Source: Eledone cirrhosa
Taxonomy: Eukaryota
Assembly (NCBI GenBank): GCA_964016885.1
Contig: OZ024742.1
Location: forward strand, 229,958,001-230,022,000
Length of the DNA stretch: 64,000 nt
Direction: 5' to 3'
The notes under the pieces were generated by a model. That model was not told the DNA's origin. It ran no database searches and saw only the letters and a program-made list of their open reading frames with translations. The position numbers and the translations under genes are program-made. Within the stretch, counting starts at the first letter, position 1; each line of letters starts with the position of its first letter. This document shows positions 1 to 64,000 of the stretch, piece by piece.

Positions 1-984
1 TGTCCATAGCCGGCCTGAGAGTTTACGAGGTTAAAAGATGTGTATGATATTGTCTCGTTCATTTTCATAGATGAAAAAATACGTATTTAAACACCAGAAA
101 ACCCTTCCACAGCACTAGCATTTCTACCAAAATAATATTAATGATACAATGCTTGAAGAAGCGTATAAGCTAGAGTTTCACAATTATTTTCTCCGTCCAC
201 TTCGAATTTCGAATATAGCATGGTATGTAGTCTCATTCTGAATTGCCACACCGCTCTTTCAAGAAAACTGGAATAGATGATGCAGGAGAATTTCTCGCAG
301 CGTATTGTTAGTAAATATGTTATGAATTAAAGAAGAATGAAATACCAAATCAGTTTTTTTCCCGAACATCAACACTATAATAATAATTACATGTTACAGA
401 AAAACGATACATTCATTCCTCTTCCGCGAATATATTCTAAACCAGGAGGAGCTCTTGTCGTCAGACAATGTCCAACGTTTACTAGTTATTTCACCATAAC
501 ACCTCTTCGACATGAGTTGTGAGTGAAATTAGTTAAAAGAAAACTGGATCTGGAACCAAATAACCAATGCTGAATTTCCCTGGGAATATCGTAAGGAAAG
601 CACAGAACTATGGAATATTCATCTATTTGCATGTGAACTTCATGAGCAGCTTGTTCCGTTAAATGACGACCTGGAACACGTGCCTTCGAAAACGACGGAG
701 GTCCATTCAGTTTTTATCGGAAGGATGAATGGTTAAGTTGACCTTCATTTGAATTCAGAACGAAAAGAGCCATGAGTAATTCCACAAAGCATGTTGTTCC
801 TTTATTCTGAAAATTCCGTCAATCGCATAATAAAATAAGGATGATGATGATGATGATGATGATAGTAAAGAGAAGTGGAGTTAACAGGAGGATGACATTC
901 GATTATGATGATGATGAAGCCGAAGATTATGGTATTATTAAATATGATGATGTTGATCATCATCCTTGTCATGGTTTCTAATGT

Positions 985-1171
985 AATTGTTTCTACTTTC
1001 TAGCACAAGACCAGTAATTATCCCAGTGCATTACTGGTACTTTATCTTATCGACCCCATAAGGATGAAAGGCAAAGTTAACCTTGGCGGGGTTGAACTCA
1101 GATAGTAAAGGGCCGTAACTCGATGATGCAAAGCATGGCGTCCGACCCTCTACTGATACTCACAATCCACC
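985..1171 (-). mobile_element. tRNA-derived SINE with Nin/Deu-like core (family A)
   Basis: Reverse complement has an A-box-like head, B-box GAGTTCAA and core GCCTTTCATCCTTATGGGGTCGATAA...AAGTACCAG. Near-identical copies lie at 21768, 34785 and 63414. Confidence 0.8.
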
Positions 1172-2582
1172 GCACTCTTGGTTTCTAATATAATGACAGC
1201 ATTTTTAAAGGAGGTGTTGTAACGATTATATCGACTAATATACGGAAGGATGAATAGAATGTTGATCTCGGTGGGAATTGAACTGAGAACGTAAATGGCA
1301 GTCAGCTGTAATGATAGCTGTTTGTATTTAGAAACGTACGTTTTTTCACATCTCGTGTTATAATTGTGAAACTATGCCGTCCATATAGTATCATACTTTC
1401 ATTTATCTCTGCAAATCAAACTATTCTAATAGATATGTTTCTTCAATATATATTTCTATTTCATGTATTCTTCGATATCTTTGCTATATTATATACAATT
1501 CTCGAGGATATCCCATTTTAATAAGGAAGCCAGCGTGAATATAATATTTAAATACAAATATGAAAATAATTCTCAAAGCCTCGATTTATATTAAGATTAC
1601 GTTAATAAAACATACATAGAGGATATTAGGTTTGTATCGTTCCAAGATGTTCAAGATAAAGCAGATTTGTAGTGTAGATACACTTTCAACACAAGAAAGA
1701 ATCTTTATGGGTTGATTCAGATAAAAGCCAAAGCACTGCATTAGTAAAGCTTCATAGTTTTACACCTTCCACACAGGGCCACGCATAAGAAAGCAAATAT
1801 ATAAGTAAATGGTATGTTAGGCATAAAGAAATAATTTTCAGACAGTAAGCAACCACACACTTGTCTTATATCCAGGATAACATTATTAGTTGGGTGTTTT
1901 ATTGTAGACAGTGGAAATATAATTGATACATTCACATTCATGAGTGGGGAACCTATTGGTTAGCAATTTCAGATATCTCACTTGACCGAAGCAACAAGTC
2001 GTTGCAGATCTAGGCATCTCAGAAGTATACACACTCTGGACGAGCTAAGTTTTTGTCGTATTTCAGGCAGAATCGCGGCTTGTGCTTCGTCGAACCCGGT
2101 GGAAAAATATAAAGGATTGTTATGTCGCAATTCTGCGTAGTGAGGCCTATAGATTGGAATACGTATGAACTGCCCATCATCGAATAACACAGTTTTACCT
2201 CTGAATTTCCTTCTTCTCAAATTAGGCATATGAATGATTTTATATTTTTGTTTTTGCTGTCTTTTATCGCTTCTTATAAATATATTTTCTATACATAATA
2301 AATTCTCCAGTCACTTAGTGCTAGCTAGACAGCCTATTTCAAATAATGCCCAACATTTCCGCATGTCTCACCTAGGTTTTGAGCATAAAATGAGAAACTT
2401 CCCAATGAATTGAACTAGCTGCTGAGATGTTCATTAAAAAAAAAATATGTACCCCAAGAGAAATGGAATGAAAAGAACTTGCTGTTGCTACAAACAACAA
2501 CGAGAGGCAGTAGTTCGTACTAAAGAATCAGTTCCAATACAAGATAGTTGATTTCGAAATAAAATGATAAAATTATTCTAGC

Positions 2583-2772
2583 ATAGGTAAACTTCCGTTA
2601 TAACGAATATCCTTATAACGAGTTTTTCAGTATAGCGAATTTTTGTCCAATCCCCGGCTACATGCATATTAAAACAATGATAAAATAATCTCGTTAAAAG
2701 GAAATTCATTACAACGAATATTTCAGTTATTTCACACCACGTGAATTTCGTTATAACAGAATTTCGCTGTAT
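2583..2772. mobile_element. Tc1/mariner-pogo-like MITE
   Basis: Imperfect terminal inverted repeats AAACTTCCGTTATAACGAA / TTCGTTATAACAGAATTT, repeated internal ATAACGAA motifs, and a right end CTG-TA. Confidence 0.55.
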
Positions 2773-3018
2773 AATGGTAGAAATGGAAATGGAGATAACC
2801 AGAATGCTTAAACTTCAAATACAAACAATGCTTACAATAATAGAGTACATAGCATTACGCCTGTGTTTAGACGAAGTAAGTAGTTTGGTTTCCTATTATG
2901 GTCCGCTGTGCACACATTCCAGTTACATAAAAAAATAATCGTACGTGCAGTCTCGACACATTCAGATATTTATATATGCCTGTACTTTCTACATGAATTT
3001 TAAAATTCTTATTTATAT

Positions 3019-3079
<61 letters not shown>

Positions 3080-3209
3080 AAAACAGATGCACACACACAC
3101 ATACACAGACACACAGACACACACACGCATACGCGCCGACATGCTCACACACACGTATACAGTATGTATATATGTTTTTCTAGTTTTATAATTTTATAAA
3201 TTTTTACCA

Positions 3210-3500
3210 ATAAAGAGAGAGTCGGTTTCTAACATAGACACAAGACTCTCTCATTGGAATTTACACAACATCAACTAGGTAGATATGTATGCATGTGTGT
3301 GTGTGTACAGGTATGGGTGTTACTGAACTTGTTAATATCTATGTTTTGAGTTATAGGTCTGCATGTGCATATGTTTTGTATCACTACAAGTGTACATGCA
3401 GTTATAACATGCAGCATTTATAGAATGTTTTACATATATTTACTGTTCCATTAATGGTTTGTACTTGTATTTCTTAACTAGCTGTGTTCTTTCTAGTCGT
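3210..3500 (-). mobile_element. 3' UTR fragment of an RLE-type LINE (family shared with 14215 and 21975)
   Basis: Aligns by eye with 14215-14465 and 21975-22240 (GGAATTTACACAACATCAACTAGGTAGATATG...CCATTAATGG). It abuts a (TATG)n tract. Confidence 0.6.
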
Positions 3501-4099
3501 GTATGAATGTATGTATGTATGTATGTATGTATGTATGTATGTATGTATGTATGTATGTATGTATGTATGTCAACAAAAGAGAGTACCAGTGATGCGCTGA
3601 GCCAGTCGCTGGATGCGTGCCAAAAGCAGAAAAATTATTATTAAAGTTGTTTTCTTAAGGCCCGGTCGCTGGCGGTGGTGGCGGTGGTGGTGGTGGTGGC
3701 AGTTGATGGTGTTGTTGTTGTGCGCGTGTGTGTGTGTTTTGTTATTTTGAGGGTTTTTTTTGTTTGTTTGTTATTTTTATTTTATTTTATTTTTTTTATC
3801 TTTTGATGCCGCTGTTGTTGTTGTTGTAAATGTTCATTTCAGTTCATTCTGAAGCTGTTGTTGCTGTAAACATTAGTGCCGGTGTTGTTGTTGTAGATGT
3901 TGGGGTTGAAATCTGGTCGTTTGACTGAGTGATGTATATACACACATATACATACCTATATATATATATATATACACATTCAACACAGAGTAGAGAGTTT
4001 GACAACAGGTCGATGACTTTAGTCTAGATAGGGTAATGACATGTGATGGTGGGGAGAGAGTGCAGACGTTATTGTGGTGGCGGGGGACAGTGAGATGTA

Positions 4100-4385
4100 T
4101 CTAGTTCAATTGTCCGTTTTCTTCTCTTTGCAAACAGGGAGTGAAGAACCCCTAGCCCTTGTCAGAGCATTCTTCTAGGAGAAGGCATCTCAGGAAACTG
4201 GGTTAACTCCGACATAAAACCTGCGGCTCAGTAGTTACCGATGATGTTGATCTTTTCTTCTTTTCGGGTTATAGCTACTGTCGCTCAGAGAGTGGGATTG
4301 GCTCAGTGCACAGTATTTCCTCACTTTAAAAATATTCGTCACGCACAGGCATTGCACGAGTGCATTAATAATTATTAGTAGTGAG
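4100..4385 (+). mobile_element. Probable 5' UTR of the RTE LINE whose body resumes at about 10297
   Basis: Motifs CTAGGAGAAGG...AAACC and CACTTTAAAA...CACGCACAGGC resemble RTE/BovB 5' UTRs (recalled, not searched). It ends in the (ATT)n tract where the Tx1 element starts. Confidence 0.5.
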
Positions 4386-4629
4386 TATTATTATTATTAT
4401 TATGGCCGCACATGTGTGAAGACAGTACAAATCTGCGGGGGAAAAGGTTCGTAACTTTAAGCTGTTTTAAAGTGTCATTTTTTTGTATTTTCTTGTCGTT
4501 AATGAAACTTAAGGTACACATCTTGATTTAAAGAGAGGGATACCTCTCAATATTCGGGCTTTAAGCCCGAATATTCAGATTTATTTTTAAGAACTTCGAA
4601 AAAAATCGCTTCCCCTCCAAAAGAAAATT

Positions 4630-6446
4630 ATGGAAATTTTCGACGTTGAAACGGTAAACAACGTTCAGGTCAAAAGTTTAAAAGCAGCCACTGTAGATTT
4701 CACCACGACTACGACGGCTACAGTCATGCCTGTCATCCACTCTACTGAATGTGAAGGCAAAACTCAAAAGCTGCCATCACAACCTTCTGCCATAGCAGCA
4801 GTATCATCTGAAAACGACATCACCACCACCACCACCACCACAACAACAACAACTCAGAGCAATAACGACAATAACAATGTAAACAAGGATGGCGGTGGCA
4901 ACAGCAAGAATGACAACACCAACAATAAGAGCATCAGAAACAGCACATTTGCTGCAGCAGCAGCAAAAACAAAGCGCTTATTGAATATTGATATTAATAT
5001 TAGCGATAAAGACGAACAGTGGGCCAAAGCGTGGAGGCTAATTAAACGGGAGAAGTCCTGGGCAAACCTGACCATCCCGGACGAGGCAATAGCGGCCATG
5101 CAAAGGAGGACGGTGTACTTTCGACGTTTTACTGTGCAGACACGAAAAGTGGAACTTGCGAGCCAAGCAGAGGTAGAGGCTGCTTTGGAGTACATCGGAA
5201 GTAACATAGAGTACAAAGCAAGAGGCAAACAGTTCGGTTCCATCTCGGTACTGTTCAAAACCGAGGCCCTCGCTATTAAGCACTCGGTGACCCCCTGCAG
5301 AACGGAACGCATTATCATGCATCCGTCCTATATGGGTAAAAGGACAGGGAAGGTACGCATTCCCAGCATCCCACCAGGAATGAACATATGGTGGCTGCTG
5401 GGATGCGTAATCTAGGAGGGGACAGACACTACCCTCCTGGACATCAAAAGGACAGAGAGAGAGGACTGGTCCGGAATGGATTTGGAGATTATTCTCCAAA
5501 TGAAACCGGAGGATATGAATAACATCCCGGATTTTGCCCGCCTGCAGGACGGGACAACAATCCAACTAATGATTGACGGAAGAAGGCCACGCTGCTTCGT
5601 CTGTGGGGAAGCAACGCATCTTCAAGCCTTCTGCCCTCAGCGCAAAAATGCAGGGGGTCGCAAACCTCCTTTGTTGCCAACGCCAGTGTCAGCACGGAAA
5701 GCTGCACCACCACCACCACCAAAAACAACATCAACAAAAACACGGACACCAACATCAAAAGCAGCCGGATCACCACCAACACCAAAACCAATCCAAGGAG
5801 AAAACGAGGAAAGCTCTCCCACTCCCCCCCACACACAATTATACACATAAACAAAACAATAAACGCACACACAGACACAGAGACACTCACAGACACAGAC
5901 CCTTTGTCTTCCAGCAGCGAAGATGAAGGAAAACCCCAAAGTGCAAAAAACCAGAGAAAACTCATACAACAAAGCACAAAAACACACACAACAAAAAATA
6001 CAGACACCACTAACGCAAACACTTCCCCAATAACATCATCACCAACAGCAACATCGACAACACCTCCACAATCCCCGAAACGCAAACAACCTAAACAAAC
6101 ACAAGTACAAATAAACACACAAATACCGGAAATTGCAGACACCACACCTACAACAAACATAGACATACCCGAAACAACACCACCAAAACCATCGCCACCA
6201 CCTTCACCAAAACGAAAACAAATAAAACCACACCAACAAAATGTTAAAAACTTCGTGCTTGTCAGAAGGGCCAACGATAAACTGATGGCCCTCTTAGCGC
6301 GAAGCGAGGACATTCAAACAGAGGGGGAGATTTTTGAAAAAGCACATTTTGCGTGCCAGAAGATTTGCTTCTGGTCCGAATGTCACTCAATTCCTTCAAA
6401 GAAATTCGAGAGAGCTTTCCTCAAGAAGTGGGAACCCCGAATGTGA
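4630..6446 (+). pseudogene. Tx1 ORF1 (RRM-like region, CCHC zinc knuckle, Pro/Thr-rich tail), disrupted
   Basis: ORF pieces 4630-5415, 5476-5850 (CFVCGEATHLQAFC) and 5904-6446, with an in-frame TAG at 5413. Confidence 0.75.
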
Positions 6447-6576
6447 AACCCACATCAAGACTTTTAAAGGGGTTCCCAAAAGAAACCCCACCAACCATGG
6501 AGATCGAACCACCCGACCTTCACAAGACCCGGGAGGTAAGTAAACCTTCCCTCTCTCTCTCTCTTAGCTTACCTAT

Positions 6577-9500
6577 ATGGCCATATTAAGAGTAGGAAGT
6601 TTAAATGTTCGCGGCTTGGGGTCACCCTGGAAGCAGGGTCGCCTGCTCAACGACCTCCGGTTGCTGGAAATGGATGTGATTGCCGTAAGCGAGACCAGAA
6701 TTTCCGACACGCGCGCACTAGCCCCCATTTTCGACGACTATCAGATCTTCACATCTGTTAGCAGGCCGGGGATGGGGGTGGGGTAGAAGTGCTGTTTAGG
6801 AAAGGACTGGATCTCGAAGTAAGGTCGATCTTCCGGGACCCGGACGGTAAGTTGGTGGTTTGGATGTGAGCAGTAGCGAAGGTGGTGCCTTTAGACTGCT
6901 GGCCGTCTATGCCCCTACAGGGGCCGGACGACCTGATTTCTTCAGGCGCCTGGAGATCTTTCTGGGTACGTCTCGCCCTTTACTGTTAGCAGGGGACTGG
7001 AATGGCATCTTAGACGCACGCTGGGATTGTGTGGGAGTAGCCGATAGGAGCGGGGGGGGGGGTGCAAAAGCCTCAAGCACCTACTCAGCCAGTTCCAACT
7101 GTCTGACAGGTATCGACTAGATTTCCCCAATATGCCAGTATGGACATGGACCAACCGAATGGGGTCATCTAGATCGTATATAGACAGGATCTTTATTACG
7201 TAAATAGATAGAAATAGTGTGGGCTGTCCACTTTTTAAAACGGTCGCCTATTCAGATCACAAATTTGTGATCTGTACGGTCGACCTAAATTAAACGCGTA
7301 GGTTAGGACCGGGTTACTGGAAGCTGAACATGTCATTTCCGGCATGTAAGGCTTACAGGGACCGATTCAACAATTTAGTTAAGCAAAGGTTGACAGGGGG
7401 GAATCATCAACAACAGATGGTCGGTGGATCTCAAAAGAGAGATTAGAGTAACTTCGATAGAGTTCAGCAAAGAACAAGCGTTAGAGAAAAATAGAAAGGA
7501 GGAGGAGCTGGTAGATGAGTTAGACGAGGCTATTTGTAGTGGCATCGCAACTGACGTGCTAGCGGCGAGAATGGCATTAGACCATTTCTTCAATGCCAAA
7601 CACGAAGGTTGCATTGTCAGAGCTAAGGCGCGTGCGCTGAGAAACGAGGGAACTAAAGCTGTTCGATGGGCCCGCCTGGCGGAGGCGCAGCGTGGTAATA
7701 AAACCACAATTCGGTCGTTGGCGAACCTAGACGGACACGAGATAAGCGATTCCAAGTGGATGTGTGAGGCCTTTCGCCAGCACTTTGCTCGGTTGTTCAG
7801 AGAGAGTGGCGAGTCAGAGAGAGTAGCGGATTTCAGTCCCTACCTTGACGGCTTGCCGCGCATCTCGACGGTCGACGCTGAGCGCTGCAAAAGGCCGATT
7901 ACTTCAGCCGAAATTCAGGACGCCCATGTCGGCTGCATGAGGCGCAAGTCACCCGGTTTGGATGGCCTGCCCTACGAGCTTTACGTAAATATGCTAGACT
8001 TGTTCTCCGAACTCCTCGAAGCACTCTACTGCAACTGGCAGCAGAATGGGAGTATTCCCAGTTCTGTGAGCAGGGGAGTGGTGACGCTAATAAGGAAAGA
8101 CGAGAACAAGAGGGATACATTAAAATACTTCAGGCCCATAACTCTGCTCAACACAGAGTTTAAGATTTTGGCCAAGGTGTTAGCAAAGAGATTGGCGCTT
8201 GTCGTCGAGTATTTGGTTGGGGAGGCGCAAACTTGCGCAATCCCAGCCAGGTTCATACACGACAATCTCCACCTCATGCGATACATCATAGAGAGGGTTG
8301 GGTGTAAACCTGGCTTCGGTGGGGCACTGATCAATTTAGATCAATCGAAAGCATTCGATAGGGTCGACCATCGGTATATGGAGTTTGTCCTCAAAGCAGC
8401 TGGCTTCGGCCCTGTCTTTAGAAGCTGGATCGATGCAATGCACAGCGGCACACGCTCGGTGGTCAAGGTTAATGGCCACCTCTCGGAACCATTTCGGCTC
8501 TCACCATCGGTCCGTCAAGGGTGCCCTCTCTCTTCCCTTCTGTACGTATTGACTCTCGAGCCTTTACTGCGGAAGCTGGAGCTGTTGCAGGGCATCCCGC
8601 TCGAACCGGGACGTGGAAAGGCGGTGTCGGCTTATGCGGACGACATCACCGTGATGGTGTCGAACACTTCAGAAATCGTGGTGGTCGGCACCTTATTGAA
8701 GGAATATGAAAGGTTGACAGGAGCCAAACTTAACCCGGAAAAGTCAGTGGGCTTGCAGCTCGGAACCTGGAGAGGCAAGCCCATGCCGTCCAACAGCGTC
8801 GTGGGGCGCCGGACAGACGGACCGGTAAAGTTGCTCGGGGTTTGGTTCGGACCAGACCTCTAGGTGGAAAAGAATTGGGACGAGGTAACGAGCAGAGTAG
8901 CCAGTCTCACCTAAAAATGGGCTGGGAGGAAGCTATCACTGAAAGGTCGCGCGGAGGTGGCGAATGCGTACATCGCGTCCGTCATCTACTACCGCCTAAC
9001 CGTCGTGCCTTGCCTCCGTCGCGCCTCGTCAAGTTGGAACGGCTCCTCTTCAAATTCTTGTGGAGGGGACAAGTTCCGTTGGTGAGGCGGTCCATCTGCT
9101 GCCAGCACCCTCTACGCGGAGGGCTGGGCATGCCGTGGCTAATGATGCGCAGACATGCGTTGAGGCTGCGACATCTCCAGATATTCTGCCTCAATGGTGA
9201 ACAGGTGTGGTCGCCGTTTATCAGACGGGCTTTTCCGCAGCTTATTTCTTTGACTGAGCTGCAGTCCTGGGTCAAGAAGAGACCGAGAATGGGTGACTGG
9301 CACCTGGAATGTTGCCAGGCACTCACTGCCCTCTGCCAAGCGGGCAATGCGATCAGTGGAACTTCCACTATCGAGTTCTATAGAGGATTGGTGGTGGGCA
9401 AGTGCGATGACGCATCGGAGAAGCTTTGGGCCTCGACGAAGTCGAACTGACCAGTCTGTACCGGAGGACTTTTGAGCCGGGGACGATGGACAATTTCCAG

Positions 9501-10000
9501 AAATCCCTCGCTTGGCAGTGCTACCGGGGGGCACTACCGGTTCGGGATAAACTCTACAGGCACGGAAGTGCTGTCAGACGGACCTGCCCAAGATGCGCAC
9601 AGAACGACGAAACCGTTCTGCACCCACTTGTCCAATGTCCGTGCATTACTGACTTGTGGAGTTATGTCGAACAGCTACTGTCGCGTGTGGAACGAATCCG
9701 GCTATCGGCCGAGTTCATAGTGAAGATTGAGCCGCAACCTTCCTTAGGTCAGGAAGAGCAGGAAATTTTCCTCTGTCTGGTGGCAGTTGCGAAAGAGATT
9801 ATATGGTCAACCAGGTTGAAAGGACTAAAGACAGATACTTTTCTCTTCGGCCAATCCCTCATCAACTTCTTCAAGTTTCACCTTTAATGGAGGGTGAGGG
9901 TGGAGAGAGAAGTGCTGCCCCCAGTACATTTGCTAAAAGGTGGGTGAATGTGGCGAGAATGGCTCGTATGAATTGGCCTACTCTGACCATTCGCCTATAG
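6577..10000 (+). pseudogene. Tx1 ORF2: APE endonuclease, reverse transcriptase, zf-RVT-like domain; several frameshifts and stops
   Basis: Motifs SLNVRGL, VSETR, VYAP, AGDWN, SPGLDGL, FRPITLLNTEFKILAKVLA, LDQSKAFDRVDH, VRQGCPLS, AYADD, GGLGMP and CPRC...ETVLH...C. Confidence 0.92.
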
Positions 10001-10296
10001 GCTGGCTAACTTGAGGAGAGGGGTGATCTCCCTGGGTGCCCTAGAAGCGCAGGGTGGTTCAGGATTGGTGGGGTATCCGAATCACGCCAGGGTCGTCCAC
10101 CCCCTATCGGGGAATTTATTTTGTTATATTTATGCATAGTTTATTTTATATTTTTATATTTTCATTCTTAAATTAGTCTTGCCATTGTTCACTTTTACTC
10201 GACCTTATTGTAAACCCCCACTGTCCCTGTCTTTGTAATGTCCCCTACATGTCGGCCCTTGTGGCTAATAAATGAAATCATTATTATTATTATTAC

Positions 10297-13200
10297 TTTT
10301 TTTTCTTTTTTCCAATTCAATGATGTTCCAGAATAATATAAAAGAGATAATTGGCAATTTAGGTTCTGGAACAAAAAAGATAATTGACAATAAGGGCAAG
10401 GGCCCCAGGTTATCACAGCCTGGGCCCGCTCGTCATCGTGCCATTGTAATAGAGCCAAACAAGGCATTTAGTATTGGCTGCTGGAACGTACGGACGCTGC
10501 TTGACAGGGATTCCTTGGAGCGTCCTGAACGAAGGACCGCTCTTGTTGCAAAGGAGCTTCGACGTTACGATCTTGACATCGTGGCTTTATCTGAGACGAG
10601 GTTAGCTGGAGATGGTCATCTTACGGAATTTTGTGGAGAATATACATTCTCTGGAAAGGAAGAGATGAAGGAACCAGAAGAGAGGCTGGGGTAGGATTTG
10701 CTGTTAAGACTGTACTTGCGAATAAATTAGAAGAATTCCCAGTAGGGATTAGTGAGTGTCTTATGTCCATGAGAGTTCCGCTGGATAAAGGAAGATATGC
10801 TACCCTGGTGAGTGTGTATGCTCCAACTATGAATTCTGTCGATGAAGAAAAAGTGACCTTTTACCATGCCTTGAAAGGTGTTTTAAGAAACATACCTGAG
10901 GCAGACAAAGTCATCGTGCTTGGTAACTTTAATGCTAGAGTGGGTAGGGATTTTAACACATGGAATATAATCGGAAGGCATGGGGTGGGAAAGTGTAACA
11001 ACAATGGTATGCTCCTGCTGCAGATGTGTGAGGAGCTGGATCTGTGTGTTACCAGCACTATGTTCCAACAAAAGAACAAATTCAAGACCACATGGATGCA
11101 TCCTGCATCTAAGGTATGGCATCTTTTGGACTACGTCCTACTCAGGATGCGTGACAGACAGGATGTGCAGTGTGTTCGTGTTCTTCGTGGAGCTGAGGGC
11201 TGGACGGACCACCGCCTGGTACGCGCAAAAGTGAAACTAATCACTAAACGTAAAATCCGGGCTCCTGGTGTTGCCCTGCCCAAAAGATTGAATGCTGCTC
11301 GTCTTAAGGATAAAAATGTGAAGAGGTCATTGGAAGAAGAGATGCAGGCTGCAGATCTTGGTGAGGATTGGCCGACCCTTAAAAAGTCGGTTTATGATGT
11401 AGGCAGGCGTGTTCTGGGATTGGTGCAGAGAAAACATCAGGACTGGTTTAATGAGAATGATGTACATATAGAAGACTTGTTGGCTGATAAGAGGCGTGCT
11501 CTGTCACGCTACTTGACGGCAAAACCACAGGAGAGGAATACGTTGCATGAGGAACTCAGGGATGTAAAAATCACGTGTTAGGCGGAGTCTTTCTCAGATG
11601 AAGGATCAGTGGTGGAGTGAGAAGGCTGGTGAGATACAAACTGCGTCTGATTCCAATAACACAAACTGTTGAACAGTCTCTTGCATGAGGTTTATGGACC
11701 GTCTTCTTCTCTGGTGACACCGCTTCGCAGCAAGGATGGCAAAGAACTTCTTCGTGACTCACAAGGAATTCTACGAAGGTGACGAGAGCACTTTGATGAT
11801 CTTTTGAATCAGTGAAGATTTCTTCAATCTCATTCCAGAAAGTCCTGTGAAAGTAGCTCTCGCAGAACCTCCATCGCTTGTGGAAGTTGCAGTGGCTATT
11901 TCGAAGCCGAACAGTGGAAGATCTCCAGGTATGAATGGCATACATGCTGAGCTCCTACAATATGGTGGTGAGAGACTCCTGCAACATCTTCACTCTTTGT
12001 TTGGCAGGATATGGGCTAATGAATCCGTACCTGAGGACTGGAGAGATGCAGTAATGGTGGTCTTGTACAAGGGAAAGGGTAACATGAATGATTGTGGGAA
12101 CTACAGAGGTATATCATTGCTTTCTGTCGTAGGGAAAGTTTTATGTAGGGTGCTTCTGGACCGTCTGCTGACATACATTGCAGATTGTGTTCTTCCTGAA
12201 AGTCAATCTGGTTTTCGTGCTGGACGTGGCACTACTGATATGATCTTCTCAGCTAGACAGCTCCAGGGAAGTGCATGGAACAAGGTTTAGATCTGTATCA
12301 GGTTTTTGTCGATCTGACAAAAGCTTTCGATACTGTTAACAGAGATGCATTATGGAAGGTTCTCCAGAAACTTGGTTGCCCTTATAAGTTCCTTGCTTTA
12401 GTTAGGTCTTTCCATGACGACATGAAGGCTTGGCTTAATGTCGGAGGTAATATGTCGGAGCCTATCTCAGTAAAAAATGGAGTGAAACAGGGGGATATTC
12501 CAGCACCGACCCTGTTTGCCATATACTTTGCAATGGTTTTCTGTATTGCATTCAGGAATTGCGAGCATGGTGTTTACATCCGATATCGAACCTCAGGCAG
12601 CATATTTAACATCAGGCGCTTTGCTGCGAAGACAACAGTATTTACATCAATCATAAGAGGCCTCTTGTATGCAGATGATTGCGATCTTGTAGCGCACACA
12701 GAGAGTGATATGCAGCACATTTTGAATGCATTTTCTGACGCTTGCACTGCCCTAGGATTGACTGTCAGTCTCAAGAAGGCCGTCGTTATGTACCAACCTG
12801 CCCCTGGTAAGCAGTACACTGAACCAAACATCTATGTGTATGGCAAACGACTTGGAGTGGTTGATCAGTTTGTCTACCTGGGAAGCACTGTCAATCGATA
12901 CAGCAACCTTGACAGCGAAATCTCACTTAGGATTAGGAAAGCAAGTAATGCTTTCGGAAAGCTAGAAAGGCGACTCTGGGGTCGGCGAGACATATGCAGG
13001 AGGACAAAGGTAAAGGTGTACAGGGCATGTGTGCTCTCTTGTCTTCTTTATGCCTGCGAGACCTGGGTCACATATCGACACCACCTTAAGCAATTGGAGC
13101 GTTTCCATCAGATGTGTCTCAGACGGATCAATGGCGTTCACTGGAGGGACCACATCAGTGAAGTCGAGATTTTGGAAAGCTCTATGTGTGACAGTATAGA

Positions 13201-14010
13201 AGCTCTTGTGCTTAAGCAACGACTCCGTTAGAGTGGTCACCTTGCCAGGATGAAGGATTCTAGAATACCAAAACAACTCTTTTATGGAGACTTGGTTAAA
13301 GGAAAACGACCGCCACATAAACCAAAAAGAGGTATAAGGATTCCTTGAAAGCCTCTCTGAAAGACGCTAACATCTCTGCTGATACATGGGAAAATATTGC
13401 TGCTGATCGTAATAAATGGAGAAAGACTGTATATGAGGGAAAAGTTGCCTTTGAGGCATTTCGAATCGCATACGAGAAAGTAAAGCGGGATGTGAGGAAG
13501 GGCATTGCTGTTGCACTTCCAGACGCCGAGGGTCCTCCTATGGTGCTGACATGCAGCGTCTGTGCGAGACTCTGCCTAAGCAAAGCTGGACTCGAAAGTC
13601 ATCTTCGCAGTCATAAAGTAAGACCAGTGGTTGACTACCAGGCTACTGTTGGAAATGCTACTCATCATGCTTGCCAAACATGTGGTAGAGAATGTAAATC
13701 AGCAGGTGGGCTCAAGCGACATGCAAAAGTACACGAACTCCAACCACAGCCGACTATTCCCGGTGAATATTTTGGTTGCCGACTCTGTGCAAGACATTTT
13801 AGATCATTGGCTGGGCTAAAAAGCCACATTCGATCGCAGCGCTGTTAGTTGCTATCGTGTGTGTGTTTATAGATATGCTTATGCGTGTGCGTGTATGTGT
13901 ATATATATATGTATATGTATATTATTATTGTTGTTATTATTATTATTATTGTTATTAATGTATGTGTGTGTGTATATGTGTGTGTGTGTATATATGTGTA
14001 TGTATGTGTG

Positions 14011-14045
<35 letters not shown>

Positions 14046-14182
14046 CTTTTATTTTTTATTTTTATTTTATTTTTTATTTATTTATTAATTTTTTTTTCTC
14101 CTCATGCAATGGCCATACTCGATAACGAGGGGGAAGCTATCGTGTATGTATGTATGTATGTATGTATGTATGTATGTACGTA
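10297..14182 (+). mobile_element. RTE-clade (BovB-like) LINE body, degraded, ending in a (TATG)n tail
   Basis: One interrupted APE-RT ORF, then a 3' UTR ending GGGGAAGCTATCGTG-(TATG)n. Confidence 0.9.
10320..13848 (+). pseudogene. RTE ORF: APE endonuclease, RT and three C-terminal C2H2 zinc fingers
   Basis: Motifs CWNVRTL, ALSETR, SVYAPT, LGNFNARVG, WTDHRLV, NYRGISLLS, FVDLTKAFD, GVKQG, LLYADD and LLYACETW. Fingers are CSVC..H..H, CQTC..H..H and CRLC..H. Confidence 0.92.
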
Positions 14183-14214
14183 TGTTCTTCTGGTTTTATA
14201 ATTTCTCAAATTTT

Positions 14215-14730
14215 TGGAATTTACATAAGTTCAACTGGGTAGATATGTATGCATGTCTGCATGCATGTGTGTGCAGGTATGAAAGTTATTGTATGTGTGG
14301 ATGTGTATATTTTGAGTTGTATGTGTGCATGTGTATATGTTTTGTATCTGTACATGTGTATATGCAGTTATTAGATGCAGAATTTTTGGAATGTTTTACA
14401 TATTTTTACTGTTCCATTAATGGATTGTACTTGTAATTTCCTAACTAGTTGTGTTCTTTCTGTTTCTGTGAAGCCCAGCTTCTCAAGATTTGTATTGAGA
14501 AAGTTACTAACATATCCCAGTGCCCCAATAATCACAGGCATAAATCTGAAGGTGTAATCAGGGTGGCGTATCTATATCTTTCTCATCAGTTCTGCTTAAA
14601 TATTCTCCTTTTCGCTAATCTTTGATTTTATATTGGCATCTGCTGGGTAACTAACTTCCACTACTGTGCATGCCTTCTTTTCCCCTGTCCCATATCATTA
14701 TATCAGGTCTGTTATACCTGCATTTTATTG
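14215..14730 (-). mobile_element. 3' end of a restriction-like-endonuclease (RLE) non-LTR retrotransposon
   Basis: The minus strand near 14480-14570 reads PDYTFRFMPVIIGALGYVSNFLNTNLEKLGF. An upstream RPDI-like motif and VVEVSYPAD are present. It is flanked by (TATG)n. Confidence 0.7.
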
Positions 14731-15483
14731 CATATGTATGTATGTATGGATGGATGGATGGATGGATGTATGCATGTATTATGTATACTGCTTATCCATA
14801 GAGAAACAGAAAGCGGCATCAATTATATAGGATGCTCAATGCATTAAGGTGTGAGTGTACATAATTTATTTCATTTGGAAAAGTGTTTTAGAATAATAAG
14901 ATGTTATATATCATCATTAAAGTTAACTAAATTACCAATTTATTTCACTGTAATACCCATTGTAATACCCACATGTGATAAATCTTTGTCGGTCCCGTCG
15001 TTATATTTAGGAAGATTCAATTAGACACAATGCCTGAAAGGGTGGAATATGTAACTACACTTACAAGTTATATTTGCACAGCAGAATGTACAGTAACAAC
15101 ATGAAACATAGAATCTTGATCAAGGACACTGCTTGCCCCCAAAAATCGATATGACGAATTTATGATCATGAGTCAAACATTCTTATCGCAAGCCACATGG
15201 GTTAACACTGACAAACACCTCCACATACTAACGTACATACATTAAAACGCCCCCGCATGCACACGTGTACAAGTATAGCTCTTTATACAAAACGTATTTT
15301 TTTTCGATTTCAGGTAGACGCGCTCCATAATCCACTTTTCTTAAAAAATATATCATACACAAAACGCCAGCATCAACAGTTTTCCAAGAGACGGCAACAT
15401 TACAGGACCTGCTATTTTTCTCTAAAAACATTTTTTCCAATTCCACTGCGCCCGTCCCTTCAATCTTTCTAATTTCTTATTCT

Positions 15484-15520
15484 TTCTGCTGATGAAGGAC
15501 TAGCGTCCGAAACGTTAAGA
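15484..15520 (+). ncRNA. Minimal type-I hammerhead ribozyme motif (PLE-type)
   Basis: CTGATGA-A-GGAC-TAGC-GTCC-GAAAC-GTTA with palindromic stem III (AACGTT). Stem I is imperfect. A degenerate copy lies on the minus strand at about 34175-34210. Confidence 0.6.
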
Positions 15521-15601
15521 CCCTCTTCCTGCTATTTCAAGCGTTAACCTAATATATTCCTTCCATATACTGTACCGATTATCTTGTTACTTCTGTTTAC
15601 C

Positions 15602-15677
<76 letters not shown>

Positions 15678-15826
15678 ATGTATATATATTAGAAATAGAA
15701 GATTTCGCCGCATTTTCTTTACTAAAGAAATTTTAGACTGATAGTGGGGCTTAGTACCCTCTAAGTGATGGGAAAAGGTGAGTATTGACATCAATACTCA
15801 TCATTTTCCATTATTTATAGGGTTCT

Positions 15827-15967
15827 AGCATAGTTACGTCCCTTTAAGGTCTGAGTTCAAATCCCGTCGAGGTTAACCTTCCCTTTCATCCTTACGGGGT
15901 CGATAAAATAAAGTACCAGGAATGTACTGGATAACTGCTGGCCTTGTGCCAAAAGTAGAAACAATTA
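15827..15967 (+). mobile_element. SINE family A, 5' truncated
   Basis: GAGTTCAAATCCCG...CCTTTCATCCTTACGGGGTCGATAAAATAAAGTACCAG. Confidence 0.75.
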
Positions 15968-16102
15968 TTTAGAGGGTTCTAAATCCAACTATCAGGCTAA
16001 CAGTTGTTTAGATTGATATATATATATATATATACACAAATTAAAATTTTTTATTTGTATATCACATTTGCAACAACCCAGCAGGCCATTTTTCATTTAT
16101 AT

Positions 16103-16845
16103 ATATAAATACATTATCGGAGAAAGTTAATAGCGATACTCCGGCCAAATCCCAACTCACTCAACAAACATTAGGAAATACCTGAGTATATTCCTAATTA
16201 AACGTTCGGGGTGATAACTAATTGTATTGTGTGGAAAATTGGCTGTATTATTTCATATGAGATATATCAAATATATCTCTTCCCAGACGGACGTCTCGTT
16301 TCATTATAAGATTCCTACAAGTTGGGTGGAATTATACCAATTTATGTAGAAGCTTGTATAAGATCAACAGATACTTATTCAAGTGGGCTCTTATAATTCT
16401 TCAGTGGGTGCCCAATAATATTAATATTGCTAATCAAATCAACATCAATATTTAGCGATAATCACCATTAGTGCTTGAGGTAGTTGCTAGGTTGCTAGCC
16501 CAGCAGTTCTAAAGAAATTCTCATACTGTCTCAAAAAAAGAGGAAGGAGATTACCGCCAAAAAACAATACATGCGCAGGACAATGAATTCTAAAAGGAAT
16601 TCAAGCCACGTGCTAGAACTCAATTGGAATTTGAAAAAATATCCATATGTGAACATCGTTTGATGGCACACACATATTTTCTCGGGCACAATAACAGAAA
16701 GAGATACAAGAAACAATCAATATCCATATATAAAAATAAACAAAGAGAGTCAAACCTTATATCGGGAAGTTCATATCCGTTGCACCAAGAGTAAATATAT
16801 AAATACATTATCGGAGAAAGCTAATAGCGATACTCTGGCCAAATA
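16103..16845. mobile_element. TA-flanked element with about 48-bp terminal direct repeats (PLE pseudo-LTR-like)
   Basis: ATATAAATACATTATCGGAGAAAG[T/C]TAATAGCGATACTC[C/T]GGCCAAAT at about 16103 and 16798. Confidence 0.5.
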
Positions 16846-16898
16846 TATATATATAAAGAAAACGAAAAATCAGTGATGCATCTGGACTTAGTTTATTG

Positions 16899-16989
16899 CG
16901 TGTTACAAATGTTTCGCCGGCATGTAGCTCGAGACATAGTCCTTGTATGGATCTGGCTGATTCTACTTCTGCGGGTTCTTTCAGACACG
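16899..16989 (-). ncRNA. Degenerate hammerhead motif with long stem-II insertion
   Basis: Minus strand CGTGT-CTGAAAGA-...-TGCCGGC-GAAAC-ATTT-GTA-ACACG, then AATAAA. Stem I CGTGT/ACACG is perfect. Confidence 0.5.
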
Positions 16990-17037
16990 GGTGTTTCGTC
17001 TGGAGCAAATTTTATCACACCATAGCTACCATTATAC

Positions 17038-17065
<28 letters not shown>

Positions 17066-17073
<8 letters not shown>

Positions 17074-17287
17074 TAAAATAACAGATTAAAGTTTAAGCAA
17101 AGAATCGGTGCTTTCACCCTTAAACAGAGTTTCAGAAGATCCCGTTAAGAGTGAAAGCAGCGATTCTTTGCTTAAACTTTAATCTGTTATTTTAATAAAT
17201 ATTTAATCTACTGTTCTTATATATTTGATATATATTTATCCTTATCGAGCCCTCTTTGGATTTTAGTCTTCAATTTATTATTATTAC

Positions 17288-17290
<3 letters not shown>
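17066..17290 (+). mobile_element. PLE terminal fragment with fold-back end and CAGAAGA-type hammerhead (17128-17178)
   Basis: Arms 17066-17123 and 17145-17202 are inverted repeats. The same sequence forms the 3' end of the PLE at 31052-31125 and occurs at 50911-51066. Confidence 0.75.
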
Positions 17291-17379
<89 letters not shown>

Positions 17380-17794
17380 TAAGGTGGACTACCGATGTGT
17401 AACGGCAAGTGCTCACCGTTAAAAGAGATTATCTATACGTGGGTAGAGTTTCGGCATCGTTATTTTATATAGAAATAACTTTTACAGGAATAGGACTGTT
17501 TCATTCGTATGAAATCATCAACATCATATATGTTTCTCTTCTTTCATTCTCTTCCGTTTTATTTCCCCCTCTTTGCTATTGCCTCCTTTTAATCTTTTCT
17601 TTCCCTAATAACTTTGTAAGTTATCAATCGCATTGTGGATAGATGTATTTTCTTTGATACATCGCAACATCCGAATCCGCAGCTAACAACTGAAGAGGGG
17701 AAATGTTTATCTCTATGTTAGTGTTTCCTTTATTCTCTACAGTCCTTGTTAATAGCCTCACAACCTTGTCCCTTACAATTCATAGATCCACACA

Positions 17795-17942
<148 letters not shown>

Positions 17943-18275
17943 ATATCAAACATCAAATGAATATTCTTCAAGTTTATGTCACAATATTTCTCATATTTAA
18001 GTGAAAACAAGTTGGAGAAATCCTTGAATTACTTAAAAGAGTGGAGGTAGCCTTGTTTGACACAAGATGGGTCGAGATGACAACACAGTTGTCTCCAGGC
18101 AATTAACCAGAAAAATGGTATGGTGTCTAATAAAATGGCCGCCGTTAATAGTTGAAAAGCTTTTAGGAAACATAAGGGAAATTAGATATAATCTTAAATC
18201 AATTACTTTTTCACACGTAAAATAACGTACACACACACTGCTATGAACAGTCCCATAAACATAATTCTACGATGA

Positions 18276-18332
<57 letters not shown>

Positions 18333-18477
18333 ACTACACACACACACACACACACACACAGACATATATATATATATGGGTGCGTGTGTGTGTGAATAAT
18401 TTGTAATCTTTATATATACGTATACGTATATATGTATATGTATATATTCATGCATAGATATGCATATATATGCATAT

Positions 18478-18555
<78 letters not shown>

Positions 18556-18912
18556 AAATTCTAAAGATTTAGTGCCCGACGGCTGAGCTCTTGATGTTTC
18601 GACGGCGAATATATATAGATATACAGAGAATGAGAGAGCGGTAGAGACAGAAGGAGAGGAGTAAGAGAGCACGGGGGAGATATACAAAATGTTAGATTGA
18701 AATGATAAGCAAATAAGAATTAGTAAGCTAGAAAGTAAAGAAAAAGTTCAATCCCAAAAATGTTTGTTATAAACATTATAAAATAAAGAGCCTTGACGTG
18801 TTAAGGTAAATTGAAAATGTTTCGAAGTTAACTTCAGGCTAAACTTTTCAATAACTATATTAGCAACAACAATAAAGGATGTAATAATGAGATTATTATT
18901 ATTATTGGGCAG

Positions 18913-19039
18913 TGGATTGTCAGTATCGGTAGAGCATCGGACAACTTGCTTCGCAGCATAGAGTTACGAGCCTTTAGGTTCTGAGCTCAAGTCGCACCGA
19001 GGTTAGCTATGCCTTTCATCCTTTCGGGGTCGATAAAAT
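18913..19039 (+). mobile_element. SINE family A, 3' truncated
   Basis: GTGGATTGTCAGTATCGGTAGAG...GCCTTTCATCCTTTCGGGGTCGATAAAAT. Confidence 0.7.
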
Positions 19040-20198
19040 GGGTCGTACGACTTCGTTCTTTGACCTGTGAACGGGCGACTTTACAATATTTGGTCCTTTT
19101 GGTCCAAATATTTGAATTTTTTTATTTTTTTTATTTTATCGAAAATATCATGGCGGCCCCACGCCCCACAATTTTGAGTCTGCTGTCGTATGAAAACGGA
19201 TCAAACGTTGTGGCTAATAACGCTGTTCCTCCCACAACGAATATGAACACCGACAAAGCATTAGGCAGTATCACCAAGAGCTCCACCAACAACAAGTACT
19301 ACACCAACAATAGTGAGACCAATATTATAAACAAAAATGACAATACCAACAACAGCAGCAACAACGAAAACCAGCAAATCAACAAGACTAACACAACAGC
19401 AGCAGCAACAACAACAACACCAACAACAACAAAGTTGCTGTCGTAGCACCTAAGAAAGGTCCATACTAAAAAAGATGTTGGCCCAGGCATGGAAGCTCAT
19501 CAATGAGAAGCAGACCTGAGCGAACTTCACTGTCCCGACAGCTACCATAGCCGCGGTGGAGAGCAGAACTCTGGTCTTTAGATGCATCTCATCTGCGACA
19601 AAAAAGCTACCATCACTCCCCAAGCAGACGACGAGGCTGCACAGAGGTGCATCAGCGAGGGACAGACTACTGTAACATCTCGGTGCTGTTTAAGTCAGAA
19701 GCTCGACGCCTTATTTTGGCCAGGCAGGGCAGGCAATTTTCCTCTGACTGGTGGCAGCAGGTTGAAAGGACTGAAGACAGACACTTTTCTCTTCGGCCAA
19801 ACCCTCATCAACTTTTTCAAGTTTTACTTGGAAAGAAAGGTGAGGATGGAGAGAGAAATGCTGCCCTCCAGTACATTTGCTGAAAGGAGGGTGAATGTGG
19901 CGAGAATAGCCCGTATGAGTAGGCCTACTCTGATCATGCACCTGTAGGTGGGTGAAATTGAAAAAGGACAGGGGTGCCCTTCCCGGGTGCTCTCGAAGTG
20001 TCGGGCATTTCTGGATTGGTGAGGTACCTGAGTGAACCCTGAGTGGTCATCCCTCCCATTGGGGAATTTTTCTTGTATTTTCTTGTTACTTTGTTATTAT
20101 TATTTATATTGTTTACACGTTGTATATGTAAACCCCCAGTGTCCCAGTATTTTGTATTGTCCCTATATATCGGACCTTGTGGCCAATAAATAAAATCA

Positions 20199-20230
<32 letters not shown>
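19040..20230 (+). mobile_element. Internally deleted, non-autonomous relative of the Tx1 element
   Basis: 19440-19650 matches the Tx1 ORF1 region (AWKLINEKQT/NFTVP). 19730-20195 matches the ORF2 end RLKGLKTDTFLFGQ and the 3' UTR, ending AATAAA then (ATT)n. Confidence 0.8.
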
Positions 20231-20234
20231 GTTG

Positions 20235-20578
20235 TTACTCTTTGAGTCTCAGTCATTGATGTTAGTTAACTGGAAAGTTTGTTGAAATGAATATCAAGCC
20301 ACTACCTGCAGCCTCAGATATTCAGGACGTATCGGAGGGTTCTTGCTGTTCCCAGCAAGCATGCCTTTTGAAGCGTTCCAAAAAGCGTGAAGGGGCCAAT
20401 TTTCTTTAACCATCCCTGGAAACTTTTTGAGATAGTCCCTAGTGCGCCTATGACAATCGGGATCACTTTGACTTCATGGCAGTTCCAAATCCGTTTTACC
20501 TCCCACTTTAAGTCCTGGTATCGGTTAATTTTCTCCCTCTCCTTCTCTTGCACTCTCGTGACGAATGGGCAGGCCACA
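20235..20578 (-). mobile_element. 3' fragment of an R4/Dong-like RLE retrotransposon in a (TAA)n tract
   Basis: ORF 20314-20577 contains CPF...EKINRYQDLKWEVKRIW...VIPIVIGALG...LQKACLLGTARTLRYVL. (TTA)n lies on both sides. Confidence 0.85.
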
Positions 20579-20603
20579 TTATTATTATTATTATTATTAT
20601 TAT

Positions 20604-20642
<39 letters not shown>

Positions 20643-20820
20643 CAGTAGTACTAGTAATGGAAGAAGCAATAACAGCAGCAGCAACAACAATAGTAGTGGT
20701 AGTAGTAAAAAGAAGGGGACGGGAAAAAAAGATAAATTACAAGAATATCAATAACAATAACCACAAGAGCAACTCCGTTATGTTCACAATAAATACAACA
20801 CAATATAATATATTATATAT

Positions 20821-20983
<163 letters not shown>

Positions 20984-21767
20984 AGTTGATTTACTTATCT
21001 TCATTCGTGAAGTTTTGCTGATATAAATTTTCCTTCAGGCTATTTTATGTATGATGCAACAAGTGTTACTTGATATGATGGAGTAAGGTTCTTGACACTA
21101 TTCCCAACATGGATGTTATTGCTATAAATACTAACAGAATTGAAGGGTTAATGTGAATGAAAACCTTTTAAAAGTATGATGTCTAATATTTAGTTGACTT
21201 GAAAAATAATAGATGAGATGATATAATATGCCCTTCATATTATCGATAGAGCGTCAGACAACATGCTTTGTGGCAGAGTTACGGTTCTTTATGTTCTGAA
21301 TTCGAATCACACCGAGGACAACTTTTCCTTCCAAACTTTCGTAGTCGACTCAAGTACTGGGGTTCGATATAATCAACTTTCCCCCTCCCCCAAATTACTG
21401 GCTCTGTGGCAAATGTAGAAATAATAATACACCCCTCATACGATAGAACATATTCGTGGGACAAACTAGGTTAAATGTGTAAAATACCATAAAATAAGTA
21501 TTTCATATCTCGGGCTTTCGGCATAAGACTGTTGATTATGAATAATATATAAAATCTAATCATATGTTATGCCCTCGCTCCGAAACTGAGGTATGTATTG
21601 TTTTCTGGTTTTAAACCTGCTTTGTGGCATGCAGTTACGTCCCTTGCCCTTCTAAGTTCAAATGCTGTCTGGTTAGCTTTGCCTTTCATCCGTACAGCGT
21701 CGATAAAATAAAGAAATAATAACGAACTGGGGTCAATTTAAAAGTGTTAGCCTGAATCAGAACCCAT

Positions 21768-21953
21768 TGGATTGGCAGTATCGGTTGAGGGTCGGACGCC
21801 ATGCTTTGCAACATAGAGTTACAGCCCTTTACGGTCTGAGTTCAAATCCCACCGAGGTTAACTTTGCCGTTCATCCTTACGGGGTCGATAAAATAAAGTA
21901 CCAGTAATGCACTTGGATAATTGCTGGCCTTGTGCAAAAAGTAGGGACAATTA
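21768..21953 (+). mobile_element. SINE family A, full length
   Basis: A-box TGGCAGTATCGG, B-box GAGTTCAAATCC and the Nin/Deu-like core. Confidence 0.85.
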
Positions 21954-22739
21954 TTTTATGAATGTTCACCAAAAGCGAGAAAGGCGGTGTCTAACATTGA
22001 AACAAAACTCTTTCATTGGAGTTAAGACAACATCAACTAGGTAAATATATATATCTGTTGTGTTTGTTTGTACGTGTGTGCAGTTATCGATGTTATTCCA
22101 CGTGTGTATCTGTGCATTTTTAGTTATATGTGTAAAGGTGCAGATTTTAGCCTGTATATTTGTGTATATGCAGTTATTACATGCAGAATTTCTGAAACGT
22201 TTTACATATATTTTCAGTTTAATTAATGGACTGTACGTGCAACATATGTATGTATGTATCTATGTATGTATATGTGTGTATGTATGTATGTATACATGTA
22301 TGTATGTATTGTCCCTTTGTCTTAATTTTGAGTTAATGTTTGACCGGCCACCTCCCCGGTGGCAAGATTGTAAAAAAAAAAAAAAGGAATTTTTTGTCGT
22401 ACCATGTATAAGTCCTTTGAATAGTAAGAATGCTTTACAGATTTTGAAGGTTCCAGATATCGCCCCTCTATTTCTATCTTATGGAATAAGGAGCTATGTT
22501 CCATCTCACCAAATCCAAATTCAGTTATACTGTAGTCGAGTTGGGTTGTAGCTCCTATGAATTTGAATGTGTATCTTGGATACTACATCTACTAACTCAT
22601 GACAAACGGTCTAAGTGTATCAACCTTCTCTTGCATTTTTCATGCCACATTGTAAGTATGTATGCAAGTATGTATGTATTAATGTATGTGTGTATGTATG
22701 TTTGATTTCAAAACCGGAGTCAGTCTACGTGAATATTGG

Positions 22740-23150
22740 TCATTTTGCTTAGGGTTGTCACAAGATGATAATGACTGGCACTCGTGTTGTACAAGCATGT
22801 ATCACTATACTCAAAGGATTTACACAGGTCTATTTTATTACCCAGCTCTCTTTTAAGATCTTCTCATTTGTCATTCTATCTTTCCAGGCAATGCAGAATA
22901 TAACTCTAAATTCTTGGCAATATAAATATATTGGGCCTATTGCTATAGCTTTTAGGGTGTCACACGATGTTTCACCAATGAAATACTGCCAATCTGGAGT
23001 TTCGACACCTTGGGAGATGTAGCACAGGCACAAACACTAATGGTTCCCCAGTTACCTGTGCTGATGTGTCCATGTTTCGATGATGGAGTTGAGTCATCGA
23101 AATATGCATAACGATTTTATGGAATTAATGATTGTAAAGCATATTTTCCT
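22740..23150 (-). mobile_element. Degraded RTE-like LINE fragment
   Basis: Minus-strand peptide GETS...IFCIAWKDRMTNEKIL resembles the RTE post-RT region. Confidence 0.45.
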
Positions 23151-23172
23151 GTCCAACCTTCTGTTATCGTTT

Positions 23173-23226
<54 letters not shown>

Positions 23227-23227
<1 letters not shown>

Positions 23228-23707
23228 GAGGGAGTTCAAAACATTCGTGGAAAAAATACATAACTAAAGGTCATATGCACCTGTACGTACTAACGTGTCA
23301 AAACATTTTCTAACACGAACCCTTAAATGCATGTTGTAACCTGGCACCGCCAGTTGGAAGTTACCACCCGCTTCATCAAAACATCAAATTCATGGTGAAT
23401 GAAGCAAGTTTATGGGGAAAATGCCCCAACAAAATCAATAACCTACAATTGGATAAGTCGTTTCAGAAGTGGAAGAGATGAGGCTGAAGGTGATCCCCAG
23501 TTGAAGATGTAAAAAGAAAGTGCTTTGACATGGTATAAATCGCATGGACCTCAGTTTCACAGGGATGGACTTCAAGGCTGGTATCAACGCTTTCAGAACT
23601 GCATTGGCCTAGATGGAGCATATGTTGAAAAATAAAGATCATAACTTAAACTGTTTTTCCCAACTGTCCCTTTTCCAAGAACATTTTGAACATTTTGAAG
23701 CCCTCTC
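23227..23707 (+). mobile_element. Internally deleted mariner transposon in a (TA)n tract
   Basis: TIR-like ends CGAGGGAGTTCAAAA / TTTTGAAGCCCTC. Transposase remnants are VYGENAPTKSITYNWISRFRSGRDEAEGDP (HTH) and GWYQRFQNCIGLDGAYVEK* (C-terminus). Confidence 0.85.
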
Positions 23708-23806
<99 letters not shown>

Positions 23807-24015
23807 AAACTTGAGAAGACAGAAGAATACTGCGTGGTTGCACATGGGTTACATATCATAAAAATAGTCCTTCGTCAGTGATTTTCCAACCATCATTGAT
23901 ATTTCATCGCATTAAAAATCATATACCTCAGGTTGGTGCGAGCAATAACCAAAAAAAGATATTGGGACAAGTAAATCGCGTAAACATAGAAGGATGAAAG
24001 CAACGCAAAGATGGG

Positions 24016-24160
<145 letters not shown>

Positions 24161-25060
24161 TGCGTGTGTGTGTGTGTTTATATATATATATCGGTCATAG
24201 ATCGTGGATAAATCACAGAGGCAGAGATATTGGCATTTTTTAATAATTATTAAGAATTCTAAGACGATAGAGCAAATACTTTTAGCCTATGATGTCTAAA
24301 TGTTTGTGCATGGGATTACTTCATAAGGTGTCTGGAATTATTGCTGCATCTTTTTATACCTATGAGGGTATGTTGTGAGCTTATAATTACATTTTATTTA
24401 GTGTATGGGTGTGTATCTCTACGTATATTTATGTGTACGCAACGAAGACAACCACAGGATTAACCTTAGCTCGTACTGGTGTACAGTTTTCGCAGCATAG
24501 TGGACTGTAATTACGTAAATTGAAGTATCGTTTTTATCACAAACAGAACATGTCTGTCAGGGTATCGAACTTGCCACCTTACGATCGTCAAGCCAAACCT
24601 CTAACGACCAAACTGTGATGCAAGTCTTCGAGCAATTTGAAAAAGAAATCGGTCTAAAAAAATTGTCCAATGCAGTTGAAAATATCGATTAAACGTCATG
24701 CTGATCATTGACTAAAAGCATGTAAGACTCTAAAATGCAATGAACAGAAATTATATATTTGCGGAGGCAGGCTTTGTTTAATATATCTTCCGTGATTCTC
24801 TTTCAGGCAATATCATATTTAATATTCATAGCTGTCACTATATCTCTTACAATTCAATGATGTGAACTTATAAGATATATCTAACACAGTGGTATGTTGG
24901 CGAAGGCACAGACACAGAATTATTCACAGGAAATAGTCAATTAGAATCTTGCGCATTCGATATAAATTTACACAAGGGCGGATGTTGTTAATACTACTTT
25001 AAGGAATATTTGGAAACTTAATCGCATAAAAACTTGATATGTGACACATATAGCTATCTA

Positions 25061-25156
<96 letters not shown>

Positions 25157-25380
25157 GTATGTATATCATGGATGGCTATATATATATATTTATATATAGT
25201 ATTACTCACAGTTGTATCAATAAATATATATATATATATATTAAAGAGTTAAACAAGATCCAATAAGTACATCAAAGAATGAGTTTTACAGTAGATTGGA
25301 AGCACTCTACAGTTATATTTACCAGAATTATTAATATTAATTCGAATATTCACAAAATAGATATTCTTGTGATCAATTAA

Positions 25381-25445
25381 ATTTTATTATACATATTTCA
25401 GAGGTACTGAATCAAGTTCAACAGTACGTCCTCATCAGATAAAAT
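25381..25445 (-). ncRNA. Type-I hammerhead ribozyme motif
   Basis: Minus strand ATTTTAT-CTGATGA-GGACGTACTG-loop-CAGTACCTCT-GAAA-TATGTA-TA-ATAAAAT, with a perfect 7-bp stem I. Confidence 0.7.
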
Positions 25446-26082
25446 AAAATGATACATGACATACCCTGACATGATAGATGGTAAACATTTAATCAATGTA
25501 GTGATTAACTTATGAGAAAACTCAATATGTATCCCCTAATATTGAGAACATGAGAAAACGTTAAAGAATCAATAGAGAGAGTGTGAGTAATATATTTTAA
25601 GAAAATACATTGCCTCAATGCAACAGTTATAGAATTTTTATATTTAAAATACTACTATAGAACTATACGGTAGAGGAAAGTATAGAGGAAGACGTAGCTG
25701 AAGTTATAACTTATTTAGTATTTAGCTTGAGAAAACAAATGACATAATTAAAGGGGAGTAATTTATGTTCAAATTTCTTTATACACACATAATCATATAT
25801 AGTTTTGGCGGTTAATTTTCAAAATATTTAATTAATGTTATTTCAGGGTAAAGAATCCAAATTTTAGGTTTTAAAAGTTGATGGGTATTTGTATTAATAT
25901 TATAATATAATTATGTTAAATTTCTAAAATTCAAAATTTTATGAAGACAAATTTAAAGGATTTACGAAGCCCGCGAAAGAAAGAACATATAATATAATGT
26001 TCAATATTCCCACAAAGGTAATCTTTATCAAAATTACTTGTAACACTGACAACATTTTCTATAATATAATTTATGAGATATT

Positions 26083-26159
<77 letters not shown>

Positions 26160-26169
26160 CATAGATGGC

Positions 26170-26213
<44 letters not shown>

Positions 26214-26227
26214 GTATTACTCACAGT

Positions 26228-26282
<55 letters not shown>

Positions 26283-26514
26283 TTATTGATATATATATAT
26301 ATTGAGTCATCAAGTATGAAATTTGTAGAAATTTGTAGAAAAGAAACGAATTTCTACAAATTTCATACTTCACAACTCAATATATATACTTATATATACT
26401 CATATTTTTACTGGTTTCAGTCATTAGATTACAGTTGTTTAATCCACTGCCTTCATTTTGTCATTTATATCGACTTCTGTGCTTATGTTTCCTAGTCTCG
26501 TATAGATGTTATCG

Positions 26515-26735
26515 ATCCTCTTTTATCGAACCGCTAGCAACGTACTATTAAATCAGGCATAGATCTAATCAGTAAAACGGCCGGACACATGCAAACACAT
26601 ATGGTATGCAGTTTCTGCCTCGCAAACTCTTTTCGCAAAGCATAGCATAACATATTTATCGAAGGTGCCGCGGAGCAGGAGAGATACCCCAATGCACTTG
26701 TTTACAAAGTGAATTTCTTAATCACAGAGCCATGT
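26515..26735 (-). mobile_element. tRNA-derived SINE family B
   Basis: Minus-strand head CATGGCTCTGTGATTAAG and GGCAGAAACTG motif, similar to 38415-38570. Confidence 0.5.
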
Positions 26736-27256
26736 GTGCGCCAATAACCCCACGGAGCCATACACACATACACCCAAACCCACACGCACTCATTCTCCAT
26801 GTTTATATACATATATATATACGAGGTGTGTCAGAAAAGTTCCAGGACTGATGCCACAAAAGATTTATTTCAAACCCAAACTTCACACTAAGAGTTTTCT
26901 CCTTCAAAGTAATCCGCCTGGAGTATGTAACTGTAATCTTAGCTCTCTGAAGCGATCAAACTTTTTTCTTCATAATTTTATATACATGTCCTCTGTTTCA
27001 GGTCGTCAAGCAATTAGTACAGAGCAACGAACAAATATATATATATTATAAAAATTATAAAAAATAAACAAAGAATTTTTTTATTATTTTTTATTATTTT
27101 TTATAATTTTTCGGCTCTGTTGGATAACATTGAGCTATATCCTATACTGTCATTTCTCTAATACGACGAGTGTGTTTAACTCCAATGCACTCTAGTATTT
27201 TAATCTTATATATATATACATATATATTCGTTTGACTGCCTATCTGTCTTTGATAT

Positions 27257-27329
<73 letters not shown>

Positions 27330-27414
27330 TACGTTATTCCGGGTTGAATCGGAGGTAACCACAGTAAGTAAGGTACTCAATACATTGCAGAGTATAACAT
27401 TTTTAATATAGATG

Positions 27415-27465
27415 AGATTCTACAGGACTAGAACTGTTTCATTCTTTAGAAATCATCAGGAATCT
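27415..27465 (-). ncRNA. Type-I hammerhead ribozyme (family with 40584 and 56874)
   Basis: Reverse complement of 40584-40634, inside a roughly 140-bp TA-flanked insert (27327-27470). Confidence 0.75.
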
Positions 27466-28634
27466 TTGATATATATATATATATATATAACAAAGACAGA
27501 TAAGCAGTCAAACGAAGATAACTACGAGAATATGGATACTCACGTTGGTTGCTATATATAATTATTACAAAATGTAATTACTGTTTTCAGACCATTAGAA
27601 CGAAGGTTCTTCATTGAGTAACAGTTTCAATAAAATAACATATGTATATTATGTTTTCTATCGTTTGCATAAACACAGCCATACATGTAAAACGTATATT
27701 AAAGCTGATGAAATATAATGTAACCTAAAGTATGAGAGATTCGCGAAATTGCATTACACGCTCGACATCAGACATGTCAACTCTCCCCGTCCGACGGCGA
27801 AAATTACAATCGAATTTGGAGTGGTGAGAGATGTCTTCTATTTTGAAAATGGATATAGCTTTCATTATATAAAATCTCCCCATTTTCTATCATCTCTTCT
27901 CGTTTGGGGCACTTTTTCATGGACCTCCCCGGTTTGGGATTTTAGAGGATGGCAGATCTGAAATTCATAAAATGACGAAAATGTTGAAAACAGCAAACAG
28001 AGAAAAAGAATATTAATTTGCTAAAGTATTAGATATGAATCTACGTTCAAATGTTCGGATAATTCTTGGAAATCATACAGAAATAACGACAAAATGATGA
28101 AGCAAAATGGTGAACTACCTCAATTTTATCTGAGTGTAGATGTTTTGTATAGAAGAATGGCGAATGAGTTAATCATGTGAGCGAATATTTAGAGACGATA
28201 GCTATAAGAGGCTATCATGGTCAACTAAATTGGCCAGCAGTAGTTGAATTGGCCACAGTCTAATCTAGTCCTAACAATTCCTGCTACACAACGACAGATA
28301 GCTAGCTAGTATGATTTTATACCAAAAGGGGATGTCGGGATATATGAGATTAATTCCGTTGGTTTTACGCTGAAATTTATGATTATTAACAAGCCAATGC
28401 ACATTCTAGTTATAACCGTTGAAAAATCTAAGGCATTTCATTGTCGATATAAATTCTAAGATTTTTTATTTTTACGTAATTGAATCAGTGTCGAGTTTTT
28501 TCTATTGCTTCAAACAGCGTTCTCATAAGATAATAAAAATGAGACAGCTCAGTCGGAAATGAACTTTTCGCACAGTATTTCTATTCAGAAGTGACTGTAC
28601 TCATTCCAGCCAGATAATACATACATACATATTC

Positions 28635-28729
<95 letters not shown>

Positions 28730-30856
28730 TATATATATATATATTTTGTTTTTCTAATAATTCTGTAGACATGATTTATAATAATATATATATATATATA
28801 TAATACGTTTTTGAATTTGTTTTGCGAGACCCTCCCAAAGTATAACAATATATATATATATATATATTGTTATAATTGGGGAGGGTTATATTGTTGTAAT
28901 AATATTTCCAGAAACAACAATGCATTCAACACAGTACAATAGAAATGTATTGGTTTAACGCTTGTTATAGCAGGAAAAGTGTCGACCATTATCACAAGAA
29001 AGAATGAGAAATAACAGATGAAATCGAAAGATAGTGAATGAAATGATGACGGAAGGGAAAAAAAACAACGATCAGCGGAGGAAACGTATCGCACCTATCC
29101 GACAGATAACCTCCACCCCCCGGAAAACCCCCCAGTTGATGGACGTGAATCCGAAATATAGGGACAATTAAAACTCTCCCAAGGTAACTCGTGTTATTAT
29201 TTTTATTTTTTACGCTCTTTCCTACGTTCTCCTACACACTATACATCTCATTCTACATTCACTTACATCTCTCTCTTCACCACCGGGTCTTGTTACCCGG
29301 AGAATAACCCATCTACATTACACCACTATATAATTAATGTAAAATTTAAACATTGAATTTATTGTACTGTTGGTGTTCTGTGGATAGAGTGCCATCGTTG
29401 GATAAGTGGAAGACTAATTAATTTAGTAACATTGATGAGCTATATAACTTATATGCTGAGTGCAGTGAATGGAATGCAAGTGGCGTATGAGTTGTACATA
29501 TATGTATGAATTGATGGCCGGATTAGTGACATGGTAAGTGAGGATTGACCTCTGGTCTACCCTAGTGATAATTAACTTTGACATCCAATCTGACATACAC
29601 TGACCCAGAGCTTACCAGGAATTATTATATATAGAAGTGATTCTATAATAACCCTGCCAGGTTCTACGAGTAGACTACAATTAGAATGATCATTGATTTG
29701 GAGATCTGGCTCTTCGTGTGAAATATTCAATTGTGGCACTCTATAATGGAGGATATTCACCCTAATATGAACACCATTAATACTTCTTGATAGACTACAC
29801 TGTAATTATAGATAGGACACTTTAGATTTTTAGAAACTGTTTATAACCATATAAGATAGGGACTCTTTTGAGATAACATTTAATGTACATTAGGATAATA
29901 TTTAGTTACAGAAATCAGTGAGTTACCTCCCCCTCACGAATTAACTCCCCTTAGTCACACACACACTTCCGGAAAATAATACGATGTTGATTCTCGCAAC
30001 TAAACAACCTGCTATATTGGACTAAAGACCAACAAACTATGATACTCTAACAGAATCATCAAACGTCCAATATTGAATCGTCGTGGATTATGTGAGGGGC
30101 ATATAATCTAGATATTACGCTCTCCGGACTGTGAAAATGGTGTTGTACACGAAAACCATATCATTGCTTTGCTACACATTTCTAATATTTTAAATATTTA
30201 TAATATTTCTCTACACACAAGCTTCTATAACATTCATACAAAAGATACATTACCAGGACAACCCCCTTAATAATATTGTTTACCCGCTTAAAGTGCTTGT
30301 TTTACATGTAACACCCTGCCGCACTATAATATTTATAAATAAGACACACGTGCTTGCCACACGTATAACTATTGCACACGCTAACTGCTTCTGACTATCC
30401 TATCGCATTAATTTCACGTTGTATTTTAACATTAATTTTAATTTTATCCTGTTTTGATATGAATGTAATCTTTAAATGTATACTGCCACGCTAAATGTTA
30501 TAATGGATGTCGACCCACCAAGCAACAATATATGCATATGTATCTGTATGTCTCTTGGGTTGAAAAGGCGGTCATATATGTTATCATTCATTAATAAATT
30601 GCTCCGAAAAATCCAAACTTCGGTTTGGAGGAACAATTGTAAGCATATAAATGATTTGAACAGAACTTTGATTATTATAACTTATATATAACTGGTCTGT
30701 AAAACAACTGATGTTATTACATTGAGCTATTTATCTTACTGGTAATAAGGTAGTAATATATTACTGCCTATCACTATTTAGGGTTTGTAAAAATATATAT
30801 AACTACAAAAGGTTTTTGTATATGCATAACCATAATAGTATCCTTAATACTATATA

Positions 30857-31036
<180 letters not shown>

Positions 31037-31073
31037 AATATATATATATATATTTATTAAAATAACAGATTAA

Positions 31074-31124
31074 AGTTTAAGCAAAGAATCGCTGCTTTCA
31101 CCCTTAACGGGATCTTCTGAAACT
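31074..31124 (-). ncRNA. Atypical hammerhead motif (CAGAAGA core) at the PLE 3' end
   Basis: Minus strand AGTTT-CAGAAGA-T-CCC-GTTAA-GGG-T-GAA-AGCA-GCGATTCTT-TGCT-T-AAACT. All three stems pair. Confidence 0.6.
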
Positions 31125-32052
31125 AACAAAGTCAATCTGTAAACGCAGAACTGGATATTTCAAAAAACGTTGCAACCGGAGGAAGACAGGAAGACGATAT
31201 TTTGGTTCGTGGTAACGTTCGCTGGTAAAGAACGGGAAAAAACGAATAATACGTCATTAATAGGAGCGGTGAAAAACAATTACGCGCAAAGACAAAACCA
31301 CGTTTATGGTGTAAAAGAGGTCGTAGACTAATGTTCTCTTAGGTGGTGCATAGAGACGTTCTCTGGCAATGAACGAAAAAACGACGATAATAAGTCATAT
31401 GTGGGGCGTGGAGAACAATAGCACGCAAAGACAAAACCACGTAAATGGTATAGCATAAATCGTAGACTAAAATTCTAACTAGGAGACCAAATGAATCTCC
31501 GCTACAGAGTTAAGAACAAAGTCAATAAATACAATACAGAAGTAATAGAAACAAATAAATACATACACGCAAACAGATACGTACATACACAAGCATACGC
31601 AAAACCTAACCATGGGTATACAAAACCCCGCACATATAAATATGTGTGTGTGTGTGTGCTTGTGTACAAATAAATAAATAATTATATAAACGTATATAAG
31701 TAAATAAATACGTATATAACAAGCGCACACGCATACCTACATATAAATACACGAATGTTCGGAGACGTAAGTCAACTAAAACAAGAAGTACACATATACA
31801 CACACCCACCATACGTACGAACTTGCACACTCACGCGGACGCAAATCTACCGTATACACATAGCCAAACCCTAAATACCAGAATATGTAAAAAGTATACG
31901 CTATAACAGTCAAATATACGTCCGAGAAGGTATGCATACCTTCACAAAACATACGGGTAATATATACTTACCTATGCAAATAAGTAAAGGAATAGACAAA
32001 ACATATACTTAGCTCCCACATCAAGACGTAAAATATCCACGTATAGATCTTG

Positions 32053-33216
32053 CTATCCGTTAGGGTATAACGTGGGGCTGTAATACAGGAAAGTTTTGTG
32101 CAATTTATGTTTACAAGCCGAAATTGCCTCAGATTTTTTGTTTAAGATGTGGTCTGTAGCGTAGAGTATTTCCAGGGCCCCAGCGGCGCAGAGGTCACAT
32201 GGTCTTTTATTTCCGTTATACGATCTAGCCCTAGCTAGGATCTCCCAGTGTAACTTATATTGGGTGTGGTTGTCTTTTAGACTCCAGATATAAGCTGAAA
32301 GTGACGTCATATTCCTTCTTAGAGGGTAACGAAAAGAATGGGTATGCATGTAAAGACGCTGCTTGAAACTATTGGCGGTTAACCCTATGTAGGCCCTACG
32401 GGACGTGGGTGTTACAACCTTACATTTGTAGACAATGTTACTAGAGAGGCATTTCCCGGATAGGGGGCAATCAGCCCGATTCCTACAATTACAGTTAGTA
32501 CTAACTACAGGGTTGCACGTGTTCCTACGGCTAGGTAGTTTAGCTAAATTTGAAGCTGTGATGTTATGTGCAAGGTTAGGAGTCGTAGAGTAATAAATTT
32601 TAATAGTATTTCTATTAAAAATGTTACTATATTTATGTGTAGGGGGAAAATGCTTCGTAATAAGGGAAAGAAAGATCTTAGCTAATGGTGTGGCCACCTC
32701 CATATTATATGGTGGGTTAAACCAGCAAATGCGACGGGATCTATTTCTTCTAGGTCTATTTTCGTACTCTGTATATGCTACCTTATCGACAAATCCACTT
32801 CGAGCAAGAGCTTCATTGTAATAAGTGGAATGGTCGTTGAAAATGCGCTCGTTGGTGGAAAGACGGGAAAGCCTCAACGAAACGTTTCTTACCAGGTTCT
32901 TGGTTATGCTGGCAGGATGGTTGGAATGCTTACTTATGTAATTAAGCGTATCATTCGGCTTTCTATACGGGTAATACAACCCATTCAATAAATTGAGGGT
33001 AACGTCGAGGTAATTAACGACCGAGAGATTGGCCTCAACCTGTATAGAGAGGTTGAAGCCTTTAAAGAAGGCTGTGAGTTCTTTTCTGAACCTGTCGCAA
33101 GCACGAGGTCCGCACTTAGTCATGGTCAAAAGACCATCGTCACGGTACAAACCACTGCCCGCGTTGGGGAATTCGACCTTGATAGAGAAAAGAAGGAAAA
33201 GGCCAATAAGAGTCAC
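32053..33216 (-). pseudogene. PLE RT C-terminal half plus GIY-YIG endonuclease (upstream parts at 33140-33799 are frameshifted)
   Basis: The 387-aa ORF contains the YRDD and VY...YIG motifs. Confidence 0.88.
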
Positions 33217-33810
33217 TGGCGCCCATACTCACGTCGAATGGGGTACTATTGGATTTTTTAATCCAAATAGAGTCGTCGAAATTAATCACCGACTTTCGGG
33301 CATTAAGGATGACATCAACTTCAAAATCCTTAACCACTGTGAGTGTTTTAGCGAAATTGATAGCTCTAAGGAGAAGTGGTAAAGTGATGGAGGAGTAGTA
33401 ATTGTTGATGTCGAATTAGATAAAACGGCAATGTTCCTTGTTACATATGCCGTTGAACCAATCAATCACCGCGAAAGAATTGTTCCACAGTGCGAGAGGG
33501 GCCAAACTTCTAATTTCAGGTATAATTCTATCAAGAATCGTTTTACTAAGTCTACCTAAATCGGACTTCGTAGGGTTAATAAGCCGAATAGAGGGGTTGT
33601 TCGGAAAATTGGATTTGTGATCCTTCAGGGTAAAGTGGGGAGAGATAGGGTCCAGAGGTTCGGTCCGGTCCAGGATGTTCAGATCAGATGTGATTTTAAA
33701 CCCAGCATCGTTGATTTCATTGATGACGCACCGATTAGTTTTACGGTAATCCTTAGTTACAGCATTATGTAGTAGTTGATGGTAAGTACTGCGCTCCACT
33801 TGATATAGGA

Positions 33811-34041
33811 GACTGAGGTTGGCTGGACATGCTCACCGACATCCAGAGTTGACATTGCACTCCGTGCTCCTTTGGGAGCCCCTACATGGACACACTGGAA
33901 GAGGAAGACCAAGGTTAACATATGTTGATGCCCTAAGGACAGACACTGGTCTGTTGGAGACGCAGGACATGGCAGCGATAATGAGGGACAGAGACCGCTG
34001 GAGAGAACTCGTCCATGGATCTCGGGAATTTTACCCGCCTT

Positions 34042-34043
<2 letters not shown>
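33811..34043 (+). mobile_element. 3' fragment of an RTE-like LINE
   Basis: Peptide LRLAGHAHRHPE...LLWEP.HG...RGRPRLTYVD.L..DTG...MRDRDRW. Confidence 0.8.
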
Positions 34044-34092
<49 letters not shown>

Positions 34093-34445
34093 AAAGGTAA
34101 ACAGAAATAACAACGCAATCGGTACAGTATATGGAAGGGATATATTACGTTAATGCTTGATATAGCAGGATGAGGGTGTTAACGTTTCGGCCGCTAGTCT
34201 TTCATCGAAAGATAGAATGAGAAATAAGATAGATTGAGGGGCCGGGCAGGTACACACACTTATACATTGAGGACAACGGCAGCAACGACTACCATGACAA
34301 CAACAACAAAAACAACACCATTTACAATGATGAAGAGGATGATGACGAAGCTAGAAATAATACTATATTATGATCAAACATATATATATATATATATATA
34401 TATACGCACAAACATACACACACACACACATACACACACACACAT

Positions 34446-34488
<43 letters not shown>

Positions 34489-34784
34489 CACACATACATT
34501 TATATATACGCACACATACTCACATATGAAATAACATTTAGAAAACTTCATATATTGCATTTAATAACAGTGGTGTTCAATGCACTATTACAGGTGATAA
34601 ACTATAGATGTAATCAACGATAATGTTTATTCTAATAATCAGAAAAAAACATTGATAATTATAACAGTAATAATAGTAATAACGGTTGTCATGCTGGTAA
34701 TGGTGGTATATGGGAATATAATGGATATTAACAGTCAGTGATTAAAGTTAATATATTAATGGCCAATTGTTAAAGAAGGATTAA

Positions 34785-34973
34785 TAATTGTTTCTACTTT
34801 TGGCACAAGGCCAGCAATTCTCCCAATGCATTACTAGTACTTTATTTTATCGACCCCGTAAGGATGAAAGGCAAAGTTAACCTCGGCGGGATTTGAACTC
34901 AGAATGGCAAGGGCCGTAACTCTATGCGTTAAAGCATGGCGTCCGACCCTCTACCGATACTGCCAATCCACCA
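34785..34973 (-). mobile_element. SINE family A, full length
   Basis: Near-identical to the reverse complement of 21768-21953. Confidence 0.85.
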
Positions 34974-35386
34974 ATAATAATAGCCAATACTCAAAGTAGA
35001 ATCAGAGTACAATCAACGAGCTATGGGATGATGCATAAATGTATATTAGTAAAGGCACTGATGAAGAGATAACAATGTTAACTTTATTGTCGATTATGCT
35101 ATAGATATTGCCAGTAATAGTAGTTGATCCTAATGTAGTAGAAATACTGTTGACATAAAAGAATAAAATAAAAATAAAAATAAAAATAAAAGTGATGTAT
35201 ATTGATAAAGGCACCGATTAAATGATGACAATGATAACCTTATTGACGACCATACTATTAAATCCGAATGTAATACTAATAATAATAACATTTAAAGAAA
35301 TGAAAAACAAAAATTAAAGTAATTTTGATTGCAACGAGTTTACTAATGCGTTCAATACACTGAGGTACGCTCATAACACATGCACG

Positions 35387-35459
<73 letters not shown>

Positions 35460-35572
35460 TGTATATATATATATATATATACTGTATATATATTTGCTAG
35501 CATGGGCGTGCATCTGTGCGCTTATGTTAGTTGATATATTAAATTATCTATATATATATATATATATATACA

Positions 35573-36753
<1,181 letters not shown>

Positions 36754-38414
36754 TGTATAATAAACGTAATTTGAATTTTTCGAACATTAATAATAATATT
36801 CTGTTCGTTTGCAATTCCGAGTCATTCTACTGATATAGCTTTAAAGAGGTTGTTTGCATAATTGCAAACGAATCGGGTAATGTGTGTGTGTGTTGTGTTT
36901 ATGTGCGTGTGCATATACGGATACATATATTCACGTTCATACATAGATATACAAATTCGTACGTACCTAAATATATATACACCTAAAGTACATACACATA
37001 CGGGCTCTGTGTAAACATAAGCAAGTGAAGATAGGTCTACCGATAAAGCATGTATAATAATACAGATGCATGGTAGTAAACAGAAGTAGGAACAAATTGA
37101 GACAGCCGAAAGATTAATGTTCTAAATGTGTTTGAAAAATTATAGTGATACTGCCGTGACAGTGTAGGCAAGTTACAAGAAGGTATATCTTCCTTTCGGG
37201 TGGTTTTCTGCTAGTATGTGTAGTGTGCATATGGATATTATACGCAAGTATAGATGCATGTAGATATGATACATCAAATAAAATCGTAATTGACAATATG
37301 CACACAAATTGAACGAAGACTGCGTTGTACTCTCTTATGTAACCATTAAAGTAATCCATGATACATTAAAATAAGACGATATCATATATAAACTACATTA
37401 GGAAAAATATTATTGGCGGAAATATATGAATGTTTATATAAGCGATCGCTAACCGGAAGTGTTTACATTTGAAAATTTGAAAGAAGTGAATTTTAAAATA
37501 AGCAATAAAAATATATTTAATCAACAGCTGCGAAATTTAGTAGATAAATTATGTAATATTCATTCATTATCTATTCAATGTAATCCAACTTATTTTACAA
37601 ACGGGATAAAAATAAAATATATTCTGGACGCAGTCCCGCACTCCTTTCTTTATTAAAATTAAGATAGGAGTACCACTGCTGTGGTGAAAAGCTAGATACG
37701 ATTATTCGTAATGTGTGGTTAGGGTACTATGAGATATGTGCGATATATAAATGGTGTTGTCAACCTCTCTAGTAAGTGGGTCTGGTTTTGGAGGAGGATC
37801 TATCCGCGATGTGTTCTCAAGAAGGTTTTGATGTGTCTATGGGGGCACTTATCCAAAAAGGTACTTTTTCATGGCAGCATGGGTTAGGCAAGTTGTCCTG
37901 TTGTGAGACAAGTCAGATAAGATGACCATGTCTTGTTCACACAGAACTGTTTTTGTCTTGGTTTCTACGACTGGATGCTCTTCCTAACGCCAACCACATT
38001 TAAATCGTGGGCTTAGTGCTTTTTTGTCGTGACTCCAAACCAACCACTTTACAGTATTAACTGGGGGTTGGGATGGGAAGGTGCGTGTACATAGGGAGGG
38101 TACTGGAGAGGTACGTCTAGAGTGGGTCACTAAGCTCGTGAAGAGCGGGGTGTTAGGACGTGGATGAAGAGTGAAGTGTTAGGAGGTGGATGAAGGCTGG
38201 AGTGTTAAGACGTGGTAGATGTATTGAAGTGGGTAAGTGTATTAGAAAGAATTTTGTCTATTTTGGTATATTTTAGGCAATGTTTTTAGTACTACTGAGA
38301 GAAAAGGTTTCGGTAGCCCTGTATATACTTATTCTTAGATTACACGTAATGGTGATATTTGCTGGAACCCCCTTGACACAAACAAGCTATTACAATTTCC
38401 TTAAATATAGTGAG

Positions 38415-38570
38415 TGGATGCATCATGCCCAAATGGTTAAGAAGTTAGCTATGCAATCATTAAGGCTCTGGTTCGATCCCACTGTAAGTTACATTTAACA
38501 AAGCCCCAGGTTGACCTCTGCCTTGTGACAAATTCGGTCGACGGAAACTGTTTTGAATACAATCGGATGA
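38415..38570 (+). mobile_element. tRNA-derived SINE family B
   Basis: A-box-like TGCCCAAATGGTTAAG, B-box GGTTCGATCCC, then GCCTTGTGA...GACGGAAACTG. Confidence 0.6.
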
Positions 38571-39034
38571 ACTATACCAGTAATTCAAAGGGTCAACATT
38601 GTCACTCACGATGTCATCCTGAATCTTCTTGATATTTACGTTAAGATTATAGAGGCTGTTTCTTTGATCTAACAAGTGGGGTACTCATCGTCGAAACCGA
38701 CGGAAGAACATTTCATTAACATGTAGTGGGATCAGAATCTCCGTAGTCTTTCACAAGTGTTCCAGTTTTTTGCGAAAGTAAAACGGACATATATGTACAC
38801 CTAACGTCGTCCTCGGAGAGATTCATCTCCATACATTGCACAAATCTGGCTATTTTAAAATGCAGATATAACTCTTCTTACCTAAGTGTGTGGACAGGGC
38901 ATTATTAAAATAAGACATGTCGCCGCAAGGAATCGAAATGACGAACACGTTAAATATAAAGCCACGCAGCTGCAGTATATAGCGATAGCATGTTTATGCA
39001 ACATAGTAGACAACAACAACGTAGGCAGGAACAG

Positions 39035-39142
<108 letters not shown>

Positions 39143-39272
39143 GTAATAAAACAAAAAAAAAACATGGTGTTTTTATTAGAACGTAAAATAAATTAATTTA
39201 CATTATCTAGGTCTCGTTTCGAAAGGATATCAAAGAACAGCACTATATATATGTATGTCTAATATAATATAA

Positions 39273-39345
<73 letters not shown>

Positions 39346-39387
39346 GGAGGTGTGTATGTAATTATATTGATGTGCGCGTGTATGTAA

Positions 39388-39435
<48 letters not shown>

Positions 39436-39989
39436 GAACGTATGTTTAGTATATTTGGCAATATACTGTATGTTTAATACATACAGAGAGAGAGAAAAAT
39501 ATCTACACACGTCTGTGTAATCACTCTTGATACCGTGTCGTATAGCATAAAACGCATAGCGAATGGCGGCTAGGAGGTAAGGTAAAAATTAAATACTTTT
39601 CTTTCCTTCTGTTTTTCTTTTTTTAATTTGAAGAGGAAACCACTTAAAAATATTTAATTACAGAATGGTGCTTTCAAGTAAATGTAATTACTTTTCCTGT
39701 TGGTTATACGGTGGAAGCACCAATCTTCGTTAACAGACACAAATATCTTTCGGCTCAGCAAGAATATGTGTTTTTTGCCTGCCAATATAATGAAAGAAAC
39801 TAGAGGTTTAATTCTATTCAGAGGTTTATAATTTATAATTCTCACTATATTTCTCTTTTTGTAATTTTTCCTCCATTTGTAGTGTGTTTCATTTATATAG
39901 AGAACTAGACATATGCATCGCCCCACTCTCAAGCGTGAACGTAATACTTTGTACTACACTCTTCACTTTGTTTTGTTTTCTGTTTTAAC

Positions 39990-40046
<57 letters not shown>

Positions 40047-40583
40047 TAAAAGGAATTCCAACTTTGTCTGATTTACTCGTTTTATTTACAATCCTTTAAA
40101 ATTTATAATGGTATTAGAATGAAATAGTATGGTAGAATATTAAATGTTCAGTGTTAATTGAATAAGTACTTTCATGCTTTCGCAATCTTCAGGTTCATAA
40201 TGTGTGGTGACAGTCAAGTTTGCAATTTTCACAGTTGAAAATTGCAAACTTGACTGTAAATAGAGCTTTAAATAGCGCTTTAGATATTAGCTTTTAAAAA
40301 TAAATCCATCAACCATGAGCGACCCCCAACCCTCTTATAGACACCTGAAATACAGGCATTGTTAGCCTAAGATAAACTTAAAAATAAGGAGTGGTTCCCC
40401 AATTTGAACTCGTTTATAGAATTCTTTCTGCCTTTGTCACTCTAAATATAAATTATAACCTTAAAGAATTAGCTTTTAATGAATTTCCTTTTCTTTCAAC
40501 CAATGACCTCCACCCATCCCACTCCCCACCCTCTCCTTCCACCTGAAAAGACATAAATACCACGACATCTATTTTGGAAAGCC

Positions 40584-40634
40584 AGATTCCTGATGATTTC
40601 TAAAGAATGAAACAGTTCTAGTCCTGTAGAATCT
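40584..40634 (+). ncRNA. Type-I hammerhead ribozyme
   Basis: AGATTC-CTGATGA-T-TTC-TAAA-GAA-T-GAA-ACAG-TTCTAGTC-CTGT-A-GAATCT. Stem I is 6 bp, stem III is 4 bp, and the cleavage triplet is GUA. Confidence 0.78.
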
Positions 40635-40719
40635 CATCTATATTAAAACTTTTATACTCTGCTATGTATTGAGTACCTTACTTATTGTGGCTACCTCCGA
40701 TTCAACCTGGAATAACTTA

Positions 40720-40753
<34 letters not shown>

Positions 40754-40804
40754 CTCTGGTGAACCTACAATAACTGAATGTTAAAATCCCTATATATATA
40801 TATG

Positions 40805-43800
40805 TAAAAGAATGGAGGTGTAACACACGAGTTGTGAAATATTAGTAAAAGGAAAAGAAAATGCTGACAAATTGTTCCCAGTGAAAAATAGTTTAATTAG
40901 GAATAAGTAAAAATTAGTAATAAGTATTGGTTAGTATTCAGTTTTAATTTTAAGTTTTTACCGGTTGCGCATTTCTAACAAAAGAAGAAGGAAGCACTAC
41001 ACCGAAGATGAACTTCCCAACCTCGCTTCCATAAAAAGGAACAAAAACCCTAGAAATCATCACCCCCAGAATGACATTTACAACTTTCCTCCTTCAAGGA
41101 GTCACCATACCAAATCACTCAGCTACTACGCGGATGCCTCATCGTCAAACATAGGGAAAAGATACCACCGCCATGATAGATGTAACAACTTCCTCGCTAC
41201 AAACGGACAGCAAGGTAATTTTCAGTTTCTCAACTCTCGCTTCCACAATACACAACAAACCCACACCACACGATACAACCAACAACGTAGGCCACCTATA
41301 ACACCACAATCCAACATGGCACATAGAAACACACATCAATACTCGCAATACAGGAACACCCCATTCAATCTACAACCACGAACCTGAACCACATTTTACA
41401 ACAACAACAAGTAATATAACAAACACAGGAGACCACTTAACATCAGCAGACAACCCATCTACCTCAACCATTTTTTAGACACAGCACACAGATACAGGCA
41501 AACAAAATAACACAAGACAGGGAGGAGAAACCGAGAGTAATAAAAATTATCAATCTAATTAGTGCAGAACCAACACCCAACCTTATCAACTTACTCTCCA
41601 AAGGTCTTAAATTCACACCGACCCCACTACGTCCTAACTACTATGAAATGAAGGAAGATATCATAGACTTCTGTAGAAAGTTACGACTCAGTGAAGAACT
41701 ATTCGACCAGTATAATGAGGATGAATCATTAGCCAGAAATAGAAGCAACTACACCCCATCAAAAGGTAGAAATAAAATCCTGGACGAATTCTGTGAACAC
41801 ATCACAAACTTCCCTTACCAACACTTGCACAGACAAAAACACAAGCCAAACCTTAACAAGAAAGAATGGGAAGAATTAAATAGATTAAAAACCGACAGAA
41901 CCATTACAATTAAAGAGGCTGATAAAGGGAGTATAGTAGTCCTAATGGAGACAGAATTCTATATCAACTTAGCGCTCTCCACTTTGGAAAACGAAACATA
42001 CTACGAAAAGGCTGAACACTACAATCAAAAGAAAATTATGAGAAACCTAAAAACTCTGATCAACCAATACAAAGAAGGACTCACTAACAAGGAATTCAGC
42101 TTCATCACAGACTTCACAAGTAAATCCAGCCTTTTCTACGGTATCCCTAAAGTACATAAAAGCGAATTAATAAGTAAGGCATGCAAGGAAGCCACAGACA
42201 TAGTCATCAATGTCCCCTCAGCCAATGATCTCAAATTAAGACCTATAATAGCAGGCCCCGCTTGCGAAACCCACCGCCTTAGCAACTTCATTGATACCCT
42301 TCTCAAGTCTTTTCTCAAACACATCAAAAGCTACATAAGGGACGACCTAGATATGCTCAATCACCTCCCTAATATTCCCCTTTCTGAACAAACCCTACTG
42401 GTGATGTTCGATGTAGTCAACCTATACTCCAACATCGCCCACAACCTAGGAATAGAAGCTATCCAATTCTGGCTGGATAATTAACACAATGAACTCCCAT
42501 AACGCATCAAAAAAGAATTCGTGATAGAGGGACTCAAATTTATCTTGGAGAACAATTACTTCGTTTTCAATAACAAATCCTACAGGCAGAAATCTGGGAC
42601 CGCTATGGGAACGAAAACAGCCCCCACTTATGCCAACCTAGTCAGGGGATACCTGGAAATCACCCTCTACACTAAAGTACTAAACAATTTTGGAAACACT
42701 CTCCACTTACACATAGAAAAGAACTGGAAGCGATATCTAGATGACTACTTCATCCTTTGGCACGAAAACATCGACAAACTTAAAGAATTTCACACCCTTA
42801 TAAATGGGCTCAACACGAATATTAACTTTACGATGGAATACAGCCACCAACAACTCCCCTTCCTTGACATCCTCATTAAGATTCATAACAAGAAAATAGA
42901 AACAGACATATACTACAAGCCCACAGACTCCAAGCAATATCTTCCTCTCAACTCTTGTCACCCTAGACACGTTAAAATTAATATTCCCTACAACTTAGCC
43001 AAGAGAATCTATAGTCTCCAATAAAAACACCTGTTACTTACGGTTACAAGAACTAAAGGACACACTCATAGGCAGGGACTACCCTGCATCACTAATTGAC
43101 AATGGAATCCAACGTGCCCTAAAACTCAGTACCCCGGACCTTAGACACCCTAAAGTAAATCAACCGAAACTAAAAGCTCTTCCATACATCTCCACACACA
43201 ACCCCTCAACAATGAGGCCTTTGACACCATCCTCCCAAACATCCCTGTGTTAAAAAAGGACCATAGAATGAACCAAATCCTTTGAACACACGATATCATA
43301 AAGAGCAAAAGACAATCTAAGTCAATGAAAAACATCCTAACACATGCCAAAGTACTGCCAACCACAACAACGAAACCCACAGTAAAGAAATGCGATAGAC
43401 CCAACGGTGGCATATGCATCAACCTAATAGAGGGTCGGAATTCTATTTCAAAGAAGGACAACGTTTTATAGTAAAACACAATTTCACATGCGCATCAGAA
43501 AATCTAATATATGTATTAACTTGCTCAGGCTGTCGAGAACAATACATAGGCCAGACCAAAAACAGCCTCCGCCAACGCATGACTGTCCATAGATCTCAAA
43601 TTAAAATACGGGAATACAGGAATATACCACTGAGTGAACACATTGATACCTGTGCCGCCCAAAATCTTCCCAACTTTAGAATCTTTCCCCTCTACAAATT
43701 TAAAGATAATGCCACCCACACCCAGCGCATCAGCAAGGAATCTCACTTTATTAACAAATACGGACCCCGTCTAAACACTTCTCCCTAAGACGAACCCACA

Positions 43801-44322
43801 ACATACACACGTCAACATACATACCTACATCAGCATACATCCTACATACATCTCTATCCACATATAAACACAATGACATACGTAAACACACATGTTCTAT
43901 GGTGCAACACAAATATACACAAATTTGCATACCTTTTCGATGTCTATAGATATAAACGTGCCGACACACACACATACATATACGCACACATGCATTGCAC
44001 ACTGATGGGCACATACATATTTGTACACAAGTATTCCAATACGGCAGGGCCTAATGGATTCCCCTTGAAGTACATACAATCTGGACACTCACACACACAC
44101 CTTGGTGTTATGACAATACTATATATCATTTCACTCCTTTTATTATTAATGTTTTTGATGTTCTCTTGAGAGAATCGTTTTTGCTGAAAATATCGAATAA
44201 TGTACACCATTTTTACAAAAATATTGGTCCACCCACACACACACACATACACACATATATACACACACACACACATATACACACACACATACATACACAC
44301 TTGTACACTAACATACAAAGAG

Positions 44323-44373
<51 letters not shown>

Positions 44374-45080
44374 CATCTCCGTATAAGACAAGAGCTGAAA
44401 AATATCTTTCAACATGTTAAAATATCCCCCACACACGTCCAGACACATTTCTACTGACCGATCACTCTACCACGAATTACTCTGCCACACACACACACAC
44501 ACATACACACTTACACCCCCCCACCCACACACCCACACAGAACGAGACACACACACACACATATTTGTCTTAATAGGCACCTGAACTGTTGACCTTTCAA
44601 CATGACTGCAATTCACGCACACATCCCTACTGACCATTATCACAACAATTAACCTCTTTACTACACACACACACACACATTTGTCTTAAAAGACTTATTT
44701 TTCAGTGACTTCTCAATCAGGCGAAAAAGGACACTCTTCGACAAGCCTACATTTGGCGCAAAATCAATTTTTAACATTCACGTGACCTCTACCGACCAAT
44801 CAAAATTGTTTTGACCACAAGAATTTTTGCAACACGAATTGGCGCGAAACTTATTTTAATAGATCTGGAGCCACTTTTTTCACATAAAACAGGTAGAATT
44901 TCCAAAACTGATCAGATTAGAGCAAACATCACGGGCGCTCTATCTCAGAATTATTTTTGAAAAGCATTAGAAATGCGCAACACTTAAAACTAAAACTGAA
45001 TACTAACTTATTACTAATTTTTACTTATTCCTAATTAAACTATTTTTCACTGGGAACAATGTGTCAGCATTTTCTTTTCC
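40805..45080 (+). mobile_element. Penelope-like element (Nematis/Neptune-like) with inverted terminal segments
   Basis: RT and GIY-YIG remnants. About 40845-40978 is the inverted copy of about 44967-45080. The long 3' UTR is rich in (CA)n. Confidence 0.9.
41441..43788 (+). pseudogene. PLE RT plus GIY-YIG ORF, interrupted
   Basis: The frame is open from 41441: IINL...LLSKGLKFTPTP, IKEADKG, FYGIPKVHK, LRPIIAG, FDVVNLYSNI, GTAMGT, WKRYLDD, PFLD, YYKPTDS, and NLIYVLTCSGCREQYIGQT. Confidence 0.92.
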
Positions 45081-45168
45081 GTTTCGACGGCTATTTCTGG
45101 ACTGAAATTGCCTCCAGAAATAGCCGTCGAAACGGCTTGAGCTCTGCCATCGGGGTCTTGAACATTTT

Positions 45169-45204
<36 letters not shown>

Positions 45205-45249
45205 AAAATGTTATATATATATATATATATGTGTGTGTATATATATATA

Positions 45250-45285
<36 letters not shown>

Positions 45286-45385
45286 AATATATATATATAT
45301 ATGTGTGTGTATATATATATAAATGTTTATATATTTATATATATATATATATGTGTGTATATATATATTTATATATATATATGTA

Positions 45386-49055
<3,670 letters not shown>

Positions 49056-49071
49056 TGTGCGTGTATATATG

Positions 49072-49107
<36 letters not shown>

Positions 49108-49402
49108 TTTATAAATCAAGAAAGAAGAGTGCCATGGTTTGCTATACAATAAGGGCTTAATTCACATAGCAAACCATGTCACTCTTCTTTCTTAATTTAT
49201 TATTACTCCAAGTGTAAACCACATAGAAATCACCGCGTACTCGCAGCATCACTATGGACAAGTCTTGTTGAGTCAAACTTAGCCAAGGGTTAGTACTATC
49301 CACTACTCGGAGTACCCTAACTGGACTACATCTAAGTGGACTACCTGTAACAATAACTTGTTATCTCGTATATATATATATTTATATATATATAATTATA
49401 TA

Positions 49403-49454
<52 letters not shown>

Positions 49455-49457
<3 letters not shown>

Positions 49458-49973
49458 AAAGAATAGAGGTGTAACACACAGGTTATTATATATTGGTAAA
49501 CGGAATAGAAAATGCTGACAAATTGTTCACAGTTGAAAAATGGTTTAATTAGGAATAAAAGAGTATTAGTGATTGTATGGGTTTGTATTCAGTTGTGGTT
49601 TTAAGTTTTTAAGTTTTTACCGGTTGCGCATTTCTAAATGCTTTTCAAAAATAATTTTGAGATAGAGTGTCCGTGCTGTTTGCTCTGATCTGATTAGTTT
49701 TGGGAATTCTACCTGTTTTTATGTTAAAAAAATGGCTCCAGCGTTATTTTTGTGTTGCAAAAATGCTTGTGGTCAAAACAATTTTGATTGGTCGGTAGAG
49801 GTCATGTGAATTTAAAGAGTTGATTTTGCGCCAAGACTGTTTTTATGTTAAAATGTTAGAAAAGTGGCTCCAGCAAAAATTATTGGTCAAAACAATTTTG
49901 ATTGGTCGGTAGAGGTCATGTGGATAAAAAATTGGTTTTGCGCCAAGATTGAGAAATGACTCTTTCACAACAA

Positions 49974-50009
<36 letters not shown>

Positions 50010-50081
50010 TAGTAGTAGTAGTAAGGTGTTCGATGCTGCGACAATAGCCACCAGCGATGTGTGTCAAATGGCTATTAAGAT

Positions 50082-50119
<38 letters not shown>

Positions 50120-50254
50120 ACATACACACAGCAGAGTCATTCGAAGGTCAAAAGATATTTTTCAGCTTTTGTCTTATACGGAGAAGTGCGTGTGTGTGTG
50201 TGTGTGTGTATAAGTCTCTTTGTATGTTGATGTACGCGTGTGTATGTGTTTGTG

Positions 50255-50311
<57 letters not shown>

Positions 50312-50437
50312 GTGGGTGGACCAGTATTTTTTCACCCCTGGTAAAATGGTGTACATTATTCGATTTTTTCAGTAAAATCGGTTCTCTTAATAGAACATCA
50401 ACAATCTTAACAATAAAAGGTGTGAAATGATATTCAC

Positions 50438-50471
<34 letters not shown>

Positions 50472-50541
50472 TATATATTTTATTCCTAATTAAACCATTT
50501 TTCAACTGTGAACAATTTGTCAGCATTTTCTATTCCGTTTA

Positions 50542-50548
<7 letters not shown>
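49455..50548 (-). mobile_element. Short (3' UTR only) copy of the 40805-45080 PLE family with inverted end
   Basis: 49455-50440 is reverse-complement similar to about 44130-45080. 50478-50548 is an inverted copy of about 49487-49560. Confidence 0.8.
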
Positions 50549-50591
<43 letters not shown>

Positions 50592-50910
50592 ACTTTAATA
50601 AATAAAGAATGCTGTACTAAGATCATAGTCTATTGCACCTAATATAGCTAACAATACACACTTTCTAGTAATAATAGGAAATTAAAAAAATAGTATAGAA
50701 ATAGGAGATAAAAGAATAAGTAACTTCCAAAATCCCCTAAATCAAATTTACGCACACAATTATAACTCAAATAGTGACGTAATATCTAACAATATTAAAT
50801 ATGTAACTGTAGAAACTCTGATAAATGCCCTATTAATGGCAAATGCATAACTAAAGACATTATTTTCGATGTACTATAGCAAGAAATAATAGCAGTAATA
50901 TATATATTAT

Positions 50911-51066
50911 AAGATCCCGTTAAGGGTAAAAAGCACCGATTCTTTGCTTAAACTTTTATCTGTTATTTTAATAAATATTTGCTCTACGTTTCTTATATAT
51001 TTGATATATATTTATCCTTATCGAGCCCTCTTTGGATTTTAGTCTTCAAAAGTATTATTATTACTA
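50911..51066 (+). mobile_element. PLE terminal fragment (family of 31052 and 17066)
   Basis: AAGATCCCGTTAAGGGT...ATCGAGCCCTCTTTGGATTTTAGTCTTCAA matches 17136-17290. Confidence 0.75.
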
Positions 51067-51152
51067 TATATATATATACATATAAGCAAAAGGGATATTC
51101 AATTTATATATATATATATTTCATTTCATTTCATTTGAGTTTGAGTCCATGC

Positions 51153-54100
51153 TCAGGCCAAGTCGAAGACTCCACCCTCAGAGTCTCGTGTGGTTGCCAG
51201 GTTGGATTCTCTGTTTAATTTTGACATGTGTAGGAGCGAGTTTGAGTCAGTTTGTGCTCGTTGTGTATATCCTGGGAGATGGGGTTCATCTCTAATGGTG
51301 CTTAAGTATCTATCCAGCTGCAATTTGAATGATTTCACACTGCATCCTGATAGATTTCTGACATGTACCGGAATGGAGTTGAATAGTTGTGCCCCTCGAA
51401 CCAACAGACTTGACTCTCGCAGGGTTTTTGCTGCCTGGCCAGCCTTTTTGTTGATTGGTGGTAGCTGGCAGCGTCTTCCGTGGCGCAGTGAGTGGTAGGT
51501 TTTGATACCAAAGTTTGGCACCTTTTGCTCTATCATTTTCCAAATGTATATAATTCGGTAACGCTCAAATCTTCTTTCTATTGAGTACATCTTCAAGGTT
51601 TTGAGTCTTTGCCAATAGTCCAGGTCCCTCGTTTCTGAGAAGTATGAGGTAAAATTACTTTGGAGCGATTCCATCTTAGATAGTTGGCCCTTTGTTGTTG
51701 GTGACCACAACTGAGAACAGTAGTCAATCCTCGGAAGTATCATACTGTTTCAGAGGGTTTTCATTGTTGAGGTATCTCTTGATTTGAAGGTGCGCAAGAT
51801 CCACCCGCTGAACTTTCTTGCAGTAAGACAGACTGAGTCAAGGTGTTCTTTGAATTTTAGGCTGGTTCCCATGTGGATGCCTAAATCTTTCACACACTGT
51901 TTTTCCATTATTTGTTGTCCTGATGGGTTTCTGTAGTTTGTTGTATTTTTCAGATCTTGATCTGTTCCGTAGCAAATTAGGTCAAACTTCTTATCATTGA
52001 ACAACATGTTGTTTGTTTCCTGCCATTTGTATATGGTGGTTAGGTCCTTTTGTAAGGCCTCTGTTTCCACTTCGTCTTTGATTTGTCTCATGACCCTGGT
52101 GTCATCAGCAAAGGATGAGACGTTGCTGGTTGTATCTTCATCTATGTCAGAGATGAGGATGAGAAACAGGATCGGGCCCAGTACTGTACCCTGAGGAACA
52201 CTGCTGGTCACAGGTGATGGTGTTGAATGGGTTCCATTCACAGTGACTGTTTGAGTTCTATTTGTAAGGAACTCATGTATCCATGTACCAACTTTTCCTC
52301 CTACTCCTAGCTTTCGAAGTTTGTGTCCCAGGATGCCATGATCTACCTTGTCAAATGCCTTGGCAAAGTCGAGGTAAATAACATCGGTGTTGTATCCATT
52401 CTCTAGATTTTCTAGGATTTGGTCATGGTGTGCCAGTAGTTGGGAAAGACATGATCTACCTAACCTGAATCCATGCTGATTGCAATTCATCAGATTGTTG
52501 GATTCCAGGAACTCAACCAGTTTTCCACGAACTATTCTTTCGAAGACCTTGATAATGTGTGATGTCAGTGAGATTGGTCGGTAGTTCTTTGGTTTTGATT
52601 TGCTGTCCCCTTTATGTATTGGAGTTATGTGTGCTTCTTTATATGTATTTGGTATTTTGCCATTCTCCATAGATTCCTTCCGTATCATGTAAAGGGGTTT
52701 CAACAATTGTACCTTGCAGTTTTTAAGTATCATGGCATGGAAACCATCAGGCCCCGCAGCCGAGTGCATGGAGAGCTTGTCTATGGCTCTTTCTATGTCT
52801 TCTGGGTTGAAATCAATGCCGGATAGGGTAGGTTTAGTATGGTCGATATCCTTGAAGAATTCTCCTGGGTCATGGATCTTCATGGTTTTAGATGGCTCAC
52901 TGAAGACACTTTCATACTGTTGACCCAACATTTCTGCTATTTCAATAGGGTTATTCACTACATCCCCATTTTGTCTCTGGAGAGGTCCTATTGTTGACTT
53001 GGTATTCGAGTATTTCTTTGCAAAACTGTAGAAACATTTTGGATTTTTCTTGATGTTTTCTATGGCTCTCTTTTCTGCATTGTTACGTTCTTCATCATAG
53101 TGTTGTTTTAGATTGTCTTCTAATCTGTATATTTGGTCAAGGACTTTCTGTAGTTCATGTTTTGATGTCAGCTTAGATGTTTTGTTTCTTAGTCTTGACC
53201 TTTTGCGCATCAGGATCTTTCGCTCGCGTGGTACAGGTTTTTTTGTGGATTTAGTTTTCTTAAGAGGAATATTTTTTGCACATATTTCTTCGATCTTGTT
53301 TAAGAATTTCTTGTGTTTATCTGGCCCAGTAAGGTAGAGATCCCAGTCAATGATTTGTAACTGGTTGTTAATAGTTACCCAATTTGCCTGGTGATAATCA
53401 TACCTGCATAGCTTTGGCATGTCCTTTTGTTTAAGAGTTGTGGCATTGGGCTCATTACCAATGTGTAAATGCATTTCAATAATATTGTGGTCTGAAAGGA
53501 TTATTGGGGTTGAGTGAAGGTCAAATAGCGTGTCCTCATTGTTGGTGAAAACCAAGTCGATCGTATTATTATTTCTAGTTGCTTCTGTCATCATTTGTTT
53601 GAGGTATAATTTCTCTGTGACTTCCAACAGTTTGGCTGCCTGTATTTGTTCAGCTTTTGTCCCCAGTTTTAGTATGTGTCCATGTGGCCAGATGATGTTA
53701 GGGAAGTTGAAGTCACCAAGGAGGATAATGTCTGGCATTGGACTCGCCATGTTTCCCAGAATTTGTTGGAGCTTTGTCAGTGGCTCAGTGAAGGATAATG
53801 TTGGGCTGTTTGGCGGTCTGTACATTATTGTTACAACTGTATTAAGTTGGATGATTTTTATGCACAGCAGGTTGCAGTAGGCATTTGATTCATTGACAAG
53901 TTCTATGCATGCATAGGTATCATGGATATACATGATAACGCCCCCATGGGATCTGCCTTGTCTATCACATCTGAAGATGTTGAATCCATTGATTGAGATT
54001 TCGCTGTTGCGGATGTTTTCGTTGAGATGACATTCAGTAATTCCAATTATTTTGGAGTTGTTTTCTGTTGCTAATTCTTCCAAGGAAGGGACTTTACACT

Positions 54101-54359
54101 GTTTTGTTTTCGGATAAAGACCCTGGATATTTGCTGTTATTATGCTTGTTGTACCGGATACATCTGCCCTATTGTTGGCAAGACTGTTGTAGTTGCTGGG
54201 ACTGTGCTGACTGGATATTCGGTCTGCTGGGCTGTCTGTATTTGTTGTATGTGCCCTGTAAGTCCAGGTGTCAGCCTTTGTATCAATGTTGCCTGGTTTT
54301 GCTGAGTCATCTGTATGGAGTACAGCTGTTGTTGTAGTTTGTAGATTATGCCTAAAAAA
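51153..54359 (-). pseudogene. CR1-group ORF2 (APE endonuclease plus RT) with one in-frame TGA at 51750-51752
   Basis: TANIQGL (upstream of the annotated TTG start), GITECHL, YRPP, LGDFN, SDHN, NYRPISLTS, YLDFAKAFD, VPQGTVLGP, FADDT and PRIDYCSQLWSP. ORFs 51750-54083 and 51153-51743 are in the same frame. Confidence 0.92.
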
Positions 54360-55498
54360 CTGCTTTCATTCATTACTGTATCGAATTTCTGCGAGTTTGG
54401 GTTTGTTACAGCTGATGTGTGCAATTGAGTAGCATGATTTTCATTCACTGTTGAGCCATGACCTGGTTTCTGCATTTTTGGGAAATGGTTTTCATACCTT
54501 GCTGAGCTTGGTCCTGGTGGTGTGGGTTCAGTAGTTTTTATGCGAATTGTACCCTTCCGGTGCATAAATTTGCAATTCTCGTCAAAACATTCTTTTTTTC
54601 TCAGCGAATTGCGGCACATCTTTGGGTGAAGGAGTTCACATTCTCGGCCATTTTGGCATCCTTTTTTTCGATCAGTACCGAAGTTGATATATGGTTTGCA
54701 TGGTTTGGGGTGACTGTACGTGCACCCTTTACCTGAAAGACTATGTTTGCACTTGTTGCTCCTGTAATGGATACATACTGGCCTCTCTTCATTTGAGCGT
54801 TTGCTCTGAATCTGTTTCTTTTCGTGGGAAGTTTGGTCTTTTTCTACAGGATCTCCTGTTTCTTGTTCTGTAGGTGTTTGCATGTCATTGTCTTCATTCT
54901 TGTCATTTACAAGAGGCACTTGGATGGCCTGTGTGTGGCAGGATTTATTTGCCATGTCAGTTTCGCCAATCAATTTCTGTTTAGAACGGCCTGTCTGTGG
55001 TAGGGTCCTAGGTTCATTCGTTATTGTGGCCCTTGGTGAACAATAACCGCATAGCCAGTGTAGGCCTAGAATATCTGGAATGGTGTGGTTATTTATCTTT
55101 TTTAAGTAGCACGCTTCGTGTATTCCTTGTCCACAGATGAAGCATGCCAAAGCTGGTTTTTGGCCAAATGTAATGCAGTACTGTTTGTCACACATTTTGC
55201 AAGTCTCCGGGAGGAAGTTTTCAATCCTTGTTATAATCCAGTTGGTGAGGTTTGATTTTGTGAGCTCAACTTGAACACCATCATTCAAGAAAGCTGCTGC
55301 TTTCTTTAACATCGTAAACTTACAGTTTGTGAAAATATTTTTGTATATTGCTCCACTTTCGTGTTTGATATCATATTTCGACAAGACACTTTTTATATCT
55401 TGATTTTGTGTTGATGAGATGATTTTCAATATGATGTCTGTGGCCAGGCAAGTGTTGCTCTCTGAGCTGGCAGTCCGTGGATTTCCGTTACCCGTCAT
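54140..55498 (-). CDS. LINE ORF1 protein: PHD-like finger plus three CCCH zinc fingers and Gln-rich C-terminus
   Basis: Intact 452 aa. PHD-like CKMC...CFICGQGIHEAC...WLCGYC; CCCH fingers CIHY..C..C..H, CKPY..C..C..H and CRNS..C..C..H. Confidence 0.85.
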   Translation of the reverse strand: MTGNGNPRTASSESNTCLATDIILKIISSTQNQDIKSVLSKYDIKHESGAIYKNIFTNCKFTMLKKAAAFLNDGVQVELTKSNLTNWIITRIENFLPETCKMCDKQYCITFGQKPALACFICGQGIHEACYLKKINNHTIPDILGLHWLCGYCSPRATITNEPRTLPQTGRSKQKLIGETDMANKSCHTQAIQVPLVNDKNEDNDMQTPTEQETGDPVEKDQTSHEKKQIQSKRSNEERPVCIHYRSNKCKHSLSGKGCTYSHPKPCKPYINFGTDRKKGCQNGRECELLHPKMCRNSLRKKECFDENCKFMHRKGTIRIKTTEPTPPGPSSARYENHFPKMQKPGHGSTVNENHATQLHTSAVTNPNSQKFDTVMNESSFLGIIYKLQQQLYSIQMTQQNQATLIQRLTPGLTGHIQQIQTAQQTEYPVSTVPATTTVLPTIGQMYPVQQA

Positions 55499-56873
55499 CG
55501 TTTATGTGGGCGGTGGATTGTGAATAGCTTGAGATTTAGAATTGTTTGACTTGAATGGAGAGGGGGAAAGGAGCAGTGGTTGATTTTGTACACTGGCTAA
55601 GATAGTAGTAGTAGTAGCAATGGTACGTGAGTTGTTAATGGAGCTATGGTGGTGGGGATATGGAGGAAGTAAGAGTGGTCGGGATGGGTCACTGGCGAGG
55701 TAGAATGGAATGTTTGGCTTTGGCCACTTGGAGTAGTAGCAGGAGGAGGAGGAGGAGGGAGAGAAGATGAAGAAGGGGAAGTAGCAGTAGAAGATGGAAA
55801 CAATGATGATGACGATAATGACGACGCTGATGGTGATGGCAGTGGGTCTATTAGTTCTTTTAGCTGCTGATGTGAATGTTGTAGTTGTATTCACTTCAAT
55901 ATATGACCAGTTGCGATATTTAAAGATGTGTTTTTTTTTGTTACTGTTGCTGTTGTTGTGAACTACTTATTGTTTTTCAGTGTCTTCGATTCGTTGTTGA
56001 TCACTTAACCAAGTTGTTTGTGCAATAAAATATATAGATAATAACATTAAATGGGCTGTAGTGAGTAAAAATATTTCGGGCTAGTTTATCCACGTGGTTA
56101 CAGGTTTCTCACAGTGAGATACGAAGCAGAGTTATTAAAGAGATGGCCAACTCTTTTAGCAATGAAATTGAAGTTTGAGGCTTGTATGTTATCGGTTTGA
56201 AAGAGAATGAACCATGAGTTAATGAAAGTATCCACTTCAATATACGACCAGTTGCGATATTTAAAGATGTGTTTTTTGTTGTTGTTTTTTGTTACTGTTG
56301 TTGTGAACTACTTATTGTTTTTCAGTGTCTTCGATTCGTTGTTGATCACTTAACCAAGTTGTTTGTGCAACAAGAAATATAGATAATAACAGTAAATATA
56401 GGGAATAAATATAGGTAATGGCAAATAAGGATAGAAATATTCAAAATATTAACTTCTGTGGTGTATATTGAACAGTAGGAGACATTAATACTGGTATATG
56501 TTATAATTCTGAGATAATGTAAACTATTGTGTGTTTGTTAATAGGAATATTGTGTACTTACGAATAATTATTATTATCGTTATAGTATTATATCTTTCAT
56601 AATACGTGTTCACTATACAAAAACGTAGCTTTCACTGGAATTAAGGCTTTGTCGTTTTTGAGAAGGAAGAATTTTCAGTTGAGTTTTCAGTTGAAAATTG
56701 TAAAGTTGGGTTCATATGTATTCTGTTCCAACAGCTACTTACTGGTCAGAGCGAGCTGAAACATATCTTGTTAGGTGGGAAGTCTACAGCTATACCTATA
56801 TATATATATATATTTTTAATATAGAAGAGCTTCTACAGGATTAGAACTGTTTCATTCATGAGAAATCATCAGG

Positions 56874-56922
56874 GTTTCCTGATGATTTCCCACGAATGAA
56901 ACAGTTCTAGTCCTGTAGAAGC
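56874..56922 (+). ncRNA. Type-I hammerhead ribozyme, right arm of palindrome 56813-56938
   Basis: GTTTC-CTGATGA-T-TTC-CCAC-GAA-T-GAA-ACAG-TTCTAGTC-CTGT-A-GAAGC. Confidence 0.72.
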
Positions 56923-56984
56923 TCTTCTATATTAAAAACTTTTATACTCTGCTATGTGGCTACCTCCGATTCAACCCGGAATAA

Positions 56985-57600
<616 letters not shown>

Positions 57601-58082
57601 CTGGAATGACCAGATGAGTTTTGATTTATTACATTGTCTGGAAAAGAAACAATGTAGGTATTAACGAGAAGATTTAAAATTAATGCAAGCAAGATTTCAC
57701 AGCTCTAGCATCGTTCATTCATAGTCAGCCTTTAAACTTTGATCCCAGTCTCGTATATCATACATCCCCACACCGACCTGGTTATCTTCCCATTCCATTT
57801 CCAGTTTTTGTTACAACACTACACAAACGCTAATTTTGAATGTCCAACTCACATAATAACACGCGCACACACGAGCAGGCAGACACATATAAATGGTCAC
57901 ATGCACACTCCCAAACGCATATGGATAGACGTATATAGCTCTACCTACGTACGCAAGTAGCCCTAGATATGTACGCAAACACCCACTTACGCCCACATAC
58001 ACAAAACGTAGAGCCCATGCATATATAAATCCAACATCTCACTATTTACAACAAACACTATGTTTTTTGTCGGATCGCCAGA

Positions 58083-58162
58083 CTGAAGAGCAGATCGATA
58101 ATGAAGTTGAATCCATAACTTCTATCCATGATTCTAAGCCAATCCTCTGCGAAACGCGCGTA
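58083..58162 (+). ncRNA. Hammerhead core with long stem-II insertion (stem I not evident)
   Basis: CTGAAGA-GCAGA-(51 nt)-TCTGC-GAAAC-GCGC-GTA, with palindromic ACGCGCGT stem III. Confidence 0.55.
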
Positions 58163-58898
58163 ACAGTTTCATACACAAAATAAAACTAAATATATATATA
58201 AACGAAGCGTGTAGAAAAACACGTTAAGTATTTGAACGGGTACATGAACCAATGACTCGTAATATTAGGACTCGTAATATTAGGACTATAAATAGCAGCT
58301 AAAAGACCGTCTGACACATCTCAACAAATCATGAGTAGCTTAATAATAATTATATATTAATTAGTCTCTAATATTTAAACATCTCAATAAATGGATAAGA
58401 TATATAAAATATCAATCCGAGAAGCAATATAACATATTAAATTTAAGTGAAAAACTCTATTTATGGAGTATAAGCCAGACAGAGCAAAAATAATTTAGTC
58501 AATCTCACTTGCACTTGATTTGTTGAGCAGTGTCAGACGGTGTTTTGCTATTTCTAGCAATATTGTAAGCCTGTCATGTAAGGAGTCCGAATACAAGTCC
58601 TGCACGAGTGAAAATATAAGGAAACGCGATGAAATGGAAAATGCAACTGGAGTCTTTTTAAGAATAGTTTTTTTGTTTCCTTTACCGGTTTCAGAGTTCT
58701 TATGCTTTTCAGAAGTATAATTGAGATGGGAGGGGGGAAGGGGGGGGTTATAGTTTTTCTCGCATCAGATGCGAGAAAAACCACAAACCCACCATCTCAA
58801 TTCTACTTCTGAGAAGAACAAGAACTGTGAAACCGGAAAAGGAAACAAATAAGTATTCTGAAAAAGACTCCAGTTGCATTTTCGATTTCATCTTTTTT

Positions 58899-58956
<58 letters not shown>

Positions 58957-59021
58957 GTATATATATGTATATATATATATGTGTATATATGTATATATAT
59001 ATATACATATGTATATATATG

Positions 59022-59094
<73 letters not shown>

Positions 59095-59218
59095 ATACTT
59101 TTGGAGGGTCATGTTGCCAATAAGAAACACACGCAACATGACCCTCCCAAAGTATATACAATATCGGTTTCAACACACGTTTTCAGATAAAGAATCTTGC
59201 TAAACAAATTCAGAAACG

Positions 59219-59268
<50 letters not shown>

Positions 59269-59314
59269 AATAAAGAGTAGTTAAGGCAGGGTTACTCGAC
59301 ATAATTGTTTTGAT

Positions 59315-59361
59315 GCATGACAAATATTTCTGTTACATGGTTATGTGACTTCATCAGATAC
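59315..59361 (-). ncRNA. Type-I hammerhead ribozyme motif
   Basis: Minus strand GTAT-CTGATGA-A-GTCACAT-AACC-ATGTAAC-A-GAAA-TATTT-GTC-ATGC. Confidence 0.6.
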
Positions 59362-62300
59362 TCATACATTCATCGGTGTAGTTATGCAATCATGGGGATA
59401 TGTCACTGGTCATGTATGACCATCCTGTTGTGATGTCAGCAGCCTTGTGAGTTACTGAATCTTTTTTTTCTTGGAAAATTCTAGTAGTAGATGTCTCCGC
59501 CTTCTTATTGGTTCCGGGTAAATTCCCTATACGTAATTGTGGACAGATTTACTGTTACATCTCAGCTTAATATTCACTTTTCTGTTTTTATTTTTTTATT
59601 ACTGGAAATGGCATTGGATTCTCTTCTTTGGTCTCTTGGATATATTTGTCTTAGGATTGATCTTATTGAAAGACAACAGCTTTAGCGTAGACACTCGATC
59701 TGCTAAAATTAGCTATCGAACTTTCTTCAGCTCACACCGTACGGTCTTAAATACATCTACATATATTTGATACTACAGTCTACTACGTTACTTGTTTTCC
59801 GATAGAGCTGAAAAGTTGCCAATAAGCCTCTTTCTCTTTTTATATCTAAAATGTGTCTGTTATTATGTTTAATATAGCATATTTTAAGTTGTGATACAAA
59901 TATGTCATCAAAATACATTAGATGTAGTATTTCAATAATTGTGTTAACAATGTACGTCTATATAGGAAAATAGAGAATTTAACCTAGGTCTCTTATTGCA
60001 TTAGATTCCATTATGAAGCCATAGACGCAACACAATAGGCAATGTGAGTCTTGAGAGATTTATTATAACGCTAAAGGTCTATTGACATCTATTTGTGTTT
60101 TCAGTCAAGCCTACAGAAACGTAGAATTTGACAAATGAATCAAAATTCGATCAATTCCAATGGATAAATGCCAGCGAGAAGTTTCTTAACTGTAGATGTT
60201 ATCAATTGTATTGTTGCAACCTTTAGTTATATCGAACCCCAACTCTCAGTTATTTTCCTATACACCATTGCTCTTAAAATTCTGATTTCTACTAAGAGCA
60301 ATCAATGTAGCATTTCAGATTTTCAGTAATAAATAGTTTAGCTATTAAAACATCATTATATCAGCTCTGTTTAATACATTTCTACAGTTGAATGATAATT
60401 TACTTTGCTCCGATTTTTAATCTTCTATCTTTAGGCCATTCATACGTCATTCTTGATGCCTATGTTAAATAACATTTGAAGTAGAAAGTATTTAAATTAT
60501 GTTACGATTGCATGTTTATAGGAATATATTATATATGAATGTTTCATTATTGCTTTCTGGTAAGTCATTATATTTGTAGAATATATTTAATCAATTAAAT
60601 CGACTCCAACACTTAACCGGTGGTTTATTTACACCCCCCCCCCCAAAAAAAAAGAAGGGAGGTTAAGTTGGCCTCGGTGGTGTTTGAGCTTAGAAAGTAA
60701 AGGATGTTACTATCTATTACACGACATTTTTTTCTAACGTTCTGCCAATTCCGCCAAGCGAAATTATATGTATGAAACCAAACAAGGAGATGTATGTGCT
60801 ATATACTTACTCTGTTTGAAGCACAATTGGTGTCAATATTAAGATTTCAGATTGCTCAATGTAACGTTAAATTGTATTATCTTTCAGGGGGTGAATGTAT
60901 GTGCTTTAGTGGTTAAGTTACTTGGATCACAATCACACGCGTTGTGTTCTTTACGTTGGAAAGAATTAGTTGCGATGATATTGGTGCTCAACTGTATCCG
61001 CCTTTGCCTTTCTCATGGACAACCCTTTGTCTTAGTTAGGGAAAGCTTGCATTCATGGGTGACGGCTTGTCTTCTAAAAAACAGTTTGCTCTGACTTGAG
61101 CCTCGGAGATGCAACACATGGTCGGTTAATCACGGTTAAATACATCTATCATGACCCCAGGGGACCATTTCCTTCCTGTACAATGTCTGTGTTTGGTTGT
61201 TTAATAAATGTGTCTACGTTTAATATAGATAAATTATTTCAGTCTACTTTAGATAATAAAAATTGTTTACAAAATATGTCTAAGAAAGTCTCCAATAATA
61301 TAGGATTCGTGACATCTATATATAATAATACCAAATATAGATCTATATTTGAAAATGATATTTAATAAAACCAACACAATATTTACGTCAAACCAAACTT
61401 CAGATAAAATTGAATGTATAAATAATTAAGCATATCATTTCAAACCTATGTTTCTGAGTACCATTTATTTATGAATTAATAAACGCAAAATTAGAAGTAT
61501 AATATGACAAAACAATTTCCCACCTTTTGCACAAGTTTAACTCATTTTTTGCCAATTAGAAGTTCACATACAAAACGAATCTCATTACGCTTATGTTGTT
61601 TGTGTATGTATGACTCCCGTTGGTTCAAATGATAAGTGTTCCAGTTGTTCGATACACGGAACAAACTGAGCAATATGTTAATGGTACACGGGTCTGTGGA
61701 ATGCTTAGCCACTTAGCCGTTAATTTTATGCACATGCAGTACAACTAGAATATTCGTGATCGGAACTGATGGAGGTTCAGCATATTATGAGCATGTATAG
61801 ATAAATTTGAGCCTCGTCCATCCGTCACACAGTGTGTGTGTGTTTGTCTGAATGTATGCAAAAAGAAGGAAGGGGATGGCAATAAAACTATAGAAAAACA
61901 GCAGCTGGCGTTTCATTAGCTACGTATGTGAGTGTATGTGTGTGTTTGTGTAAATGTATGTGTGTTTGTGTTTGTGTGAATGTATGCATATGAGTGTGTA
62001 TTTTTGTAAGTGTGTATGTGTTTGCGCATTTATATTTATATACTCAAACATAAAAATGGATGCATATGCACATACACACACGCACACACATACACTCACA
62101 CATGTCAGTGTGTTTAAAAAATCTTGGTTATTAAAATGACTTACAACCGTCACTCATAATCAAATATGACTTGGTAGTATGTATTTTGGTTTCGCTAAGG
62201 ATTTCTGAATCGCATGCAATTGCGAGCGGACACAGATCACCCTGTCAAACCACTCAATTTTCCTCCAGCAGAACATCCATTATGTGATAGCTTGGCGGAA

Positions 62301-63413
62301 ATAGGGTTTCCCCTGCAATGGTCTGGTACTTTTGTTATCGACTCGGAAAAGATTAAAAGCAAAGGTGACTTCGGCGAAATTTGACCTCAGAATGCAGAGA
62401 TCTGGAAAAGATATCTAACGATCTAACGATTTCGTTCAATTGATCGAGTGCCATCGACAATTCATATGCTTTTCAAAATGTTAGTCCGATTTAGAGGTAT
62501 TTGGAAACTCAGTCTAGAAATCGTTACACAATGATGCAATGTAACGTCTTTATTTATTTATGTTTGGAAAGCAAGTCTCAGGACTTTCTATCTCCTTATG
62601 TAAATGAGATCTTTCAAAATACTAATGCACACCAGATATGTCACTATCTACTTATGAGTGTTTGATATCTTTATGTATTTATATATAAATATATATATAT
62701 ATATCTACTTGCTGTTAGAAATGTATAAATGTTATATTATATTTACAAGTAAATACTAAAGCAAAATGTAATTTAATGATATTACTTGATACATGTAAGA
62801 TAAATGTTCCTGAATACTTGAAAGCTTTTCCAAACAGTTAGGTGACTTTCGTATAATAAATATAAACTATTAAAATTTATTGATATTTAAGTTCTAAACG
62901 TGCAGAATAATATATTACTAGATTAGTTTTATTACTAGACATTCACCAAAGGCAGTACAATATCGTTTGTTTAAGTGAACCATTGTTATTGTTAGAGCAT
63001 GTGAATCGTTTGGCCGTCTTAGAGAATGTTTGCGATATTCCCACTGGTTCTCTGCGCTCTGAGGTCAAGAACTCACTGAAGTAAAACTTCTCTTTCACTC
63101 TTTCGCGTTTGATGAATAAAATACCAGTTAAATACTGGGAGCGATGTTTCCGACACTTTCTTTTCCTCTCCCTTTCTGTCCATCTGTCTCACCATCTCTA
63201 TTTCCCTCGCTCTCGTTATTGTTTATCTGAAGGGGCCAAAAAACGAGCGTTCGCATCGTGGCCTCAACATTTCTTCTACTACAACAGACTGTTGATACAA
63301 AACGTATAGAGCGGGAATATATACCGCATGTTCTAGCTATTTTATTCTCTCCAGGTATTTGTAAATACATTATGTACACTATATATACATATATATTACC
63401 TAAACCATATATT

Positions 63414-63596
63414 AATTGTTTCTACTTGAGGCACAAGGCCAGCAATTACCCAGTACATTACTGGTACTTTATTTTATCGACCCCGTAAGGATGAAAGGCA
63501 AAGTTAACCTCGGCGGGATTTGAACTCAGACTGCAAAGGGACGTAACTATGCTAGAAAGCATGGCGTACAACCCTCTACCGATACTGCCAATTCAC
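63414..63596 (-). mobile_element. SINE family A
   Basis: Near-identical to 34785-34973. Confidence 0.85.
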
Positions 63597-63689
63597 ATAT
63601 ATTAATGATATGTAGCTGGTACCGATTACTATATGAAATAAAATTGGAGCTTATATTTCATCTATGGCTGCAACCTGTTGACAGCTTTG

Positions 63690-63910
63690 CGGTTCTACAT
63701 TTCACATCTGGTTTTAGCGTATTACCAGATTTGAGGGCCTACATTTTACACATCATCGATCCCTATTTTCAGATTTGAGAGCCTACATTTCACATATTCT
63801 TTGCGTCTTTTACCAGTGGGGAGGGGTTCATTTTACATTTGGTTCATACATAATACAAGTTTTGCGGCTACAATTCACATCTAGTTTGGGCCTATTAACA
63901 ATTTTACACG
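63690..63910 (+). repeat. Degenerate tandem repeat
   Basis: Recurrent CAGATTTGAG.GCCTACATTT.ACA and CTACA.TTCACATCT.GTTT units. Confidence 0.45.
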
Positions 63911-64000
63911 GGCTTGAATATATTAGATATGCGATTAATCAATAAATATATTAGCTTCAAGTATTACTCAAACTTTCTTTGTTTCCAAAATTAGAAAATA

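Follow-up and report, generated by a model that had tools for sequence, protein, structure and literature searches.

Translation of ORF2 from bicistronic LINE RNA is described as unclear in a passage of PMC3708506. The LINEs studied so far use reinitiation, and frameshifting has been put forward for some non-LTR elements: ORF2 of the APE-type elements TRE5-A and TRE3-A of Dictyostelium is stated to need a −1 frameshift (a passage of PMC5911963), the gag of Drosophila HeT-A is said to need a frameshift (excerpts of PMC5009743 and PMC5443660) and +1 shifts are suggested for LINEs of Paramecium (an excerpt of PMC5405496). The literature searched, outside which lie most subscription papers and Repbase Reports, yielded no account of a frameshift in CR1 LINEs, and the word "frameshift" is absent from the available main text of PMC10294476, PMC4120745 and PMC3708506 on CR1 and LINEs. 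A PHD finger in CR1 ORF1 is known (PMC4120745, in excerpt), and "CCCH" is absent from the available main text of the same paper. Here we describe an octopus CR1 LINE that, together with its clade, appears to express ORF2 by programmed −1 frameshifting at U_UUU_UUA to give a PHD-CCCH-linker-APE-RT fusion, a reading drawn from sequence comparison to which we assign a probability of roughly 0.8. Heptamer conservation, an open −1 frame and a mostly missing ORF2 AUG support the fusion originally predicted for this LINE; the shift itself we infer. The mechanism is of a known kind and is new for CR1 LINEs as host clade. The original prediction had called it LTR- or retrovirus-like and unlike studied LINEs; the contrast with all LINEs is too strong given the −1 shift stated for TRE5-A and TRE3-A in the passage of PMC5911963.

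The CR1 element in the window and its candidate slip site

The window, that is the whole 64,000-nucleotide stretch of octopus DNA analyzed, contains a near full-length CR1 LINE copy (family A) at about 56,812-51,119 on the minus strand, on which its parts and the open stretch upstream of ORF1 given below are likewise read. Other copies match up to 56763-56812 at the 5′ side, the 3′ end is a (TGAAA)3 tail read in the sequence, and 40 matches share 96–100% identity with it. The CR1 label given earlier is right: by eye, in alignment rows, the window RT matches O.sinensis_37_LINE and O.sinensis_201_LINE, both classed Jockey/CR1 in the tree table of PMC10294476 (a part of that paper), and the element has APE and RT in ORF2, 5′-truncated copies and a short-repeat 3′ tail. 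Membership of Proto2 was considered and rejected, the four Proto2 reference RTs differing plainly from the window RT by eye. ORF1 (452 aa, 55498-54140), 91–94% identical to Octopus vulgaris proteins, comprises a PHD finger (55040..55201; PF00628, residues 100-153, E 0.021, below cut-off), three CCCH zinc fingers (54548..54775), an amphipathic helix starting at Phe-Leu and a Q/P-rich tail. The PHD and zf-C3H1 domain matches are weak and below cut-off; the Cys/His columns of the CCCH array are invariant in homologs, as are the PHD ligands in 161 ORF1 homologs. ORF2 encodes an APE endonuclease (53487..54140; PF03372, residues 76-293, E 9e-8) and a reverse transcriptase (51876..52613; PF00078, E 2e-30), and is interrupted by a premature stop (51750-51752) private to the window copy, where contigs of four out of four sequencing runs show another base. 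The 5′ UTR carries a direct repeat of ~170 bp (55887-56052 and 56228-56397, 92% alike), which other long copies also have. Upstream of ORF1 and in its frame lies a low-complexity open stretch of 154 codons (55502-55966), separated from ORF1 by a TAA common to other copies, and an inverted repeat of ~126 bp (92% alike, 56813-56938) adjoins the 5′ end of the LINE on its outer side. Elsewhere in the window, an open frame of 162 aa (47717-48205, minus strand) carries a QMDIANYYSSI motif and resembles an RT fragment of another, perhaps Penelope-like, retroelement.

The heptamer T_TTT_TTA (54359-54353) stands in ORF1 phase, AGC AGT TTT TTA GGC, and with the conserved G that follows occupies 54352..54359. 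A TGA (54366..54368) closes the −1 frame upstream, so that the ORF2 frame is open from 54365, two codons before the heptamer (TGA AAG CAG TTT TTT AGG). From heptamer to ORF1 stop the two frames overlap by 220 nt, and the dual-coding part (54140..54352) encodes the ORF1 helix and tail in frame 0 and an S/T/P/N-rich linker in frame −1; NIQGL starts at 54131. ORF2 has its first in-frame ATG only at codon 145 (53933-53931), inside the endonuclease and past conserved motifs of that domain. The original prediction had described the heptamer and its phase, the opening of the −1 frame, the overlap of about 220 nt and the lack of an AUG ahead of the endonuclease as they are found here. The window copy thus has an X_XXY_YYZ heptamer in zero-frame phase, as an excerpt of PMC3542737 defines a slip site, and a downstream ORF2 in the −1 frame that is open from the site and has no start of its own. 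One detail needs correction: the trans-frame peptide was predicted as ..RHNLQ.., which is not the family's, since base 54340 is private to the window copy (29 of 29 other copies differ) and family A reads ..RHNLP...

Conservation of the site in copies, relatives and proteins

All 30 family A copies fetched keep TTTTTTAG with the heptamer intact. A −1 frame running open into the endonuclease was recognized in 26 of them, by pattern in 23 and by eye in three whose motif is substituted, and none of these has an AUG. Because the copies are 97–99% identical, their conservation is weak evidence. The same copies bear on polymerase slippage on T6, by which a U added to some transcripts would fuse the frames at the RNA level: the homopolymer run invites it, as does the hypervariable site of family B (see below), yet reverse transcription should return T7 transcripts to the genome, and 30 of 30 copies have six T. 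The phase is moreover conserved, and relatives with T_TTA_AAC or G_GAT_TTT have no long run, so that polymerase slippage seems scarcely credible.

Family B, a second octopus family found via its CCCH finger, has the same layout and site as the window element, an endonuclease 38% identical to that of the window and a very different ORF1. In this high-copy octopus CR1 (at least 320 copies; rows L061-L080 and L117-L145) TTTTTTAG is kept in only 227 of 320 copies and altered in 93, which exceeds the prediction from 1–4% divergence. The expectation that copies would be free of synonymous change in the heptamer is therefore borne out in family A and in the 16 of 22 metagenome loci described below, and not in family B. 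The older family B branch mostly reads ..TCAG (nine of 10 rows, variants having been enriched in the sample). Most family B copies have A_AAU_UUU one codon upstream of the site, which could have served the older lineage; among the 29 variant copies, only eight retain this overlapping site, as counted by eye. Inserted copies escape selection and A/T runs mutate readily, and the need for the slip site may conceivably be relaxed in this family. As a separate observation, where the A_AAU_UUU and U_UUU_UUA sites overlap, the same positions of the A/T run change recurrently. A search for further octopus families returned only 5′-truncated copies and family B variants.

More distant relatives were taken from 26 metagenome loci picked by patterns in the zinc-finger region that exclude the site, of which 22 span it (L086, L102, L103 and L106 fall short and were left out). 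T_TTT_TTA followed by G is present in 16 of these (14 after removal of the near-duplicates L090 and L100), another known slippery heptamer lies at the same place in four (G_GAT_TTT in L094 and L101, G_GTT_TTT in L096, T_TTA_AAC in L105), and in two (L092, L104) the site is broken. The substituted heptamers match ones in excerpts of PMC5009743 and PMC3542737 and in the abstract of PMC4524249, and in L105 the swap alters the protein, ORF1 there reading S-L-N-E. L105 (1930-2493) is an ORF1-only decayed copy, deleted or non-autonomous, with T_TTA_AAC and a strong hairpin and no endonuclease downstream. The conservation among related elements that the original prediction asked for is found: the heptamer is kept at the nucleotide level across families with endonucleases ~30–68% identical. 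None of 53 other Phe-Leu pairs of the same elements uses T_TTT_TTA, and the site therefore exceeds chance, with counts that are not independent because the elements are related. On these counts and on the swaps to other slip sites, the site is conserved beyond the need of the protein. The viral contigs searched held no related locus.

The −1 frame had been expected to be free of stops through the overlap, and of the 17 elements that could be tested (L083 and L099, at contig ends, and L105, without APE, were left out) 16 have it uninterrupted between heptamer and endonuclease, over 63–214 codons; the exception is L098, in which the heptamer is present and the frame closed. Resampling ORF1 synonymously gives a chance of 0–0.30 per element for such an open frame, upstream stretches of equal length contain 2–18 stops, and in several elements the frame opens 0–2 codons before the heptamer. 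The linker it encodes is unconserved and S/T/P/N-rich. The predicted lack of an ORF2 AUG holds between heptamer and NIQG for 12 of 16 elements, the window included, and fails for four. In L088 and L093 an AUG lies close to where the endonuclease starts, and L087 and L095 have TAATG/TGATG stop-start overlaps.

The latter two overlaps favor termination-reinitiation near the ORF1 stop, either at an AUG as in SART1 or AUG-independently as in L1 (precedents in excerpts of PMC5009743 and PMC3708506), with Phe-Leu preserved because the protein needs it, for example as a helix cap. That the ORF1 stop lies −1 to 65 nt from the NIQG motif in 16 of 16 elements agrees with reinitiation, and is also where a stop would be expected once the hydrophobic first APE strand begins. 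S/D-x-x-E at the site resembles the helix capping box motif; Gln, favored at that helix position, is however seen once against 25 times for Gly. Reinitiation leaves unexplained the codon-level fixation of T_TTT_TTA far upstream, its swaps to other slip sites and the 63–214 codons over which the −1 frame is open upstream of the stop, and we consider it improbable.

The same bases could also be read as a 3′ splice acceptor, TTTTTTAG followed by G, such that splicing would link ORF1 (or the 5′ UTR) to ORF2 in the RNA. The site fits Y6-AG/G (the slash marking the joint), the public gene model P0002 joins ORF1 to ORF2 exactly here, and ..TTTCAG occurs in family B variants and in L096 and L101. Spliced RNA would keep the 3′ tail that LINE proteins recognize (an excerpt of PMC4176376) and should therefore leave copies, yet spliced copies number 0 of 38 in family A, and all 29 family B copies with non-T at −3 (among 320) are colinear upstream, a test that joints keeping T at −3 escape. 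Contigs of four runs, their RNA status guessed, bridge the site with no joint listed. In 16 of 16 metagenome loci with T_TTT_TTA the run is strictly T and never C, only 3–9 of the 15 bases upstream are pyrimidines, and L105 and L094 have no good acceptor. Splicing is thus a very unlikely source of the junction. Longer proteins with ORF1 and ORF2 fused in frame numbered 0 among 1990 candidates, which is weak evidence.

At the protein level, a profile search with ORF1 gave 3,659 clusters at 50% identity, 150 among the matches listed, and 161 proteins (median pairwise identity 30%) were aligned, with P0002 and P0003 left out of the protein counts. Phe-Leu occupies the site in 150 of 161 homologs and is as fixed as the zinc ligands, the ten columns before it being unconserved. 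The 11 without it comprise seven truncated proteins, one that continues in the −1 frame as FFR, one of QDFQ type and two, P0067 and P0154, that have no explanation. The residue before Phe is never M, W, K, E or Q, the five residues whose codons cannot end in U (0 of 150 versus a background of 28%), and the residue after Leu is GNN-coded (G, D, E, A or V) in 136 of 150 versus a background of 19%, in a protein set slightly biased because the search profile contained the motif. S, T, D or N precedes Phe in 98 of 150. Where the GNN residue is missing, Asp precedes Phe in 11 of 14 proteins versus 29 of 136 of the others, which suggests a subclade that may use N_GAU_UUU. Separately, a 2A-like (G/D)(V/I)ExNPGP motif lies near the N-terminus of 35 of 161 ORF1 homologs (e.g., P0011, P0013, P0015 and P0016); the window ORF1 has none. 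An excerpt of PMC3708506 places 2A motifs in LINEs mainly at the ORF2 N-terminus.

Downstream RNA structure and the proposed route to ORF2

Averaged over elements, stretches of 50 nt fold most stably immediately 3′ of the site (−11.6 versus about −5.5 kcal/mol; mean z −1.15), and in 14 of 20 elements z is below −1 relative to synonymous recoding, with a stem that often starts 7–9 nt downstream; canonical stimulators lie 5–9 nt from the slip site. RNAalifold on nine aligned hairpins found compensatory changes in none of four pairs. On the folding predictions, in one subclade a hairpin that starts ~7–9 nt past the site is a likely stimulator of the shift. In the window's family, in family B and in L089, L091, L097 and L098, folding pointed to no stimulator; the first two and L091 form one supported branch in a tree from which L135, L136 and L143 were left out. 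The hairpin of the window copy (54308..54328), 24 nt downstream, is as weak as had been predicted (z +0.6, and +0.2 in a second test) and is not credible as stimulator, and longer folds (100–220 nt), a stem scan and a crude scan for pseudoknots gave none for its family. In the subclade of the window element, the shift likely has low efficiency and depends on the heptamer with the G after it, or else on a signal not seen here. The conserved G fits the effect in HIV, where efficiency is influenced by the GGG that follows the UUA codon (PMC5009743, in excerpt).

In the mechanism we propose, tRNA-Phe and tRNA-Leu would slip back one base in tandem at U_UUU_UUA. The majority of ribosomes would translate ORF1 to its end, helix and Q/P tail included, and a minority would yield the PHD-CCCH-linker-APE-RT fusion, so that the slip may set a high ratio of ORF1 to RT. 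The shift would fall at the first residue of the ORF1 C-terminal helix, a linker of 60–220 flexible residues replacing helix and Q/P tail. The whole CR1 branch (the 3,659 ORF1 clusters) has probably evolved the retroviral Gag-Pol strategy independently, some members also using 2A-like StopGo. A slip site throughout the clade would be a third route to ORF2, would tether the RT to PHD and CCCH fingers, and would rank among the largest collections of −1 frameshift sites that animal genomes contain; in the members among the 35 of 161 ORF1s with a 2A-like motif, two recoding signals of viral type would act on one RNA. The clade also offers numerous natural U_UUU_UUA sites, some with a hairpin and others lacking one, for the study of stimulator-free frameshifting, and P0002 illustrates how annotation pipelines misread such junctions as introns.

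Comparison with known systems

SART1, with its UAAUG coupling, and L1, with AUG-independent ORF2 initiation, likewise have a bicistronic LINE RNA with ORF2 near the ORF1 stop, but make a separate ORF2 protein and have no long dual-coding overlap or slip site. HeT-A differs from the octopus CR1 in that its shift lies inside gag and it has no RT. TRE5-A and TRE3-A are amoebozoan, tRNA-gene-targeting elements whose slip site is not given in the passage of PMC5911963. Some single-ORF CR1s carry a PHD before APE (an excerpt of PMC4120745), an arrangement that the predicted octopus fusion resembles. Set against HIV-1, the octopus element is a non-LTR element with APE and without protease or integrase, no stimulator is predicted in its subclade and its shift is putative. 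HIV-1 gag-pol nonetheless has the same heptamer U_UUU_UUA, in the same phase and with the same following G, as well as a structural ORF upstream and an RT downstream in the −1 frame across an overlap of ~200 nt, and a hairpin ~8 nt downstream is, by prediction, shared by many CR1 relatives.
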